The translations under genes and the position numbers were made by a program. DNA of 64,000 bases from Pseudomonadota bacterium. GTDB taxonomy: Bacteria > Bdellovibrionota > FAC87 > UBA2466. The notes below the pieces were generated by a model that searched no databases, was not told the DNA's origin, and saw only the letters and a list, made by a program, of their open reading frames with translations. Each line of letters starts with the position of its first letter. Positions within the stretch are counted from its first letter, which is position 1. Location of the stretch: contig JAYSWN010000188.1 of NCBI GenBank assembly GCA_043718025.1, positions 28,766 to 92,765 on the forward strand, given 5' to 3'. Below, piece after piece: positions 1-64,000 of the stretch.

Positions 1-584
1 GCTACACCGTCAGTAATTTTGCGCGTCACAAACTCAAGCCCGCGGCGGGGCGACTCGTGGTTAAACAAAATGCCTGACACCGCGAACAGGTTGTAACTCT
101 CACGGTAGTTCACCGTAATGTGATGGCCGTAAACCTTGGCGACCCCGTACGGGCTACGCGGATAAAAAGGGGTGGTTTCGGTCTGCGGCACTTCTCGCAC
201 CTTGCCGTACATCTCAGAGCTAGAGGCCTGGTAAAACTTGGTTTTGGGGCACACCGCACGAATGGCTTCGAGCATTCTTGAAACGCCGATAGCCGTAAAT
301 TCGGCGGTAAGCACCGGCTGCTCCCACGAGGTGGGCACAAACGACTGGGCGGCAAGATTATAGGTTTCATCGGGCTGCGCCCGCTCAAGAGCTTTAGACA
401 GCGAAACCTGGTCCAAAAGATCAGCGTGAATCAGGGTGACCCGATCTTGAATGTGGGCAATGCGATCGAAACTTTCGTTCGATGAGCGCCTTACGATGCC
501 AAAAACCTCATACCCTTTTTGCAAAAGTAAATCGGCCAAGTAAGAGCCATCCTGCCCGCTAATGCCCGTAATAAGTGCTCGCAT
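1..584 (-). CDS. gmd: GDP-mannose 4,6-dehydratase (5' part; runs off the window edge)
   Basis: Not in the ORF track. Manual translation from ATG at 584 gives [29 protein letters not shown]...YNLAAQSFV...[11 protein letters not shown]...PRSPYGVAK...NHESPRRG, the hallmark Gmd motifs. Confidence 0.95.
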
Positions 585-585
585 T

Positions 586-2028
586 TTATTCCTTAAGAAG
601 TTTAGTTACCAATTCGTTGACCATGGCAGGATTGCCTTGCCCTTTGGTGGCTTTCATCACCTGCCCAACAAAAAAGCCGAGCAACTTGTCCTTACCACCC
701 TTGAAATCAGCGGCCTGTTTGGGATTTGCGCTAATCACTTCGCGAATCACCTTTTCCAAAGCCCCGGAGTCGCTGATTTGGCTTAAGCCTTTTTCGGCAA
801 TAATGGTATCAGCCGACTTGGACGTAAGGAACATCTCTTCAAATACGTCTTTGGCCATTTTGCCGCTGAGTTCATTACTGGTGATCTTACCGATCAGCGC
901 CGCCATCTGCTCAACCGGCACGGGAGAGCTTTCAATCTCTTTGCCCTCGGCGTTTAACCGCCCCAACAGCTCGTTCATGATCCAGTTGGCGCTCAGTTTA
1001 GCGTTGCCGGTCTTTTTCACCACGCCTTCGTAATAGTCGGCCAGATCCCGCGACGCCGTAAGCACACTGGCATCGTAGTCCGCTAAACCATAATCGGCCT
1101 TGAAGCGTTCGCGCTTGGCCTCCGGCAATTCCGGCATCTGGCTTTTTACCTGCGCTAGAAGTGCAGAAGAGATCGACAGGGGGGCAAGATCGGGTTCCGG
1201 AAAATAACGGTAGTCGTGCGCCTGCTCCTTCTCGCGCATGAGTTCGGTAATATTTTTGGCCGAGTTCCAGCTGCGGGTCTGCTGAATAATCTTTTCTCCC
1301 CGCTCAACCATTTCTACTTGCCGGTCGATCTCATACTCAATCGCTTTCTCAACGAAACGAAATGAGTTGATGTTTTTCAGTTCGACCTTGGTTCCAAACT
1401 CAGGGGCGCCAAACTTACGCACCGAAATGTTGGCATCGCAACGAAAATTGCCCTTCTCCATATTGCCATCGCAAACCTCAGCGTAACGAAGCAAGTTACG
1501 AATATGGCGCAGGTACTGGCCCGCCTCGTGCGACGATCGCATTTCCGGCTCGCTCACCATTTCGCACAGGGGCACGCCCGCACGATTTAAATTTACCAAA
1601 GTGTCCGCACCACGGTGAACCGACTTTCCTGCATCCTCTTCAAAGTGGATGCGGGTGATGCCAATGCGCTTCTCTTCGCCATTCTTCAAACGAATGGTTA
1701 CGTGACCCCCGGTACAATACGGCCGCTCGTACTGGCTAATCTGGTAGCCCTTCGGCAAATCGGGATAAAAATAGTTTTTGCGCGCAAAAATGCTCTCTTC
1801 ATGCACCTTGGCATTGATGGCCAAGGCGGCGCGTACGCCCAACTCAATGGCCTTCTGATTAATAACCGGAAGACTTCCTGGTTGCCCGGTGCACACCGGA
1901 CATACAAACGTATTCGGCGCCCCTTCAAAATGGTTGGGACAAGAGCAAAACATTTTACTCTTGGTCAACAGCTGAGCGTGAATTTCTAAACCAATCACCA
2001 CTTCGTAATTTTCTCGGGCCATCGTCAC
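586..2028 (-). CDS. gatB: Asp/Glu-tRNA(Asn/Gln) amidotransferase subunit B
   Basis: [54 protein letters not shown] motifs. Confidence 0.98.
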
Positions 2029-3494
2029 ACCACCCCTTCCGACCAGCGCGGAAGCGAAAAACTTCCTCGGGCCGACTCGAAAGCACGCGCCAACTGAAAG
2101 AGCGTATTCTCATCAAAGTGTTTACCAATAAACTGCAAGCCTACCGGCAAGCCTTGGGAGTCTTTTCCGCAAGGTACCGAAAGGCCCGGTAGACCGGCCA
2201 GATTTACCGGCAGAGTGTAAATGTCGGATAGATACATCGTGAGCGGATCATCGGTCTTTTCACCGAGTTTGAAAGCAGTAGACGGCGAGGTTGGCGCGAC
2301 GATGCACTGTACCGTTTTATAAGCGTCCAAAAAATCCATCTGAATTTGGCGGCGAACACGATTTGCCTTGAGGTAAAAAGCGTCATAATAGCCTGCCGAC
2401 AGCGCGTAGGTGCCAAGCATAATACGCAGTTTCACCTCACGGCCAAAACCTTTGCCCCGCGACTTGGCGTATATGGCGTCGGGCGAATCAAGATCGCCAC
2501 TACGAAATCCATAGTGCACGCCATCGAAACGGGCCAAGTTGCTGCTCGCCTCGCTGGTCGCAAGTAAGTAATAGACCGACAGCGAGTACTTAGCGTGCGG
2601 TAGCTTAATGTCGACCAGCTTGGCGCCTTCGGCTTTCAGTAACTCTAACGAAGCCTCAAATGATTTTCTAACGTCGCCATCGAGCCCTTCGACCCAATCA
2701 CGGGGCACGCCAAGCACGGCGCCCTTTAACGAAGCACGTTGCAAGGTTTCGGTGTATTTAGGAACCAGGTTACGGGCGCTGGTAGCGTCTCTTCCATCGT
2801 ATCCGGCCATCACTTCAGTAACCCGAGCGGCATCCCAAATGTTTTTCGCAAAGGGGCCAACTTGGTCGAGCGAACTGGCAAAGGCCACCACACCATAACG
2901 ACTCACCCGCCCATACGTTGGTTTTACGCCAACCACGCCGCAGAGGGCGGCGGGTTGACGGATACTTCCGCCGGTATCGCTGCCCAACGAAAACGGGCAG
3001 AGCGAAGCCGAAACGGCGGCCGCCGAGCCGCCGCTACTTCCGCCCGGAACGCGATTGTGATCAAACGGATTTTTTACCGGACCGAAGGCGCTGTTCTCAT
3101 TCGACGATCCCATGGCAAATTCATCAAGGTTAGTTTTGCCGATGCAAATCGCGCCGGCCGCTTCCAGCCGTTCGACTACGGTTGCGGTGTACGGGGCAAC
3201 GTAATCGCCTAAAATTTTTGAGCCGGCCGTCATTCGCCAGCCCTTCACCAAAAAATTATCTTTCACGCCAAAAGGCACGCCGAAGAGTGGCAGTTTTTCA
3301 ACTTCGCCCATTCTTTCGTCGAGTTCTTTAGCGCGGCGAAGTGATTCGGCCTCGTTGACGTGCAAAAAGGCGTTGAGCGAAGGGTTGCGCCGCTTGATTT
3401 CGGCCAAGTACTTCGCCACCACTTCAGAGGGTTTAAATTGTTTTTTTTGATACCCCTCGAGCAGATCGAGAATCAAAAATTTATCTAGTTCCAT
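2025..3494 (-). CDS. gatA: Glu-tRNA(Gln) amidotransferase subunit A
   Basis: Amidase signature GKTNLDEFAMGSS, PGGSSGGSAAAV, GSDTGGSIRQPA; SNLARFDG; overlaps gatB. Confidence 0.98.
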   Translation of the reverse strand: MELDKFLILDLLEGYQKKQFKPSEVVAKYLAEIKRRNPSLNAFLHVNEAESLRRAKELDERMGEVEKLPLFGVPFGVKDNFLVKGWRMTAGSKILGDYVAPYTATVVERLEAAGAICIGKTNLDEFAMGSSNENSAFGPVKNPFDHNRVPGGSSGGSAAAVSASLCPFSLGSDTGGSIRQPAALCGVVGVKPTYGRVSRYGVVAFASSLDQVGPFAKNIWDAARVTEVMAGYDGRDATSARNLVPKYTETLQRASLKGAVLGVPRDWVEGLDGDVRKSFEASLELLKAEGAKLVDIKLPHAKYSLSVYYLLATSEASSNLARFDGVHYGFRSGDLDSPDAIYAKSRGKGFGREVKLRIMLGTYALSAGYYDAFYLKANRVRRQIQMDFLDAYKTVQCIVAPTSPSTAFKLGEKTDDPLTMYLSDIYTLPVNLAGLPGLSVPCGKDSQGLPVGLQFIGKHFDENTLFQLARAFESARGSFSLPRWSEGVV

Positions 3495-3496
3495 AA

Positions 3497-3787
3497 TTAA
3501 TCACCTTCAAGAACGGCAGGCAGACGAAAGCTGTTTTCTTCAGAGTCGGGGGCATTTTTTAATAGCCCCGCAATGTTGGCGAAGTGCACCACTTTATCTT
3601 CACGCACCGAAACGGCGTCTTTGGGGACGTGGCGCACAAATTCATTGGTATCGCCGCCAACCGAATCCAGCTCTTTAACGTACTCAAGAACGCGAGTGAG
3701 GCGGGTCTGAAAGAATTCTACCTCGGCCGACGTTAACTCCAGACGGGCTAAACGGCCGATCTTTAATACTTCTTCTTTGGTTAACAT
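3497..3787 (-). CDS. gatC: Asp/Glu-tRNA amidotransferase subunit C
   Basis: From ATG 3787: MLTKEEVLKIGRLARLEL...REDKV...NAPDSEENSFRLPAVLE; upstream of gatA. The longer ORF-track start is unlikely. Confidence 0.92.
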   Translation of the reverse strand: MLTKEEVLKIGRLARLELTSAEVEFFQTRLTRVLEYVKELDSVGGDTNEFVRHVPKDAVSVREDKVVHFANIAGLLKNAPDSEENSFRLPAVLEGD

Positions 3788-3794
3788 GGGCGCC

Positions 3795-3853
3795 AAGATA
3801 CCCGTGCTCACCCCACCGCGCAACTTGGGTTTCGGCCGCCGAGGCCCTATAAT
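3795..3853. promoter_or_regulatory. Back-to-back divergent sigma70-type promoters (gatC and the 3861 gene)
   Basis: Minus strand TTGCGC(3823-3818)-17-TATCTT(3800-3795); plus strand TTGGGT(3825-3830)-17-TATAAT(3848-3853). Each -10 is 7 nt before an ATG. Confidence 0.65.
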
Positions 3854-3860
3854 AGCCAAC

Positions 3861-4520
3861 ATGCGATACCGTAACCCCACTTTTGCCCAGTCGATAAAAC
3901 TGGTAGCCCTATTTTTCGCGGTTTTCAGCGGCTTTACCGCCTGCAAAATAGGTTCAAAAGACCTTCAGCTTGACCCAGAACTTAAAAGATCGATTTTCCC
4001 CATCGCCGATGGCTGGACTTGGACCTACAACCTAATCACCTTCGGCAACTCAACTTTTGGCGTGCCCTGTCAACCCGGCACCCGAACCCAATCGATGTCG
4101 GCCACGGCCACCATTCAAGGCAAAACCGCGGTGTGGTTGCCCCTGCTCTGTGCCTCCACCCCCACCAATGCGGCCTACTCGGTAACCGGCGATCAGGTCT
4201 GGAAATGGACCGGCACAGAGTGGATCTCTTACCTGGATGCCCCGCTCACCGAAGGGCGAAGTTTTATTTCGGGCACCCGGGCCTACACTTGGTACCGCCC
4301 TTACAACGTTACCGTTCCCGCCGGAACCTTTAACGACTGCTGGACCAAAAAAGACAACCGCAGCGACAGCTTTGAAACCTTTTGTCGCGGAGTAGGATTG
4401 GTAATTAGCCACAACGCCGATGCCGCCCCAAACGGCTGGCGCGCCACTTTAGAGAGAACTTTTGGTCCTACCGTTCGCCAGAGTGGCGATGAGAACGATG
4501 GCTTCGACGAACTGCCTTAG
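3861..4520 (+). CDS. Hypothetical lipoprotein, beta-rich
   Basis: Signal ending FSGFTA-C (lipobox-like); C-terminal VTVPAGTFNDC...ETFCRGVGLV motif; ATG 3861 preferred because of the promoter position. Confidence 0.7.
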   Translation: MRYRNPTFAQSIKLVALFFAVFSGFTACKIGSKDLQLDPELKRSIFPIADGWTWTYNLITFGNSTFGVPCQPGTRTQSMSATATIQGKTAVWLPLLCASTPTNAAYSVTGDQVWKWTGTEWISYLDAPLTEGRSFISGTRAYTWYRPYNVTVPAGTFNDCWTKKDNRSDSFETFCRGVGLVISHNADAAPNGWRATLERTFGPTVRQSGDENDGFDELP

Positions 4521-4525
4521 GCAGT

Positions 4526-5434
4526 TCACCACCAGTCGCCATATTGTAAATCTACGAAGCGGGTTGAATTGGGGTACTTTAGACTCCACGCCATGGGTAC
4601 CGAAGCTCCGGGTGACGGCTCGTCACTCAGTTTCCAGGTAAAGAATTTTTTAATTCCCGTGGCGTGCGAAACCAGCTGCGCCGCCCGGCGAGCCGCTCCT
4701 ACGTCAGTAGCAAACAGAATTTTAATTTCGCCCTTAGCAAAATCAGGCACCACGATCGCAAATTCGTCACCCACTTGGTAGCAGACTTCGGGCATCGGTT
4801 TGCTTTTCAGCTCGGCAAAGAAACCAAACTTCAATAACTCCCAATCCACCCATTGCGGGTCGGGCAGTAGTGCCAAGCCAGGGCCACCACTTTGAACCAA
4901 ATCGGTACGCCACTGGCGAATCACCCTTACGGCCTCTTCCATGGGCACCGCTTCGGGTTCGACCAGCCGCGCTTCAGTCGACTCGTAGGTGGGAATGATT
5001 TCGGTGATTTCGGCCACGGGTGTCGCGAAAAAATTAAACCGCTCGTAAAACTTTGGGGGGATGTCGGAGTACAGACACCACGATTTGTCGGCCTGGGTTT
5101 CGAAAAGTTCTTTTAACATTTTCGAAGCGTGCCCTTGCCCCCGTCGTTCTTTTGGCGTGAATACCGAAGCCAGCAACAACCCGCGCTCTTCGGCGTAGCC
5201 ACCTTTATCGTCCTGGGTAGCAAAATCTATATCGAGGGTGTCGCAAGAGGACAAGATGGCCCCCGTGCCGTCTAAATAAACGTGGGTCTCAATGCGCGAC
5301 TGGCCGAAGGGGTGATCGTAAAGCATTTCATTTCTTTTCACGAACTGATCGCCCGATAGGCCCTCGGCCCAGGCCTCGGCACGAAGAGTAGCTAGTTGAG
5401 TACGGTGTTTGGAGCTTCCGGTAGTTAAAAACAT
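4526..5434 (-). CDS. GNAT-family N-acetyltransferase
   Basis: Acetyl-CoA motif A SVFTPKERRGQGHASKML and LYSDI..KFYERF; coupled to the uvrD stop. Confidence 0.8.
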   Translation of the reverse strand: MFLTTGSSKHRTQLATLRAEAWAEGLSGDQFVKRNEMLYDHPFGQSRIETHVYLDGTGAILSSCDTLDIDFATQDDKGGYAEERGLLLASVFTPKERRGQGHASKMLKELFETQADKSWCLYSDIPPKFYERFNFFATPVAEITEIIPTYESTEARLVEPEAVPMEEAVRVIRQWRTDLVQSGGPGLALLPDPQWVDWELLKFGFFAELKSKPMPEVCYQVGDEFAIVVPDFAKGEIKILFATDVGAARRAAQLVSHATGIKKFFTWKLSDEPSPGASVPMAWSLKYPNSTRFVDLQYGDWW

Positions 5435-7719
5435 CAGCCCTTGGGTAGCATTTGTGCGAAGCGGAGAGAAATCTTTTTTAAGCCTCGGCCGACAAAATTT
5501 ACGATTACTTTGTCTTTTCCCAAATGCCCCTGAATCACCCCTTCGCCAAAAATGGGGTGCATCACTCGCTCGCCTTTGCGTAAACCACCGTCTTCGCTAA
5601 AAGAGGCTTCACGAAGGTCGTCGACGCCGCCACTTCCGTATACCTGGCTAAAATCGTCTTCGAAGGCGCCGGGCGTGTCAAAATCGTCGTGGGCCTGCGG
5701 TAAGGCCTTTCGCTCGGTAAAGCCACGCCGCCGGCCAAAGTAGTCGGCTTTCTGTGCCGCCACGTAGTTGGCCGGTATCTCTTCTAAAAAACGGCTCATC
5801 ACCCGAAATTGCGGGTTACCAAACACCACCCGGTTTTTTGCGAAGAACAGACCCAAAGTTTTCTTGGCGCGAGTCATGCCCACGTAGAAGAGACGACGTT
5901 CTTCCTCAATATCACTCGGGTCAACTGGCTCCCACGAGCGAATGTTGGGAAAAAGCTCCTCCTCGAGCCCCACGATAAAGACGTGCTCGAACTCAAGGCC
6001 CTTGGCCATGTGAATGGTCATCATCTTCAACGAGGGCGAATCAGGATCAAAACGGTCAAAGTCAGAGACCAGGGCCACCTCTTCCAAAAAACCCTGTAGT
6101 GAAAGGGGGGAGTTGGGAGATTCTGCCCCTTTTCGAAGTTCGTACTCAACAATGCTCTGGCGCAATTCGGCCAAGTTTTCTAAACGCGCCTGCGACTCCA
6201 CCGTGGCTTCATCGACCAGCGACTTACGGTAACCTGAATCTTCCAACACTTGATTGATCAGATCAGAAGGCAAAAGCTCGGTGGTAGCCCGCTGCAGTCG
6301 TTTCATAAGCTCGTAAAACTTTTGAAACGATTTCATCGCCCGACCCAGCTCCGAGCTTGAGCACACCGGCGAATCCCCAAAGTAACTCTCTAAGGTCTGG
6401 TAGCACGACTGCCCCAGCCCACGCGCCTTAGCGGTAAAGCGCTCCATCGATACCGCGCCAATGCCTCGGCCGGGCACGTTGATAATGCGGCGAAAGCTAA
6501 CATCATCGGAAGGGTTATTGAGCAGCTTCAAATAGGCCAAGCTGTCTTTGACCTCGAGCCGATCATAAAACTTTAAGCCACCGTAGATCTGATAGTTGAC
6601 CCCTTTGGCCCGCAAAAAGTCTTCGAGCACGCGCGATTGGGCATTGGTACGATAGAAAATAGCCAGTTCGTTGAGCGAGGCGCCATTCGACACGGTGGCG
6701 CCCACTTTGCTCATCACCTTCTGCGCTTCATCGTGCTCGTCGTAGCACTCTTGCACATCAATTTTTTCGCCCTCTTCATTGTTGGTGAAGAGTTTTTTAT
6801 CGCGCCGTTCGGTGTTGTGCGAAATAACGTGACTTGCCGCCTCGATAATATTTTGGGTCGAACGGTAATTCTCTTCTAATTTAAAAATCGCGGCATTCGG
6901 ATAATCTTTTTCAAAGCTCAAAATATTTTGAATATCAGCGCCGCGCCAACCGTAAATAGACTGATCTTCGTCACCCACGGCGCACAGATTAGCGTGCGGG
7001 CCCGCCATCAATTTCATCAACCGGTATTGGCAATGGTTGGTGTCTTGGTACTCATCGATAAAAAGATAGGGCAGCCGCTCTTGATACGCCGCCAGCACCT
7101 GGGGCTTAGTAGCAAAGAGAGTGACGGTCTTTAAAATAAGATCCGAAAAGTCTAGCGCCGCCGAAAGTTTAAGCACCTGTGCGTAGCGGGCAAAGGCTTG
7201 GGCGAATGCCTCTTCGAAAGGGCCGCCGTAATTGGGTTTGAAAGTGTCGGCGTCAATGCCTTCGTTTTTCAATTTATTGATGCGGCTCTGAAACGCCTTT
7301 GGCGAATAGGCACTTTCGTTGAGGTTGAGTTCTTTCAGCACCGCCTTCACCACCGAGAGCTGATCGGAATCATCGTAAATAGTAAACTGGTTCGGATAGC
7401 CCAGGTGCTGAATTTCCGATCGCAAAATTCGTACGCAAGCCGAATGAAATGTGCTTACCCACATTTCGGCGCGTGGACGAGTGTCGGTCTGGGCCAGCAG
7501 TTTCCCCACGCGGGCCCTTAGCTCAGCCGCCGCTTTGTTGGTAAAGGTGACCGCAAAAATTTCGCTTGAGTCAATTCCCAGATCGGAGATGAGATGGGCA
7601 ATACGGTGAGTGATAACCCGCGTTTTACCGGAACCGGCGCCGGCCAAAATAAGGATGGGCCCCGCGCCATAAGAGACGGCGGCCCGCTGACTGTCATTTA
7701 ATCCGGCAAGAAGATCCAT
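5434..7719 (-). CDS. uvrD: UvrD/PcrA SF1 DNA helicase
   Basis: AGAGSGKT, VTFTNKAA, IDEYQDTN, VGDEDQSIYGWRGA, LEENYRST, MTIHMAKGLEF, EEERRLFYVGMTRA; C-terminal HPIFGEG Tudor-like domain; probable start MDLLAGLN at 7719. Confidence 0.95.
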   Translation of the reverse strand: MDLLAGLNDSQRAAVSYGAGPILILAGAGSGKTRVITHRIAHLISDLGIDSSEIFAVTFTNKAAAELRARVGKLLAQTDTRPRAEMWVSTFHSACVRILRSEIQHLGYPNQFTIYDDSDQLSVVKAVLKELNLNESAYSPKAFQSRINKLKNEGIDADTFKPNYGGPFEEAFAQAFARYAQVLKLSAALDFSDLILKTVTLFATKPQVLAAYQERLPYLFIDEYQDTNHCQYRLMKLMAGPHANLCAVGDEDQSIYGWRGADIQNILSFEKDYPNAAIFKLEENYRSTQNIIEAASHVISHNTERRDKKLFTNNEEGEKIDVQECYDEHDEAQKVMSKVGATVSNGASLNELAIFYRTNAQSRVLEDFLRAKGVNYQIYGGLKFYDRLEVKDSLAYLKLLNNPSDDVSFRRIINVPGRGIGAVSMERFTAKARGLGQSCYQTLESYFGDSPVCSSSELGRAMKSFQKFYELMKRLQRATTELLPSDLINQVLEDSGYRKSLVDEATVESQARLENLAELRQSIVEYELRKGAESPNSPLSLQGFLEEVALVSDFDRFDPDSPSLKMMTIHMAKGLEFEHVFIVGLEEELFPNIRSWEPVDPSDIEEERRLFYVGMTRAKKTLGLFFAKNRVVFGNPQFRVMSRFLEEIPANYVAAQKADYFGRRRGFTERKALPQAHDDFDTPGAFEDDFSQVYGSGGVDDLREASFSEDGGLRKGERVMHPIFGEGVIQGHLGKDKVIVNFVGRGLKKISLRFAQMLPKG

Positions 7720-7840
7720 TGACCGAGATTTATCCAATGAATCCGAGCATAGAGCAAGCCTAGTAACCCAGAACAAAATAAGGGAGGGGCGCTCCCAACC
7801 CAAAACGCACGCCCCCCCCCTTTAAACCGAAACCGTTTAA

Positions 7841-8272
7841 TTAAAACGTTTCTGGTTTCCCCTTTAGATACCGGGTGCAAGTAAGCCCGTGGCCCACTTC
7901 CCCTTCTTCCCCCAAGAAACTTAAATACCCGCCCACGGTCTTTAGCCCGCGTTTTTCATCAACGCCCTCTTTGAATTTGACCGTAAGTGACACCCGATCA
8001 GAATGGGTTTCAGCATTTCCGAAAACCGAATAAAGCGTGCTCGTAGAAAAACTGGTCTTTGCAATTTCTGAGTCGTAACGCACTAACAAAGTACCCCGAT
8101 CTACGGAGCTTAAAACGAACGTAGCCGGATTGCGGGTGCCTTTGCTCGGGTTAATGTGGTGGTACAACTGTACCCGGTAGCCATCCACTGAATCGCAAAT
8201 AAACCCACTGGCAAAACTGGGCCGCGCTAAAACCGCGCACAAGACGAGAGAGACGAACAAGAGACTTTTCAT
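7841..8272 (-). CDS. Hypothetical secreted protein
   Basis: Signal peptide MKSLLFVSLVLCAVLARPSFA; two Cys in the mature part; SD-like GGAAGG upstream. Confidence 0.7.
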   Translation of the reverse strand: MKSLLFVSLVLCAVLARPSFASGFICDSVDGYRVQLYHHINPSKGTRNPATFVLSSVDRGTLLVRYDSEIAKTSFSTSTLYSVFGNAETHSDRVSLTVKFKEGVDEKRGLKTVGGYLSFLGEEGEVGHGLTCTRYLKGKPETF

Positions 8273-8539
8273 GAGTTACCCTTCCAATTGGAAAATTCGA
8301 AGCCCAACGCCTCGGTAAACCGTTTTACAGTTTAGGAATCCGCCGCTTGGCTTTGAGCCAGGGCGAAAGGGGCGCCGAAGAATTCGTTGGTGCTTTCAAG
8401 CACCGCGGTAAGACAGGCCCCTAACTCTTCTTAGGTAGAGATCAGATTTAGCACCGCAAAATTACGCGTCAACCGTTTATCGACGACATAGCGCGTTACT
8501 ATCGCCCGTTTGCGAAGGATAGTGTAAATTTTATTCCTC

Positions 8540-10579
8540 ATGAATCGATACTCTCTTCTTATCTTCTTGGTGATGGCGATAACTTCTGCGGCCTTCGCGG
8601 GCCGAGGCTCACGCAGGCCGCAAGCCACCTCGGGCTCGTCCGATAACGCCGCGATGGCACGTATTCTACAGGCGGAAGACAACCGCATTACCGGTGACAA
8701 ACGGTTGCTCAGTCACTTCTCCAGCTCTTCCCGCCGCGTGGCCAAGGCCGCCATTCTGGCCGCGGGGAGAAACCGCGACGCTTCGTATTTAGAGCCACTC
8801 GCCAATTTGCTCAATCGCAAAGACAAAGAGTTCAAACAGCTCGCCGCCTTTTCAATGGGCATGATCGGCACCGAGCTTGCTCTCAAAATTTTGCAGCAAC
8901 ATCTCGCCATGCAGAAAGATGCCGAAACCATCACCGCTATCATCAACGCCATGGGAATATCGGGAAGCGATAAGTTGCTCTCAACCGTTGCCCAGTTTTT
9001 AAGACCCGGCAATAAGGCTGAGGTTATGGAAGCCGCCTGCGAAGCAATGGGAAAAATTTTTTCCACGCTGGGAACCACTTCCCCATCCGGCATTCAAGAA
9101 ATACTGAAAGATTTGGCGACGCTAGCGGCGGGCCCGGAGCCAGTAGCCCGAGCAGCGGCATTTGCCTTATCCCGTTGGAAAAATGAAATGACTCCTGTCA
9201 CCCCGGCCCAGCTGATTGCCGCGGCAAAGAAGTCTAACTGGCCCGAAACGCGCGAGCTTTTGTTGCGATCGCTTAGTCGATTTAAGACTGCAGAAGTTTC
9301 TTTGTATTTGGCCAGCGAACTCGCCAATGCCACCAGTAATCCGGGCGTGCGCATCGAAGCCGCCAAGGCACTTTCGAGCCATCCGGCGTCCGAAATTATT
9401 TTTGCCGCATTGAAAACCGGTTTTTCAGAAGGTTCGTCACACTTGATCTATCAGGTGCTCGAAACCGTTTACAACATGGGGCCGGCCGCTGGTCCGCGAC
9501 TTACCGAGAACATTGAAGCCTTATTAAAAAACACCCAATCGGTATGGTTGCGCGGTGGCGCCTTGAAAACGCTGGCGGCAATCAATCCGCCGCTGGCCCG
9601 TCAACGCGTCATCGAGCTAATGCCAAAAGCCGGTCCGCCGCTACTCGAAGCGTGCATTGGAGCGCTGGGAACCCTTGGCACCACCGAAGACTTGGAGAAG
9701 GTTTTGACCTTCCTCACCCACACACGAATGACGGTGGTACAAGCCGCGCTCGAGGCCCTTGCCCAAAGTTCAGAGGATAAATTTCCGGCCACGACCAAAC
9801 CGCTGGTCCGAAAAACCTTGGAAACGGCCGATATTGGCGTCACCGCATTGGTGTCCCAAATCGTGGAGAAAAATCGATGGAAGGATTTTTCTGGTCCCCT
9901 GAGTCTGACCTACCGTCTGCTTTCGAAGCCAGACCAAGTGGAGGCCCGGGTAGCGATTTTGGGAGCGCTAGCGGTCGTGGGAGATCCCTCGCAGCTAGAT
10001 GTGATTGAAGAGGCGTTCAAAGACAACGAACGGGTGGTGGTAGAAGCGGCGGTAAAGGCTAAGAAAGCGCTCACCGGAAAAGATGAGAGCGAACGCATTC
10101 CGGTGAATAGCAAAATCACCAAACCAGCCACCACCAAATATGATGAAATCAAAAACACCGGTGGCCGCACTCTGCTGCTACGAACGACCCGCGGCGACAT
10201 CACAATTAAGTTTTTCGAAGAAACTTCGTTGGTGAATTTTCAGGTCATGAAACTGGTGAAAGAGGGTTTCTACACCGGAAAGTCGTTTCACCGGCTGGTG
10301 CCTAATTTTGTTGGGCAAGGCGGCGACCCCCGCGGCGATGGTTTTGGGGGCCCGGGCTTTTTGATTCGCGATCAATATTCGCTGATCTCCCCCGAGCGCG
10401 GTCTGGTGGGGATTGCCACGGCGGGTCAAGACACGGGCGGCTCACAATTCTTTTTCAATTTAGCGCCCAACTTGCACTTAAGGGGCCGCTATTCCTTCTT
10501 TGGCGAAGTGACCCGGGGGCACGAGGTGCTCGACCAGCTCGAGGTTGACGACAAGATTATCGCCGCAAAACTTCAGTAA
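8540..10579 (+). CDS. HEAT-repeat protein with C-terminal cyclophilin-type peptidyl-prolyl isomerase domain
   Basis: Signal peptide; repeated helical AAxALG-type units; FHRLVPNFVGQGGDPRGDG and DTGGSQFF motifs. Confidence 0.88.
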   Translation: MNRYSLLIFLVMAITSAAFAGRGSRRPQATSGSSDNAAMARILQAEDNRITGDKRLLSHFSSSSRRVAKAAILAAGRNRDASYLEPLANLLNRKDKEFKQLAAFSMGMIGTELALKILQQHLAMQKDAETITAIINAMGISGSDKLLSTVAQFLRPGNKAEVMEAACEAMGKIFSTLGTTSPSGIQEILKDLATLAAGPEPVARAAAFALSRWKNEMTPVTPAQLIAAAKKSNWPETRELLLRSLSRFKTAEVSLYLASELANATSNPGVRIEAAKALSSHPASEIIFAALKTGFSEGSSHLIYQVLETVYNMGPAAGPRLTENIEALLKNTQSVWLRGGALKTLAAINPPLARQRVIELMPKAGPPLLEACIGALGTLGTTEDLEKVLTFLTHTRMTVVQAALEALAQSSEDKFPATTKPLVRKTLETADIGVTALVSQIVEKNRWKDFSGPLSLTYRLLSKPDQVEARVAILGALAVVGDPSQLDVIEEAFKDNERVVVEAAVKAKKALTGKDESERIPVNSKITKPATTKYDEIKNTGGRTLLLRTTRGDITIKFFEETSLVNFQVMKLVKEGFYTGKSFHRLVPNFVGQGGDPRGDGFGGPGFLIRDQYSLISPERGLVGIATAGQDTGGSQFFFNLAPNLHLRGRYSFFGEVTRGHEVLDQLEVDDKIIAAKLQ

Positions 10580-10697
10580 AATGCCGACCGTTTCGACCAC
10601 GGAGGGCCGAGTAAACTTCTAACCCAAAAAAAGACCAACGCGCTGCATTCAGTTTTACTTCAGAAGATTCCGAAAAGATCGTGAGGAGTCTTCTAAA

Positions 10698-11456
10698 TTG
10701 TTTAATCGCTTTTCCAATTTTGCCGCCGTATTGACCGCGCTGGTTTTTTGCGTGCCTACGCACGCTCGCCGCGTACAGCGTGAAGTGGTTAAAATTACTT
10801 CCGGTAAGCAATGGCGAGTGAATGACTCGGTCTGTTTTCATCGCTCGGACAAGATCATCGCGTGTGGAAAAGTGATTGGAAATAGTTCGTACTTAGTTTC
10901 GATTCGATCCCCGGCCCTAACCGAGAGAGTAAGCAGCGGCGAAACACTTTATGTTTTCGGCGCCGGCCCCGGCCGCCAGCCCAGCAGCTACGGCGACCGT
11001 TACGTAGTGAAACGAACCGTGCCGCTTTTCCACCGCTCGTTATCGTTCGGCGGCTACGGCGGCGATGGTTTTTTTCTTCCCGCCCTCCATTTCCAGCTAT
11101 CGTTAGGCCGCGGGTTGGCGATTGGCTTGATGCCGGCATTTTATCGTCCGGCTACGGATTCGAGCATTTTGGGGTCGTTTGCCACGTTAGAGTTCTATCT
11201 AAGCGGAAACACTTTTAGCGGCATCAACCTATCATTTGGTGCAGGAATTTATTCTTTTCAAGACTCTAATCTTCCCGCCAAATGGGTGCCGACGGCCCAA
11301 GCCACTTTGGGTTACCGCTTCTTGGCGCGCGGCGGGATTAATTTAGGCTTAGGCGTAGGCGGCCAATATGTCGACTCAGAGTCGAAGTTTCTGCGCGGTA
11401 CCCGCACGTCCATCTTCCAGCCGTTAGCCAAGGCCGACATTGGCTTCTCTTTTTAA
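10698..11456 (+). CDS. Hypothetical exported protein with probable C-terminal outer-membrane beta-barrel
   Basis: GAGGAG SD before TTG; signal peptide; alternating strands ending ADIGFSF (terminal Phe). Confidence 0.65.
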   Translation: MFNRFSNFAAVLTALVFCVPTHARRVQREVVKITSGKQWRVNDSVCFHRSDKIIACGKVIGNSSYLVSIRSPALTERVSSGETLYVFGAGPGRQPSSYGDRYVVKRTVPLFHRSLSFGGYGGDGFFLPALHFQLSLGRGLAIGLMPAFYRPATDSSILGSFATLEFYLSGNTFSGINLSFGAGIYSFQDSNLPAKWVPTAQATLGYRFLARGGINLGLGVGGQYVDSESKFLRGTRTSIFQPLAKADIGFSF

Positions 11457-11468
11457 AGCCGCCAAAGA

Positions 11469-12611
11469 TTAGATGTACTCGCCACGTTTGATCTTATCGA
11501 CGATGATTTTTTCTGGCATCTGCGGATCGCGTGGGTCCACCATAAAGTACGATTGCTGCTCACAACGCCGCTTATTTTTCAGCAACCATTCGAGAAGCTT
11601 TGAGACCCCCCGGTTCTTTTTATCGCGGAAGAAGGGATCATTTTTTAGAGCGTCGGCCGCCTTTTTTAAAGCGCGCCCTTCCGAAGGGTCAGATTCTTTA
11701 ACTGGATAATCACTCAGGTCGAATTTTTTTATGTCTTCGGGCAGTACGCCCAAAAACCGCACTTCGGGGGCACTAAAATCGGAATTACGAATTAAACTCG
11801 CGGCCGATCCCGCTTTTAACGTGCGGTAAATATTCTGCAGAGTGTAGGCGTCGAGGTCGCCAAAGAAGTAGATGGGCACCGACAGTTCGTCAGAAATCAG
11901 TTTGCACCAACCACGAACCGCATTGCTCGGAACGCCCTGCGCGCCCATCAATATACAGTTGTGCCGTTTGCAAAAACCGTTGGCCACGAGCGTATTCGCC
12001 GTACCTTCGGATTCAACCACCAAACAAAAATCGATTTTCTTTTTGGCCTTAAGCCGTAGGCTTTGCGGCCGGTTTTTAGGCTGAAAAGGGGTTGTTCCCA
12101 ATGAGCTTAAATCGACCACCGCTTTGGTACCGTCGAGCAGCGTTTCGGTAACCACCAGTTGATTAGAATAGGTTTGGCCGCCACGATCGTTGGCATAACA
12201 GTTTAACTCTTCGCGGTAGCATTCCAGCATTTCGCAGATGAAATCGATGATCGAATCACTTTCGGTCTGGTCGCCAAAATCGAGCGGGCCCAGGTCGGGA
12301 GAGTGTTTCACTTCACCTTTGCAGATGTAATAAATTTCACGCTTGGTATTCACCGCGCCGGTTTCTAAATTTCGGAGAAAAATCTCTAAAACAAAGATCG
12401 CCCGCGACATCTTTTGCACCGATGCCACATTGAGTTCCGTGCGAACTTTTTTGCCGGCAGGGGTTAAATAACCCACCTTCGGGTTGTATTCCGAATTATC
12501 TAAAGAACATTTCACCGCTTCTAAAACCGGCCGGCGCGCATGTTCTAAATCGGTGAGCAAACGCTCGCACAAGGTTTTAGAAAGTTTTGGGATATCGCTA
12601 ACTTTTTCCAT
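11469..12611 (-). CDS. top6A: DNA topoisomerase VI subunit A (Spo11-like)
   Basis: TKREIYY catalytic Tyr region; LVVESEG, GAQGVP and GDLDAY TOPRIM DxD; directly downstream of subunit B. Confidence 0.9.
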   Translation of the reverse strand: MEKVSDIPKLSKTLCERLLTDLEHARRPVLEAVKCSLDNSEYNPKVGYLTPAGKKVRTELNVASVQKMSRAIFVLEIFLRNLETGAVNTKREIYYICKGEVKHSPDLGPLDFGDQTESDSIIDFICEMLECYREELNCYANDRGGQTYSNQLVVTETLLDGTKAVVDLSSLGTTPFQPKNRPQSLRLKAKKKIDFCLVVESEGTANTLVANGFCKRHNCILMGAQGVPSNAVRGWCKLISDELSVPIYFFGDLDAYTLQNIYRTLKAGSAASLIRNSDFSAPEVRFLGVLPEDIKKFDLSDYPVKESDPSEGRALKKAADALKNDPFFRDKKNRGVSKLLEWLLKNKRRCEQQSYFMVDPRDPQMPEKIIVDKIKRGEYI

Positions 12612-12613
12612 GA

Positions 12614-14383
12614 TTACCGTTCCGCCGTTTTTTCTTTACCAGATGCGCGGCGCCCTTTTGATTTCTTGCCCGTCTTCTTGTTCGTTTCGCCTTCTGACTC
12701 GGAAGCATCATCGCCATCCACGATCGGTGCTTCTTCTTCGATGACCTGAAACTTGCCCTTTGATTTGGCAAGCTCCGCATCAGCCACAGCTTGATCCAGA
12801 TGCACTTTGGCCTGACTGATGTCGCGTCCTAAAAGTTTGATTAGACCGTCTGAAGCCTTCTTTTTGCGCGACGCCGGTGCTTTGGCGATACGGCACAAAC
12901 AGTCCACCAGAATGGGGCAAAACTGTTCAATGTGGCGCAGCTTTTCTTCCAGATCGGCTTCCCGATTTTCTTTTCTAATGTGCCGCGACAGGCGTTGTCC
13001 CGCTTGAATAAGGGCACGCCGAATCTCTTCAACCAGCTCATCGCTGGCGTCTACGGTCTCTTTCGAGGCATTTTTAAATTTAATAAACGGCGACACCAAA
13101 CTTACGGCGATGACGTAAGGGCCTGACGGCACGCTTTCGCGGCTCTGGGCCAAGCCGTAAGTGCGCCAATTCACCGTTTCAATCGCTTTCACCATGGCGC
13201 AGGCCGCTTTGTCGAACTGAAGGGGTACGCGGTTGGCAAAACGCATTACCTGCGCCTGTTGCTCTTCCCCATCCGCGCCTTTTCCAGAAACCTTCAAACG
13301 GGCAATCGCCACTTCGATCACCACCGGTTTAGAGTCACAAATGGTAGGCTTGCGGGTCACCACCGCAAAAAAATCGACTTCGCCCAAACGACGAACGCTT
13401 TGCGAAAAGGCCGTTTCCCCGATCGTAATTACCGATCGGGTGCTAGGGGCCATCAGCTCAGTCTTCTGCACGGCGGCAAAGACCTCTTTGAATTGAGCTT
13501 CATTCAGCTTGTCGATGGACTCATCGAGTAACTTTTTGTTCATCCCATTTTTGGTGAACTCTTGAACCACGTTGTCGCTAATGCGCGAAAAACCTTTTTT
13601 AAACCAGCTCTTCAGCGCCATTTTTCCAAACAGATGGGAGTGAGCAATAAATTCGCCAAGCTTCATCGTATGCGGGTGTGGCTCAACGGCGTCAGGGATC
13701 GCAGGCACAACTTCAGACACCCGCTTAATCGTCTGCCACTCTTGCTCCGGCAACCGGTACTTTAGGGTGAGGTGGGGATTTACCAGCGTGGTTCCCAATA
13801 AATAAGAAATCAATCCGCCTTCGCCCTGCAGCTGAATACGGCCGTCAATTTGAAACTCCACCGACACGCCCGAAGGGCGATCCCAGTCCACGTTCTTTTT
13901 ATCGCGGATAATTCCCTTATTGTGTTTGATATCAACTTCCACCGTCATCGAAACGGCCTGTTTCATCTTAGCCGTTTTGGTGATGACTTTAGCGCCGGTC
14001 GCGCTGGTGAGCTGGGCCCAAGTGGTGGCGGCAGAAATACCGATGCCCTGTTGACCACGCGAGCAGCGGCCCCGGCCAAATTTGGACGAAGCCAAATATT
14101 CGCCAAAAACCGACGGCACATCTTCAAGGGCCAGCCCCGGGCCGTTGTCTTCTACGAAAACGGACACTAGGTCCGTATTTTTCATCGTGCCCGCGCCCTT
14201 TTTCTTAATCTCAACGGTGAGCTCGGGCAGAATTCCCTCTTCCTCACAAGCATCGAGGGAGTTATCCACGGCTTCTTTCAAAGTGGTGAGCACCGCTTTG
14301 GTGGGCGAGGAGAAACCAACCTGTTGTAGGTTCTTAGAAAAATATTCAGCCGTACTGCTGGAGGTGATCTTTTGTTTGGCCAC
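12614..14383 (-). CDS. top6B: DNA topoisomerase VI subunit B
   Basis: AEYFSKNLQQVGF; GHKL motifs KEAVDNSLDA, EDNGPG, SSKF, SRGQQGIGIS; transducer RFANRVPL and FKNASKE; probable GTG start at 14383 after AGAAGG. Confidence 0.93.
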   Translation of the reverse strand: MAKQKITSSSTAEYFSKNLQQVGFSSPTKAVLTTLKEAVDNSLDACEEEGILPELTVEIKKKGAGTMKNTDLVSVFVEDNGPGLALEDVPSVFGEYLASSKFGRGRCSRGQQGIGISAATTWAQLTSATGAKVITKTAKMKQAVSMTVEVDIKHNKGIIRDKKNVDWDRPSGVSVEFQIDGRIQLQGEGGLISYLLGTTLVNPHLTLKYRLPEQEWQTIKRVSEVVPAIPDAVEPHPHTMKLGEFIAHSHLFGKMALKSWFKKGFSRISDNVVQEFTKNGMNKKLLDESIDKLNEAQFKEVFAAVQKTELMAPSTRSVITIGETAFSQSVRRLGEVDFFAVVTRKPTICDSKPVVIEVAIARLKVSGKGADGEEQQAQVMRFANRVPLQFDKAACAMVKAIETVNWRTYGLAQSRESVPSGPYVIAVSLVSPFIKFKNASKETVDASDELVEEIRRALIQAGQRLSRHIRKENREADLEEKLRHIEQFCPILVDCLCRIAKAPASRKKKASDGLIKLLGRDISQAKVHLDQAVADAELAKSKGKFQVIEEEAPIVDGDDASESEGETNKKTGKKSKGRRASGKEKTAER

Positions 14384-14526
14384 GTGCCTTCTCTTTGTTG
14401 TTAAACCAAGCCAATAAGACTCAAAAAAAGCCGGCGCCGTAGTTTTTGCGCGCCACTTCAGAACTAATGATACTCGAGAATAGGGTATCAAGGGGAAACG
14501 AGGCAAGCTCGCTCTCCCTCAAAAAT

Positions 14527-15810
14527 TTAACCGCGCTGAGTTAAAGGCACGAAAGAACGCTCTTTTTCGCCCACGTAGATCTGCCGAGGCCGACCAATCT
14601 TAGCGTTTGGGGCGTCGAACATCTCTTTCCACTGCCCGATCCAACCCGGTAAACGACCGATGGCAAACAGCACGGTGAACATATTTGTCGGAATTCCCAT
14701 CGCCCGATAAATGATGCCGCTATAGAAGTCGACGTTCGGATAGAGCTTGCGCGAAACGAAGTAGTCGTCTGACAACGCCGCCTCCTCAAGCTTCTTCGCG
14801 ATTTCCAACAGCGGATCGTGCACGCCCATTTTGTTCAAAATTTCATCACAGGCCTTCTTGATAATGGTCGCGCGGGGGTCAAAGTTTTTGTAGACGCGAT
14901 GGCCAAAACCCATCAAGCGAACCCCGCTTTCGCGCTTTTTCACCCTATCCACGAAACGAACTACGTCGCCCCCACCCTCATTTTTAATAAATTTGAGCAT
15001 CTCAACCACTTCTTGATTGGCGCCGCCGTGCAGCGGACCCCACAAAGCTGAAATTCCGGCAGATACCGAGGCGTAAACGTTGGCGCGGCTGCTCCCGACC
15101 AACCGGACGGTGGAAGTACTGCAGTTCTGTTCGTGATCGGCGTGCAAGATCAACAACAGGTCAAGCGCCTTTGCTACCGTGGTATCAACGCGATAATCCT
15201 CAGCCGGAACGCCAAACATCATCTTCATGAAGTTGGCCGAATAATCGAGCGCATTGGTTGGATAAACAAACGGCTGGCCGATCGATTTTTTATACGAGAA
15301 CGCCGCAATCGTGGGCAACTTGGCCAGGAGGCGGAACATCGACAGGGTACGCCCGTCCTCCGTATCCCCTTCATTCTGATAAAAAGTAGATAGCGTGTTT
15401 ACCGCTGACGAGAGAGTGGCCATGGGATGGGCATCGCGGGGGAAACCATCGTAAAATCGTTTCATGTCCTCGTGGATCATGGTGTGGCGGGTAAGTTGAT
15501 TGGTAAACGCGCTCAATTCATTTACCGTGGGTAACTTTCCGTAAATGAGCAGATAGCTAACTTCGGTAAACGATGCCTTTTCGGCGAGTTGTTCAATCGG
15601 ATAACCGCGGTAACGAAGAATGCCCTTTTCCCCATCGAGAAAGGTGATGGCACTCGAGCAGGCGCCGGTGTTCATGTAACCGTTGTCTAATGTGACGTAT
15701 CCGGTCTGGGCGCGGAGAGTGGTGATGTCTACTGCTTTTTCGCCTTCGGTTCCTTCCACAATCGGTAGTTCGTAAACCTTGTCACCAATGGTCAATTTAG
15801 CCGTAGTCAT
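14527..15810 (-). CDS. gltA: Citrate synthase (type II)
   Basis: GILRYRGYPI, LHADHEQNCST, GPLHGGAN, MGFGHRVYKNFDPRA, YPNVDFYSG. Confidence 0.97.
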   Translation of the reverse strand: MTTAKLTIGDKVYELPIVEGTEGEKAVDITTLRAQTGYVTLDNGYMNTGACSSAITFLDGEKGILRYRGYPIEQLAEKASFTEVSYLLIYGKLPTVNELSAFTNQLTRHTMIHEDMKRFYDGFPRDAHPMATLSSAVNTLSTFYQNEGDTEDGRTLSMFRLLAKLPTIAAFSYKKSIGQPFVYPTNALDYSANFMKMMFGVPAEDYRVDTTVAKALDLLLILHADHEQNCSTSTVRLVGSSRANVYASVSAGISALWGPLHGGANQEVVEMLKFIKNEGGGDVVRFVDRVKKRESGVRLMGFGHRVYKNFDPRATIIKKACDEILNKMGVHDPLLEIAKKLEEAALSDDYFVSRKLYPNVDFYSGIIYRAMGIPTNMFTVLFAIGRLPGWIGQWKEMFDAPNAKIGRPRQIYVGEKERSFVPLTQRG

Positions 15811-15871
15811 AGAATCTCCTGCCTCGCTTTTGCCTACCGCTTATCACAGAAAGATTCCCGTTGGCGACCGG

Positions 15872-16702
15872 TCAGCGTTTTTTAGCCGCTTTAGCCAAGC
15901 GGCTGGCGCGTTTGGTGGCCTGCACCACCGCCTTAATCAGGGTAACGCGAAGCTTACCCTCTTCCAACTCCATGAGCCCATCGATGGTGCAGCCGGCGGG
16001 AGTGGTGACTTCGTCTTTCAACGCCGCAGGATGGCGGCCTGTGTCGAGCAACATTTTTGCGGCGCCCAAAACAGTTTGCGCGGCAAGCTGGGTGGCCATG
16101 TCCCGGGGTAAGCCCACCTTGATTCCGCCGTCCATCAGAGATTCAAGCACCACGTAAATGTAGGCCGGGCCACAGCCACTTAGGCCGGTAACCGCGTTCA
16201 TGTGCCTTTCTTCAACTTGGATGATTTTCCCCAAAGGCTTAAAAAGCATTTCGGTGCGTTGCCAATCACGCTCTGACGCGTGGGCCCCCAAACAGGCCGC
16301 GGTAATTCCAGCCCTTACGAAGGCCGGGGTGTTGGGCATAGCCCGAACGACTGCAGCATTTTTTCCTAACGCCTCCTCCAGGCTTGCGGTGTCGATACTG
16401 GCGGCAATGGAAATAAGTGTTTTATCCTTCGCAAAGTGCCGGCCAATCTTTTTCAACACCTCGGCCGCCCCTTGGGGCTTAACCGCCAGAACAATAATAT
16501 CGCACTGCTTTACCAGCGCCTCATTGTTAGCCACGGGAGTGATTTCAAGCTCACGGGCCGCCGCCTCTCGGCTTTCGGGATGCGCGGTCGTAAAAAAAAT
16601 GTCGTGACGGCTAACCGTCTCCGATTCAATTAACCCCTGGACCATGCACCGGCCCATGCGCCCTAACCCTAGAATTCCAATTTTTTGTTTTTGAGCAGCC
16701 AT
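15872..16702 (-). CDS. proC: Pyrroline-5-carboxylate reductase
   Basis: GLGRMG, LAVKPQ, RAMPNTP, SGCGPAY, VTTPAGCT. Confidence 0.96.
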   Translation of the reverse strand: MAAQKQKIGILGLGRMGRCMVQGLIESETVSRHDIFFTTAHPESREAAARELEITPVANNEALVKQCDIIVLAVKPQGAAEVLKKIGRHFAKDKTLISIAASIDTASLEEALGKNAAVVRAMPNTPAFVRAGITAACLGAHASERDWQRTEMLFKPLGKIIQVEERHMNAVTGLSGCGPAYIYVVLESLMDGGIKVGLPRDMATQLAAQTVLGAAKMLLDTGRHPAALKDEVTTPAGCTIDGLMELEEGKLRVTLIKAVVQATKRASRLAKAAKKR

Positions 16703-16781
16703 AAGTTTTTAAGAAGCTCCATTTTAGCATGAACTTGATAAAAACCGGCGGTTGCGGCATACCATCCCTTCCACTTCAAGG

Positions 16782-16858
16782 GGGCGGATAGCTCAGTTGG
16801 TTAGAGCACCTCGTTTACACCGAGGGGGTCCACGGTTCGAGCCCGTGCCCGCCCACCA
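16782..16858 (+). tRNA. tRNA-Val(TAC)
   Basis: GGGCGGA TA GCTCAGTTGGTTAGAGC A CCTCG TT-TAC-AC CGAGG GGGTC CACGG TTCGAGC CCGTG CCCGCCC ACCA; encoded CCA. Confidence 0.96.
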
Positions 16859-16908
16859 CTTTCACTCCCCTAGTCACCAACCGACAAGAGCCCAAGAGCC
16901 AGCCTTTT

Positions 16909-17928
16909 TTAGTCCAAGTGGCCCAACGGTTTTTGGTTCTTTTCAATAGGAAGCAAGAACGACAAACCGTTTAGGATGGTTTCGGCACCCTCCACCTCTT
17001 TTTTCTCCCCCCCGGCGAGTTCGATCCACATGTCTTTGTCATTGGCGGCGCGAACTAAGTAGACCAACCGGTGTCCGTGAAGGTCATCAGTCGTACAGCG
17101 GAGCGAAAAGCGTTTTTTAAATCTATCGGTCGAGAGGCACTCTCGTGTTCTCTTCATATTCGTCCAAACCTCTGCGTTGTGAGGAAAAAGAGTAAATATG
17201 ACCGTCACCCGCGACCTCTCACCGTCAAGTGACCCGGCAATATAAGCCGCGAGCACTTCAGAAGTTAGCTCCGGGAAGGTTCCTAATCGAACCTCTTTAT
17301 TCACCGAAAAACGACCCGCATCGAAATTTACCGTAGCCACTTCACCTAACTTCACAAAATTTTCAACCCGATTTCTGGCCTCGGGCACCGACTTCAAGGT
17401 TTGCGCACCAACTCCGCCGCCCTGAAAAGACTCTGAAATTGGCGCAAACATCGCCTTGGTGGCAGCCGTCGCCAACACTTCGGCGCGCACTAATGATCTT
17501 TTTGTGGTTACGAAAAAGTAAGTCGCCGAATAAACGCCGTCGCCCTCGGATACCGATTTCACGCCAATGCTTCCGTTGATCGTCACTTTCTCAAAGCGTC
17601 GTCCCGGCGCCTCAATGCGTGAGAAGATCATGAGGTCGTCGGCAGTTCCCGCCTGGGTTCCAGGCGTGATTATGAATTTTACCGATGACACAGGTTCATT
17701 CGTGCCGGCCCGGCGTAGAACCGCAGCCGTGGCGCCAGGTTTTTCGTTTGAAATCGTTACCTGCGTTTTGTCGGGGCTTTCTTTTACCGTCAACGACTCA
17801 TGATACTGAACTTCAAACCCAAAGTCGGATTGGTACTTCTTTAGCCCATTGCCGACGTGAACGCCGCAGCCGCCTAAAGCGACGATTGCGAAACCAATTA
17901 ACCATCTATTTTTTTTCACTTGCTTCAT
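16909..17928 (-). CDS. Hypothetical lipoprotein
   Basis: Lipobox ALGG-C followed by GVHVGNG; ATGA overlap with the upstream gene. Confidence 0.75.
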   Translation of the reverse strand: MKQVKKNRWLIGFAIVALGGCGVHVGNGLKKYQSDFGFEVQYHESLTVKESPDKTQVTISNEKPGATAAVLRRAGTNEPVSSVKFIITPGTQAGTADDLMIFSRIEAPGRRFEKVTINGSIGVKSVSEGDGVYSATYFFVTTKRSLVRAEVLATAATKAMFAPISESFQGGGVGAQTLKSVPEARNRVENFVKLGEVATVNFDAGRFSVNKEVRLGTFPELTSEVLAAYIAGSLDGERSRVTVIFTLFPHNAEVWTNMKRTRECLSTDRFKKRFSLRCTTDDLHGHRLVYLVRAANDKDMWIELAGGEKKEVEGAETILNGLSFLLPIEKNQKPLGHLD

Positions 17929-18800
17929 GCGTCTGTTCCTTTTACGACCGGAAACGTTAAGGGGAAAAATTGAATGTTGAGTTGGTACACTTCGTTGGCT
18001 TCGCTCTGGTGTTTGTCGAGCAAAGCATCGATGTTTTCGCGAAACTGCCGAATCAGTTGTTTCACCTCATCTAACTTGTTCAGCGGCAGACCAACCGTAA
18101 GACCGGTGATTTCGCGAATTTCTTGCGGTAACTCTAAGGCCCGAGCCGAAAGTTCAATCATGCGCCGGTGATACTGACGCACCGAAAGGTGGCGCACCTC
18201 GTCGCCGGTTTTTAATACCGTGCCCGAGGTCTGTACCAACGTGCCGTTCTCATCCTTTAAGAGTTCGAGATCCAGCATATTGCCGATCGCGTCTTCAATA
18301 TTCTTAGCCGAAATGTAACGCCCCAGCCGCTGCGAAAGCCAACTAGGGTCGCGGCGAAAATGGGGCAAACCAACCAGCACGTAAATCACGCTGTAGTACC
18401 AGCGCGCGATAAACTCGTACTGCTTCACCTCGAGGTGTTTTGCTTGTGCCAAATGCTTGATGTAAAAAAGTTCTTCTTTCAAAGCCATTCGCCCTTCCGA
18501 GTCTTTAGCCCGGGTGAGTGCCGACAATGCTTTTAGATACCTCTTACGGTTCCCCACCAGCTTGAGGTAACGCATCAGCTTATCTTCGACCTCTTCGCTG
18601 ATCGACCGTTTTCCGCGCATCACCAGGCTGAGCGTGGCCGGTGATTTCAACCCCGACCACTGAGTGAAGGAGCGTAGGCTCTTGCCCGAACGCGCCTTTT
18701 CATCGATGACGGCGCGAAGATACTCGGCCGCCGAACCAAAATTCAGCACATCGATTTCGGCTCGCACTGCCGCAACGGGGTTTGTACTTGAGGAGATCAT
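17925..18800 (-). CDS. TIGR02147/DUF4423-like protein with N-terminal HTH
   Basis: SLRSFTQWSGLKSPATLSLVMRGKR HTH-like segment; WYYSVI, YH..MIELS..AL, REITGLT, VYQLNIQFFPLT; start uncertain (18800 or 18854). Confidence 0.85.
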   Translation of the reverse strand: MISSSTNPVAAVRAEIDVLNFGSAAEYLRAVIDEKARSGKSLRSFTQWSGLKSPATLSLVMRGKRSISEEVEDKLMRYLKLVGNRKRYLKALSALTRAKDSEGRMALKEELFYIKHLAQAKHLEVKQYEFIARWYYSVIYVLVGLPHFRRDPSWLSQRLGRYISAKNIEDAIGNMLDLELLKDENGTLVQTSGTVLKTGDEVRHLSVRQYHRRMIELSARALELPQEIREITGLTVGLPLNKLDEVKQLIRQFRENIDALLDKHQSEANEVYQLNIQFFPLTFPVVKGTDA

Positions 18801-18958
18801 ATAAATGAGTGCCAGGCTTATACTCCATAACACCCACTTAACGCAATGCAGCATTGTTTATACTTGTGCCTGCCCTTACCGCTTAAGTTTCAAATAACTT
18901 ATTTATTTTCAATTAGTTAAACTAAAAAAGTGTTTCGGCTGCTCTCTTTGCACGGTCT

Positions 18959-19606
18959 TTAGCGAAACGCTTGGGTGATGGCTTCCGTGGCCGGTATCAC
19001 GATGCCCGCAGGTAACCTTAACGAGCCGTCTTCAACGTAGAACTGATTGTTGGCGTAATCATTCACCCACAGGGCCTTCAGATTTTTCGCCTTTAGGGTG
19101 GTCACCAGCTTGGCCGTATCGGCGAGCAGAAGATCTAAGATCGCGATCTGAGACGGCGAAAAGGAAACTGTCCGCTGGCTCAACCTGACTTCGAGATCAA
19201 TCTCGCTGGCCGTAAGCGCCTTTCGCAAGGCTTGCCCGCGCTCCACTATCGCCTTCAAAGTGTTGATCGGCTCAGGGAGTGATTCAGATCCGCTAATTTT
19301 ATCGCCCACTACATTTCCGCTAGAAAACTGGGTGCCGTTAAAGCTGTAATCGGCCCGCTTTACATCGCCCAGATAGTTGCGCACAAACGCGGCGTTGGTG
19401 CCGTAACCCTCTTTTTGTAACGTATAGAGCCCTTTATCGGGGGTTACGACAAAGTAAGGCACTTGGGCGGCCTTCATGAGTTCGCTGGTGGACTGGTAAA
19501 CGCCCACCGCCGCCTCCAGTTTTTCAGCTGGTTTTAGTTTCCCGCAGCCCACCATGGCAAAAAGGGAAACGATTCCGATCACTAGGTAATTGATATTTGT
19601 TTTCAT
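18959..19606 (-). CDS. Hypothetical lipoprotein
   Basis: Lipobox AMVG-C; GGAG SD upstream. Confidence 0.72.
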   Translation of the reverse strand: MKTNINYLVIGIVSLFAMVGCGKLKPAEKLEAAVGVYQSTSELMKAAQVPYFVVTPDKGLYTLQKEGYGTNAAFVRNYLGDVKRADYSFNGTQFSSGNVVGDKISGSESLPEPINTLKAIVERGQALRKALTASEIDLEVRLSQRTVSFSPSQIAILDLLLADTAKLVTTLKAKNLKALWVNDYANNQFYVEDGSLRLPAGIVIPATEAITQAFR

Positions 19607-19736
19607 AAGTTCTCCGTGTTGGAGGTCTTATAGAAAATGTTGAAAGGCACCACGATGAAGAAAGTTGAAATGAGCACGTTAGTGTTTAGCCGGCGAAACA
19701 CTTAAGCCTTGGGCGATTTTACCAGGCAAGTAGCGA

Positions 19737-20996
19737 TTACTCCTTCGCGGGAGTGACGAGTCGGGCGCCCCGTTGCGAAAAAAAGTAGGACCAGGCCCAT
19801 TCGACAAGCACCACGATGCGATTTCTAAAACCGATCAAATAGAAAATGTGAACAAATAGCCAAGCGATCCAAGCGACTAGGCCGGTGAGCCTTAACGAGC
19901 CTACCTCTGCCACGGCGGCTGATTTTCCGATCGTCGCCAGGTTGCCTTTGTTGAAATAGCGAAAGGGTTTTGAAATAGATCTACCCCGAATCAAACTCTT
20001 AATTGCCAAGGCGGCATAATGCCCTTGTTGCATGGCAACGGGAGCCACGCCCGGAAGGGAGATCCCCTTGTCATCGAGAACGCACGCTGTATCGCCGACT
20101 ACAAAAATCTCGGGGTTGCCGGGAACCTGTAGGTACTCGTTCACTATTACCCGTCCGCCCCGATCGGCCTCAACGTTAAGCCACTTCGCGGCGGGCGACG
20201 CCATCACTCCGGCCGTCCATAAAATAGTACGCGCGTAGAGTGTTTCCTGCGCCAGCCTGACTACGCCCTCTTCAATCTTCTCAACCCGCGTACCTTCTCT
20301 AATCACTACGCCCAAACGTTCTAAGTCTTGCTTGGCACGTTCGCTCAAGCTTTCGGGAAACGCCGCGAGAATCCGTGCACCAGCTTCGATCAAAGTGATT
20401 CGCACGTCGCTGGGCTTGATCCTGCGAAAGTCACGGCTCAACGAGATTCGTGCGAGCTCAGAAATGGCGCCGGCCATTTCAACCCCCGTAGGCCCTCCCC
20501 CCACTAAAATAAAATGAAGTAATACCGAGCGGCGCAGCGGATCGTCTTCGGTTTCGGCGTCTTCAAACGCCAACAATATTTTTTGCCGAATCGACGTCGC
20601 GTCCGGAATTGATTTAAGTCCAGGGGCAAAGGGTTGCCATTCATCGTGCCCAAAATAGGTTCCGCGCGCCCCGGTGGCCACCACCAAATAATCGTAGTCG
20701 ATTTGTCTCTCTTGCTCGGAAACCAGCGCCGTTATTTTGCGGCTAGTCCTGTCGATTCCCTTTACGTCTGCTAACAACACGCGCGTGTTTTTCTGACCGC
20801 GAAGCACGCTACGAATTGGCATCGCAATTTCGGCCGGCGATAGAGTTGCGGTAGCCACCTGGTAAAGGAGAGGCTGGAAAAGATGGTGGTTCTTCTTGTC
20901 CACCACCACGATTTCAGCCGGTAAATTTTTCAGGTCTCGCGCGCAGTTTATGCCCGCAAAACCAGCGCCTAAAATGACCACTTTCGGAGTTTTCAC
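19737..20996 (-). CDS. ndh: Type II NADH:quinone oxidoreductase (NDH-2)
   Basis: VILGAGFAG, HLFQPLLYQVAT, VGGGPTGVEMAG, PGVAPVAMQQG, KGNLATIG; start at GTG 20996 or 21032. Confidence 0.93.
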   Translation of the reverse strand: MKTPKVVILGAGFAGINCARDLKNLPAEIVVVDKKNHHLFQPLLYQVATATLSPAEIAMPIRSVLRGQKNTRVLLADVKGIDRTSRKITALVSEQERQIDYDYLVVATGARGTYFGHDEWQPFAPGLKSIPDATSIRQKILLAFEDAETEDDPLRRSVLLHFILVGGGPTGVEMAGAISELARISLSRDFRRIKPSDVRITLIEAGARILAAFPESLSERAKQDLERLGVVIREGTRVEKIEEGVVRLAQETLYARTILWTAGVMASPAAKWLNVEADRGGRVIVNEYLQVPGNPEIFVVGDTACVLDDKGISLPGVAPVAMQQGHYAALAIKSLIRGRSISKPFRYFNKGNLATIGKSAAVAEVGSLRLTGLVAWIAWLFVHIFYLIGFRNRIVVLVEWAWSYFFSQRGARLVTPAKE

Positions 20997-21086
20997 ATCG
21001 CAGAGACTATCGCCAAAAGTTACAATTGCCACGCCGCATCTCCTCAGGCTACCTCAGTCACACATGGTGTGGTTGGAGGAGAAAAA

Positions 21087-22151
21087 ATGTTCAAAGTTAT
21101 ATTCCTAATGATGGCCGTCGCAGTGGCTTCGCCCGCGGAGCACGTAAAGTATGAGGTAAGCCAACAACAGTTTAATCAGCTACTAGAAATGACGGCACAC
21201 CTTAACGATATGGCCGCCGCCATTGAAAAGGACTTTGGATCAAACGAAGTCATGCCGCGCGAGCGCGACCGCCGCGATTTCAAGCGCGACATGGGCGATC
21301 TTAAAAACCATTCAACCCAAACAGTGGCACGCTGGATCGACAGAGTGAAAAAGAGTGATTTTATTCCGCCCGTGGTGACTCCGCTTTTGCCGGCTCCGGC
21401 TCCGAACGATGTCACGCTGACTGAAACCTTCGTTCAAACGTCTGGCTTTTCCACTTTCTATGCTGCGGATTTCAATGGAGCCGCAACCGCCATGTCTGCT
21501 CAGTGCGCGGAATGGCGAGAAACCGTGAAAAAAAATACGCTGGGTAGCGTAACCATTGCTCAGTGTTCGGGCCCCGAACAAGTGAAGTTGGAAGACGGTA
21601 ACATTGGGGCCAAAGTCACCGGCCAGATCAAGTTATCTTTTGCTCAATATTCGGGCTACGTCGCCGTAAAATCAGTTTCGGCTACGTTTTCGAACAACTC
21701 CGGTTTTGGCACTTACTACGCGGGGGACTTCGGAAAAGCCGCAGCCAATTCAAAACGGCAATGCGGCGAGTGGGTTTCCGGAGTTCGGGCTCAGTCGCAA
21801 GGATTAATTCTCTATACTTCGTGCGGTGGCACTCAGACGGTAAAAGGCTTGGGTGGTAATTTGCACGCCTCAGTAACGGGAACGGTAACTTACACGCATC
21901 GTCCCTCTAAGTCTGAAGCCAATGTGTTGAATCAACAGTTCACAAACAACAGCGGTTTTTCGACTTATTACGAAGGGGACTACAATAAAGCAGCGGCGGC
22001 GTCTCGTGCGCAATGCCAGGCGTGGATTGCCGATACGATCAACAATTCGTCGGCGCTTCCGGTTTTCGCCAGCTGCGCGGGACCTGAGCCGGTGATGAAT
22101 TCGAATCTATACGCACGTTATAGCGGACAGGTAGTTTTGCTTCCGAAATAG
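21087..22151 (+). CDS. Secreted protein with three tandem ~80-aa two-Cys domains
   Basis: GGAGG SD; signal peptide; motif SGFxT[FY]YxxD[FY]xxAA...QCxxW...[QS]CxG occurs three times. Confidence 0.8.
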   Translation: MFKVIFLMMAVAVASPAEHVKYEVSQQQFNQLLEMTAHLNDMAAAIEKDFGSNEVMPRERDRRDFKRDMGDLKNHSTQTVARWIDRVKKSDFIPPVVTPLLPAPAPNDVTLTETFVQTSGFSTFYAADFNGAATAMSAQCAEWRETVKKNTLGSVTIAQCSGPEQVKLEDGNIGAKVTGQIKLSFAQYSGYVAVKSVSATFSNNSGFGTYYAGDFGKAAANSKRQCGEWVSGVRAQSQGLILYTSCGGTQTVKGLGGNLHASVTGTVTYTHRPSKSEANVLNQQFTNNSGFSTYYEGDYNKAAAASRAQCQAWIADTINNSSALPVFASCAGPEPVMNSNLYARYSGQVVLLPK

Positions 22152-22178
22152 GTTTCGAAAGAAAATCGTAAATTGGAG

Positions 22179-22211
22179 AGCCGGTGCCTTGATAAGGAAT
22201 CGGCTTTTTTT
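22179..22211 (+). terminator. Rho-independent terminator between convergent genes
   Basis: AGCCGGTGCCTT-GAT-AAGGAATCGGCT hairpin followed by a T-run. Confidence 0.7.
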
Positions 22212-23244
22212 ATTTTCCGCCCGCGGCTTTTTTAAAAGCATCGGGCATGCAAGGATCGAAACCTTCGGGAAGAACAAATGGCGCGCGGCTTGAAAAATTG
22301 GTAACGAAAGACTGAAAAACTTTGGGATCAAATTTTCCGGGCTGCATGCGAAACATTTTCTCCATTGCCCCCTCCGCGTCCAGAGCCTGGTGATAAGAAC
22401 GGTCGGTGGTGAGCGCATCAAACACATCGGCAATTGCCACGATGCGAGCTAAAAGAGAAATATCTTCGCCGTGCCGGCCATCGGGATACCCTTTGCCGTC
22501 AAAGTTTTCGTGATGTTCGTAAACTACTCGCAACACTTCCGAACCAACGTTAACGCCTTGAAGCGCGTTACGGCCGTATTCAGGATGACGCTTCACCTCG
22601 GACCACTCTTGCTTAGTGAGCGGCCCGGGTTTGTTAATTACGTTCCACGCTAAATTTCTTTTTCCTAGGTCATGGAGCAGACCGCCAAGACCGGCTTGAA
22701 CTAAAATAGCTTTGTCGTCGCCGAACACCCGTCGCGCAAACGCGATGGCGTAGATAGCCACGTTTACCGAATGGTTAAACGTATAAAAATCGTGATTCAC
22801 CAGTGCCATCAATTTTTGAACGGTCCCTAAATCTGAGGTCACCCGATCTACCATCGCCGCAACCAAATCTTTCGCCATTTCGATGCCAGGAGAAATATCC
22901 GGACGAAGAAACAGCTCACTAACGTGAAGCAAGGTGGTCTGCTTAATGAAATGGCCCCATTCCGTTTCTGCTGCGACACGAATGAGGCTGCACTCTTTCA
23001 GATACAAAAGGTAGTAGGGGCGGTGCTCTTCGGGGACCCAAAAACGGGTAATTCCGTGCCGCGAAAGCGCTTCGATACGGTGAGTAGAAATGCTCTCTCC
23101 CCGTGTCTTAAAAATCACGTCACGGCCTGCCACCTTGAGAAACAGATCCACCGGAAGCGGTTGATCGGGCAGTAGTGAGCTCAAGTGAATTGCGAACAAA
23201 TCCACGACAACCTCATGTGATCGGAGCTTGAGGGCGCCAACCAT
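22210..23244 (-). CDS. HD-GYP domain cyclic-di-GMP phosphodiesterase
   Basis: YTFNHSVNV, LLHDLGK, HHENFDGKGYP, IADVFDALTTDRSY. Confidence 0.93.
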   Translation of the reverse strand: MVGALKLRSHEVVVDLFAIHLSSLLPDQPLPVDLFLKVAGRDVIFKTRGESISTHRIEALSRHGITRFWVPEEHRPYYLLYLKECSLIRVAAETEWGHFIKQTTLLHVSELFLRPDISPGIEMAKDLVAAMVDRVTSDLGTVQKLMALVNHDFYTFNHSVNVAIYAIAFARRVFGDDKAILVQAGLGGLLHDLGKRNLAWNVINKPGPLTKQEWSEVKRHPEYGRNALQGVNVGSEVLRVVYEHHENFDGKGYPDGRHGEDISLLARIVAIADVFDALTTDRSYHQALDAEGAMEKMFRMQPGKFDPKVFQSFVTNFSSRAPFVLPEGFDPCMPDAFKKAAGGK

Positions 23245-23266
23245 GACGCACGTCCCCGCACTAAGC

Positions 23267-23293
23267 TTATCGGCTACGCGTTAGATGCCTTTA
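23267..23293 (-). promoter_or_regulatory. sigma28 (FliA)-type promoter of the HD-GYP gene
   Basis: Exact TAAA-N15-GCCGATAA on the minus strand, 22 nt upstream of the ATG. Confidence 0.8.
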
Positions 23294-23312
23294 GTCATTT
23301 TTATTAGCCGCG

Positions 23313-24965
23313 TTAAATATCGAGAATCAAAGGCATTACCACCGGCTTATGGCTAACCCTTTTTCTAAAAAAGCGGCGCACTTCAACCCGCAAAGCCTCA
23401 AGCGGATCTTGGGCCGCGATGATCTCTTCGTACAGATCTTCAATCCAGTCTTTAGCCCGTTCCACAGTCTCTTTTTCTTCTTCGCCTTCGCGGTATAGCA
23501 AGCCGTAGGGCATGATCGACGGTCGGCAAAGTAAATCTTTGGTGCGCTTGTCACGAAGCAGACTGGCAAAAACCAAACCCGTTTTGGCCAGCTGAACTCG
23601 CTTTGAAAATTGGGCCGTCGAGCTTTCCATCGAAAACCGATCGACCACTACGCCCTTTTCGAGCTCGTGTTTTTCGCCCAACCGAACGCCGTCGACTCCC
23701 ACTTCAATTGACTGGCCGTTTTCGATAATAAAAATATTCTCTGGCTTTACACCAGATTGCCGAGCCAACTTAGAGTGCTTAGAGAGGTGCCGGTACTCAC
23801 CATGTAAAGGAACAAAATACTTCGGTTTACACGCGTTCAGCATCATTAACAGCTCATCTTGATAGGCGTGACCTGAAACGTGAATAGTGTGATGCGATTC
23901 GTACACCACCTCCGCACCCTGCCGGTAAAGCTGGTCAATTAAGGAGGTAATGTTTCGCTCGTTACCCGGAATGAAACGACTCGAAAAATAGATCGTGTCG
24001 TTGTCCCGAATCGATAGATCCTTGTGATCTTCATTGGCAATCCGCACTAACGCTGACTGTGGTTCGGCTTGGCTACCGGTTAGCAAGATGATCACTTTAT
24101 CGTCTGTAACTTCGCCGATTCTCTCGACCAATACCAAAGTATCCGGCGGAATTTTTAACGTGCCCTGCTCGTGCGCCAACCGCGAGTAGGTGTGCATACT
24201 GCGCCCCACCAGGGCCACTTTTTTTCCAAGTTTGTGGGCAAGGTGCAAAAAGCTTTCGATGCGGCGGATGTTCGAGGCAAACAACGCAATTAAAATACGC
24301 CCCGTCTGTTTCGAAAAAATGTCTTCGAACGTAGCGGTAATTTCTAGCTCAGAAATGGTGTGGCCCAAGCGCTCCGCATTGGTGCTATCCGACATCAAAA
24401 GCTTTATGCCCTGATTGCCCCATCTTTCAAATTCATCGAAAGAGAAAGAGTCGCCACCAATTTCCTGCGTTTCGTGCTTAAAATCGCCGGTGTGAACCAC
24501 CACCCCCACCGGAGTTTCAATGGCGAAAGCGTGACTCTCAATAATGGAATGCATCACCGGAATGGGATGAAACGTAAATGGCCCTACCACAAAGCTTTCG
24601 TTGGGTTTGTACTCAACAAACGTCACTTCTTTAGCGGCGGGATGTTCAACTAACTTGTTGTTGAGCAACCCACGCGGAAACGGGGGCGTATAAACCGTAA
24701 CCGGCATGTGCTCAGCCAGGTAAGGAATAGCGCCGATGTGATCGTCATGACCGTGGGTTACCACCACTCCGACCAATTTCTTTTTGCGCTCGATGATGTA
24801 GCGCAAGTCAGGAATCAGCATCTCGGCGCCGGGATAACTTGGCCCCGGAAACTGAACGCCACAGTCGATGAGTACGATTGAGTCTTCCCATTCGAAAGAC
24901 AGGCAGTTCATTCCAATTTCACCCAAACCGCCTAGGGGAAGCACTTTCAGCATTTTTTCTGGCAT
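23313..24965 (-). CDS. rnj: Ribonuclease J
   Basis: PLGGLGEIGMN, THGHDDHIG, HTGDFK, SDSTNA, HVSGHA, PLHGEYRH. Confidence 0.96.
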   Translation of the reverse strand: MPEKMLKVLPLGGLGEIGMNCLSFEWEDSIVLIDCGVQFPGPSYPGAEMLIPDLRYIIERKKKLVGVVVTHGHDDHIGAIPYLAEHMPVTVYTPPFPRGLLNNKLVEHPAAKEVTFVEYKPNESFVVGPFTFHPIPVMHSIIESHAFAIETPVGVVVHTGDFKHETQEIGGDSFSFDEFERWGNQGIKLLMSDSTNAERLGHTISELEITATFEDIFSKQTGRILIALFASNIRRIESFLHLAHKLGKKVALVGRSMHTYSRLAHEQGTLKIPPDTLVLVERIGEVTDDKVIILLTGSQAEPQSALVRIANEDHKDLSIRDNDTIYFSSRFIPGNERNITSLIDQLYRQGAEVVYESHHTIHVSGHAYQDELLMMLNACKPKYFVPLHGEYRHLSKHSKLARQSGVKPENIFIIENGQSIEVGVDGVRLGEKHELEKGVVVDRFSMESSTAQFSKRVQLAKTGLVFASLLRDKRTKDLLCRPSIMPYGLLYREGEEEKETVERAKDWIEDLYEEIIAAQDPLEALRVEVRRFFRKRVSHKPVVMPLILDI

Positions 24966-25131
24966 CGCGGCTATTTAACCCCACCCCGCCACCTTAGGGA
25001 AGCATCAAGTCATAGAGTAGTGTAGTGGCACGGCTCGTCACCGTGAACGGCAGGCCAACCAGCCAATGCGGACGCCGAACCTTTTTTAACGCCTCACGCC
25101 AAACTGAACTCCTCAATTGTGTGATTTTCGC

Positions 25132-25159
25132 TAAACCCGCTACACAAAAGCTCCGATAA
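25132..25159 (+). promoter_or_regulatory. Possible sigma28-type promoter of the LysM lipoprotein gene
   Basis: TAAA-N16-TCCGATAA, 26 nt upstream of ATG 25186. Confidence 0.5.
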
Positions 25160-25185
25160 GCAGAGGAGTAGAAAAGGGGCAATCC

Positions 25186-26670
25186 ATGAGATTCCGAGAA
25201 TTTCTCCTACCTTTGGTCACCGGCCTTGCGATTTTTAGCATGAGTGTTTTCATTTCATGCGCGAGCAAAAGCCGAATCGATGAAGATGGAAATGAGATTG
25301 AAGAGACATCGGTAAGCGAATCTGGTGAAGACTCTGGCTCGACCGCCCCGCCGACAAAAGGCGAAGATAATCTTGGCGAACTGCCTCCCTCGAATGAAAA
25401 AATTGCCGCAATCACCCCTCCTCCTCCTGCGGCAGAACCCACTCTATCCGCGGACGCATTGCCTCCCGCCGATCAAGTACCGCCTCCTGGTGGTGACCTT
25501 GCGAACCTGCCGCCCGAAACTGCGCCTCCGCCAGCCGACAGCTTGCCGGCCGATAGCCTGCCTGCCGACGGCTTGCCAACCGACAGCTTACCGCCCGATT
25601 CGGCTCCGACGGGAAAGATTGCCGCGGCGGCTCCTCCCACAGAGGCTGGTTTGCCTCCGGCTAGCGATTTGCCTCCGGCGGGCGATTTACCTCCCGTCAC
25701 TGACTTGCCAGCGGTCGCCGCAACCGACATTCCTCCGGTTATTGGTGAAGCGCCAATCGACGGAGAGCCAAAGCCTCGCGCCGCCGTAGGCGGCGGCAGC
25801 AGCGTGCCCAAGATTCCGGCAAATGCCGTCACTCGGGCCGGCACGCCATTAAATCGTTTTTATTTTTTGCGTAAAGGCGACACCAAAAGTTCAGTCGCCG
25901 AAATGATTTACGGAGACAGCTCAAAAGCGAAAGAGCTGAGCAAATGGAATAAGGGCGGTTTCAATACCGGCCGCTTGGTCTTCTACCAATCGCCAGTCCA
26001 ACCCGATGATAAAGAAATGAAGCCTTTTTATCAGGAAAAATCCATCGCCCCCGTCGACTACACGGTGCAAAAGGGCGACTGGCTCTCGAACATCGCCGCT
26101 AAGAAATTGGGGAGTGGTGCCAGCTGGAAAGAGATTGCGGTTTTAAATGGTATTGAAAGCCCGAGCGCTTTAGAAGTTGGCCAGAAGTATTCAATTTACC
26201 CCCTTCAAGGCAACTCCCAGTCGATGGCCGCTAACGAGGCTCCGCCTGCGCCGGCTCCCGACGCTGAACCGATTAAAAAATCTGGCAAAAAGAAGCGCGG
26301 TAAAAAGACCGCCGTGGCTGAAAACGAACCCAGTAACCCGAACTTCAAATCGGCAGACGCTCCGATCCCGACACCTGGAGCGTCTGATGCCCCGTTGATT
26401 CAGGCCGAAGGCACTCCGCAAGCCGCCGCGCCCGTGCCGCTTCCGACTGAATCGGTACCGGCCGTCGAAACTTTCAAAAAGAAAAAGAAAGCAGGCGGTT
26501 TCGACTTACTTCGCCTCATTGAACAGAACCTTTTCTTCCTTATCTTGGGGTTGGGCGTGGTGGTCTTGGTAACCGCCCTTTTCTTTGTAAACAAGCGCCG
26601 CAAGGCCAAGGCTGCCGAGGCTGAGTTTGGTGACGACGCCTTTGCAAGCCCCAAAGCTAAACGCCGCTGA
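25186..26670 (+). CDS. Pro-rich LysM-domain lipoprotein with C-terminal transmembrane helix
   Basis: Lipobox-like FIS-C; PADSL/LPPxxD repeats; LysM motifs YFLRKGDT and YTVQKGDWLSNIA; C-terminal LFFLILGLGVVVLVTALFFV-NKRRK. Confidence 0.82.
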   Translation: MRFREFLLPLVTGLAIFSMSVFISCASKSRIDEDGNEIEETSVSESGEDSGSTAPPTKGEDNLGELPPSNEKIAAITPPPPAAEPTLSADALPPADQVPPPGGDLANLPPETAPPPADSLPADSLPADGLPTDSLPPDSAPTGKIAAAAPPTEAGLPPASDLPPAGDLPPVTDLPAVAATDIPPVIGEAPIDGEPKPRAAVGGGSSVPKIPANAVTRAGTPLNRFYFLRKGDTKSSVAEMIYGDSSKAKELSKWNKGGFNTGRLVFYQSPVQPDDKEMKPFYQEKSIAPVDYTVQKGDWLSNIAAKKLGSGASWKEIAVLNGIESPSALEVGQKYSIYPLQGNSQSMAANEAPPAPAPDAEPIKKSGKKKRGKKTAVAENEPSNPNFKSADAPIPTPGASDAPLIQAEGTPQAAAPVPLPTESVPAVETFKKKKKAGGFDLLRLIEQNLFFLILGLGVVVLVTALFFVNKRRKAKAAEAEFGDDAFASPKAKRR

Positions 26671-26693
26671 CCTGAGGCACCGCATTTTTCTCT

Positions 26694-26744
26694 GGCCCCC
26701 TGCTTTCCCGCTTAAAACCGGGTTAAATCAGGGGGCCTTTTTTT
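26694..26744 (+). terminator. Rho-independent terminator
   Basis: GGCCCCCTG...CAGGGGGCC stem followed by T7. Confidence 0.75.
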
Positions 26745-26861
26745 AGGCGCTTGCAGCAGAACCGTCGGCCGGAACCCGTTTATCCAAGCCTTCTCGACAA
26801 TTGACAATGGTGCCAGGCCAAAGCAATTTAGGCGTTTTCTCAAAGACCGAGGCACTCATAA

Positions 26862-28037
26862 ATGAACCTACGTAACTGCCTTTTTACTTCCGAATCAGTC
26901 ACCGAAGGCCATCCGGATAAGATGGCCGATCAGATTTCGGACGCCGTGTTAGACGCCATTTTAGCCCAAGATCCACGCGGTCGTGTCGCCTGCGAAACCA
27001 TGCTGACCACCGGACTGGTAATCGTCAGTGGGGAAATCACCACAAACGCAATCGTAGATTTTCAAGATATCGTACGAAACACCGTCAAAAAGATCGGTTT
27101 CACTTCGAGCGACCTTGGTTTTGATTACAAGACCTGCTCGGTAGTCACCGCGATTGGCCGCCAGTCGGCCGACATTTCTCAGGGTGTGACCGAAGGCGAA
27201 GGGTTGTTCAAAGAGCAAGGCGCCGGCGATCAAGGCTTGATGTTCGGTTATGCTTGCGATGAAACGCCCGAGTTCATGCCAGCCACCATCGCGTTCTCGC
27301 ACCGGCTAACTCGACGGTTGGCCGAAGTTCGTAAAGAAGGCGTGTTAGATTTCTTGCGGCCCGATGGCAAAGCTCAGGTGACGGTTCAGTACGACGCCAA
27401 TGGCGCCGTGAAACGCGTTGAAGCAGTTGTGGTTTCAACACAGCATAACCCTGACGTCAGCCACGAAAAGCTCGTAGCCTCGGTTCAAGAAGAGGTGATT
27501 GCTAAATCGATTCCGGCGAAGCTCATCGATTCTAAAACCAAGTTTTTTGTAAATCCCACCGGTCGTTTTGTAGTGGGTGGTCCGATGGGCGACTGCGGTC
27601 TGACTGGCCGTAAAATTATTGTCGACACGTATGGCGGCCATGGGGCCCACGGTGGCGGGGCTTTCTCCGGAAAAGATCCGTCTAAGGTAGATCGCTCGGC
27701 CAGCTACATGGGCCGCTACATTGCCAAAAATATTGTGGCCGCAGGACTCGCCAAACGTTGTTTGGTTCAATTGGCTTACGCCATTGGTGTCGCCGAGCCG
27801 GTATCATTGATGGTGGATGATTTTGGCACCGGCACGATGTCGGCCGAAAAACTGAGCGGAGCAGTTCGCGAAATTTTCGGCGTTAAGCCGGCCGACATTA
27901 TTAAACGGCTGGATCTACTTCGGCCCATTTACGAAGAGACTGCCGCCTATGGACACTTTGGCCGTAACTCCGCAAAAGGTTTTACGTGGGAGAAGACAGA
28001 TCGCGTGGACGATTTGAAAGCTCTGCTAAAGCATTAG
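26862..28037 (+). CDS. metK: S-adenosylmethionine synthetase
   Basis: [49 protein letters not shown]. Confidence 0.98.
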
Positions 28038-28049
28038 TCCCGCACGAAT

Positions 28050-28256
28050 TTAGGTATCAAACGGGCCGTTCCTCTTTGCCTCTTCCGCAGTGGCCCCCGC
28101 TTCAACGTAGGCTGGAGCGTTGTGCGGAATTGCCGCCTCTTCAATTTCCATCTCTAGATCGATGAGTAGCTCATCGCATCGAAAACAGAGCTGGCGATGG
28201 CCCAGGAAAAACAACGACTTTTCATTTGTGCAAATAGAACAGTTTGCTTTCGTCAT
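28050..28256 (-). CDS. Small hypothetical protein with CxxC...CxxC zinc-finger pattern
   Basis: MTKANCSIC...LCFRCDELL with an acidic tail; GGGGG SD-like sequence upstream. Confidence 0.55.
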   Translation of the reverse strand: MTKANCSICTNEKSLFFLGHRQLCFRCDELLIDLEMEIEEAAIPHNAPAYVEAGATAEEAKRNGPFDT

Positions 28257-28490
28257 ACGTACCCCCAAAAACTACATGCGGAGCGGCACCTAAAACCAAC
28301 CTATGTCCTGCGGTTCGAGCTGCTTATAAGTTAGGCGACTGAGTAAGAAGGATTCGGGTGACAACTTTATTGTGAGACATTTTACGCGCCGTATCAATAG
28401 GGAACCGGCAGCATACGGTGTATACAGCGCGAATACAGTGAGGTTGCTCACCAAATACGTCGATATGCTGATGATTCTAACCCTCTCGGC

Positions 28491-28523
28491 AAAAAAAAAG
28501 GCACCCTAGTGGGGCGCCTTTTT
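28491..28523 (-). terminator. Terminator after lon
   Basis: A9-GGCACCCTAGTGGGGCGCC-T5 hairpin; could act in both directions. Confidence 0.8.
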
Positions 28524-28546
28524 CTCAATGGGTAGCTCGAAAATAA

Positions 28547-30970
28547 CTAGTGCGTCGCGGGCAATGGCTTATCGGTAATTACGTCGGCCACAATCCCCGG
28601 TTCAACCACCGGCACTACCTCGCCAGGCTTTACAAAGATTTCGTCCGCGACCAACGCTTCGCGCAGCACTTGATCCATGTGACTTACCGCCGTTACTTTT
28701 ACAACCTTGAGAATATTTTTGGGAATATCTCGTAGGTCCTTTAAGTTGTCCTTCGGTATTAGCACGTGGGTAATGCCGCCGCGGTAAGCGGCAAACAGTT
28801 TTTCCTTTAGCCCGCCAATGGGAAGCGCGTTTCCGCGAAGGGTAATTTCACCCGTCATCGCCACATCTTTACTCACTGGCTTTCCCGTCAACGCGCTTAC
28901 TAGTGCGGTTGCCATGGTGATACCGGCGGAAGGGCCGTCTTTAGGAATAGCCCCTTCGGGGACGTGAATGTGGATGTCGATTTTCTGGTAAAAGTCGGGA
29001 GCCAATCCCAGCAAACTGGCACGTGACCGCACGTAGCTCATTGCGGCCTGTGCCGATTCTTGCATCACATCACCAAGTTTTCCGGTGACGGTAAGTTTCC
29101 CCTTACCGGGCACATGAATCACTTCGATGCTTAGCATGTCGCCACCCGTTTCGGTGTACGCCAAACCATTTGCCAATCCGACCTCAGAACTTGCCTCGCG
29201 CTGCTGGTACCGATAGCGATGCGGCCCAAGCAAGACTTGAAGCTTCTTTGGTGAGATGACTGCTCTGGATTTCTTATCGGTTTTACGGGCAAATTTGCGA
29301 GCCGTCTTACGGCAAACCGCGGCAATTTCCCGTTCCAAATTACGAACCCCGGCTTCGCGCGTGTAGTGGCGAATCAGGCTTTCTAGGGTTGGAATGCCTA
29401 TCTCAATTTTCTTTTCATTGAGACCGTGACGCTCTACCTGCTTGGGAACCAAGTGGCGCACCGCGATCTGCACCTTTTCTTCTTCGGTGTAGCCGCTCAG
29501 GTGTATCACCTCTAAACGGTCTAACAACGCCCATGGAATGGTGTGTTGAGAATTAGCCGTTGTGATAAACATCGCGTGCGAAAGATCGTATTCGACCTCA
29601 AGGTAGTGATCTGAAAAATATTTATTTTGCTCCGGGTCCAACACTTCGAGCAGAGCCGCGCTTGGATCACCACGGAAGTCGTTGCTCATCTTATCGATTT
29701 CATCGAGCAAAATCACCGGGTTTACCGTCTCGGCCTTTTTCATGCCCTGAATCAACTTGCCAGGAAGTGCGCCAATATAGGTACGGCGATGACCACGAAT
29801 CTCCGCTTCGTCCCGCACTCCACCGAGCGAAATCTTTACAAAATTGCGGTTGATGCTGCGAGCAATCGAGCGCGCCAACGAAGTTTTACCGACGCCGGGA
29901 GGGCCAACCAAACAGAGAATGGGCCCTTGCGAACGCTGCACCAAGCTTTGAACAGCTAGGTGTTCGAGAATCCGCTCTTTTACCAACTGTAAGCCGAAAT
30001 GATCGGTATCGAGCACTTTCTCTGCAGCATCCACATCAATGCGCTCTTCGTTTCTCTCTGACCAAGGCAGGCTTACCATCCAATCAAGGTAGTTACGCAC
30101 TACGGTGGCTTCAGCTGACATCGGCGACATCATCTTGAGCTTCTTAAGCTCGGTGCGGGCTTTTTTGGCGGCCTCTTCGGGCATCCGCTTTCGCTTGATG
30201 GCTTTTTCGATTTCAAATAGCTCGTTCTTGAACTCGTCACGTTCGCCGAGCTCTTTCTGAATCGCCGACATCTGCTCGTTTAGGTAATACTCCTTCTGCG
30301 AGCGTTCCATCTGTTTCTTTACGCGGCTGCGAATCTTTTTTTCAACCTGAAGAATTTCAATTTCGCCTTCAAGCAGGCCCACCAAACGCTCTAAACGTAT
30401 GCAAGCGTCAGTGAGTTCAAGAAGCTTTTGTTTCTCTTCAACCTTGATATTGAGATGCGGCACAATTGTGTCAGAAAGTTTAGCCGGATCTTCGATGGCC
30501 AACACCGACATCAAGAGTTCAGGTGGAATTCTTTTATTTAGCTTAACGTAAGATTCAAACGTGGTTTTGATGCTGCGGTTATAGGCCGAGGCTTCCACTT
30601 CCGAGCGCACGGTCTCTTCCAAAGGTTCGCCTTCGACGCGAAAGATGCTGTCCTTTTCAAGGTAGTTCACGATGCGCACTCGCTGCACACCTTCAACTAA
30701 AACTTTCAGCGTACCGTCCGGTAGTCGGAGTAGCTGAATTATATTGGCCAGCGTGCCAATCGAAAAAATGTCTTTTTCTTCGGGATTATTGTTCTGCGCT
30801 TTCTTTTGCGCAGACAAAATAATCTGCTTCCGGTTTCCCATCGCCTCTTCCAGCGCGCGAATGGATTTCTCACGGCCCACGAATAGGGGCACCACCATGT
30901 GCGGAAACACAATGATGTCACGGAGGGGCAGCAGACAGTACGACTGGGGCTCTACGGACTTCTTCGTCAT
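28547..30970 (-). CDS. lon: ATP-dependent protease La
   Basis: [47 protein letters not shown]...GGLKEK; probable ATG at 30970 after AAGGAG. Confidence 0.98.
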
Positions 30971-31163
30971 TGCAAGGCTCCTTGAGGTGGGTGGGGCCAA
31001 CGTCCAACGAACAGACCATCTTCATTATAACTACTTTCCAAATATTAATCACACGAAGTGAGCGCGCGAAGCGTCGAATGTTAACGCGCAGGGTTTGACT
31101 TCGGACGCGCGATCAAAACGAGCAGCGATTGGCTTCTCTGAATTGGTAGTGCCTTAGCCAAAT

Positions 31164-31194
31164 AAAAAGGGCGCTCCCTCCGGAGCGCCCTTTT
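31164..31194 (-). terminator. Terminator after clpX
   Basis: AAAAGGGCGCTCC-CTC-CGGAGCGCCCTTTT inverted repeat. Confidence 0.8.
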
Positions 31195-31220
31195 CAAAGA
31201 AAGCTTACTGACTAAAGCTA

Positions 31221-32537
31221 CTAAGCGTTTTCCGCCTTTTTAGTGTAGCCCGGAGGAGTAGCGGCCGCGGCGGCCTCTTCGGTAGCCGCACCAAACACCA
31301 ACTCTGGCTTGCCCTTCTTATTAATTACATCCTCATTGATGATGCACTCTTTGAGGTTAGGAATTGATGGCAGCTCATACATGATGTCTAACATTGAATT
31401 TTCGAGAATCGACCGCAAACCGCGGGCACCGGTCTTAGACCGAAGTGCGTCACGCGCCACGGCGTTCAAAGCCGCTTCGGTGAAGGTCAACTTAACATTC
31501 TCGTACTCAAACAGCTTTTGGTACTGCTTCATGATCGCATTTTTGGGCTCGGTGAGAATCTTGATAAGAGACTTCTCATCCAGCTCATCTAAGGTTGCGA
31601 TTACCGGCAAACGACCAATGAATTCCGGAATCATGCCGAAACGCAAAAGATCTTCAGGCTGTACGCGATGAAGCGGATTTTCTTTCTTTTTATCGGTAGC
31701 CGTTTTCACGTCCGCGCCAATACCCATGCTGCGTTTTTGTCCACGAGCCTCCACAATTTTATCCAAGCCGACGAAAGCGCCGCCGCAGATAAAAAGAATG
31801 TTCGTAGTATCCACCTGCAAAAACTCTTGCTGCGGATGCTTACGGCCACCTTTAGGGGGAACGTTGGCACGGGTGCCTTCAAATATTTTTAAAAGCGCCT
31901 GCTGTACGCCTTCACCCGAAACGTCTCGGGTAATCGAAGGGTTTTCCCCTTTACGTGCAATCTTGTCGATTTCGTCGATGTAGACGATACCCTTTTGCGT
32001 TTTCTCAATGTCGTAGTCGGCGTTTTGCAGCAAGTAGAGGATGATATTTTCCACATCCTCGCCCACGTAACCGGCTTCGGTCAGCGTGGTGGCGTCTACG
32101 ATAGTAAACGGCACTTTCAGCACCCGCGCCAGGGTTTGCGCAAGCAGCGTTTTTCCGCTACCCGTTGGGCCAACCAAAAGAATGTTGCTCTTCTGCAGCT
32201 CAACTTCTTTGGTTTCGCTGGCACCCGGCAAGCGGCCGCCGCCAATTCGTTTGTAATGATTATGAACGGCAACGGACAAAGTTTTTTTGGCTCTGTCTTG
32301 GCCAATTACAAAATCATCTAAAACGATTTTGATTTCTGTGGGCTTGGGGATCTTCGTAGTTCCCGTCTTTACATCCTCTTTTTCCGCCTCTTCCGCGATG
32401 ATGTCGTTGCACAGTTCAATGCACTCATCGCAAATGTGGACGGTTGGGCCAGCGATCAGTTTTTTCACTTCTCGTTGGCTTTTTCCACAGAAGCTGCAGA
32501 CCAGATTTCCGAAACTATCGCTATCTCTCCGGCTCAT
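31221..32537 (-). CDS. clpX: ATP-dependent Clp protease ATP-binding subunit ClpX
   Basis: CSFCGKS...ICDEC zinc finger, [31 protein letters not shown]. Confidence 0.98.
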
Positions 32538-32570
32538 GGGAGCCCGCCTTTCTAATAGATGTCTTCTCTA

Positions 32571-33203
32571 TCAACCTTTTTCCTTGTCAGCTTTCTTTCC
32601 CCGCTCCGTAATCACGTGATCAACGAGGCCATAAATTTTGGCCTCTTCAGAAGACATGTAGCGATCTCGGTCGGTGTCGCTTTCAACTTTGGCGAACGCC
32701 TGACCCGTATGCCTAACCAAAATGTGATTCAACTTTTCACGTAACAATAAAATCTGCCGGGCCTGAATCTGAATGTCAGACGCTTGCCCCTGAGCCCCAC
32801 CCAATGGTTGGTGGATCATGATCTGAGAATGCGGAAGTGAGTAACGCTTACCCTTGGTACCCGCGGTAAGCAGCAAAGCGCCCATGCTGGCGGCAAGGCC
32901 AGTGCAGTAAGTGCAAATATCGGGTTTTACGTACTGCATCATGTCGTAAATTCCTAAACCGGCAGAAACACTTCCGCCCGGGGAATTAATGTAGAGATGA
33001 ATATCAGCTTCTGGATCTTCAGATTCTAAAAAGAGCAATTGCGCCACGATTAGGTTAGCGATGGCGTCGTCCACCTGAGAACCCAAAAAGATAATGCGCT
33101 CTTTTAAAAGGCGCGAATAGATATCGTAGCTGCGCTCGCCACGAGCCGTCTGTTCAACGACCATCGGAACTAAGTAATTCTGCACATCAAGCGGATTCTT
33201 CAA
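32571..33203 (-). CDS. clpP: ATP-dependent Clp protease proteolytic subunit
   Basis: [43 protein letters not shown]; probable TTG start at 33203 after GGAGG. Confidence 0.97.
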
Positions 33204-33365
33204 CGGAGTGCCTCCAAAGTAGTATCGGGTGGCTACGAACAGTGGCGGGACGTAAGTCGGCCACTTGCGCAACCTCCCACGTCCTATTTAACTCAACTTA
33301 AGGCATTAATACAAGCAGCCGCGCCCCATTTAACCGTAAGCGATATATTGGAAATTATGGATTTT

Positions 33366-34688
33366 TTATACTGAAGGGCCGGCAGCCATCACTTTAGCGT
33401 TCTGCGTCAAGTATTCAAACACCTTCTCGGTCAACAGTTCGTCGCGAATCTCGGCCATGGCACCGCGCTCTTCTAACAGTTTCATGGTTTCTGAAAAAGG
33501 GCGCTTAATCTCTTCTGAAAGCGCCTGAACCTTGAGTTCGAGCTCTTCGTCACTGACCAAAAAACCCTGTTTGGTGGCAATTTCACTCAAAAGTAGTGAA
33601 CCACGGGCGATCTGTTCGGCTCGGGTTTGCAAAGACTTTTTATCCTCGTCTTTCAAACCCTCGGGCTGCCGCCCCATCCGTTTGTACTCTTCAGCCAGCC
33701 GCGAAATCATCTTGTACTTCTCGCGTTCAACCAGAGTGGCTGGCGCTTCAAATGAATGCTCTTTAACCAAATAATCGATGATCTGATTGCGGTAAGAGCT
33801 TTTCTGCTCGTCCTTTTTCATCGCTTCGATATTCTGAACCAGATCGCTTTTCAAAGTGTCGGCGGTGGCACCTGGTTTAATCTGCGCGGCTAAGGCGTCA
33901 TCAAAGGCGGGCATGACCCGCTTTTTGACTTCGAGCACCCGAAACTTAAACTTTGCCAACTTGCCCTTCATTTCAGGGTTGTTGTGCTCTTCGTCGTATT
34001 TAGTTTCTACCGTGGCCCATTCGCCGCCCACTTTGGCTTTTTGGATCGCTTCGTCGAGCGCGGGCAGCAGACGATTCATTCCCACTTCAACCGTTACGGT
34101 TTCGGGGGCACCCACTTTGTTTTCTTTACCTTCGATCTCAGTCTCTATTTCAATTACGGCGTAAGACTCCTTAGGTGCTTTTTCAACCTCTAGCGGTTCC
34201 ATGGTGGCAAAACGCTCGCTCAAATTCTTAATGGTTTCCGCAATCTCTTTTTCTGAAGCCTTAATCGAGTATTCCTTTAGCGGAATGCCTTCGATCTTTT
34301 TCAGCTTAATTTCAGGGCGCACGTCAAACTCAGCCTGAAAATCAAAAGGGGTCAGATCGCCATGGTTGCGCTCGGCAACCTTGGTTAAACGAGGCTGGCT
34401 AAGGGGTTCCAAGTTGTTATGGGCTATGGCGTGATCAAGCCCCTCACGAATCAAAGTGGTAATGGCGTCTTTTTGAATGTCGTCTTTGTACTTCTCGGTA
34501 ACCAGTTTGATCGGTGCCTTGCCCGGGCGAAAACCCGGAATCTGTGCCTGTCGGTGGTAGCGCTGGGCCGCCTTTTTCTCGTACTCTTGAACACTTTCTA
34601 AAGGATATTCAACAGTTAGACGAACACGGGTAGGGCTAACCCGATCTACTTTTACGTTCTGGGTATGCGAACAGTTTTCATGGCTCAT
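33366..34688 (-). CDS. tig: Trigger factor
   Basis: IPGFRPGKAP ribosome-binding motif; canonical tig-clpP-clpX-lon order. Confidence 0.93.
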   Translation of the reverse strand: MSHENCSHTQNVKVDRVSPTRVRLTVEYPLESVQEYEKKAAQRYHRQAQIPGFRPGKAPIKLVTEKYKDDIQKDAITTLIREGLDHAIAHNNLEPLSQPRLTKVAERNHGDLTPFDFQAEFDVRPEIKLKKIEGIPLKEYSIKASEKEIAETIKNLSERFATMEPLEVEKAPKESYAVIEIETEIEGKENKVGAPETVTVEVGMNRLLPALDEAIQKAKVGGEWATVETKYDEEHNNPEMKGKLAKFKFRVLEVKKRVMPAFDDALAAQIKPGATADTLKSDLVQNIEAMKKDEQKSSYRNQIIDYLVKEHSFEAPATLVEREKYKMISRLAEEYKRMGRQPEGLKDEDKKSLQTRAEQIARGSLLLSEIATKQGFLVSDEELELKVQALSEEIKRPFSETMKLLEERGAMAEIRDELLTEKVFEYLTQNAKVMAAGPSV

Positions 34689-34880
34689 AATATTTTTCCG
34701 AAAAAGTAAGCGAAAGCGCTTGAAAGTGAGTGGGAAATAACACGCCGAGACGCCCTGTGTCCAGGCGTATGGGAGGGTTTTCAGGCAACAAAAAAGCGGG
34801 TTTACGCCCTTTTCAACCTAACTCTAACCAGGTGACCTGCAGCGTAGATTTCTAATGGTAAGACAAAGTCCTATAGCGAA

Positions 34881-35429
34881 TTATGCTTGAATGGCCTCGG
34901 GCGGCTTGCCCCACGACAAAATGAAGAGAATACAAACGCCTAATACAATGCAGGAGTCGGCCACGTTGAAGGCTGGCCAGTGGTAGAACTCTTTCCAATG
35001 AAAATCCAAAAAGTCGATCACGAAGCCAAAACGCAATCGATCGATTAAATTCCCAACCGCGCCCGCCAGCACCAAGCTGAGTGAGGCCGCCATAAGCCGC
35101 TGCTCGTCCCTTAGCCGAATAAAGATAATGAGTATGACTGCCATCGCAACCAGCGGCACAATGATGAAAAAGGGTTCGCGAAACGCAACCGGAGCCCGGT
35201 TCAAAAAACCGAAGGCCGCGCCGGTGTTGCGTACGTAGGTGAGAGAAAAAAAGTTTTGCACGATGGGTCGGCTTTCGCCCCACTGAAAATTTTTATGCAC
35301 CACATTCTTAGTCCACTGATCGGCGATGATTATAACCACGCAGATCACCACAAGCATGAGGTACTTTTTTTTCTTCAATTCAGAGACCACTAATTGTGTC
35401 GTATTCATCGTTGCTGTTTCTACCTTCAT
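34881..35429 (-). CDS. lspA: Lipoprotein signal peptidase II
   Basis: DQWTK, RNTGAAFG, GNLIDRLRFGFVIDF, WPAFNVADS. Confidence 0.95.
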   Translation of the reverse strand: MKVETATMNTTQLVVSELKKKKYLMLVVICVVIIIADQWTKNVVHKNFQWGESRPIVQNFFSLTYVRNTGAAFGFLNRAPVAFREPFFIIVPLVAMAVILIIFIRLRDEQRLMAASLSLVLAGAVGNLIDRLRFGFVIDFLDFHWKEFYHWPAFNVADSCIVLGVCILFILSWGKPPEAIQA

Positions 35430-35923
35430 GCGTCGTGTCGGCCGGGTTTGGGATCGAAGAACAGGGTAAAAGATAACAGGAGAATTCCTAACAGAATAGA
35501 GAGATCGGCCACGTTAAACTTGGGATGGACCGCAGTAAAAGGCAGATAAACCTTGAAGACGTCGATTACATAGCCCTGTCGAATCCGATCGATCAAATTT
35601 GAAATTGCCCCGGTCACAATCGTAGCTAAGGCAATTGAGGTTAGTATCAGTCCATCTTGTAACTTCACAAAAATAAGGACGATAAGCACCAGCGCGAAGA
35701 TCGGGATGCCGATGAAAAAGAGCTCTTGAATGGGGCTCGGGGCCTCGGTGAGTACGCCGAAGCCCAAGCCAAAGTTTTGAAAATAGGTGACCGAAAGCAG
35801 ATTACCAATGATTGGCTGCTCATCGCCCAACACCAGCCGGGTACGAATCCACAGTTTGGTCCACTGGTCTAGGCAGAACAAAAGTCCGCAAATTGACAAC
35901 AGACGTACGGTTTTTTCCTTCAC
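35426..35923 (-). CDS. lspA: Lipoprotein signal peptidase II paralog
   Basis: DQWTK, QNFGLGFG, SNLIDRIRQGYVID, FNVADL; ATGA overlap with the next lspA. Confidence 0.88.
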   Translation of the reverse strand: MKEKTVRLLSICGLLFCLDQWTKLWIRTRLVLGDEQPIIGNLLSVTYFQNFGLGFGVLTEAPSPIQELFFIGIPIFALVLIVLIFVKLQDGLILTSIALATIVTGAISNLIDRIRQGYVIDVFKVYLPFTAVHPKFNVADLSILLGILLLSFTLFFDPKPGRHDA

Positions 35924-35951
35924 CCAGTTAGTTTAAGGCCTAACCAGCCGC

Positions 35952-37265
35952 TTAGCCACTCATCGAGTCTAAGAAGGCTTTGTTGTTCTTGGCCGACATG
36001 ATCTTATCGAGCAAGAACTCCATGCTATCGATTACGTTCATGGGCTGAAGCACTTTTCGCAAAATCCAGATGCGATTGAGAACATCTTTGTCGAGCAACA
36101 GCTCTTCGCGACGAGTGCCCGACTTATTGATGTCGATACAGGGGAAGATGCGCTTTTCCATGAGTTTACGATCAAGGGTAACCTCAAGGTTACCCGTTCC
36201 TTTAAACTCTTCGAAAATCACTTCGTCCATGCGGCTACCGGTATCGATAAGTGCGGTGGCCAGAATGGTTAAGCTGCCGCCGTTTTCGATATTACGGGCC
36301 GCGCCGAAGAAACGCTTTGGTTTATGAAGGGCGTTAGAATCAACGCCGCCCGACAAGATCTTACCGCTGGGAGGCACGACCGTGTTGTAGGCACGAGCCA
36401 AGCGAGTGATGCTGTCGAGCAGAATCACTACGTCTTTTTTGTGCTCGACCAGGCGCTTCGCCTTTTCAATCACCATCTCAGCAACCTGCACATGGCGGGT
36501 AGCTGGCTCATCGAATGTGGAGCTGATGACCTCGCCATCAACGTTACGCTCCATGTCGGTGACCTCTTCAGGCCGTTCATCGATAAGCAGCACAATCAAA
36601 ACCACTTCAGGATGATTATGGGTGATCGCGTTAGCGATCTCTTGCATCAACATGGTTTTACCGGCCCGAGGAGGGGCAACGATCAAACCACGTTGCCCTT
36701 TTCCAATTGGGGTCAATAAATCAATGATTCGAGTTGAATACTTTTTGGGGTCGTACTCCAGATTAAACCGGGTGTGCGGATAAAGCGGGGTTAAGTTGTC
36801 GAAAAGAATCTTTTCGCGGGCAACTTCAGGATCTTCGAAGTTAACCTTTTCCACTTTAAGCAGCGCAAAATAACGCTCTGAATCTTTTGGAGGCCGAATT
36901 TGGCCTTCTACGGTGTCGCCGGTGCGCAGCATAAAGCGGCGAATTTGCGAGGGCGACACATAAATATCGTCGGGACCCGGCAGGTAGTTATAATCGGGAG
37001 CTCTTAAAAAACCGAAACCGTCTGGCAACGTCTCAAGAACGCCTTCGCCATAAATTTGGCCGTTGGCTTCCGTTTGCGCCTGCAACAGCGCAAAGATGAG
37101 CTCTTGTCGTCGGAGGCCGCCGGGCGACTCCACTCCGAGTGACTTCGCAAGCTCCGTGAGCTCAGAAATCGGTTTAGTTTTCAACTCCTTCAGATGCATC
37201 GTGATGACGTCTGGGGAAGTGTTAACGGATTCTTCTTGGTCTTCTTTAGTTCGTTTTGTGGGCAT
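35952..37265 (-). CDS. rho: Transcription termination factor Rho
   Basis: [59 protein letters not shown]. Confidence 0.98.
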
Positions 37266-37489
37266 GGATTGCTTTCAGAAACCTACCGGACTGGCGGGCC
37301 AACTTATCCTTAAACGTGTTTCGTATTCCTGTTGCCTAACCGCCAAAGAATTTGCGGGGTCTGTTTATCGAGGCTCGATAAAGTTCATCGTGTTGTGGAA
37401 GTCCTCGAGTGCCGAAAATACTTGGGGTAAAAGCGTGGTGACGTTAACGCTACGCCGTGTAGCGTGTCAATTATTATTGGTCTTTTATC

Positions 37490-37514
37490 GGCGGGCCGAA
37501 CGGATCGGCCCGCC
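37490..37514 (-). terminator. Hairpin after csp
   Basis: GGCGGGCCGA-ACGGA-TCGGCCCGCC 10-bp stem just past the csp stop; weak U-tract. Confidence 0.55.
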
Positions 37515-37526
37515 GCAAATTCAAAA

Positions 37527-37739
37527 CTATGCGTTTCCTTTAATCTTTTTGACCCTAGTGGCCTGGGGTCCCTTGGGTCCGCTGGTCATGTCGAATTCGA
37601 CTTCCATGCCCTCGGTTAGCGATTTGAAACCCTCGCCTTCAATGGCTGAAAAGTGAACGAAGACATCTGCGCCACCCTCCTGCTCGATGAAGCCGTACCC
37701 TTTGTTATCGTTAAACCATTTTACGAACCCAGTTGCCAT
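37527..37739 (-). CDS. Cold-shock protein (CspA family)
   Basis: [31 protein letters not shown]. Confidence 0.97.
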
Positions 37740-37884
37740 TGTTCCCCCTAATGAACACCCACACGAACCCCCGGACGCGCCAAATCGGGCACGCCCTTCC
37801 CTTCGGTGGAAAATCCTAAGGTTCCCCCCGGTTTAATTTATTAGAATGATCGGAATGGATAGACGTACTGATTCCCGAAACCAC

Positions 37885-38050
37885 AAATAAAAAATCCTGG
37901 AAGGACCCCCCAAAAAACACCCAACCTTGGCGCCACTCCCCCGAGGGAACTACGAAATCCTACGTTTGGTGGCCTGCCCCCACGGCAGACCGCGTAAACC
38001 CCGTAACCCGTTCCACTCTATGGCTTATCGCCCCGATCAGGTTAAACCCA
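37885..38050 (-). ncRNA. Candidate structured RNA (sRNA or long csp leader)
   Basis: Rod-like G-U-rich pairing by eye; upstream TTGACA-17-AATTAT; downstream terminator-like hairpin; no family recognised. Confidence 0.4.
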
Positions 38051-38095
38051 AGAATCGATAATTCCGAAGGGGTAACACCCTGTCAAGGTGCGAAA

Positions 38096-38123
38096 TTGAC
38101 AAGGAATGTCAGCGATTTATAAT
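38096..38123 (+). promoter_or_regulatory. sigma70 promoter upstream of ftsK
   Basis: TTGACA-N16-TATAAT, both hexamers exact consensus. Confidence 0.75.
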
Positions 38124-38232
38124 AGTAATGGTCGTCTCATTTCATTCCCGAACTCCACTCACAGCTGTATTCGAATACGCGTCTTTGCCCGGAGATTTGT
38201 TAACGAATTTTTTTTTCAAAGGAATAGCCCCC

Positions 38233-40584
38233 ATGGCGTCTGAAAAAAGCTCCCCCTTTCCCGCTACCGCATTTGCAACTCCAGGCCGTCGGCTGTGGAG
38301 AGAAATTCAGCGCGTGCTCTGCCTCGCCGCCGCAGTTCACCTGCTACTAGCGTTGGTATCCTACTCGCCTGAAGATTTTTCATGGTCGACGTATTCCACC
38401 ACTTTTAAAACCCACAACTGGTTGGGTCGCGCCGGTAGCGTCGTATCCGACGCTCTACTGCAAGCCTTTGGACTGAGCGCTTTTCTGTTGATATTTTTTC
38501 TGCTGAAATCCGCGTTAGAAATTCGTCCCGCCGCAAAAGAGAGCAACCCTAAACTTCGTCCACTCTTTGCCGCCCTTTTGCTCGTCGCCGTAAGTGGTTG
38601 CCTTACCATTTACCTACCGTCGACAGGCTTGCCATTTAAAATGCGCGCGGCGGGCGGCTTGGTCGGCGACGGCCTGCTTGGAGCGTTCAAATTTTTAGGC
38701 GGAACCATCGGGGCTAAGACGGCGAGCGTGGTGGTTTTTATTTTAGCATCGATACTTTACTTCGACTTCCACCCGATAACTTCCCTGCTTTCCAGATTTC
38801 CGGCGTGGAAAGAAAGTTTCAACGGCGGCTTTCTCGCTTTTTTAAGTAAAACTAAAGAGTCATTCGTAATATGGAAAAACGGGCGCGCCCAAAAGAAAAA
38901 ACTGGCGCCAACGCCCATGGCCTTTCCCATCGGGGTAAACCCTTCGCTTTTACCGGCGGCTAAATCCGAACCCACCGCTCAACACGATGACGAGCCGGTG
39001 CAAGCGCAAGAGCGGGCTTCGTTCACCGGCATTTCTCTTTCGCCAAACGAAGAGACCGACGAAGAGATTAAAAAAGCGTTGGGGCCCAAACCATCACGTA
39101 ACGGAAATAAAAAGATAATTCCCCGCAAAGCCGCACCGGGAGAATTTCAACTACCTTCGCTAGATTTACTTTCAGGACGGGCCGATTCCGTTCCCAAACC
39201 GATTGACCGCAACTGGTTCGTCGACAAAGGAAACATTCTTGTCCAGAAGCTAAAAGACTTCGGCGTCGAAGGAGAGGTGGTGCACATCTCGCCGGGACCG
39301 GTCATCACCGTCTACGAATTTAAACCGGCCAGCGGCGTAAAGATTAAAGACATTGCGAATTTATCTGACGATCTGACGCTCGCCCTCTCGGTAATGTCGG
39401 TGCGCATCGTCGCGCCGATTCCGGGCAAACCCGTGGTGGGAATTGAAATTCCCAGCCCCCACCGCGAAATGGTTTACTTCAAAGATTTAGTAAATGAGAC
39501 CCGCTTCTACGATCCGGATATGAAAATACCGCTAGTGCTTGGCCGCCTAGCCTCGGGAGAGCCGGTGGTTGCCGGCTTAGCTTCTATGCCCCACCTATTG
39601 GTGGCCGGAAGCACGGGTACGGGGAAATCCGTTTTCATCAACACCCTGATTTGCAGCCTGCTTTACCGTTACACGCCGTCGCAGCTCAAACTCATTCTCG
39701 TCGACCCAAAAATGGTGGAGCTGGCGAGTTACGAAGGCATTCCTCATCTTATGTTGCCGGTTGTCGTCGACTCTAAAAAAGCGGCGCTGGCTCTACGCTG
39801 GACGGTCGATGAGATGGAGCGCCGCTATTCGGCAATGCATAAGCTGCAAGTTCGTCACATCGACGCCTTTAATGAAAAGGTAACTCACACGCCCTGCACG
39901 GGGGTAGAGGGCGAGGAGCTCAGCGCTTTTCCCTATCTCGTCGTCATCATCGACGAATACGCCGATTTGATGGCCGTATCACCAAAAGATGTAGAGCTTT
40001 CGATTGCCCGCTTGGCGCAAAAAGCCCGCGCCAGCGGCATTCACTTGGTGCTCGCTACCCAACGCCCCTCGACCGATGTGGTGACGGGTACCATCAAAGC
40101 CAACTTTCCGAGCCGCATTTCGTTTCGCGTGGCCTCCAGCGTTGACGCTAAAACTATTTTAGATCGCACGGGTTCCGAACGCTTGTTAGGCAACGGCGAT
40201 ATGCTGCTACACTCCGCCGGATTCACCTCGCTTAAACGAATGCAGGGCGCCTACCTAAGCGATGCCGAGCTCGAACGCGTTACCAATTTCCTAAAGGCCC
40301 AGGGCGAGCCCCAATACGATGAGCGCATCATGCGCTACCAAGATGAGTGCCTCTCCGGCGAAGAGGGCGGTGACTCGGGCGAAGAGGAAGGCGGAAACCT
40401 GTACGACCGGGCCGTTCGCCTGGTTACCGAAAAGGGTGAAGCCAGCATTTCGCTTATTCAGCGCCACTTAAAAATTGGCTACAATCGTGCGGCCAGCTTA
40501 ATGGAACAGATGGAAAAAGACGGCGTGGTAGCTCCAAGCACCGGTGCCTCAAAACGTAGGCAGGTATTGGTTAACCAGATATAA
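38233..40584 (+). CDS. ftsK: DNA translocase FtsK
   Basis: N-terminal TM helices with NWLGRAG; PHLLVAGSTGTGKS, VDPKMVEL, LATQRPS, ERLLGNGDML; gamma domain SLIQRHLKIGYNRAA; start at 38233 or 38128. Confidence 0.96.
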   Translation: MASEKSSPFPATAFATPGRRLWREIQRVLCLAAAVHLLLALVSYSPEDFSWSTYSTTFKTHNWLGRAGSVVSDALLQAFGLSAFLLIFFLLKSALEIRPAAKESNPKLRPLFAALLLVAVSGCLTIYLPSTGLPFKMRAAGGLVGDGLLGAFKFLGGTIGAKTASVVVFILASILYFDFHPITSLLSRFPAWKESFNGGFLAFLSKTKESFVIWKNGRAQKKKLAPTPMAFPIGVNPSLLPAAKSEPTAQHDDEPVQAQERASFTGISLSPNEETDEEIKKALGPKPSRNGNKKIIPRKAAPGEFQLPSLDLLSGRADSVPKPIDRNWFVDKGNILVQKLKDFGVEGEVVHISPGPVITVYEFKPASGVKIKDIANLSDDLTLALSVMSVRIVAPIPGKPVVGIEIPSPHREMVYFKDLVNETRFYDPDMKIPLVLGRLASGEPVVAGLASMPHLLVAGSTGTGKSVFINTLICSLLYRYTPSQLKLILVDPKMVELASYEGIPHLMLPVVVDSKKAALALRWTVDEMERRYSAMHKLQVRHIDAFNEKVTHTPCTGVEGEELSAFPYLVVIIDEYADLMAVSPKDVELSIARLAQKARASGIHLVLATQRPSTDVVTGTIKANFPSRISFRVASSVDAKTILDRTGSERLLGNGDMLLHSAGFTSLKRMQGAYLSDAELERVTNFLKAQGEPQYDERIMRYQDECLSGEEGGDSGEEEGGNLYDRAVRLVTEKGEASISLIQRHLKIGYNRAASLMEQMEKDGVVAPSTGASKRRQVLVNQI

Positions 40585-40640
40585 AAACTCACCGAAATAA
40601 AACACAATTAAACGACAGAATTGGATATCTACCAAGTTGG

Positions 40641-41618
40641 GTGAATTCAAAATTGCTTAAACTTTTCCTCCTCTTCGCCATGGCCTCGTCGGCACTACTA
40701 AGCGCTGATTCTGCTCGCCGTTTTTCTTACCCCACCGATTCCTCGACCCTAATGTCGGCCGAATGGCAGCGAGATTTTGTGCGCGAGCCAATCGACTACA
40801 ATCTTAAAGGGCTGCCTAAACGAAAAATTTTTTGCTTTACGCTTTTGGGAAAGATACAGACTCTCGACTTAAGGTATCTGCAAAACCATTCGAGAGCCCA
40901 GATGAACTTTTACGATTGGTATCTCGGTGATTCTCCGGTCTCTTACCCTGAGCAATTGCGCCGGCAGCACCTTGAGTCGGCGCTCGGTCAGCCGGAAGAA
41001 AAACAGCACTACGTTAATATCAGTGATCGCATATCCTACCCCAGTGACATCGCGGAGCCAGGAATTTTTCGTGCGGAATTACTAGCTAATCATGCTCCTC
41101 ATTTAGGGATCGATGAGTTTCAAACCAATATGGCGCAATGGGAGCAGCTCGAGCGACACGGCTTAAACCAAAGTGAAGCGAAGGCACAGAAGGGGGCTTA
41201 CCGGCTGGTGGCTCGCGACATTGCCGAAAATTTGCAAGCTGAAATTGAGTTTAAATTAAATGGGAGAGTTTCTCGGACGGCCCCTAAAAATGAGGCGGAA
41301 ACCGCTTTTCGGGAGGCGGCCGGTAAACGCATGACCGATCTTAAGAAATGGCGAGACAAGAGCCCCGCCGAAGTGCGCGACAACCTTAACGCTTTCTTAA
41401 ACGACTTGAGCGACTACTACCACACCGCCATTCAATGGATGCCATTCTCCGCGATTAACAACTCGATATTGATGGGGCACGTAAACGTGATCTTGCGTCA
41501 CGCTGGCCTACGGACAATTCCGCACGATGGTCTTGATTATCTCGCCCTGATGTCTCACTACGATGTTTTTCGCGGGGTTTTTAAAGAGGCCGTACGGCAC
41601 GAAAACCCCGCGAACTAA
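40641..41618 (+). CDS. Hypothetical secreted protein with possible degenerate Fic/Fido-like C-terminus
   Basis: Signal peptide; DYYHTAIQWMPFSAINNSILMGHVNVILRHAGL resembles the Fic helix-HPFxxGNGR-helix layout. Confidence 0.6.
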   Translation: MNSKLLKLFLLFAMASSALLSADSARRFSYPTDSSTLMSAEWQRDFVREPIDYNLKGLPKRKIFCFTLLGKIQTLDLRYLQNHSRAQMNFYDWYLGDSPVSYPEQLRRQHLESALGQPEEKQHYVNISDRISYPSDIAEPGIFRAELLANHAPHLGIDEFQTNMAQWEQLERHGLNQSEAKAQKGAYRLVARDIAENLQAEIEFKLNGRVSRTAPKNEAETAFREAAGKRMTDLKKWRDKSPAEVRDNLNAFLNDLSDYYHTAIQWMPFSAINNSILMGHVNVILRHAGLRTIPHDGLDYLALMSHYDVFRGVFKEAVRHENPAN

Positions 41619-41670
41619 AACTCAACACTAAAGATCGACGGCTTTCTAAATTCGGGCTAATACGTTCAAC

Positions 41671-42348
41671 ATGAACCCCGACAATAAACTCACCCTGGTT
41701 ATCGGCGATAAAAATTTTTCTTCCTGGTCAATGAGGGCCTGGTTGGTGGCCAGTCTTTCGGGGGTTCCGTTTGAAGAGAAATTGGTTTTTTTGGACAAGC
41801 CCGAAACCAAAGAGACCCTGCGCCGCTGGTCACCGTCAGGAAAAGTGCCCAGTCTAATGGATGGCGAGCTGAGAATTTGGGATTCGCTAGCCATTGCGGA
41901 ATATTTTGCGGAGTTGGCGCCCAACGTTGCGCTGTGGCCGCGCGACCCGAAAGCAAGGGCGGTGGCCCGCGCTTACGCCGCAGAAATGCACTCGAGTTTT
42001 TCTGCTCTACGAACCCACCTCTCGATGGACATCCGCCTTAAAATGGAGATTTTGCATCTCACCTCAGACACTATTTCGGAGATCGAGCGGGTGCTTTCGT
42101 TGTGGGAATCGGCCCTCGCCAAGAGCGAAGGCCCTTTTCTCTTCGGCGAATTTGGCATTGTCGATGCGTTTTACGCTCCGGTGGTCTTTCGCTTCTTGAG
42201 CTACGGAATTCATATCACCTCGCCGGTAGTGCTTAATTACCTTAAGGCGGTTCAAAATTTTCCGGCCGTAAAACTTTGGACGGAGGCAGCCCGTAAAGAG
42301 GAACGCTGCCCTTTCGCGTTTGACGGCCATCCGGTTGGCCAAATATGA
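41671..42348 (+). CDS. Glutathione S-transferase family protein
   Basis: IGDKNFSSWSMRAW, SPSGKVP, IWDSLAIAEY, AEMHS, FGIVDAFYAPV. Confidence 0.93.
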   Translation: MNPDNKLTLVIGDKNFSSWSMRAWLVASLSGVPFEEKLVFLDKPETKETLRRWSPSGKVPSLMDGELRIWDSLAIAEYFAELAPNVALWPRDPKARAVARAYAAEMHSSFSALRTHLSMDIRLKMEILHLTSDTISEIERVLSLWESALAKSEGPFLFGEFGIVDAFYAPVVFRFLSYGIHITSPVVLNYLKAVQNFPAVKLWTEAARKEERCPFAFDGHPVGQI

Positions 42349-42382
42349 CGCTCCGGTTTTCCCGTGGTAGTTTTGGGGCGCT

Positions 42383-43051
42383 ATGAAACTACACTCACTT
42401 CTTATTCCTTTAACCGTAATTGGCCTGAGCAACATTGCGTTGGCAGGGAAACTGAAACCGCTGAACACGGCCGCGGGATTGCCCGGCCCCATCGTCGAAA
42501 AACTGCAAAAGACGTGGGACTCGGCCAAGACCTACAAGGCAGATTTTAAGCAGATCCTTTTCCAGAAACGCATGGGAACGCGCGAAGAATCAGCGGGGAC
42601 ACTTTTTGTCTCTAAGCCCGGAAAACTACGCTGGGAATCAAAGACCGACGGCCAGATTCAGATCATGAACGGTAAGCAGCTGTGGGTAATTAAGCCTAAT
42701 AAGCGGCGGGGAATTCAGGTGGTCGATGTTTTCCGCGATTTGAAGAAGATTATGGACCCTAAGCCGATGGCCTTTTTATCGGGCACGGGAAAGTTCAAAG
42801 AGCTGTACCAGACAGAATTACTTAAAGAAGACAATAAGATGGCGGAAATTAGGTTTTTCCCCAAGGCCGAAACCAGCGACAGCCTTATTGCGGAAATTGA
42901 CAAAGAAAGCTATGGTCTGCGGTCTTTAACGACGGACTCGCCGGATTCGCGGGCGCGTACTGAGTTCTCTAACACCGAAGTTAACCCGACCCTTGATGAA
43001 AAACTCTTTGAGTACAAAGTACAGCCAAGCGACGTCGTGCATGAAAATTGA
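42383..43051 (+). CDS. lolA: Outer-membrane lipoprotein carrier protein LolA
   Basis: Signal peptide, ADFKQ, KPGKLRW, NGKQLW, C-terminal DEKLFEY; near ftsK. Confidence 0.85.
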   Translation: MKLHSLLIPLTVIGLSNIALAGKLKPLNTAAGLPGPIVEKLQKTWDSAKTYKADFKQILFQKRMGTREESAGTLFVSKPGKLRWESKTDGQIQIMNGKQLWVIKPNKRRGIQVVDVFRDLKKIMDPKPMAFLSGTGKFKELYQTELLKEDNKMAEIRFFPKAETSDSLIAEIDKESYGLRSLTTDSPDSRARTEFSNTEVNPTLDEKLFEYKVQPSDVVHEN

Positions 43052-43063
43052 TGGAGAACCAGG

Positions 43064-43552
43064 ATGCCCTCTTTCGATATTGTAGTGAATGTAGACCTTC
43101 AAGAAGTGGATAATGCCGTAAACCAGGCGCTTAAAGAAATAAGCCAGCGCTACGACTTCAAAGGCACCAAAAGCAAAATTGAGTTTGATAAAAAGAAAGA
43201 GCTCGTGGTTACCGGTGACGATGACTTCAAGCTTAAGGCGGTTATCGACATTTTGCAGAGCAAAATGTTCAAGCGCGGTATCTCCCCTAAGAATATGGAG
43301 ATGGGCAAGGTAGAGGCGGCCTTCGAAGGCACCGCCCGCCAAAAGATCACCCTCAAGATGGGCATTCCGGCCGACAAGGCCAAAGAGATCAACCGCATCA
43401 TCAAAGATTCAAAAGTAAAAGTGCAGTCGTCGTTGCAAGACGAACAGGTAAGGATCACCGGTAAAAAGCGCGATGACTTGCAAGAGGCGATGGCGTTGGT
43501 GCGCAAGGCCGACCTAGACCTCGACGTGCAGTTCACCAATTTTCGGGATTAA
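43064..43552 (+). CDS. yajQ: YajQ-family nucleotide/c-di-GMP-binding protein
   Basis: MPSFDIV...QEVDNAVNQ...RYDFKG...[11 protein letters not shown]...QFTNFRD. Confidence 0.96.
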
Positions 43553-43565
43553 CAAAAAGGTTGTT

Positions 43566-44924
43566 GTGGAAGTAACGAACAGCAAAGTGGCCGCTCCCCC
43601 AAAAACGATTTTCTTTCAGAGTTTGGGCTGCGTAAAAAACCTAGTCGATACCGAAGTGATGTTGGGCATCTCGTTGGGCGATGGTTACCGAGTGGTTCGC
43701 GAGCCCGAAGAGGCCAAGGTGATTGTGATCAACACCTGCAGTTTCATCAATGACTCCAAGCGTGAATCGATTGACGCCATTATTGAAGCGGCATCCCATA
43801 AGGAGGCCGGCACTTGCGAGCGGCTTATCGTAGCGGGCTGCTTGCCCCAGCGATACAAAGCAGATCTTAAAGTGTCTTTTCCCGAAGTAGATGCTTTCGT
43901 AGGAACCGGCCAATACAACCAACTCTTAGATTTTATCGGTGGAAAAAAAGAAGAAGAGGCTGGTTTTAATCACCCTAAGTATATCCATTCGGAAAACACG
44001 CCGCGCATCAACACGCAGCCAAATTACCGAGCGTACCTAAAGATTTCGGAAGGCTGCATTAAGAATTGTGCCTTCTGCATTATTCCTAAAATTCGTGGCA
44101 CATTAAGAAGCCGCTCGATTCCCTCGCTAGTTGAAGAGGCGACGCGACTGGTAGCGGAAGGTGCAGTGGAAATGAATTTGATCGCCCAAGATCTTACCGA
44201 CTACGGCCGCGATCTTCGCGACGGTAGCAATCTGCTCAGTCTGCTAAAGGCCTTGGCGAAGATCGAAGGGCTACAATGGATTCGCATGCTGTACGTATAT
44301 CCAGACGAGCTTTCTGACGAATTTATTGCGTTTATGGCCAGTGAGCCCAAGCTTTGTAAATACGTCGACATGCCGATTCAGCACATCGCCAATCGTATGC
44401 TCCATTTGATGAACCGCAAGGTGACCGGGGCGCTGATTCGCGATCGCATCAAAGCGCTTAAGTTGGCCATGCCGCAGATCACCCTGCGCACCAACGTAAT
44501 TGTTGGTTACCCGGGTGAAACCGAAGCCGAATTTGCCGAGCTTAAGGCTTTTGTGCAGGAGGCCCAATTTGATTACATGGGCGTGTTTGCTTATTCGCAT
44601 GAAGAGGGCACCGCGTCTTATCTGCTTCCGCAACAGCTGCCGGAAGAGCTTAAGCTTGCCCGAAAAGAAGAGCTGCTCGCGTTGCAGCAAGTGGTTTCGG
44701 CCGAGAACTTAAAGAAACGGCGCGGTCACACCGTGCGGGTTTTGGTGGAAGAGGTTTCAGAAGAGTCTGAACACTTGTGGCGCGGCCGCTACGAAGGCCA
44801 AGCTCCAGATGTCGATGGCCACGTTTTGATTCGGGCCGGTAGAGTCGAGCGGGGCAAGTTTGCCAACGTGAAATTAGAGCGCTCCATGGAATATGACTAC
44901 ATTGGTAGTTCTTTAGAGATCTGA
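43566..44924 (+). CDS. rimO: Ribosomal protein S12 methylthiotransferase RimO
   Basis: SLGCVKNLVD, INTCSFI, GCLPQRY, radical SAM CIKNCAFC, APDVDG in the TRAM domain. Confidence 0.95.
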   Translation: MEVTNSKVAAPPKTIFFQSLGCVKNLVDTEVMLGISLGDGYRVVREPEEAKVIVINTCSFINDSKRESIDAIIEAASHKEAGTCERLIVAGCLPQRYKADLKVSFPEVDAFVGTGQYNQLLDFIGGKKEEEAGFNHPKYIHSENTPRINTQPNYRAYLKISEGCIKNCAFCIIPKIRGTLRSRSIPSLVEEATRLVAEGAVEMNLIAQDLTDYGRDLRDGSNLLSLLKALAKIEGLQWIRMLYVYPDELSDEFIAFMASEPKLCKYVDMPIQHIANRMLHLMNRKVTGALIRDRIKALKLAMPQITLRTNVIVGYPGETEAEFAELKAFVQEAQFDYMGVFAYSHEEGTASYLLPQQLPEELKLARKEELLALQQVVSAENLKKRRGHTVRVLVEEVSEESEHLWRGRYEGQAPDVDGHVLIRAGRVERGKFANVKLERSMEYDYIGSSLEI

Positions 44925-45023
44925 GGCGGCGGTGAGGCAGTCCGCTGACAAAGATCCCCAATCCCTTCGTTCAAGGCCTCAGCGTTAACCCCTTTGCCCC
45001 CGCTCTGTTAAAATTGGCCTCCT

Positions 45024-46013
45024 ATGATGAAACTTCTTGGAACCCTCAACTTATTGGCCGTTTTTCTCGCCACTCCCTTTTTTTTGTCAACCGCCAACGC
45101 CGCCCTGCAAGTGGCAAATGCGGCGCCCCATTCGGATTACGCCTGGCTTCCCGATTACAAGCGGCTGTTCTTGAGGGCGGGGGCCAATTTATTTAGTTCG
45201 GCCTCTAATTTCGATAATGCCGGAAACTTGGCCAACCTAACTGGCAACGCTGAGCTAACCCGTAATTATTTCTTCATTCAACCGGAGTACGGCTTGGCGC
45301 AAGACTGGTCGATGAAGGCGCAACTGGGGCTGATTTCCAGCACCGTCACTAACGGCAGTGGAGCGGCCGCCCTGTCGAGCTCGGGCTTTGGAGACATGAA
45401 TTTTTCGCTGAAGTGGATGGTGAAGCCCTTCGATCCGTTGCTCAGTTTTGAAGCGGTGTTTGTGCTCCCGACGGCGCAAGCCGTGCCGGCCACTAGAACG
45501 GATGTGGCGCTGGGCGACGGCAGCTTTGACGCCGGAATCAAGTTACACACCGCCCATGAAAGTGGGTCTTTCGCGTTGGGCTTTAGCCCAGGTTTTATTT
45601 ACCGCAACAAGGGGTACTCGCCACTAGTTACCGGCGATGCTTTTGTTCAGTTTGATTTTAGGCGCGGCTACCTTCGGGGTTATGGAAATTTGGTGTTTCC
45701 ACTGACCACGGTGCCGCTCTTTGATTCGAGTATTACCAAACATGACGCCAATGGATCGGCCGGCAGCTACGCCCTGCTTTCGGCCAGCCCCTTTGGTTTC
45801 AGCGCCGGCGCCAAGCTAGGCATTAAAATCGTTGATGAGCTTTTTGTGGAAGCTTGGTTCGCGCGCTCTTTTGCGGGCCAACGTTACCCAAATTTCAATC
45901 AGTTTGGGTTTGGCCTTTTTTACGCGATCGATTTTTTGGAAGTGCTTCCGGTCAAAAATCTACGCGAAGTGCCTTTCGATGGGGATGAGGGCAATTTCTA
46001 TAAGGGAAAATAA
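45024..46013 (+). CDS. Probable outer-membrane beta-barrel protein
   Basis: Signal peptide, EYGL, SGFGDMNF, LPT..LGDGS.D, amphipathic strands. Confidence 0.65.
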   Translation: MMKLLGTLNLLAVFLATPFFLSTANAALQVANAAPHSDYAWLPDYKRLFLRAGANLFSSASNFDNAGNLANLTGNAELTRNYFFIQPEYGLAQDWSMKAQLGLISSTVTNGSGAAALSSSGFGDMNFSLKWMVKPFDPLLSFEAVFVLPTAQAVPATRTDVALGDGSFDAGIKLHTAHESGSFALGFSPGFIYRNKGYSPLVTGDAFVQFDFRRGYLRGYGNLVFPLTTVPLFDSSITKHDANGSAGSYALLSASPFGFSAGAKLGIKIVDELFVEAWFARSFAGQRYPNFNQFGFGLFYAIDFLEVLPVKNLREVPFDGDEGNFYKGK

Positions 46014-46014
46014 A

Positions 46015-47922
46015 TTACTTTGCCGGCGTTTCACGGCGCAGAGTGGTGACTTCGCCGTTTGAAATAGGACCATTGTAGGCCTTGCCGCCATTAGTGCGGC
46101 GGCCCATTTTCATTTTCTTTAAGTAGTCGGCGTTGAGCGAGCTTGCCTCGCCCTCCAGAAACACGCGCGGCCGTTTCGAAGCCACGAGCGCCGCCGCGGC
46201 TTCGGCTTCGACTTCGGATTTCGTTTTCTTGTTAAGGTAACTCGAGTCTAAATTATTTCCCGCGGCCCCACCGCTGCCTTTGCCGACGGCATTGAGTTGA
46301 CTGGCCGAAATGGAAGTGTCGACTTTGTTGGCTTTGTCGTCGTATTCGGTGCGGGCACCGCCAGCGCCGCCGACCGAAGCCGGGCCACGTCCCGCGCCAA
46401 CTTTCACCACTTCACTCGCGCCGCCGGCGGCGCCGTTTGCCGAATCAGCTTGAGAGGTAACATCGCCTGCAGCCCCGCCACCGTCGGAAGAGGCTGCGTA
46501 ACCGCCCCCGATTGTCTTAGCGCCCGAGCCGCCAGCGTTAGAAGCAGCACCTGCGTCCGGCGCACCAAAACCACCGGGTGGTTTTTTATGACCGGCGCCG
46601 CCCGTAGCGACGTCGACAGATCCGGAGCCAGCCCCCGAAGCCGATGAACCAAAAGATTTTGCACCAGCCGCGCCGGAGCCCGATGCTGCCGCGCCACCAG
46701 ATTCACTTCCGCTTGCGGATCCGCTGTCGCCAGACTTGCTGGCTTGCCCACCGGCACCGGGGCTTGCGGGCGGCGTGAAGATAGGTTTACCTAAATCAAA
46801 CATGCGTTCGGAGTCGCCTTTAACGATGTAGGTCTCTTGCCCTGAGTTGTACTTCCAGCGCCCGTCGTTGGAGAGGCTTCTATTGCGCAATTCATTGCAA
46901 CCAAAGTCATTGAGCCCATCGGATTTAGCCAGACCGGCGGCGCTGGCGTCGCCTTCATTCCAGCTACCTAGACCAAGGCCCGCACCGGCGCCGTAGGGAA
47001 GACCGGTGATCTGGCGAAAAATAGTGGTGGCCAATGCTTGCGGCGTGTTGCGTCCCACGATTCCAGAACCGGTGGGATTTACTTCGGCTCCACGGCCAGT
47101 CATTCGATAGCGCTGTTTATAAACTTCACCGGGATTGTAAGTGAGATCTTCGCAAGTATCGCGATCGTTGGCGCCGGCTCCGCACATTTTAGCGGCCTGC
47201 GCCGGATTACCCGTAACGGTGGCCGAGGCCACGCGATTTACCCCTTGCGACCCCATGCCCTGAATCGCATTGCACGACTGACGCGCTTGCGCATTGATGG
47301 CCTGCGGACTGCCCGGAGTTGATTTTACGTAGAAGGGAAACACCACCAAGTTAACCCCACACTTGGCCGCCATGTCCACCGCGCCTTTGACCATCGCGTT
47401 GCCGTTACCCACCGAGGGAGAGAGAAAAATGCAGGCCGGAAACCAGCGATCGTACGCTTCGATTTTACCCGGTTTATTTTGCGGCCCCCCGCCGCCACTT
47501 AAATCGCCCGCACTGTTTGGCCCTTTTCCGGGCCCTTCGCCTTTTGCGGCGTTGTCATCGTAGGTTGTAGACTGCGTGCCAGTTCCGCCGCCAGAATTGC
47601 TGGCGCCGCCGCCGGCACCACTTCCACCGGCAGAATCGCCGGCCGTATTTGAATTTGATGAGGTGGAAAATTGTTTAAGTAAATTGCCGATGCGCCCGCC
47701 CGCCGATGCGCCCGCCGGATTGAGGATTGGGTTTCCGTTTTGGTCCAACGCCGTTGAAATGCGGCCGCCGGGGTTAACTAGTTTAAGATTGCTCCGCTTA
47801 ATTTTGCTCTGGAACTTGGCGCCATTTTTGGTCGGCACCGCTTTTACCACTGCCGCCTGAGCCGAATCATAAAATCCGATCGAAAAAAGAGTTACGGTAA
47901 TGAGCATGAGTGGCTTCATCAC
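46015..47922 (-). CDS. Secreted Gly/Ser-rich protein with Cys-rich core (paralog of the next gene; no HExxxH)
   Basis: Signal peptide ending SAQA; shares CGVNLVVFP and NDGxW..ETY with 47919-50126; GTGA overlap. Confidence 0.75.
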   Translation of the reverse strand: MMKPLMLITVTLFSIGFYDSAQAAVVKAVPTKNGAKFQSKIKRSNLKLVNPGGRISTALDQNGNPILNPAGASAGGRIGNLLKQFSTSSNSNTAGDSAGGSGAGGGASNSGGGTGTQSTTYDDNAAKGEGPGKGPNSAGDLSGGGGPQNKPGKIEAYDRWFPACIFLSPSVGNGNAMVKGAVDMAAKCGVNLVVFPFYVKSTPGSPQAINAQARQSCNAIQGMGSQGVNRVASATVTGNPAQAAKMCGAGANDRDTCEDLTYNPGEVYKQRYRMTGRGAEVNPTGSGIVGRNTPQALATTIFRQITGLPYGAGAGLGLGSWNEGDASAAGLAKSDGLNDFGCNELRNRSLSNDGRWKYNSGQETYIVKGDSERMFDLGKPIFTPPASPGAGGQASKSGDSGSASGSESGGAAASGSGAAGAKSFGSSASGAGSGSVDVATGGAGHKKPPGGFGAPDAGAASNAGGSGAKTIGGGYAASSDGGGAAGDVTSQADSANGAAGGASEVVKVGAGRGPASVGGAGGARTEYDDKANKVDTSISASQLNAVGKGSGGAAGNNLDSSYLNKKTKSEVEAEAAAALVASKRPRVFLEGEASSLNADYLKKMKMGRRTNGGKAYNGPISNGEVTTLRRETPAK

Positions 47923-50126
47923 TCACCCCCTGAAATCGCACGCGGTCGTCGGGCCGCGCCACTGCTGCCCCGGGGACGACGCGACACCGCATTGTCATCT
48001 TCCGCTTTCTGAATCTGCCGGCGGCGTTTAATACGCTCGCGATTATCGATCTCTTGCGGCGAAAATTCACTTGGGCTGCCCACGCCATTAAAGAAATCGG
48101 CGCCCGACAATCCGGCTCCCGCTCCGGCCTGAATCGAAGACACTGAGGCAGGCCTACGTTCGCCAGAAGCCGTAGTGCCGACTGAGCCATCGCCCTTAAC
48201 GGCGTTGTCATCGTAAGTGGTTGAGTTGCCCCGCGGTCCGGCCAAACCAATCGGTGCGCTACGAAGCTGCGAATCAACGGTAGGTGCTCCCGGCGATTCA
48301 CCCTTGGGCGCCTCGTCGTCGTAAGTGGTGCTTTGGCTGCCGCCACTTCCGCCGCTGGCGCCCCCCCCGCTACGGCTACCCGGAGGAGGCGGATCGACTT
48401 TGGGTTTGCCGACGGGACCTACGCTTGCATCGCCGCCTGGGTTTTTGGGCGCGCTGTCGTCGAAGCCAATAGACTGCGTAGCTTTGGGCTGGCCCTGTGG
48501 GGGCGGAGTGCGCGGGAGATCAATAAAAGTTTCGTCGGGCGGATCTCCGGCCACGCCGGCCCCGGCTTTAGTAATTTTTTGCGCGTTGGTTAGTAGGCCC
48601 GGGCGTTTGCGATGGCGAGGATCATCGGAATCGGATGCCGAAGCTTGCGAGGCGCCGCCAGAAGTAGGCGTTGAGCTTTTAGGCGCGGGGTTTGCGTTTC
48701 CCGCAGAGTCTTGTTTGGCGAGGCTGTCGTCGAAAACCACGGTTTTTCCACTTCCCACAATCTTAGGCGGCGAAACCTGTCCGGCGAGGGGAATGGGCGG
48801 GGGGTCATTGAAGAGCTTGTTGCCGGAGTTTAATTTCCACCAATTGCCCGGATCCTTGGGCGGTACATAATAAGTCTCACGATTGGCCTCCCAGCGCCAA
48901 GTGCCATCATTTTTCATCGCGTTTTTTCTAATTATCGCACAGCCCGCGGGCGTCCATCCTTCGCCGTCACCGCCATCTTTGGGCCCAATGCCGTTACCGT
49001 GCCCCTTACCGTTGGGCATTCCCATCATGCTGTGACCAATGGCTTCGTGGGCTACGGTCTGCGAATCGCAAGAACCCCCATCCTCGATTGAAGGAGCAAT
49101 GGACATTCTACCGCTGCCACCCTTGGAGCCATCGGCCTTAATATCTTTGAGTCGCTTAATCGCAATAGCTTTGTCTGCGGCAGAGGTGGCCCCAGAAGTA
49201 TCGTCCCTTTGTCGTTCGTAATCTTTAACAATAGCGTCGTAGTCTTCGGAACCAGTTGCGCTATTGACTACTGCACAGCCCGCGATCGGTAGTTTTTCTT
49301 TATAGCGAATGTCCCTTGGGTCTGAGTCGTATGGTGGATTTTCTGCGTACCCTTTGCACATCTCGTCCGCCATTGCCAGTGAACTTACACAGAAGGAAGT
49401 GGACGCATTCGTTACGCCGGGAATCTTGCCGACAATATTGCAGGCATCCATTTGCAGCTTATTGTTCGCCTCGGCGGCTCCGGCATCGGGATTGTAACTG
49501 CCAGGAGCGACCGTCACCGGAAAAACTACCAGATTCACACCGCATGCCTGCGCCATGTTGTCGGTCATTTTTTTGATAGTCTCATTGCCACGTTGTGCGG
49601 AGACGGCCTGGCCGTCCATAAAAAGGCACATGGCGTAAAACTTATCGAAGGCCTGAGTTTGTGGATTCACTCCGCCCGGCCCATTACCGCCGCTCAATGG
49701 ACGCCCGCTATCATTCTTCGGCGCGTTGTCATCAAACTGGGTTACCTCTTTGGCGCGAGACGGGTCTGAACCCAAAGAACTTCCTCCGCCAGCCCCCGCG
49801 GCTCCCATTGAGTTACCGCCGCCGGCAGAAGATCCACCGCCACCGCCCCCAAAACCGACCGCGTTCGTTCCCGAAAGTTGAGAGCCAGAGCCGGAACCAT
49901 TTGCCGCTCCACTGCCGTTTTCACCATTACCATTTGCGCCGCCAACGTTGACCCACCAGTGTTTGCCCTTTGTTATCGCGCTGGGTTTTCGATTGGGTTT
50001 TGCCGCAGTTTTGACGGCGCCCCGTAAAGCCTCGCGCGGCCTCACCGCCAACGTCGGTTGGCAAAAGGAGGCACTGAGTAAATACACGAAGAGTGTAGAA
50101 GTGTTTTTTCGTAGCGAACGAAACAA
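47919..50126 (-). CDS. Secreted Gly/Pro-rich protein with putative zinc-metallopeptidase motif
   Basis: Signal peptide; TVAHEAIGHSMMG at 49032-49049; five [YF]DD..K motifs; GAGG SD before TTG. Confidence 0.72.
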   Translation of the reverse strand: MFRSLRKNTSTLFVYLLSASFCQPTLAVRPREALRGAVKTAAKPNRKPSAITKGKHWWVNVGGANGNGENGSGAANGSGSGSQLSGTNAVGFGGGGGGSSAGGGNSMGAAGAGGGSSLGSDPSRAKEVTQFDDNAPKNDSGRPLSGGNGPGGVNPQTQAFDKFYAMCLFMDGQAVSAQRGNETIKKMTDNMAQACGVNLVVFPVTVAPGSYNPDAGAAEANNKLQMDACNIVGKIPGVTNASTSFCVSSLAMADEMCKGYAENPPYDSDPRDIRYKEKLPIAGCAVVNSATGSEDYDAIVKDYERQRDDTSGATSAADKAIAIKRLKDIKADGSKGGSGRMSIAPSIEDGGSCDSQTVAHEAIGHSMMGMPNGKGHGNGIGPKDGGDGEGWTPAGCAIIRKNAMKNDGTWRWEANRETYYVPPKDPGNWWKLNSGNKLFNDPPPIPLAGQVSPPKIVGSGKTVVFDDSLAKQDSAGNANPAPKSSTPTSGGASQASASDSDDPRHRKRPGLLTNAQKITKAGAGVAGDPPDETFIDLPRTPPPQGQPKATQSIGFDDSAPKNPGGDASVGPVGKPKVDPPPPGSRSGGGASGGSGGSQSTTYDDEAPKGESPGAPTVDSQLRSAPIGLAGPRGNSTTYDDNAVKGDGSVGTTASGERRPASVSSIQAGAGAGLSGADFFNGVGSPSEFSPQEIDNRERIKRRRQIQKAEDDNAVSRRPRGSSGAARRPRAISGGE

Positions 50127-50188
50127 GCTGAAGACCTCGTAAGAGTGAAAATTCGCTAGAAAACGTACCGCGGGATACCAGTATACAG

Positions 50189-50204
50189 AGCAAGTTAGGG
50201 GCCA
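50189..50204 (-). promoter_or_regulatory. sigma54-type -24/-12 promoter
   Basis: TGGCCC-CTAAC-TTGCT, matching TGGCAC-N5-TTGC[AT] with exact spacing, 62 nt upstream of 50126. Confidence 0.65.
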
Positions 50205-50297
50205 GATTTCAGGCAGTTACGGCGGGCTTTTAGGCTCAGGTTTAGGGGCTAAATCGTGAAGTGTGCCTAAAGTTTAGCCACCCTGATTAGAGCTAGT

Positions 50298-50549
50298 CAG
50301 TTCATCGGCTCTTTCCGCTAAAAGTTGGCGGTACACGCCCCACCCGTCCTTGCGAGCCACGAAGTGGCGTGGCAATCCTTGGCCGATGAATGATGAGAGA
50401 GAGAGTTTTATTTAGATTATGGCGAATTGGACGACCTTTAATCCACCGTGTGAGGATTGCTTCGGCCTACGGCCTCGCAAAGACGCGAACGATAACGCGC
50501 CCACTAAAAGAGCAAAGAACCCAGTTCATCGGTTCTTTCCACTAAGAGT
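50298..50549. repeat. 28-bp imperfect direct repeat pair
   Basis: CAGTTCATCGGCTCTTTCCGCTAAAAGT (50298-50325) versus CAGTTCATCGGTTCTTTCCACTAAGAGT (50522-50549); 25/28 identical. Confidence 0.8.
50345..50485. repeat. Palindromic REP/RPE-like non-autonomous element
   Basis: CGTCCTTGCGAG...GTGGCAATCCT and AGGATTGCTTCG...CTCGCAAAGACG inverted arms around a ~70-bp spacer. Confidence 0.7.
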
Positions 50550-50690
50550 GTGGACACTCAAAGATGATTGGTGGGGCAGGGAAACTGCGGGTCGTGGATG
50601 CTCCCTGCGTTGCTCGTGAGGGTTTGGGTGGCGCTTCCTCACTTCGGGGCTAGTGGGTGAAAAGCTAAACCCCACCCTTAAGTAACCTGT

Positions 50691-51461
50691 TCACCCATTA
50701 TTTTCACGAAAGCGGGCAATGAGTTTTGCGAAAGAGCTTTCTGCCGCGGCGGCCATTTTCGCATCGAGGGCCGATTTATTGGTAATGCCAAAAACGTGTT
50801 CCACTCCTTCTGAAACGGTTTCACCAACGGCGTTCCAATCGCTCCAGACGGGCTCATCTGATTTTGCGTCGTACAACGCAAACCGAACCGAGGCGCTGGG
50901 GAAATAATCACCGGCCCCCACCAACTGTTTAAAGCCGCCGCCCTTTTCCACTTTAATAAATACGGTGGCCACCGCGATGGCATCGACCCCCAGTTTTTTG
51001 ATCAGCTCTCTCCGTTTGCTGACATCCGCCGATTCGACAGGGTAGGCATCTACAATTCCATTGGCCGCCAGCCGTTGCGTGCCCGACGCCGAAGGCGGCC
51101 GAACTTGCAGCCCCGCCATCTTCTGCTGGTGATACCCCTGATAAAAACCATTACGTTCGACTTGATGGCGATCGAGCATTTTCCACTTCTGTTCTTTCGC
51201 GAGCTGTTTTTCCAGCGACTGATAGATCGCATCGGCCAAGGGGCTGGCCTGCCCTAATCCCGATCCCCACTCCGCCATGCCGGTGGGACCGGTGCGTTTG
51301 TGGGCACCAAGCGTGAACCCCTCCGGTACGGGCTGCTCAACCGAGAAGCCCACAATCGCCACCCGTTTTAAAGCGGCAGTGCGCTGCTTATCCACTTTCA
51401 TGGTGGCGCAGGCAGCAAGGAATAGGAATGGAAGAGCGGCAGCGAGTGCTTTGTGTTTCAT
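50691..51461 (-). CDS. Hypothetical lipoprotein (possible CsgG/LpoB/TolB-N-like fold)
   Basis: Lipobox FLAA-C; KRVAIVGF, LIKKLGVDAI, LYDAKSDEPVWS; probable ATG at 51461. Confidence 0.7.
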   Translation of the reverse strand: MKHKALAAALPFLFLAACATMKVDKQRTAALKRVAIVGFSVEQPVPEGFTLGAHKRTGPTGMAEWGSGLGQASPLADAIYQSLEKQLAKEQKWKMLDRHQVERNGFYQGYHQQKMAGLQVRPPSASGTQRLAANGIVDAYPVESADVSKRRELIKKLGVDAIAVATVFIKVEKGGGFKQLVGAGDYFPSASVRFALYDAKSDEPVWSDWNAVGETVSEGVEHVFGITNKSALDAKMAAAAESSFAKLIARFRENNG

Positions 51462-51526
51462 ACGATTTTTTAAGTTGAGGCTCCTCTGCGGAGCCCCGCC
51501 TATTTTAAGAAGAAAGTTGTGGGTAA

Positions 51527-52084
51527 CTAAATAATGTCGAAATACCAACCTAAGTTGATGTACGGCAGCCCGCCAAGTCCCGACATAAACGACAAGTTGT
51601 AACCTAGTCCGACGTTAAATCCGCTGGCCGCTTGCCAGTCCACTCCGATGTTGCCGTAGATGAGCGCCTGGCTGGTGGTAAAATTTGCCACCGTGATTGC
51701 CGTGCCGCCGCTTTGGCTCACCGCTACATACGCGAAGCTCAATCCCGCCACCGGCGAAAGACTCCAACCTGGTACAAAAAATCGGGCTCCGCCGCCGAGG
51801 GTCGTGGCGCTGGCCGAAGCATTTCCAAGCGAGGCGCTGATTTGCCCTAAGCCCGCGGTGAAGCGAGCAAAATCAAAAGCGTTGTAAGCTAAATTTACGC
51901 CGATGAGAGTGGGAAACGGATCGCCCAGCACGCCTAAGTAAACTCCGGCTTTTCGCCGCATGCGGTTACTCGCCACGGTAATTTCAGACGAATTCGATGA
52001 ATCCACTTTTACGGCGAACGCCGAACTCTCGCTAATCGAATGCGTTAAAATCAACCCTACAATTAATAGTTTTTGGAAACCCAT
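51527..52084 (-). CDS. Small outer-membrane beta-barrel protein
   Basis: Signal peptide; about 8 amphipathic strands ending PYINLGWYF; AGGAGG SD. Confidence 0.72.
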   Translation of the reverse strand: MGFQKLLIVGLILTHSISESSAFAVKVDSSNSSEITVASNRMRRKAGVYLGVLGDPFPTLIGVNLAYNAFDFARFTAGLGQISASLGNASASATTLGGGARFFVPGWSLSPVAGLSFAYVAVSQSGGTAITVANFTTSQALIYGNIGVDWQAASGFNVGLGYNLSFMSGLGGLPYINLGWYFDII

Positions 52085-52154
52085 AAATCCTCCTGATTAA
52101 TGAAAATCAACCCTGAGGCAGAAATATTTTGGAAGTCGGTTCAAGTCAATTAAT

Positions 52155-52172
52155 TTTATACTCAGGTATAAA
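52155..52172. promoter_or_regulatory. Perfect palindromic operator, probably for the adjacent TetR
   Basis: TTTATAC-TCAG-GTATAAA next to a minus-strand TTGACT (-35); a further half site AGTATAAA at about 52186. Confidence 0.6.
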
Positions 52173-52198
52173 GATTATGATCAAAAGTATAAATCTGG

Positions 52199-52843
52199 TT
52201 AGTCGTCGATATGAACTTGAATGAGCTCGGAGATCTCTTTTACCGTCTTGCGTCGTAACTGCTCGAGCGAGAGCGGGGAGTTGGTGGTGATGTGGTCTAA
52301 GATATGACCGGTCATGATGCTCTGGATCATTTTTCCTAAATACGGCGCCAGCTTGGCCCGAGAAACCGGCAACAATGGCAACACTACCGCTTCGAGCCGT
52401 TCGGCACCCAGGTTACGAATCTCCGAATGCAGCCGCCGATAGAAAGAATCGTAACTGGAGTAATAATAGAGCAAAAGAATTACCGCCGAGTGCTTGGGGT
52501 ACGTTGCAATCCAATCGAACGTGCCGTTGACGAAGGCGGTTAGCCTTTGCGTATCATCTTCGGCCTCTTTCACATGGCGCACGGTAAAACTTTGCACCGT
52601 GGCCACCACAAATTTAATCGCCGCTTCCACGATGGTTTTGCGATCGCCGTAGTAATAGGCCACGTGGGCCTTGGTCATTTTGTTCTTTTTGCCGATGGCC
52701 TCGAGAGTTGAGCTCTCCACCCCGATGGTCGCAATGCACTCAATCGCGCTCTCCAAAATGGCGATGCGGCGCATGTCTCCCTTATTGGGTTTGAATTTTA
52801 GAAACTGGCTATACAGAGCCTGTGTGAGTTCTTTGTCTGGCAT
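52199..52843 (-). CDS. TetR/AcrR-family transcriptional regulator
   Basis: ILESAIECIATIGVESSTLEAIGKKNKMTKAHVAYYY HTH. Confidence 0.88.
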   Translation of the reverse strand: MPDKELTQALYSQFLKFKPNKGDMRRIAILESAIECIATIGVESSTLEAIGKKNKMTKAHVAYYYGDRKTIVEAAIKFVVATVQSFTVRHVKEAEDDTQRLTAFVNGTFDWIATYPKHSAVILLLYYYSSYDSFYRRLHSEIRNLGAERLEAVVLPLLPVSRAKLAPYLGKMIQSIMTGHILDHITTNSPLSLEQLRRKTVKEISELIQVHIDD

Positions 52844-52928
52844 GGCGAAATCGTTGTGACGCTATGTACCATATGGCCCGGGGACGAATCCAGAGCCTAA
52901 AAAAACTTAGCAATATCAATTAATTGCC

Positions 52929-54101
52929 TTAGCGACTAGCCCGTCGGTAAGCCAAGAATGCGACCACGGCAAAGATGAGGTTTGGAATCCACACCACCAC
53001 CCAAGGCGCCCCCCATCCGCGTACGGCAATGGCATTAGCCGCGACCAGAAAGAGCCAGTAGAAAATGCCGGCCACCGTGCAGAAAAGGATGGCGCCACCG
53101 CGCACCCCTTTTTGGCTCAGCAGAGAAAGAAAAAAGCCAAGGGCACCGAAAATAAAACAAGAGAAACCCAGCGAAACGCGGCGGTGAAACTCTACCTGCA
53201 ACGAGCGTGAACCAACCGGATCGCCCTCGATTTCAATGAGGCGCTTTTTAATCTGGTGGTAGTTAAATGAAAGCGGGCTGTACTCACGCCACGCTTCGCC
53301 CAACGGGGCGTGGCTTAGATTGATATCGTGAACCTCAAAATCAATTCTTAAGAGATCTTCATCAACGCTCTTTGTATCTTCGTAAACCGACCCATCCGAA
53401 AGGCGCAACAAAAGTAGCCCCTCATAGGGGTTGGAGAGAATCACCGCCTTTTTCGCGGTGATGGCCATGGGGTGGGTCTCTTCGCGATCGTCGAAAAGAA
53501 AAACTCGGCGCATTTCGTTTTTGGCGGGAATCACCTGTTCGGCATAGAGGGTCAAACCATGAAAGCCGTTGATGAAAACCCCCGGCTTTAAGGCCTCCAT
53601 CACCTTCTCTTGTTGCAGACGGGTAATCATCAACTCAAATTTTCGGTTGCCGTGCGGCACGGGGTACATTGAAAAATAGACCGAAACTAAAGTAACGATA
53701 AGCGAAAGCACGGCCACGGGGCCAAATGCTTGCACCAGGCTGACGCCGCTCACCTGCAGGGCGGTTGTCTCTCCCTCTGAATGAGCCCGCGAAATGCCAA
53801 TGAGCACCGAAAAGAGATAGGCCACCGGAATTACGGTGCCGACCAGAGACCACATCAGGTACCAACACAGAAGAAAGATGTCTTTGAAGTTCACCTGATT
53901 AGAGACCAGAAATTCACTAAGGCGAATGGCCTGCGCCATCAATAAAATCATGAGGAATAGACTGGTGCCCATCAAGAACGAAGGAACAATCTCGCCCCAC
54001 GTAAAGCGATAGAGATACGGCGAAGTGAGCGAAAACCGCGTTGAGCGCCACAGGCGCATGCGGTTCTGCGAGGAAAAGAGAGTAGCGAGACGGCCCTTCA
54101 T
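52929..54101 (-). CDS. lptF: LptF/LptG-family LPS export permease
   Basis: ETTALQVSGVS, LKPGVFI, six TM helices, VEFHRR, WIPNL. Confidence 0.85.
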   Translation of the reverse strand: MKGRLATLFSSQNRMRLWRSTRFSLTSPYLYRFTWGEIVPSFLMGTSLFLMILLMAQAIRLSEFLVSNQVNFKDIFLLCWYLMWSLVGTVIPVAYLFSVLIGISRAHSEGETTALQVSGVSLVQAFGPVAVLSLIVTLVSVYFSMYPVPHGNRKFELMITRLQQEKVMEALKPGVFINGFHGLTLYAEQVIPAKNEMRRVFLFDDREETHPMAITAKKAVILSNPYEGLLLLRLSDGSVYEDTKSVDEDLLRIDFEVHDINLSHAPLGEAWREYSPLSFNYHQIKKRLIEIEGDPVGSRSLQVEFHRRVSLGFSCFIFGALGFFLSLLSQKGVRGGAILFCTVAGIFYWLFLVAANAIAVRGWGAPWVVVWIPNLIFAVVAFLAYRRASR

Positions 54102-54369
54102 TGGGGCGAGTATAGCTTAATCGTCGGTTTCTGACGAAGGCGCGCTTTGATAAATTGGCTCGCGGTCTTCGGTTACCACCGCCGCCCGGCTCTTTACCCC
54201 CCAAAAAAAGAACCCTAAGTGAAAGTGCTTTCAACCCCTTAAAAAGAGCAATTCTTTGGCCAATTTCACCTCGCGAAACCACAACGCAAAACCGTCCGTA
54301 GACTGACTAGGTACGCGTGCGTGTAAAAAAGTTAGCTCCAAAAAACTTCGAAAAATGTGTTAAATCGGG

Positions 54370-55650
54370 ATGGTGAGTGACCAGTTTCAAACCGACCTGT
54401 TTTCTGCCGCAGCCGATGATTCTCCTTTGGCCGAACGCCTGCGCCCGAAAGTGCTCGAAGATTTCGTCGGACAGCACCATTTTTTAAACGAACGTTTTCG
54501 CACGATGGTGGCTTCGGACAAGTGGAGCGGCTTGGTTTTTTGGGGGCCGCCGGGCACCGGTAAGACATCGCTCGCCCAGCTAATTGCCTCCACTTCAAAG
54601 CGGCCGTTTACCAAAATTTCTGCGGTAAATACCGGGGTGAAGGAGATTAAAGAGACGCTGGAACGTTCGCGCTTCGAGAGAAACTCGGGCCGTAGCGCGT
54701 GGATCCTGTTCATCGACGAAGTCCACCGCCTGAACAAAGCCCAGCAAGACGTGCTGCTACCGTACCTTGAAGACGGTTCAATTCGCTTTATCGGCGCCAC
54801 GACCGAAAACCCTTCGTTTGAGATCAACAATGCGATCTTGTCACGTAGTCTGGTTTTTAACTTCAAAGCGATTGATAAAACTGATTTGGCCGTGTTGCTC
54901 AAACGATCGGTGCCAAAAGAACGAGACCTTTCGCCTTTGCTGATCGAACGACTGGCGATGATCGCCAATGGCGACGCCCGCAAAGCGCTCTCCCTGCTCG
55001 ATCACCTTTTGTTATCGAGCGCCTCGGCTAAGCTCGACGAAGAAGATTTGGCCAATCTGGCCTCAGCCCAAAGCCTTTACTACGACAAAAAGGGCGAGGG
55101 GCATTACGACACGATTTCGGCATTTATCAAGAGCGTAAGGGGCAGTGATCCCGACGCCGCCCTCTACTATTTAGCGCGTATGATCGAGGGCGGTGAAGAC
55201 CCGGTATTTATCGCCCGACGACTGGTGATTTTGGCCTCCGAAGATATCGGCAATGCCAATCCCATGGGGCTGGTGCTGGCCAACGCGGCCGCGCAAGCGG
55301 TGCATTTGATTGGCATGCCCGAGGCCCGAATTGTTTTAGGGCAAGCCACCACCTATCTAGCTTGCTCCGAAAAGAGCAACCGCTCCTACGAAGCCATCAA
55401 TGCCGCAATCGAGAAGGTGCGAGAGACGGGAAACCTTTCGGTGCCAATGAATGTTCGCAATGCGCCAACCGCGGCCATGAAAGAGTGGGGCTACGGAAAA
55501 GGCTACGATTACCCGCACCGCACGGAAGCGGGCTGGGTCCCGGCCCAATACTTACCCGACGAAATAAAAAGCGAACGCTTTTACCACCCCAAAGATACCG
55601 GTGTAGAAAAGCGCTTCCAAGAATTCCTCAGCGAACGCGGCAAGAAATAA
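54370..55650 (+). CDS. rarA: Replication-associated recombination protein A (MgsA)
   Basis: PLAERLRP, WGPPGTGKT, FIDEVHR, GATTENPSF, HYDTISAFIKSVRGSDPDA. Confidence 0.97.
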   Translation: MVSDQFQTDLFSAAADDSPLAERLRPKVLEDFVGQHHFLNERFRTMVASDKWSGLVFWGPPGTGKTSLAQLIASTSKRPFTKISAVNTGVKEIKETLERSRFERNSGRSAWILFIDEVHRLNKAQQDVLLPYLEDGSIRFIGATTENPSFEINNAILSRSLVFNFKAIDKTDLAVLLKRSVPKERDLSPLLIERLAMIANGDARKALSLLDHLLLSSASAKLDEEDLANLASAQSLYYDKKGEGHYDTISAFIKSVRGSDPDAALYYLARMIEGGEDPVFIARRLVILASEDIGNANPMGLVLANAAAQAVHLIGMPEARIVLGQATTYLACSEKSNRSYEAINAAIEKVRETGNLSVPMNVRNAPTAAMKEWGYGKGYDYPHRTEAGWVPAQYLPDEIKSERFYHPKDTGVEKRFQEFLSERGKK

Positions 55651-55742
55651 CAAGGGGCGCCGAAAACGCCTTTGGTCCGAGGGCCAGGCGCTATGACGAC
55701 CCACCCCTCGCCCTTTCGCACTAATTTGGCTAAGCTCTCTCG

Positions 55743-56540
55743 ATGACACCAGCCGGATTCACCGTTCAAGCTATTAACCTGTTTGATACGATCAGCATTA
55801 AAGGCATTCGCTCTTTGCTTTCGGGCAAGGTGATCGACTCTTCGCCACAAGAGCTCAGATTGCAATACGGCGAGAACAGTTACCTTTTCGTTTTCCGCTT
55901 TGGCTGCCTCGTTTTTTTCAATATGGCCAACGCCGAGATCGAGCGCGAGATCGAAAAACTTAAGTCAGCTTTGGGCGGCGGCATCCCGGTACCGACCACC
56001 GAGACCTACCAAGTGAACGTGGGTGAATTTCCACTTCGCGTTGAGTTTGAGTACGTGGAGTTAAAAAAGCTCACGCTGGATCACCTGCGCCTAATCGCCG
56101 TGACCATCGGCCAATCCGCCGCGCTGGAGCTTTATGAAATAGAGGCCGATCGGATGCTTCGGGTGACCGCCTCTTTCACCAGAGATCTGGCCAAGGGCGG
56201 ATACCTGCCGTTTAAAACCAGAAAACTCATGAGCATGATTGGGTCAACCGCCACCACCCGGCAAAATATCGTAAGCAATCTGGCGATTCTCGACCCGCCG
56301 GATGAGACGTGGAAGAGCAAAGAGCTAGAGAACTTCTTTAGAGAGCTTCAGGGTAACTTTGATATTGAAGTTCGCTTTAGAACTCTGGATCGAAAACTCT
56401 TAATTATTCAAGACAACATCGAACTTTTGGCGGATCTGATCTCGACCAGAAAAACCCATTTACTGGAAACGATGGTTATTTTGCTTATTGCGGCAGAGAT
56501 AATCTTGGCGTTTTTTCCGGGCATTCGCGGGATTCATTAA
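55743..56540 (+). CDS. RMD1/DUF155-family protein
   Basis: FVFRFGCLVFFN, GQSAALE, ILDPPDETW, FDIEVRF..LDRKL, LE..VI.LIAAEI. Confidence 0.85.
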   Translation: MTPAGFTVQAINLFDTISIKGIRSLLSGKVIDSSPQELRLQYGENSYLFVFRFGCLVFFNMANAEIEREIEKLKSALGGGIPVPTTETYQVNVGEFPLRVEFEYVELKKLTLDHLRLIAVTIGQSAALELYEIEADRMLRVTASFTRDLAKGGYLPFKTRKLMSMIGSTATTRQNIVSNLAILDPPDETWKSKELENFFRELQGNFDIEVRFRTLDRKLLIIQDNIELLADLISTRKTHLLETMVILLIAAEIILAFFPGIRGIH

Positions 56541-56580
56541 CCCATTTGAAAAAGCGGCCCGCCCCGACTATATAAAGGGC

Positions 56581-56877
56581 ATGTCAATGCGCTATTTAAT
56601 TCGAAGAGAACAAGCCGACAGCCTTTCTGAACTTGAGACCGAAGTCTCGGGGCTAAAAGAAAAGTTGGGCCCGGCGGGTGCTGACCTGCGTTGCGACATT
56701 CCGGTGGTAATCTCGGAAAAGCGCCACCTTCACCTTCAGTTTCTTACCCGCAAAACTGCCACCGGCTGGATCTGGGTATGCCCCTCGGTTGAAGTGGTTG
56801 CCGAAGACGAACGCGGTCTATTTGAATTGCTGAAGAAGTTTAATGCCCCTAAGCCCGCGCATCTAGCCCATCTATAA
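56581..56877 (+). CDS. Hypothetical protein
   Basis: 98-aa ORF preceded by TTGAAA-17-TATATA. Confidence 0.55.
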   Translation: MSMRYLIRREQADSLSELETEVSGLKEKLGPAGADLRCDIPVVISEKRHLHLQFLTRKTATGWIWVCPSVEVVAEDERGLFELLKKFNAPKPAHLAHL

Positions 56878-56904
56878 AGTGTAGACTTTCGGTCGCCGCA
56901 AAAT

Positions 56905-56935
56905 AAAAAAAGGCGTTGCCCTTGTGGACAACGCC
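56905..56935 (-). terminator. Terminator after the cyclophilin gene
   Basis: Minus strand GGCGTTGTCCACAAGGGCAACGCC followed by T7. Confidence 0.75.
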
Positions 56936-56963
56936 CCAAATCCTTAACCAAACCGCAAAGCGG

Positions 56964-57521
56964 TTAGCTGTTTTTCTTGATGCTAACTTTGGTCATTTTG
57001 TCGCCTTGCTTGATCTTCTTCACGGCGTCGAGCCCTTTAGTCACCATTCCGAACACCGTATAACTGCCATCCAAATGGGGATGCCGGCCGAGTGAAATGT
57101 AGAACTGACTGTCGGCCGAATTTGGATCCTGAGCCCGGGCCATCGCCAAGGTGCCTTCCAAATGCTGCTTAGAGTTAAACTCGGCAGGTAAGTTCTTACC
57201 CGATCCACCCGTTCCGTTTCCCTTCGGGTCGCCGCCTTGAACCACAAAGCCAGGCACCACGCGGTGAAAGGCGAGGCCGTTATAAAAGCCTGCCTCCGTC
57301 AATTCAATGATGCGCGCCACCGTTTTTGGGGCATCGCTCGGATAAAGTTCTGCTTCAATCGTTCCGTACTGCGTTTCAATGACTAACAAGTTACCTCCAG
57401 GTGCGCCGCCGGTTGTCGCCGGCGTAACTTTTTCCCCCTGCTTTGTACACGTGCAGGAGGATAGAAATAGGGCCAAAAACAAAAAAAGTGCTGTGTTGAG
57501 TCGAGATGCAATGGTCTTCAT
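56964..57521 (-). CDS. Cyclophilin-type peptidyl-prolyl isomerase (lipoprotein)
   Basis: Lipobox LSS-C; FHRVVPGFVVQGGDP, AMARAQDPNSADSQFY, HLDGSYTVFG. Confidence 0.94.
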   Translation of the reverse strand: MKTIASRLNTALFLFLALFLSSCTCTKQGEKVTPATTGGAPGGNLLVIETQYGTIEAELYPSDAPKTVARIIELTEAGFYNGLAFHRVVPGFVVQGGDPKGNGTGGSGKNLPAEFNSKQHLEGTLAMARAQDPNSADSQFYISLGRHPHLDGSYTVFGMVTKGLDAVKKIKQGDKMTKVSIKKNS

Positions 57522-57574
57522 GACGGATAAGCGTAAGTTTGGCCTAAGCCAATGGCAAGTGGGATCCCAACGCG

Positions 57575-58738
57575 CTAGCTTTCAAGCGCCGAAATAAAAT
57601 CAGCCACTAAATCTTTGGCATCTTCAACGCCCACCGATACCCGAACCAGGTTATCGAGTACCCCCATTTTAATGCGCTCGGGAAGCGAAATGCCAGAATG
57701 CGAAGTGGTTGCCGGCCTTGTGACTAACGACTCCACGCCACCTAGACTTGGGGCAACGTAGGGCAACTTTAAGCGCGAAAGAAATTTATCGGTGTCTTCC
57801 CCGCTACCCACGTATTCAAAGGCAATCATTCCCCCGAAACCACGAAACCACTCTTTCGCAAGTTGGTGTTCGGGATGCGATTTTAGCCCTGGATAACGCA
57901 CGTTTCTTGCTTTTGGGTGCGCCGAGAGCGCCTCAGCCAATGCCATTGCCCCCTCTTGATGTGCCTTCATCCGTGGCCCCAAAGTTTTAATCCCGCGGTT
58001 CAAGAGAAAGCAGCTGTTGGGATCGAGAGACCCGCCCATGTGGTTAAGCAAATTGTGAATTTTATCGACCAAGCTTTTTTTGCCGGCAACCGCTCCCGCA
58101 ATCACGTCGGAGTGACCGTTCAAGTATTTAGTTGCGCTGTGAATCACCAGATCAAATCCAATTAGGGCAGGATTAAAAAAATACGGCGAGCAAAAGGTGT
58201 TATCGATAAGCAGCAGCGCCCCATTTTTTTTTGCCATTTCGACGATGCGCTTAAAATCAGGAATTCGCATCCGTGGATTAGAAATGGACTCTAAGTAAAC
58301 CGCCGCCGGCCGACGGGACAACGCCAGCTCAAGCGTAGAGAGATCGCCCAAATCAAAAGTGCTGAAACTGCGGCCAAAACCCTCAAAGTCGTGAGTTAAA
58401 AAGGTACGAGTGCCTCCGTACATATCAGCTTGAGCTACCAAATGTTGCCCCTTGTCGACCGCCGCTAAGAGCGCCGTAGAAATAGCCGCCATGCCCGAGG
58501 CCATTACCAGGGCACTTTCGGTCTGTTCTAATGCGGCAATTTTGTCGGCAAGCATCGTATGATTGGGGGTATTGCTTAGTCGCGTATACAGCACCTCGCC
58601 GTAGCTCTTCGCTCCAGCGTATTCGAAGGTGGAGTTTTGGTAGATGGGCGTGCCTACCACGCCAAAGGGGCCAGGTCGCTGGTCACCAGCGTGAACGGCG
58701 TTAGTCATAAAGCCAAATTTATTATGGGGGGTTTTCAT
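57575..58738 (-). CDS. Cys/Met-metabolism PLP enzyme (cystathionine gamma-lyase/synthase family)
   Basis: YTRLSN, SGMAAI, DNTF, HSATKYLNGHSD, PSLGGVESL, RVSVGVED. Confidence 0.92.
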   Translation of the reverse strand: MKTPHNKFGFMTNAVHAGDQRPGPFGVVGTPIYQNSTFEYAGAKSYGEVLYTRLSNTPNHTMLADKIAALEQTESALVMASGMAAISTALLAAVDKGQHLVAQADMYGGTRTFLTHDFEGFGRSFSTFDLGDLSTLELALSRRPAAVYLESISNPRMRIPDFKRIVEMAKKNGALLLIDNTFCSPYFFNPALIGFDLVIHSATKYLNGHSDVIAGAVAGKKSLVDKIHNLLNHMGGSLDPNSCFLLNRGIKTLGPRMKAHQEGAMALAEALSAHPKARNVRYPGLKSHPEHQLAKEWFRGFGGMIAFEYVGSGEDTDKFLSRLKLPYVAPSLGGVESLVTRPATTSHSGISLPERIKMGVLDNLVRVSVGVEDAKDLVADFISALES

Positions 58739-59094
58739 ACTGCTTCTGTCTCCGGTATTTCGATGAGCAATCGATGCTCTTCTTCTTTAAATTTTAAACC
58801 TCTAAGTTTCGCCCCCAAACACGGCCCACCGGTGCAGGTGCCAGTTTCAATTTCATAAAGGGCACCGTGCATTTGACACTGCAATTGGGTGCGATCGTAT
58901 GAAAAAAACTGATCGTCTTCCAAATCAAGGGGAATGGGCAGGTGCATGCAAAGGTTCTGGTAGGCGTAAAAACTACCCCCTTTTTTCACGACAAATCCCT
59001 TAAATTTCTTGCCGTGAACTCGGGCAACAAAAGAACGGCCCTGCCCCTCTTCGAATTTCTTTTTAGAAACTTCGGCGAGAATTTTTTTCCGCAT
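58735..59094 (-). CDS. Rieske [2Fe-2S] protein
   Basis: NLCMH...CQMHGALY...GGPC; probable ATG at 59094; overlaps the PLP enzyme start. Confidence 0.9.
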   Translation of the reverse strand: MRKKILAEVSKKKFEEGQGRSFVARVHGKKFKGFVVKKGGSFYAYQNLCMHLPIPLDLEDDQFFSYDRTQLQCQMHGALYEIETGTCTGGPCLGAKLRGLKFKEEEHRLLIEIPETEAV

Positions 59095-59111
59095 GCTGAT
59101 CCTTATGGAAC

Positions 59112-59486
59112 TCAAAGAGGAAGGGGAAATTCGGGGAGTTCGCGCCGCTGACGAAAGCCTTCGTGGTAGCCGTGGCAAAAACTTATATCAACTTCTGGAA
59201 ACTGCCAGCACCAAAAACCATCACCACTATCAAAATCAACTAACCAGAGCCCTTTCGACTGCATTCCCAAGCGCAAAATCTTACCGTGCCATTCGGCAAT
59301 GCACCGGCGGATATCTTCTTCAATCAACGTCTTTTTTTCAGGCGCCTTCAAGAGTTCGTGACGCTGGCTCAGTTCGCGCACCCTTAACTCCGCCGTTTGA
59401 GTCATGCGACGCACGACCGGAAGTAACTCTTTGGCCTCACTTAACGTGAAAAACTTTTTTTGATCGATATCAACTACGGTAGCCAT
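59112..59486 (-). CDS. DUF2203-family protein
   Basis: FTLSEAKELLP, KGLWLVDFD, CWQFPE...HGYHEGF..R. Confidence 0.88.
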   Translation of the reverse strand: MATVVDIDQKKFFTLSEAKELLPVVRRMTQTAELRVRELSQRHELLKAPEKKTLIEEDIRRCIAEWHGKILRLGMQSKGLWLVDFDSGDGFWCWQFPEVDISFCHGYHEGFRQRRELPEFPLPL

Positions 59487-59504
59487 ACAACCTGCTATTT
59501 GAAT

Positions 59505-60170
59505 CTAGTCGATGGTGACCCAAACTACGGTCACATTGTCCGAATGACGCACTTGCGAAGCCTCTTCGCACAAAACTTCAACGAGCCTTTCGGGTTCTAT
59601 TCTAAGGTTTTGAATGTGCTCTAAAAGGCGGTCTTCAGTAATCTGTTTGTACAACCCATCAGAGCAAAGCAAGAAACGGTCGCCCGCTTGAATGGCTTCG
59701 CTCTCTTCTTGAATGGTAAGCGCGTGCAGCTCAGGCGGCAGCCCCATGTAGGATGCGAGTACCGGCCCTCCCATGGTGTCATCGAAAATCTCGTGATCGG
59801 TGGTTAAACAGGTAATCATTCCCTTACGCCATAAGTAACAGCGTGAATCACCCACGTGGCAAACGTCGGCTTTGCCATCGGCAATGATTAGCGCAGTGAG
59901 TGTGCTTCCCATCAGCGCTTCGCCCAAGGTTCGTAACGCCTCTTCGAGCACCGATGTCTGAATTTTCTCAAAAACGGGTTTGAGTTCTTTTGAGTCGGGA
60001 GCAAGCGCTTTAAGTCCGGCTACCGACATTTGCGAAGCCACGTCGCCTTTAAGCCCGCCCCCTACCCCGTCGGCCACGGCAAATACGTTGCGTTCGGGCC
60101 AGATGAGAAACGAGTCTTGATTGCCCTCGCGTCCGCCAATAACACTTTTTGCGTAACCTTTAATGTCCAT
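59505..60170 (-). CDS. PP2C-family Ser/Thr protein phosphatase
   Basis: REGNQD, VADGVGG, HVGDSRCY, LLCSDGL, DNVTVV. Confidence 0.93.
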   Translation of the reverse strand: MDIKGYAKSVIGGREGNQDSFLIWPERNVFAVADGVGGGLKGDVASQMSVAGLKALAPDSKELKPVFEKIQTSVLEEALRTLGEALMGSTLTALIIADGKADVCHVGDSRCYLWRKGMITCLTTDHEIFDDTMGGPVLASYMGLPPELHALTIQEESEAIQAGDRFLLCSDGLYKQITEDRLLEHIQNLRIEPERLVEVLCEEASQVRHSDNVTVVWVTID

Positions 60171-60188
60171 AGTTACCGTCCTAAGACG

Positions 60189-60467
60189 TCATTCTAATTC
60201 AATTTCAAGGTCGCGAAAGCACCGAATTTGGCATGACCGCTTTCGTTCTCGCAGCGCTCCATCCCTGATCACCACCTGGCAGGTTCCGCAAATGCCAAGC
60301 CCGTGACAATTTAGTACCCGGTTGGCTTCACGGTAGGGAGAAAATTGGTTTTTTAGCAAGCACTCTCTAAGTACCGCACCGTACGGGGCCACGATTTGGA
60401 TGGCTTCGGGCCCGGCAGCCAGGTTGCGGAATAGGGAGATTTTGATCGTTCGGGGGGCCACCGCCAA
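60189..60467 (-). CDS. Small [2Fe-2S] ferredoxin-like protein
   Basis: NCHGLGICGTC...RSCQ; start codon uncertain. Confidence 0.8.
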   Translation of the reverse strand: MAVAPRTIKISLFRNLAAGPEAIQIVAPYGAVLRECLLKNQFSPYREANRVLNCHGLGICGTCQVVIRDGALRERKRSCQIRCFRDLEIELE

Positions 60468-60601
60468 CCTGTACCATACCCCCCCAAGGCTTAGCCGTTA
60501 GAAATATCATAATTGTTATTAATAATAAGAATTCAATTAGTTAGCTGTGTGTATACTGCCTGTATATTGCGGGGCGTAGAGGCTCCTTTTATACTGAAGT
60601 T

Positions 60602-60728
60602 GCGATCTTCTACGCGCGGGGGCGGCAATAAACTTGAAGAGGACGAACCCCCGAAACCGGAATCCATTGGCCAAGCATACCCCTCGCTTGGTCAGGTCCG
60701 ATTTAAGTTTGCCGCCCCCACTTTTTTT
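60602..60728 (+). ncRNA. Candidate small structured RNA
   Basis: TTGCGG-17-TATACT promoter; long closing stem 60618-60719 with internal hairpins; T7 tail; no family recognised. Confidence 0.5.
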
Positions 60729-60779
60729 CCAAGCCTTTCCAGCCCTAGCTTTTTCTTTCGCACAGCGCTAAATAGCCGC

Positions 60780-61403
60780 ATGCTCTGGCTTTCGCTTGAT
60801 CTCGTTTCCCATTTTCCCAGCCTCAGCCTTCACTCGGTTGAAGGAAATACCCTTACGCTCATCAAAGCGGTGACCTCCGAACAGCGTGGAGGCCTTGAGT
60901 GGACCATTCCCCATTTAGAATCCTTACTTAAAACGACCGGCCACACCCTCCCGCAAATTGACCATTGGTTTTTGCCCGAAGGGCCTGGGTCATTTACTGG
61001 ATTAAGAATTGGGGCCGCCACCGTAAAGGGGCTCATTACCGTGCATCCGCGACCAGTCACGGTGATCAGTTCGCTCGAAGCCCGTCTTTTGGCCTTTGGC
61101 AAAAGGGCCGTTGCCGTCTATCGCGTAGGAAAAGATCAGTATGCGGTTGGCCACAAGGCAAATGGCAAATGGCAGTCCCAGGTGGTGAGCGAAAAAGAGC
61201 TTCCCGCGATAGCGGCGGGCAACCCCATCTTAATTGATGGCGGCGCCCAACTTACCATCGCGGGAACTCAACTCTTTGAACTAAACGCGAAACAGCTGGC
61301 CGAAGCCTTTGGCCATAGCCAAACGGCAACCACACTGCAAACGCCCGCCGAATGGATGCCTTTTCAACCCAGTTACTGGGGTGACACCCGTTTCGGCGGG
61401 TAA
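60780..61403 (+). CDS. tsaB: tRNA threonylcarbamoyladenosine biosynthesis protein TsaB
   Basis: GPGSFTGLRIG...KGL...ISSLEA; probable ATG at 60780. Confidence 0.85.
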   Translation: MLWLSLDLVSHFPSLSLHSVEGNTLTLIKAVTSEQRGGLEWTIPHLESLLKTTGHTLPQIDHWFLPEGPGSFTGLRIGAATVKGLITVHPRPVTVISSLEARLLAFGKRAVAVYRVGKDQYAVGHKANGKWQSQVVSEKELPAIAAGNPILIDGGAQLTIAGTQLFELNAKQLAEAFGHSQTATTLQTPAEWMPFQPSYWGDTRFGG

Positions 61404-61432
61404 AGATCCGCTAGGCTACTGCACTCAGGGTT

Positions 61433-63076
61433 TTATTTTCTCTTACGAGAAAACCAAACGGCGATACCGGCTAAAAACATTCCGAAGGGCGCAAAGAAAA
61501 CCGAAGCCAAAGTAATTACCTTGGCACGCTCTTCGGTGATGTTGAATTCACTCGAATCGGCAGCTTTTGGGCGAACCGCAATCAGATCTTCCTCGTGCGC
61601 CAGCCAGCTCAGCATGTTTTGAAAAAGATCGGCGTTGATACCAAATCGCCGGGCGCTATTGCCGGCAAAGTCAGAATCTCCCACTACGATCATGCGGAAC
61701 TCAGGATCTTTTTCTGGCTTGTTCTCTGCCAATTTCTCTTTTTCTTTGGCATCGGCATCTTTCAACGAGGTGGGAAAAGGCTCTGCCTTTTTATCAACTT
61801 TGCCGGTGACGGCAAAAGCTAAACCGATTGGCCCCTTGCGGTTCTTTTTTTCGTCCAGTTCAATGCGACCACCCTTCATGCCTTCAAGAGACTTCATATT
61901 GACTTGAAAGCTCTTGTTGCTGGTCGAAAAAAGTGGCGACACGGTCACGCCAGCAGGCAACACCGCCATTTTTTCAATCGGGGTTGGCACCGGATAGATC
62001 GTAGGCTGCTTGGCCTCCTGAGTGATCTGATGGGTAGCATCGTAGGTCATTACGATTGGGGTCAGCGGATTTCCGCCCGCCATTCGCTGCAACGGATTGG
62101 TCTCTAAAATGGTGTCGCCACGCTTCCAATCCAATCCAAACTTCTCCAAGAAAGGTTTCAAATTGGCGGAGGAATCAGGCTCGAGCATTATCATCATCTT
62201 GCCGCCCAAACGTACGTAGCTATCGAGCATTTTTAGCTCGTGCTCCATAAACTCAGACTTGGCGGCCGGAATAATAATGATCTCGGCGTCGGCCGGAACT
62301 TTCTCTTTATCGAGTAGCACCAGATCTTCCACTTTGTAGCGGCCGTTTTCCAACGCGTCTTTCATCTCCGAATAACCTTCTTTGCCGGTATCCGAAGGCA
62401 AACGCTCGCCGTGACCCGACAAGAAGTAGATCTTTTTCTTATCGCCTTTAGCTACCTGAATAATCGCGTTGGTGAGCTTTTCTTCGACCTTCGGATCATC
62501 CGGTCCGTAGATATTATCTACATTTACGGTACGAGCTTCAGACTCCACCACGATGGTTCCGGCTTGTTTGATCTTGTACTTAGTAACGGCCGTAGGCTCT
62601 TTATCCACGTCTACGAACTCAGGCTTGATCATGTTCGTATGGTAGGTGTACTTATCGAAAATTTTCGTAAAGTTTTGCACCTGATCGGGATTGGCAAAAG
62701 TACGAAGCCGTACCTCTGTTTTCATCGCCTTTAAAATCTTAACCGACTGCTCCGACAACGTGTGCACCTTGTTTTTAGTAAGGTCTTTTTTTACGTCATG
62801 TTCGTTAGCAATAAGATTAAGCACCACCGCAATGACTAAGGCCACAATCGACATGAACGCAGAGTTCAGGCCGTATTGCGTAGTCCGTTTGGAAAAGAGT
62901 TGTTTAAGCGATTCTTTCTCCAGCACCGCGTAGGCCACTAGCCCCGCCACCCCTAATCCGACACAGAGCTGCCAAACCAGCGGAAGGTGCGGAAGCAGGT
63001 AAGCGGTTACGCCAGACAACACCAGCAAGAACAGCGCTGAAACTCCAACAATGATCGAAATATTTTTGTTTTTCAT
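61433..63076 (-). CDS. GldG-like ABC-associated membrane/periplasmic protein
   Basis: DLTKNKVHTLSEQS, VDVD, KIYFLSGHGE, IVVGDSDF, NADLFQNMLSWL, C-terminal TM helix. Confidence 0.88.
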   Translation of the reverse strand: MKNKNISIIVGVSALFLLVLSGVTAYLLPHLPLVWQLCVGLGVAGLVAYAVLEKESLKQLFSKRTTQYGLNSAFMSIVALVIAVVLNLIANEHDVKKDLTKNKVHTLSEQSVKILKAMKTEVRLRTFANPDQVQNFTKIFDKYTYHTNMIKPEFVDVDKEPTAVTKYKIKQAGTIVVESEARTVNVDNIYGPDDPKVEEKLTNAIIQVAKGDKKKIYFLSGHGERLPSDTGKEGYSEMKDALENGRYKVEDLVLLDKEKVPADAEIIIIPAAKSEFMEHELKMLDSYVRLGGKMMIMLEPDSSANLKPFLEKFGLDWKRGDTILETNPLQRMAGGNPLTPIVMTYDATHQITQEAKQPTIYPVPTPIEKMAVLPAGVTVSPLFSTSNKSFQVNMKSLEGMKGGRIELDEKKNRKGPIGLAFAVTGKVDKKAEPFPTSLKDADAKEKEKLAENKPEKDPEFRMIVVGDSDFAGNSARRFGINADLFQNMLSWLAHEEDLIAVRPKAADSSEFNITEERAKVITLASVFFAPFGMFLAGIAVWFSRKRK

Positions 63077-63082
63077 GACCTG

Positions 63083-63856
63083 TTATCTCCAGCGATTGCT
63101 CTCCACCACGCGGTGGGTGAGAAATAGCATGAATCCGGTAAATGTTATGAAGTAGACAAAGTCTTTTAAATTCAAAAGCCCTTCAATAAAGCTGGTGAAA
63201 TGCCCTAAGGGCGAGAGGTAAACCAAGGTCGGTCCCCACTCGATAAATCCCCACTTTGCGGTTAACCCTTGGCCGATAGACTGAAGCAACCAGAGCAGAA
63301 GCAGAACGATAAACGTCCACACCGCGGCAATGGCTTGGCTGCTAGAAATCGCTGAAATCAGCGCGCCCAGCGAAATATAACAACTCAGTGCCAAGAAAAG
63401 CCCCAGGTAGGTCGACGCGATGATTGTGCCCTCGGGATTTCCCCACAGGATCATAAACAACACGTAGATGAACGACACGGCCATCATCAGCACCATAAGC
63501 GCGTACGCCGCAAAGAACTTGCCCAACACCAATTCCGCACTGCGGATAGGAGCGGTAAACAATAGCTCCAAAGTGTTTTGGCGCTTCTCTTCGGCAAACA
63601 GCCGCATGGTCAGAAACGGCGTTACGAAACAGAGGATGAACGCCATGTTCTGATAAAGGTACGACGCCAACTTATCCAGCGTAATCCCTTGGGCCTGTCC
63701 AAACCGTTGCATCGTGTTGGCCTGGTGGTAAATGGCCACGAATTTAGCAAAGATAATTCCCATCACCAGCAAAAAGATGCCGATAATCACGTAAGCAATA
63801 GGAGAGTAAAAATAAGTTCTCAGCTCTTTTTTTGCGATCGCAATTGCGCCTCTCAT
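63083..63856 (-). CDS. ABC-2 type permease (GldF-like)
   Basis: KKELRTYFYSPIAY, LTMRLFAEEKRQNTLELLFTAP, VLGKF. Confidence 0.9.
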   Translation of the reverse strand: MRGAIAIAKKELRTYFYSPIAYVIIGIFLLVMGIIFAKFVAIYHQANTMQRFGQAQGITLDKLASYLYQNMAFILCFVTPFLTMRLFAEEKRQNTLELLFTAPIRSAELVLGKFFAAYALMVLMMAVSFIYVLFMILWGNPEGTIIASTYLGLFLALSCYISLGALISAISSSQAIAAVWTFIVLLLLWLLQSIGQGLTAKWGFIEWGPTLVYLSPLGHFTSFIEGLLNLKDFVYFITFTGFMLFLTHRVVESNRWR

Positions 63857-64000
63857 ACTTCGCTCCTTCGGCCGCCGATGAGGCCCAAATAATACTCTTC
63901 AAGCGCCAACTGAACCGGCTGCATGCGAATCAATCCCGCCCCTTGGTTCACCACGGTTTTCGAAAGCTCTGCCATCAGTTCATCGCGAGCTTCTGATTCC
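63853..64000 (-). CDS. ABC transporter ATP-binding subunit (GldA-like), C-terminal fragment
   Basis: Manual translation ...RDELMAELSKTVVNQGAGLIRMQPVQLALEEYYLGLIGGRRSEV*; ATGA overlap with the permease. The product call relies mostly on gene context. Confidence 0.65.
   Translation of the reverse strand, partial: ESEARDELMAELSKTVVNQGAGLIRMQPVQLALEEYYLGLIGGRRSEV

Follow-up and report, generated by a model that had tools for sequence, protein, structure and literature searches.

Metzincins are defined by the fold of their catalytic domain, an HExxH motif with the catalytic Glu, an extended motif that supplies His or Asp as third zinc ligand, and a Met-turn whose Met lies under the zinc (PMC11674741 and PMC3427221). 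They include the ADAM/adamalysin/ADAMTS proteins (M12B), archaemetzincin (M54), fragilysin (M10C) and pappalysin (M43). TldD/TldE, in turn, are cytoplasmic. PMC5810440 describes TldD as an active subunit with HExxxH and a remote third ligand, TldE as its inactive paralogue in a heterodimer, and their fold as one of its own; E. coli needs both. Active and inactive homologous subunits are also combined in the mitochondrial processing peptidase and the two-gene bacterial M16B peptidases, encoded by a two-gene operon in prokaryotes; these belong to the HxxEH clamshell family and their inactive subunit is essential (PMC11266112). Dipeptidyl peptidase III (M49) is a cytosolic two-domain enzyme with an HExxGH hexapeptide. 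The third ligand of M49 sits in a further motif, EExRAE/D in type. M49 enzymes can be active with either a pentapeptide or a hexapeptide motif (PMC5805324).

The genes studied here, A and B (Table 1), lie in a 64,000-nucleotide stretch of contig JAYSWN010000188.1 (the window) from a bacterium of the lineage Bdellovibrionota, FAC87, UBA2466. A first-pass annotation had reported two open reading frames overlapping by GTGA, a set of shared Cys-rich core motifs, and long Gly/Ser/Pro arms around both cores. All three observations stand: the overlap is 4 nt on the minus strand, every quoted motif is found in A and B, and G/S/A/P make up 50–58% of the arms versus 35–36% of the cores. The same 4-nt overlap occurs in 7 of the 9 tandem pairs, and a 2-nt gap in the other two. 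An ATG one codon downstream of the GTGA start is a possible alternative start of B. Promoter and terminator scans at the locus did no better than chance. The position of the neighbouring beta-barrel-like gene was rejected as evidence of a functional link to the pair, since this gene is convergent and part of an ftsK-lolA-yajQ-rimO run, and A is inverted against it at two other loci (L010 and L036).

Table 1. Features of genes A and B (positions in the window).
Feature	Positions	Strand	Basis
Gene A, predicted secreted metzincin-fold metallopeptidase with HExxGH (735 aa)	47919..50126	-	ORF call, motif, predicted model, structural matches
Likely Sec signal peptide of A, residues 1-27	50046..50126	-	sequence and crude hydrophobicity test
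N-terminal Gly/Ser-rich arm of A, one [FY]DDxAxK-type motif at residue 131	49662..50045	-	sequence composition
Core domain of A, residues 156-441, six family-wide Cys, predicted metzincin fold	48804..49661	-	alignment and model
H360-E361-x-x-G-H365 motif of A, end of predicted active-site helix	49032..49049	-	sequence and model
N372 of A, metzincin third-ligand position, three residues past G369	49011..49013	-	alignment
I380 of A, at the spacing of the archaemetzincin Met-turn Met (third ligand +8)	48987..48989	-	alignment
C-terminal low-complexity arm of A: four [FY]DDxAxK-type repeats, FF motif, basic tail	47922..48803	-	sequence
H505 of A, invariant His of the arm, in most members with K/R as next residue; candidate remote zinc ligand	48612..48614	-	arm comparison
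GTGA overlap, stop of A and start of B	47919..47922	-	likely translational coupling
Gene B, predicted secreted paralogue of A, same predicted fold, without zinc motif (635 aa)	46015..47922	-	ORF call, model, structural matches
Core domain of B, residues 153-384, six Cys kept, no His	46771..47466	-	alignment
Residues 297-319 of B, degenerate counterpart of the HExxGH...N stretch in A	46966..47034	-	BLASTP and profile alignments
H445 of B, arm His retained in pseudo-enzyme	46588..46590	-	arm comparison

Chance does not account for the likeness of the A and B cores, which are homologous: BLASTP gives E 5e-11 and, for another segment, 1e-5, and a profile-profile comparison gives a probability of 100% (E 1.8e-51, 236 columns). 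The motif of A reads HEAIGH (residues 360–365), and the aligned stretch of B holds none of His, Glu and His, as the annotation had noticed; the whole B core is His-free. The frames of B-type genes are intact. Contigs of two sequencing runs, possibly from the source sample, span positions 45,900–50,150 with one difference and no gap, so the loss of zinc residues in B is not an assembly error. Conservation of His and Glu across homologs had been proposed as a test; among 99 non-redundant cores, HE is kept in 82, and the 17 others have none of H, E, H and N; partial losses do not occur. The first reading of B as an apparent pseudo-enzyme is supported.

In metzincins, as in A, HE on the active-site helix is followed by a Gly and, three residues on, by the third-ligand position. 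The 79 HExxGH members have Asn (75) or His (4) at this position, where N, H or D occurs in none of the 17 B-type cores; N372 itself is kept in 73 of 82 HE-class cores versus 0 of 17 HE-less ones. At the Met-turn position (third ligand +8) the same 79 members have Ile in 69 cases and Met in none. Downstream of the motif, the alignment of A-class cores shows no further His, Glu, Asp or Met that is conserved, and the exact metzincin extended motif, HExxHxx[G/N]xx[H/D], is absent from all 99 cores. Plain HExxH occurs in 14 deeper members among 93 motif-bearing rows, and in four more members. G283, on the predicted upper-rim strand, is present in 82 of 82 HE-class cores and is not consensus in B, and the B class has invariant residues of its own (G234, G237, R240 and a further R, A numbering). 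The third-ligand-position Asn, the absence of the Met-turn Met and an invariant His in the C-terminal arm had all been overlooked. No precedent for Asn as a protease zinc ligand was found in a literature search with the HEXXHXXGXXN string, with subscription journals thinly covered; A could therefore bind zinc weakly or not at all. A is nevertheless likely an active protease with an unusual conserved catalytic motif.

The structure models cover the cores of A (AlphaFold pLDDT 90.3, pTM 0.89) and B (93.0 and 0.91), the arm His lying outside both. They show the metzincin elements, namely a 4/5-stranded sheet, a backing helix, an active-site helix and a C-terminal helix, and the prediction, of high confidence for each core, is the fold shared by ADAMs, archaemetzincins and fragilysin. 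The top Foldseek matches were fragilysin for A (E 6e-4) and ADAMTS-1 for B (E 5e-4). When A was compared with 48,161 chains, the top 28 rows (Z 10.1 to 6.1) were all entries of metzincin-type peptidases, two of which we take to be such; they were headed by ADAMTS5 (Z 10.1, rmsd 4.0, 177 residues aligned), and archaemetzincin reached Z 10.0 (rmsd 3.7, 155 aligned). The top match of B had Z 10.5 (rmsd 3.5, 146 aligned). A compact relative matches Reprolysin_4 structurally in the Atlas, by a model of low confidence. The likeness to M12B, M54, M10C and M43 lies in predicted topology (Z about 10) and extends to a hydrophobic residue at Met-turn spacing, a C-terminal helix, a signal peptide and disulfides. 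It is a distant one, with identities of 8–15% and TM about 0.4. In contrast to metzincins, most family members have HExxGH instead of HExxH, Asn at the third-ligand position and Ile in place of Met, and the family lacks a profile match and has long flanking arms with an invariant His and an operon-coupled dead paralogue.

Profile searches of Pfam and NCBIfam, TldD/PmbA included, returned zero families for A or B, in keeping with the earlier statement that no named family could be recognised. No member exceeded the curated cut-off of the M12B reprolysin profiles (Pfam PF13688/PF13582), the best and only hit among 49 members having E 0.069 and 13.2 bits versus a cut-off of 27. PDB sequence searches with three alignments gave no core match, and the matches of one fell in the Gly-rich arm. 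Atlas features of the A core placed Peptidase_M85 on top (0.90, 118 shared features), which is a lead only. Three matches that appeared as stand-alone short forms (131–522 aa) were discarded as such; the one viewed in context, P0095, is a compact member. Among the literature matches listed for Bdellovibrionota metalloproteases or metzincins none concerned this family, and the combination of HExxxH, metzincin and inactive paralog yielded nothing relevant, both with thin coverage of subscription journals. The matches listed for the HEXXGH string dealt mostly with dipeptidyl peptidase III, as far as their accessible text goes. M49, which has HExxGH as do 79 rows of our family, and which likewise has HExxH variants, had been the lead of the annotation. 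This identity is not supported: the cores, of about 230–290 aa, match metzincins in predicted fold, an EExRAE/D-type motif was found by regular expression in 1 of 99 cores, and no conserved Glu follows the A-class motif. M49 and TldD structures were absent among the fold matches listed, an absence that excludes nothing by itself.

In this survey the family was confined to a single bacterial order, that of the host, where 34 of 38 genomes have it; 363 genomes from the rest of the phylum yielded none. The dead clade is coupled behind A in 9 of the 38 genomes and detached in 5, and all 14 dead-copy genomes hold an intact copy. A-type genes with no dead copy found account for 20 of the 34 family-bearing genomes; B is therefore optional and the partnership not essential. 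Active and inactive copies do recur in pairs, as the annotation had asked, in nine genomes, but the pairing is not obligatory. In quick trees, with motif columns left out of the branch test, 22 rows without HE lie together on the same side of a branch (SH-aLRT 100), and the B-type sequences are a single old pseudo-enzyme clade of one origin. Coupling is retained in 9 of 9 tandem pairs. Between close genomes (the window versus L001–L003) core identity is 71–76% for B versus 44–65% for A, and detached dead copies evolve fast (branches 1.0–2.3).

A and B are likely secreted proteins with a Sec signal peptide. Signal peptides were scored by a crude hydrophobicity test (best 9-mer); the values were 1.93 for A and 2.6 for B, at least 2.0 was reached in 53 of 60 homologs, and a lipobox or Tat motif was found in 0 of 60. 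A GspD secretin of the host genome scores above cut-off. Low-complexity arm makes up about 60% of each chain and carries recurring short motifs, DDxxxK-type in 51 of 92 C-arms (1.3 in shuffled arms) and FF in 52 of 92 (0.7 in shuffled). A His lies 30–110 residues past the core in 81 of 81 A arms and 14 of 15 B arms, where the His content of the arm remainder would predict 0.09 and 0.13, and the spacing is tighter in B (56–64) than in A (41–71). This His, a new observation here, is a candidate remote zinc ligand by its conservation.

The model of the A-B core complex scored 0.51 versus 0.07 for the best control, with at least 58% of contacts common to the runs and a partner pLDDT of at least 83. 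Of the solved pairs 116 of 157 reached the mark, as did 2 of 215 mismatched pairs; passes at 0.60 or less comprise 18 of the 157 solved pairs and both passing mismatches. Unless a pair is likely beforehand, a passing score of 0.51 is wrong in more cases than it is right. The score may also reflect a tendency of the family to self-associate. The models lend weak support to A-B binding, and to that extent to the active/inactive heteromer suggested at first, a pairing that is in any case not obligatory.

The explanation that we favour, at about even chances, is that A is a secreted zinc endopeptidase of metzincin fold and that B, a paralogue without zinc and catalytic residues, binds A and tunes its activity. 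Both would be exported by Sec, fold with disulfides in the periplasm and perhaps leave through a type II secretion system, translational coupling providing about one B per A. Zinc would be held by H360 and H365, with the extra residue absorbed in the helix as in TldD and dipeptidyl peptidase III, and E361 would act as general base. The third ligand would be N372, at roughly even odds, or somewhat less probably the remote arm His, which could otherwise be a removable fourth ligand holding the enzyme latent. B would pair with A in the role that TldE has for TldD, a subunit without catalysis of its own. TldD/TldE (PMC5810440) is the best functional analogy: HExxxH in the active subunit and its absence from the paralogue are shared, and a remote third ligand and a heterodimer may be. 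Its fold, however, is unrelated to that predicted here, and E. coli needs both proteins whereas 20 of 34 family-bearing genomes yielded no dead copy. M16B peptidases share the two-gene arrangement and differ from A and B in motif, fold and the essentiality of the inactive subunit.

A larger role of the arm His, though unlikely, would be to complete zinc sites, mutually in A-A dimers and, in A-B pairs, with the His of B completing the site of A. This would explain why the His is retained in a dead paralogue. In its fullest form, which we rate just as doubtful, an invariant His on a disordered arm, donated in trans by a co-translated pseudo-enzyme, would complete or cap the zinc site of a metzincin-fold family and act as an on/off switch. 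The excess of the arm His over expectation speaks for such a role, as does the core, in which no further His, Glu, Asp or Met past the motif is conserved. Remote ligands are described elsewhere, as a third His beyond a large insertion in leishmanolysins (M8; PMC11957388) and as a Cys combined with HExxxH in TldD (PMC5810440). However, the leishmanolysin insertion is folded and followed by the Met-turn, whereas our candidate lies in a low-complexity arm. The arm His is also kept in P0011–P0013, which already carry a His where the third ligand normally sits. Five HExxH members lack a His at arm distance, and N372 is lost exactly where H, E and H are lost, as expected of a ligand.

Another unlikely reading is that A and B are co-expressed and act apart, A as protease and B, with the same fold, as a substrate- or surface-binding protein like the inactive ADAMs, a known class (PMC11266112). 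The genomes in which the dead copy is detached (5) or not found (20) are consistent with this, and the invariant residues of B could bind another ligand; the strict coupling in tandem pairs, the much faster evolution of detached copies and the weak model support for A-B contact count against it. That neither protein is a working protease is less probable still. Both would then be disulfide-bonded structural or adhesive subunits whose arms build a surface layer, the motif of A only binding metal, in line with the non-canonical third ligand, the absent Met-turn, and the extent and recurring motifs of the arms. The annotation, for its part, had put forward a self-assembling extracellular matrix or coat with built-in proteolysis as a possibility beside the heteromer. 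However, the general-base Glu accompanies both His in 82 of 82 intact cores, a residue for which a purely structural site has no use, and conservation of the cleft residues is limited to the HE class.

This unnamed family of predicted metzincin fold breaks three sequence hallmarks of the clan at once, the HExxH spacing, the His/Asp third ligand and the Met-turn, and keeps the catalytic Glu. The natural HExxH/HExxGH and Asn/His variants within this one family make design rules of zinc sites directly testable. A likely secreted bacterial pair of active and dead metalloprotease would join the few known (TldD/E, M16B), and present-day genomes show every stage: one gene alone, two intact copies, a dead copy coupled to A and a dead copy detached from it. 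That most genomes of the order carry one conserved gene suggests a dedicated target, in the envelope or outside the cell, and not bulk feeding. The family is a marker of one uncultured order, in which it likely has a core extracellular role.

Gene A, which encodes a putative secreted HExxGH metallopeptidase, and its paralogue gene B overlap by four nucleotides (GTGA), and every motif quoted for the two genes in the first-pass annotation is found in their ORFs. The HExxxH proposed for the first protein corresponds to HEAIGH at residues 360–365 of A, whereas all residues of this motif are absent from B, the core of which is devoid of any histidine. That both proteins share a common Cys-rich core was confirmed by BLASTP (E 5e-11) and by profile-profile comparison (E 1.8e-51). 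Contigs assembled from two runs, possibly of the source sample, cover 45900–50150 with one difference. The pair is surrounded by housekeeping genes, with ftsK, lolA, yajQ and rimO on one side and lptF and a RarA-like ATPase gene on the other. The beta-barrel-like gene next to B is conserved after rimO at most examined loci, and its product has no match in Pfam or NCBIfam. Between lptF and A, the insertion of two small genes, without significant match in Pfam, and a TetR-like gene is shared by the closest relatives only (loci L001–L003). The more abundant intergenic repeat, with 38 BLASTN matches across 24 host-genome contigs, is likely a MITE or REP-like element. Elsewhere in the window are found a GldG-like protein and a subunit of DNA topoisomerase VI, an archaeal-type enzyme with a patchy occurrence in bacteria.

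Features of the window and of related loci
Feature	Position	Strand	Remarks
Gene A	47919-50126	minus	ORF, 735 aa
Gene B	46015-47922	minus	ORF, 635 aa
Beta-barrel-like protein	45024-46013		329 aa; likely signal peptide; stop 1 nt from B stop
Two small genes and TetR-like gene	50691-52084		likely lipoprotein; small beta-barrel-like protein
Intergenic repeat upstream of A	50300-50510		~210 nt; ~25 copies
Second, rarer repeat	near 50580-50650		3-5 matches
DNA topoisomerase VI subunit B	12614-14506		above NCBIfam cut-off
GldG-like ABC substrate-binding protein	61433-63076		score under family cut-off
Intact tandems of the sister family	L048:5209-9328; L049:4938-9089		3-4 nt apart
Third family member of the host (L053)	G000:C176:3-584		contig end precedes motif

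No named family had been recognised for these proteins, and searches of Pfam and NCBIfam with A and B were indeed empty. AlphaFold models of the cores (81 and 49 alignment rows for A and B) reached pLDDT 90.3 and pTM 0.89 for A, and 93.0 and 0.91 for B, with an identical order of strands and helices. Among the Foldseek matches, A came closest to fragilysin (E 6.4e-4) and B to ADAMTS-1 (E 5.1e-4), with adamalysins and ADAMs next. When 48,161 chains were searched independently, the best 28 matches of A were all metzincin-type peptidases, including entries 6o38 and 6qig, which we take to be of this type; the best match had Z 10.1 (rmsd 4.0, 177 aligned) and archaemetzincin Z 10.0 (rmsd 3.7, 155 aligned). 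Archaemetzincin was the best match of B (Z 10.5, rmsd 3.5, 146 aligned). Identities in these structural matches were 8–15%. A compact relative has an Atlas model (pLDDT 0.48) that matches Reprolysin_4 clusters. On the basis of the models and these matches, a metzincin fold is predicted for both cores, a common fold being no proof of function.

In TldD and DPP III, HExxxH serves as a catalytic motif (PMC5810440). The M49 lead of the first-pass annotation was not borne out, as the listed structural matches are metzincins; neither A nor B matches a TldD profile in Pfam or NCBIfam, and the family is not taken to be TldD. Metzincins are defined in PMC11674741 by HExxHxx[G/N]xx[H/D] and a Met-turn, and PMC3427221 places the methionine of archaemetzincin eight residues after the third histidine. 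By these spacings N372 and I380 of A would occupy the third-ligand and Met-turn positions. The exact motif was found in none of 99 cores. Among the 79 HExxGH sequences, Gly is at +4 in 74, +7 is Asn in 75 and His in 4, and the residue eight positions further is Ile in 69 and Met in none. Since it lacks two defining sequence features, the family is metzincin-like by predicted fold and is not filed as a metzincin member. Zincins without a Met-turn are reported in PMC3890501. Deeper family members have plain HExxH, so the extra residue of the motif was likely gained within the family.

With phmmer, 83 of 1.84 billion representatives matched at E up to 0.001. Within the host's order the core profile matched 34 of 38 genomes, the four others being 77–93% complete; in the rest of the phylum it matched none of 363 sampled genomes. 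An HE-bearing member was inspected in each of the 34, its usual locus lying between lptF and the rimO run. Recurrence as tandem pairs of an intact A-type and a dead B-type gene was seen in 9 of the 38 genomes, A always preceding B, with a 4-nt overlap in seven and a 2-nt gap in two. Five genomes, all from one other genus, have a detached HE-less copy, i.e. one not coupled behind an intact A-type gene. Counting these with the tandem genomes, every one of the 14 that carry a dead copy has an intact gene as well. The remaining 20 family-carrying genomes yielded no dead copy. In two genomes of the sister family, both tandem genes are intact with HExxH, the locus having apparently undergone a duplication of its own. 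Another subfamily, with HESxHSNCC, sits elsewhere in some genomes, and the third family member of the host, similar to it, is likely its representative. In another genome (G003), a second B-type gene behind a truncated family member (L050, contig C105) and a further fragment (L051, contig C558) reflect a duplicated pair or mixed binning.

Conservation was analyzed in 99 non-redundant cores spanning profile positions 10–250, from 143 profile matches. HE is present in 82 and absent in 17; as these classes are set by the HE columns themselves, what is informative is that no core shows partial motif loss and that other residues track the split. H365 is present in 80 of the 82 HE cores, N372 in 73 versus none of the 17 HE-less, and G283 in all 82 while not being consensus in B. 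Six cysteines are conserved across both classes. In a quick unrooted tree (99 rows) the 17 HE-less cores lie on one side of a single branch (SH-aLRT 100). When the five detached copies are included (68-row subset), all 22 HE-less sequences stay on one side, also when motif columns are removed; these copies have long branches (1.0–2.3), so their precise placement is unsure. Core identities to L001, L002 and L003 are 75, 71 and 76% for B and 65, 44 and 50% for A; in more distant comparisons A is more conserved than B. Judged from sequence, B is evolving under constraint. Identities of A and B are correlated (rho 0.57, 36 comparisons between non-independent kin).

Exported most likely via Sec, A would fold with three disulfides and may exit through type II secretion; GspD is encoded in the host genome, above cut-off. 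Zinc would be bound by H360, H365 and a third ligand, with E361 for catalysis, and we consider A probably an active peptidase. The chances that N372 is the third ligand seem even. A histidine of the low-complexity arm (H505 in A) is a more tentative candidate. Such a histidine, usually followed by Lys or Arg, occurs 30–110 residues past the core in all 81 A-type arms (expected 0.09) and in 14 of 15 B-type arms (expected 0.13), at more variable distances in detached dead copies. An invariant position within an arm that is disordered hints at a role in metal binding, as either the true third ligand or a removable fourth; members with His at the usual third position also retain it, and five HExxH members have no His in this interval. 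A remote histidine is the third ligand in leishmanolysin (PMC11957388), to which A could be similar in this respect. In divergent members with HExxH (L062, L072, L073 and L074), lacking the arm histidine, additional cysteines after the motif could form a second metal site resembling that of archaemetzincin.

As a non-catalytic partner translated together with A, B would bind A and modulate it, by analogy with TldD/TldE and M16B pairs. A model of both cores with zinc scored 0.51 against 0.07 for the best control, with at least 58% of contacts in common between runs and partner pLDDT of at least 83. Of 157 solved pairs, 116 reached the calibration mark, as did 2 of 215 mismatched ones, counts that apply roughly here, and passes at or below 0.60 comprise 18 of the solved pairs and both mismatches. 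The heteromer proposed earlier is thus weakly supported as a contact between core models, and we lean slightly towards binding between A and B. A rival explanation is a split site with the histidine supplied in trans, on which the arm histidine of B-type proteins (H445 in B) bears. B could also act independently, as a binder; the detached copies speak for this, and the constant coupling of the tandems speaks against it. Finally, both proteins could be structural and non-proteolytic. A DDxxxK-type repeat is found in 51 of 92 C-arms of the family versus 1.3 in shuffled controls, and A carries five copies in all and B two. An FF motif lies close to the terminus in 52 of 92 C-arms versus 0.7 in shuffled controls, while the HE cores show the motif conservation described. 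The non-catalytic partner remains our preferred role for B.

No description of this family was found in the literature, subscription papers being mostly outside the coverage. Pairs of active and dead metalloproteases are already known as a kind. The finding would gain interest if the arm histidine were a ligand given in trans.
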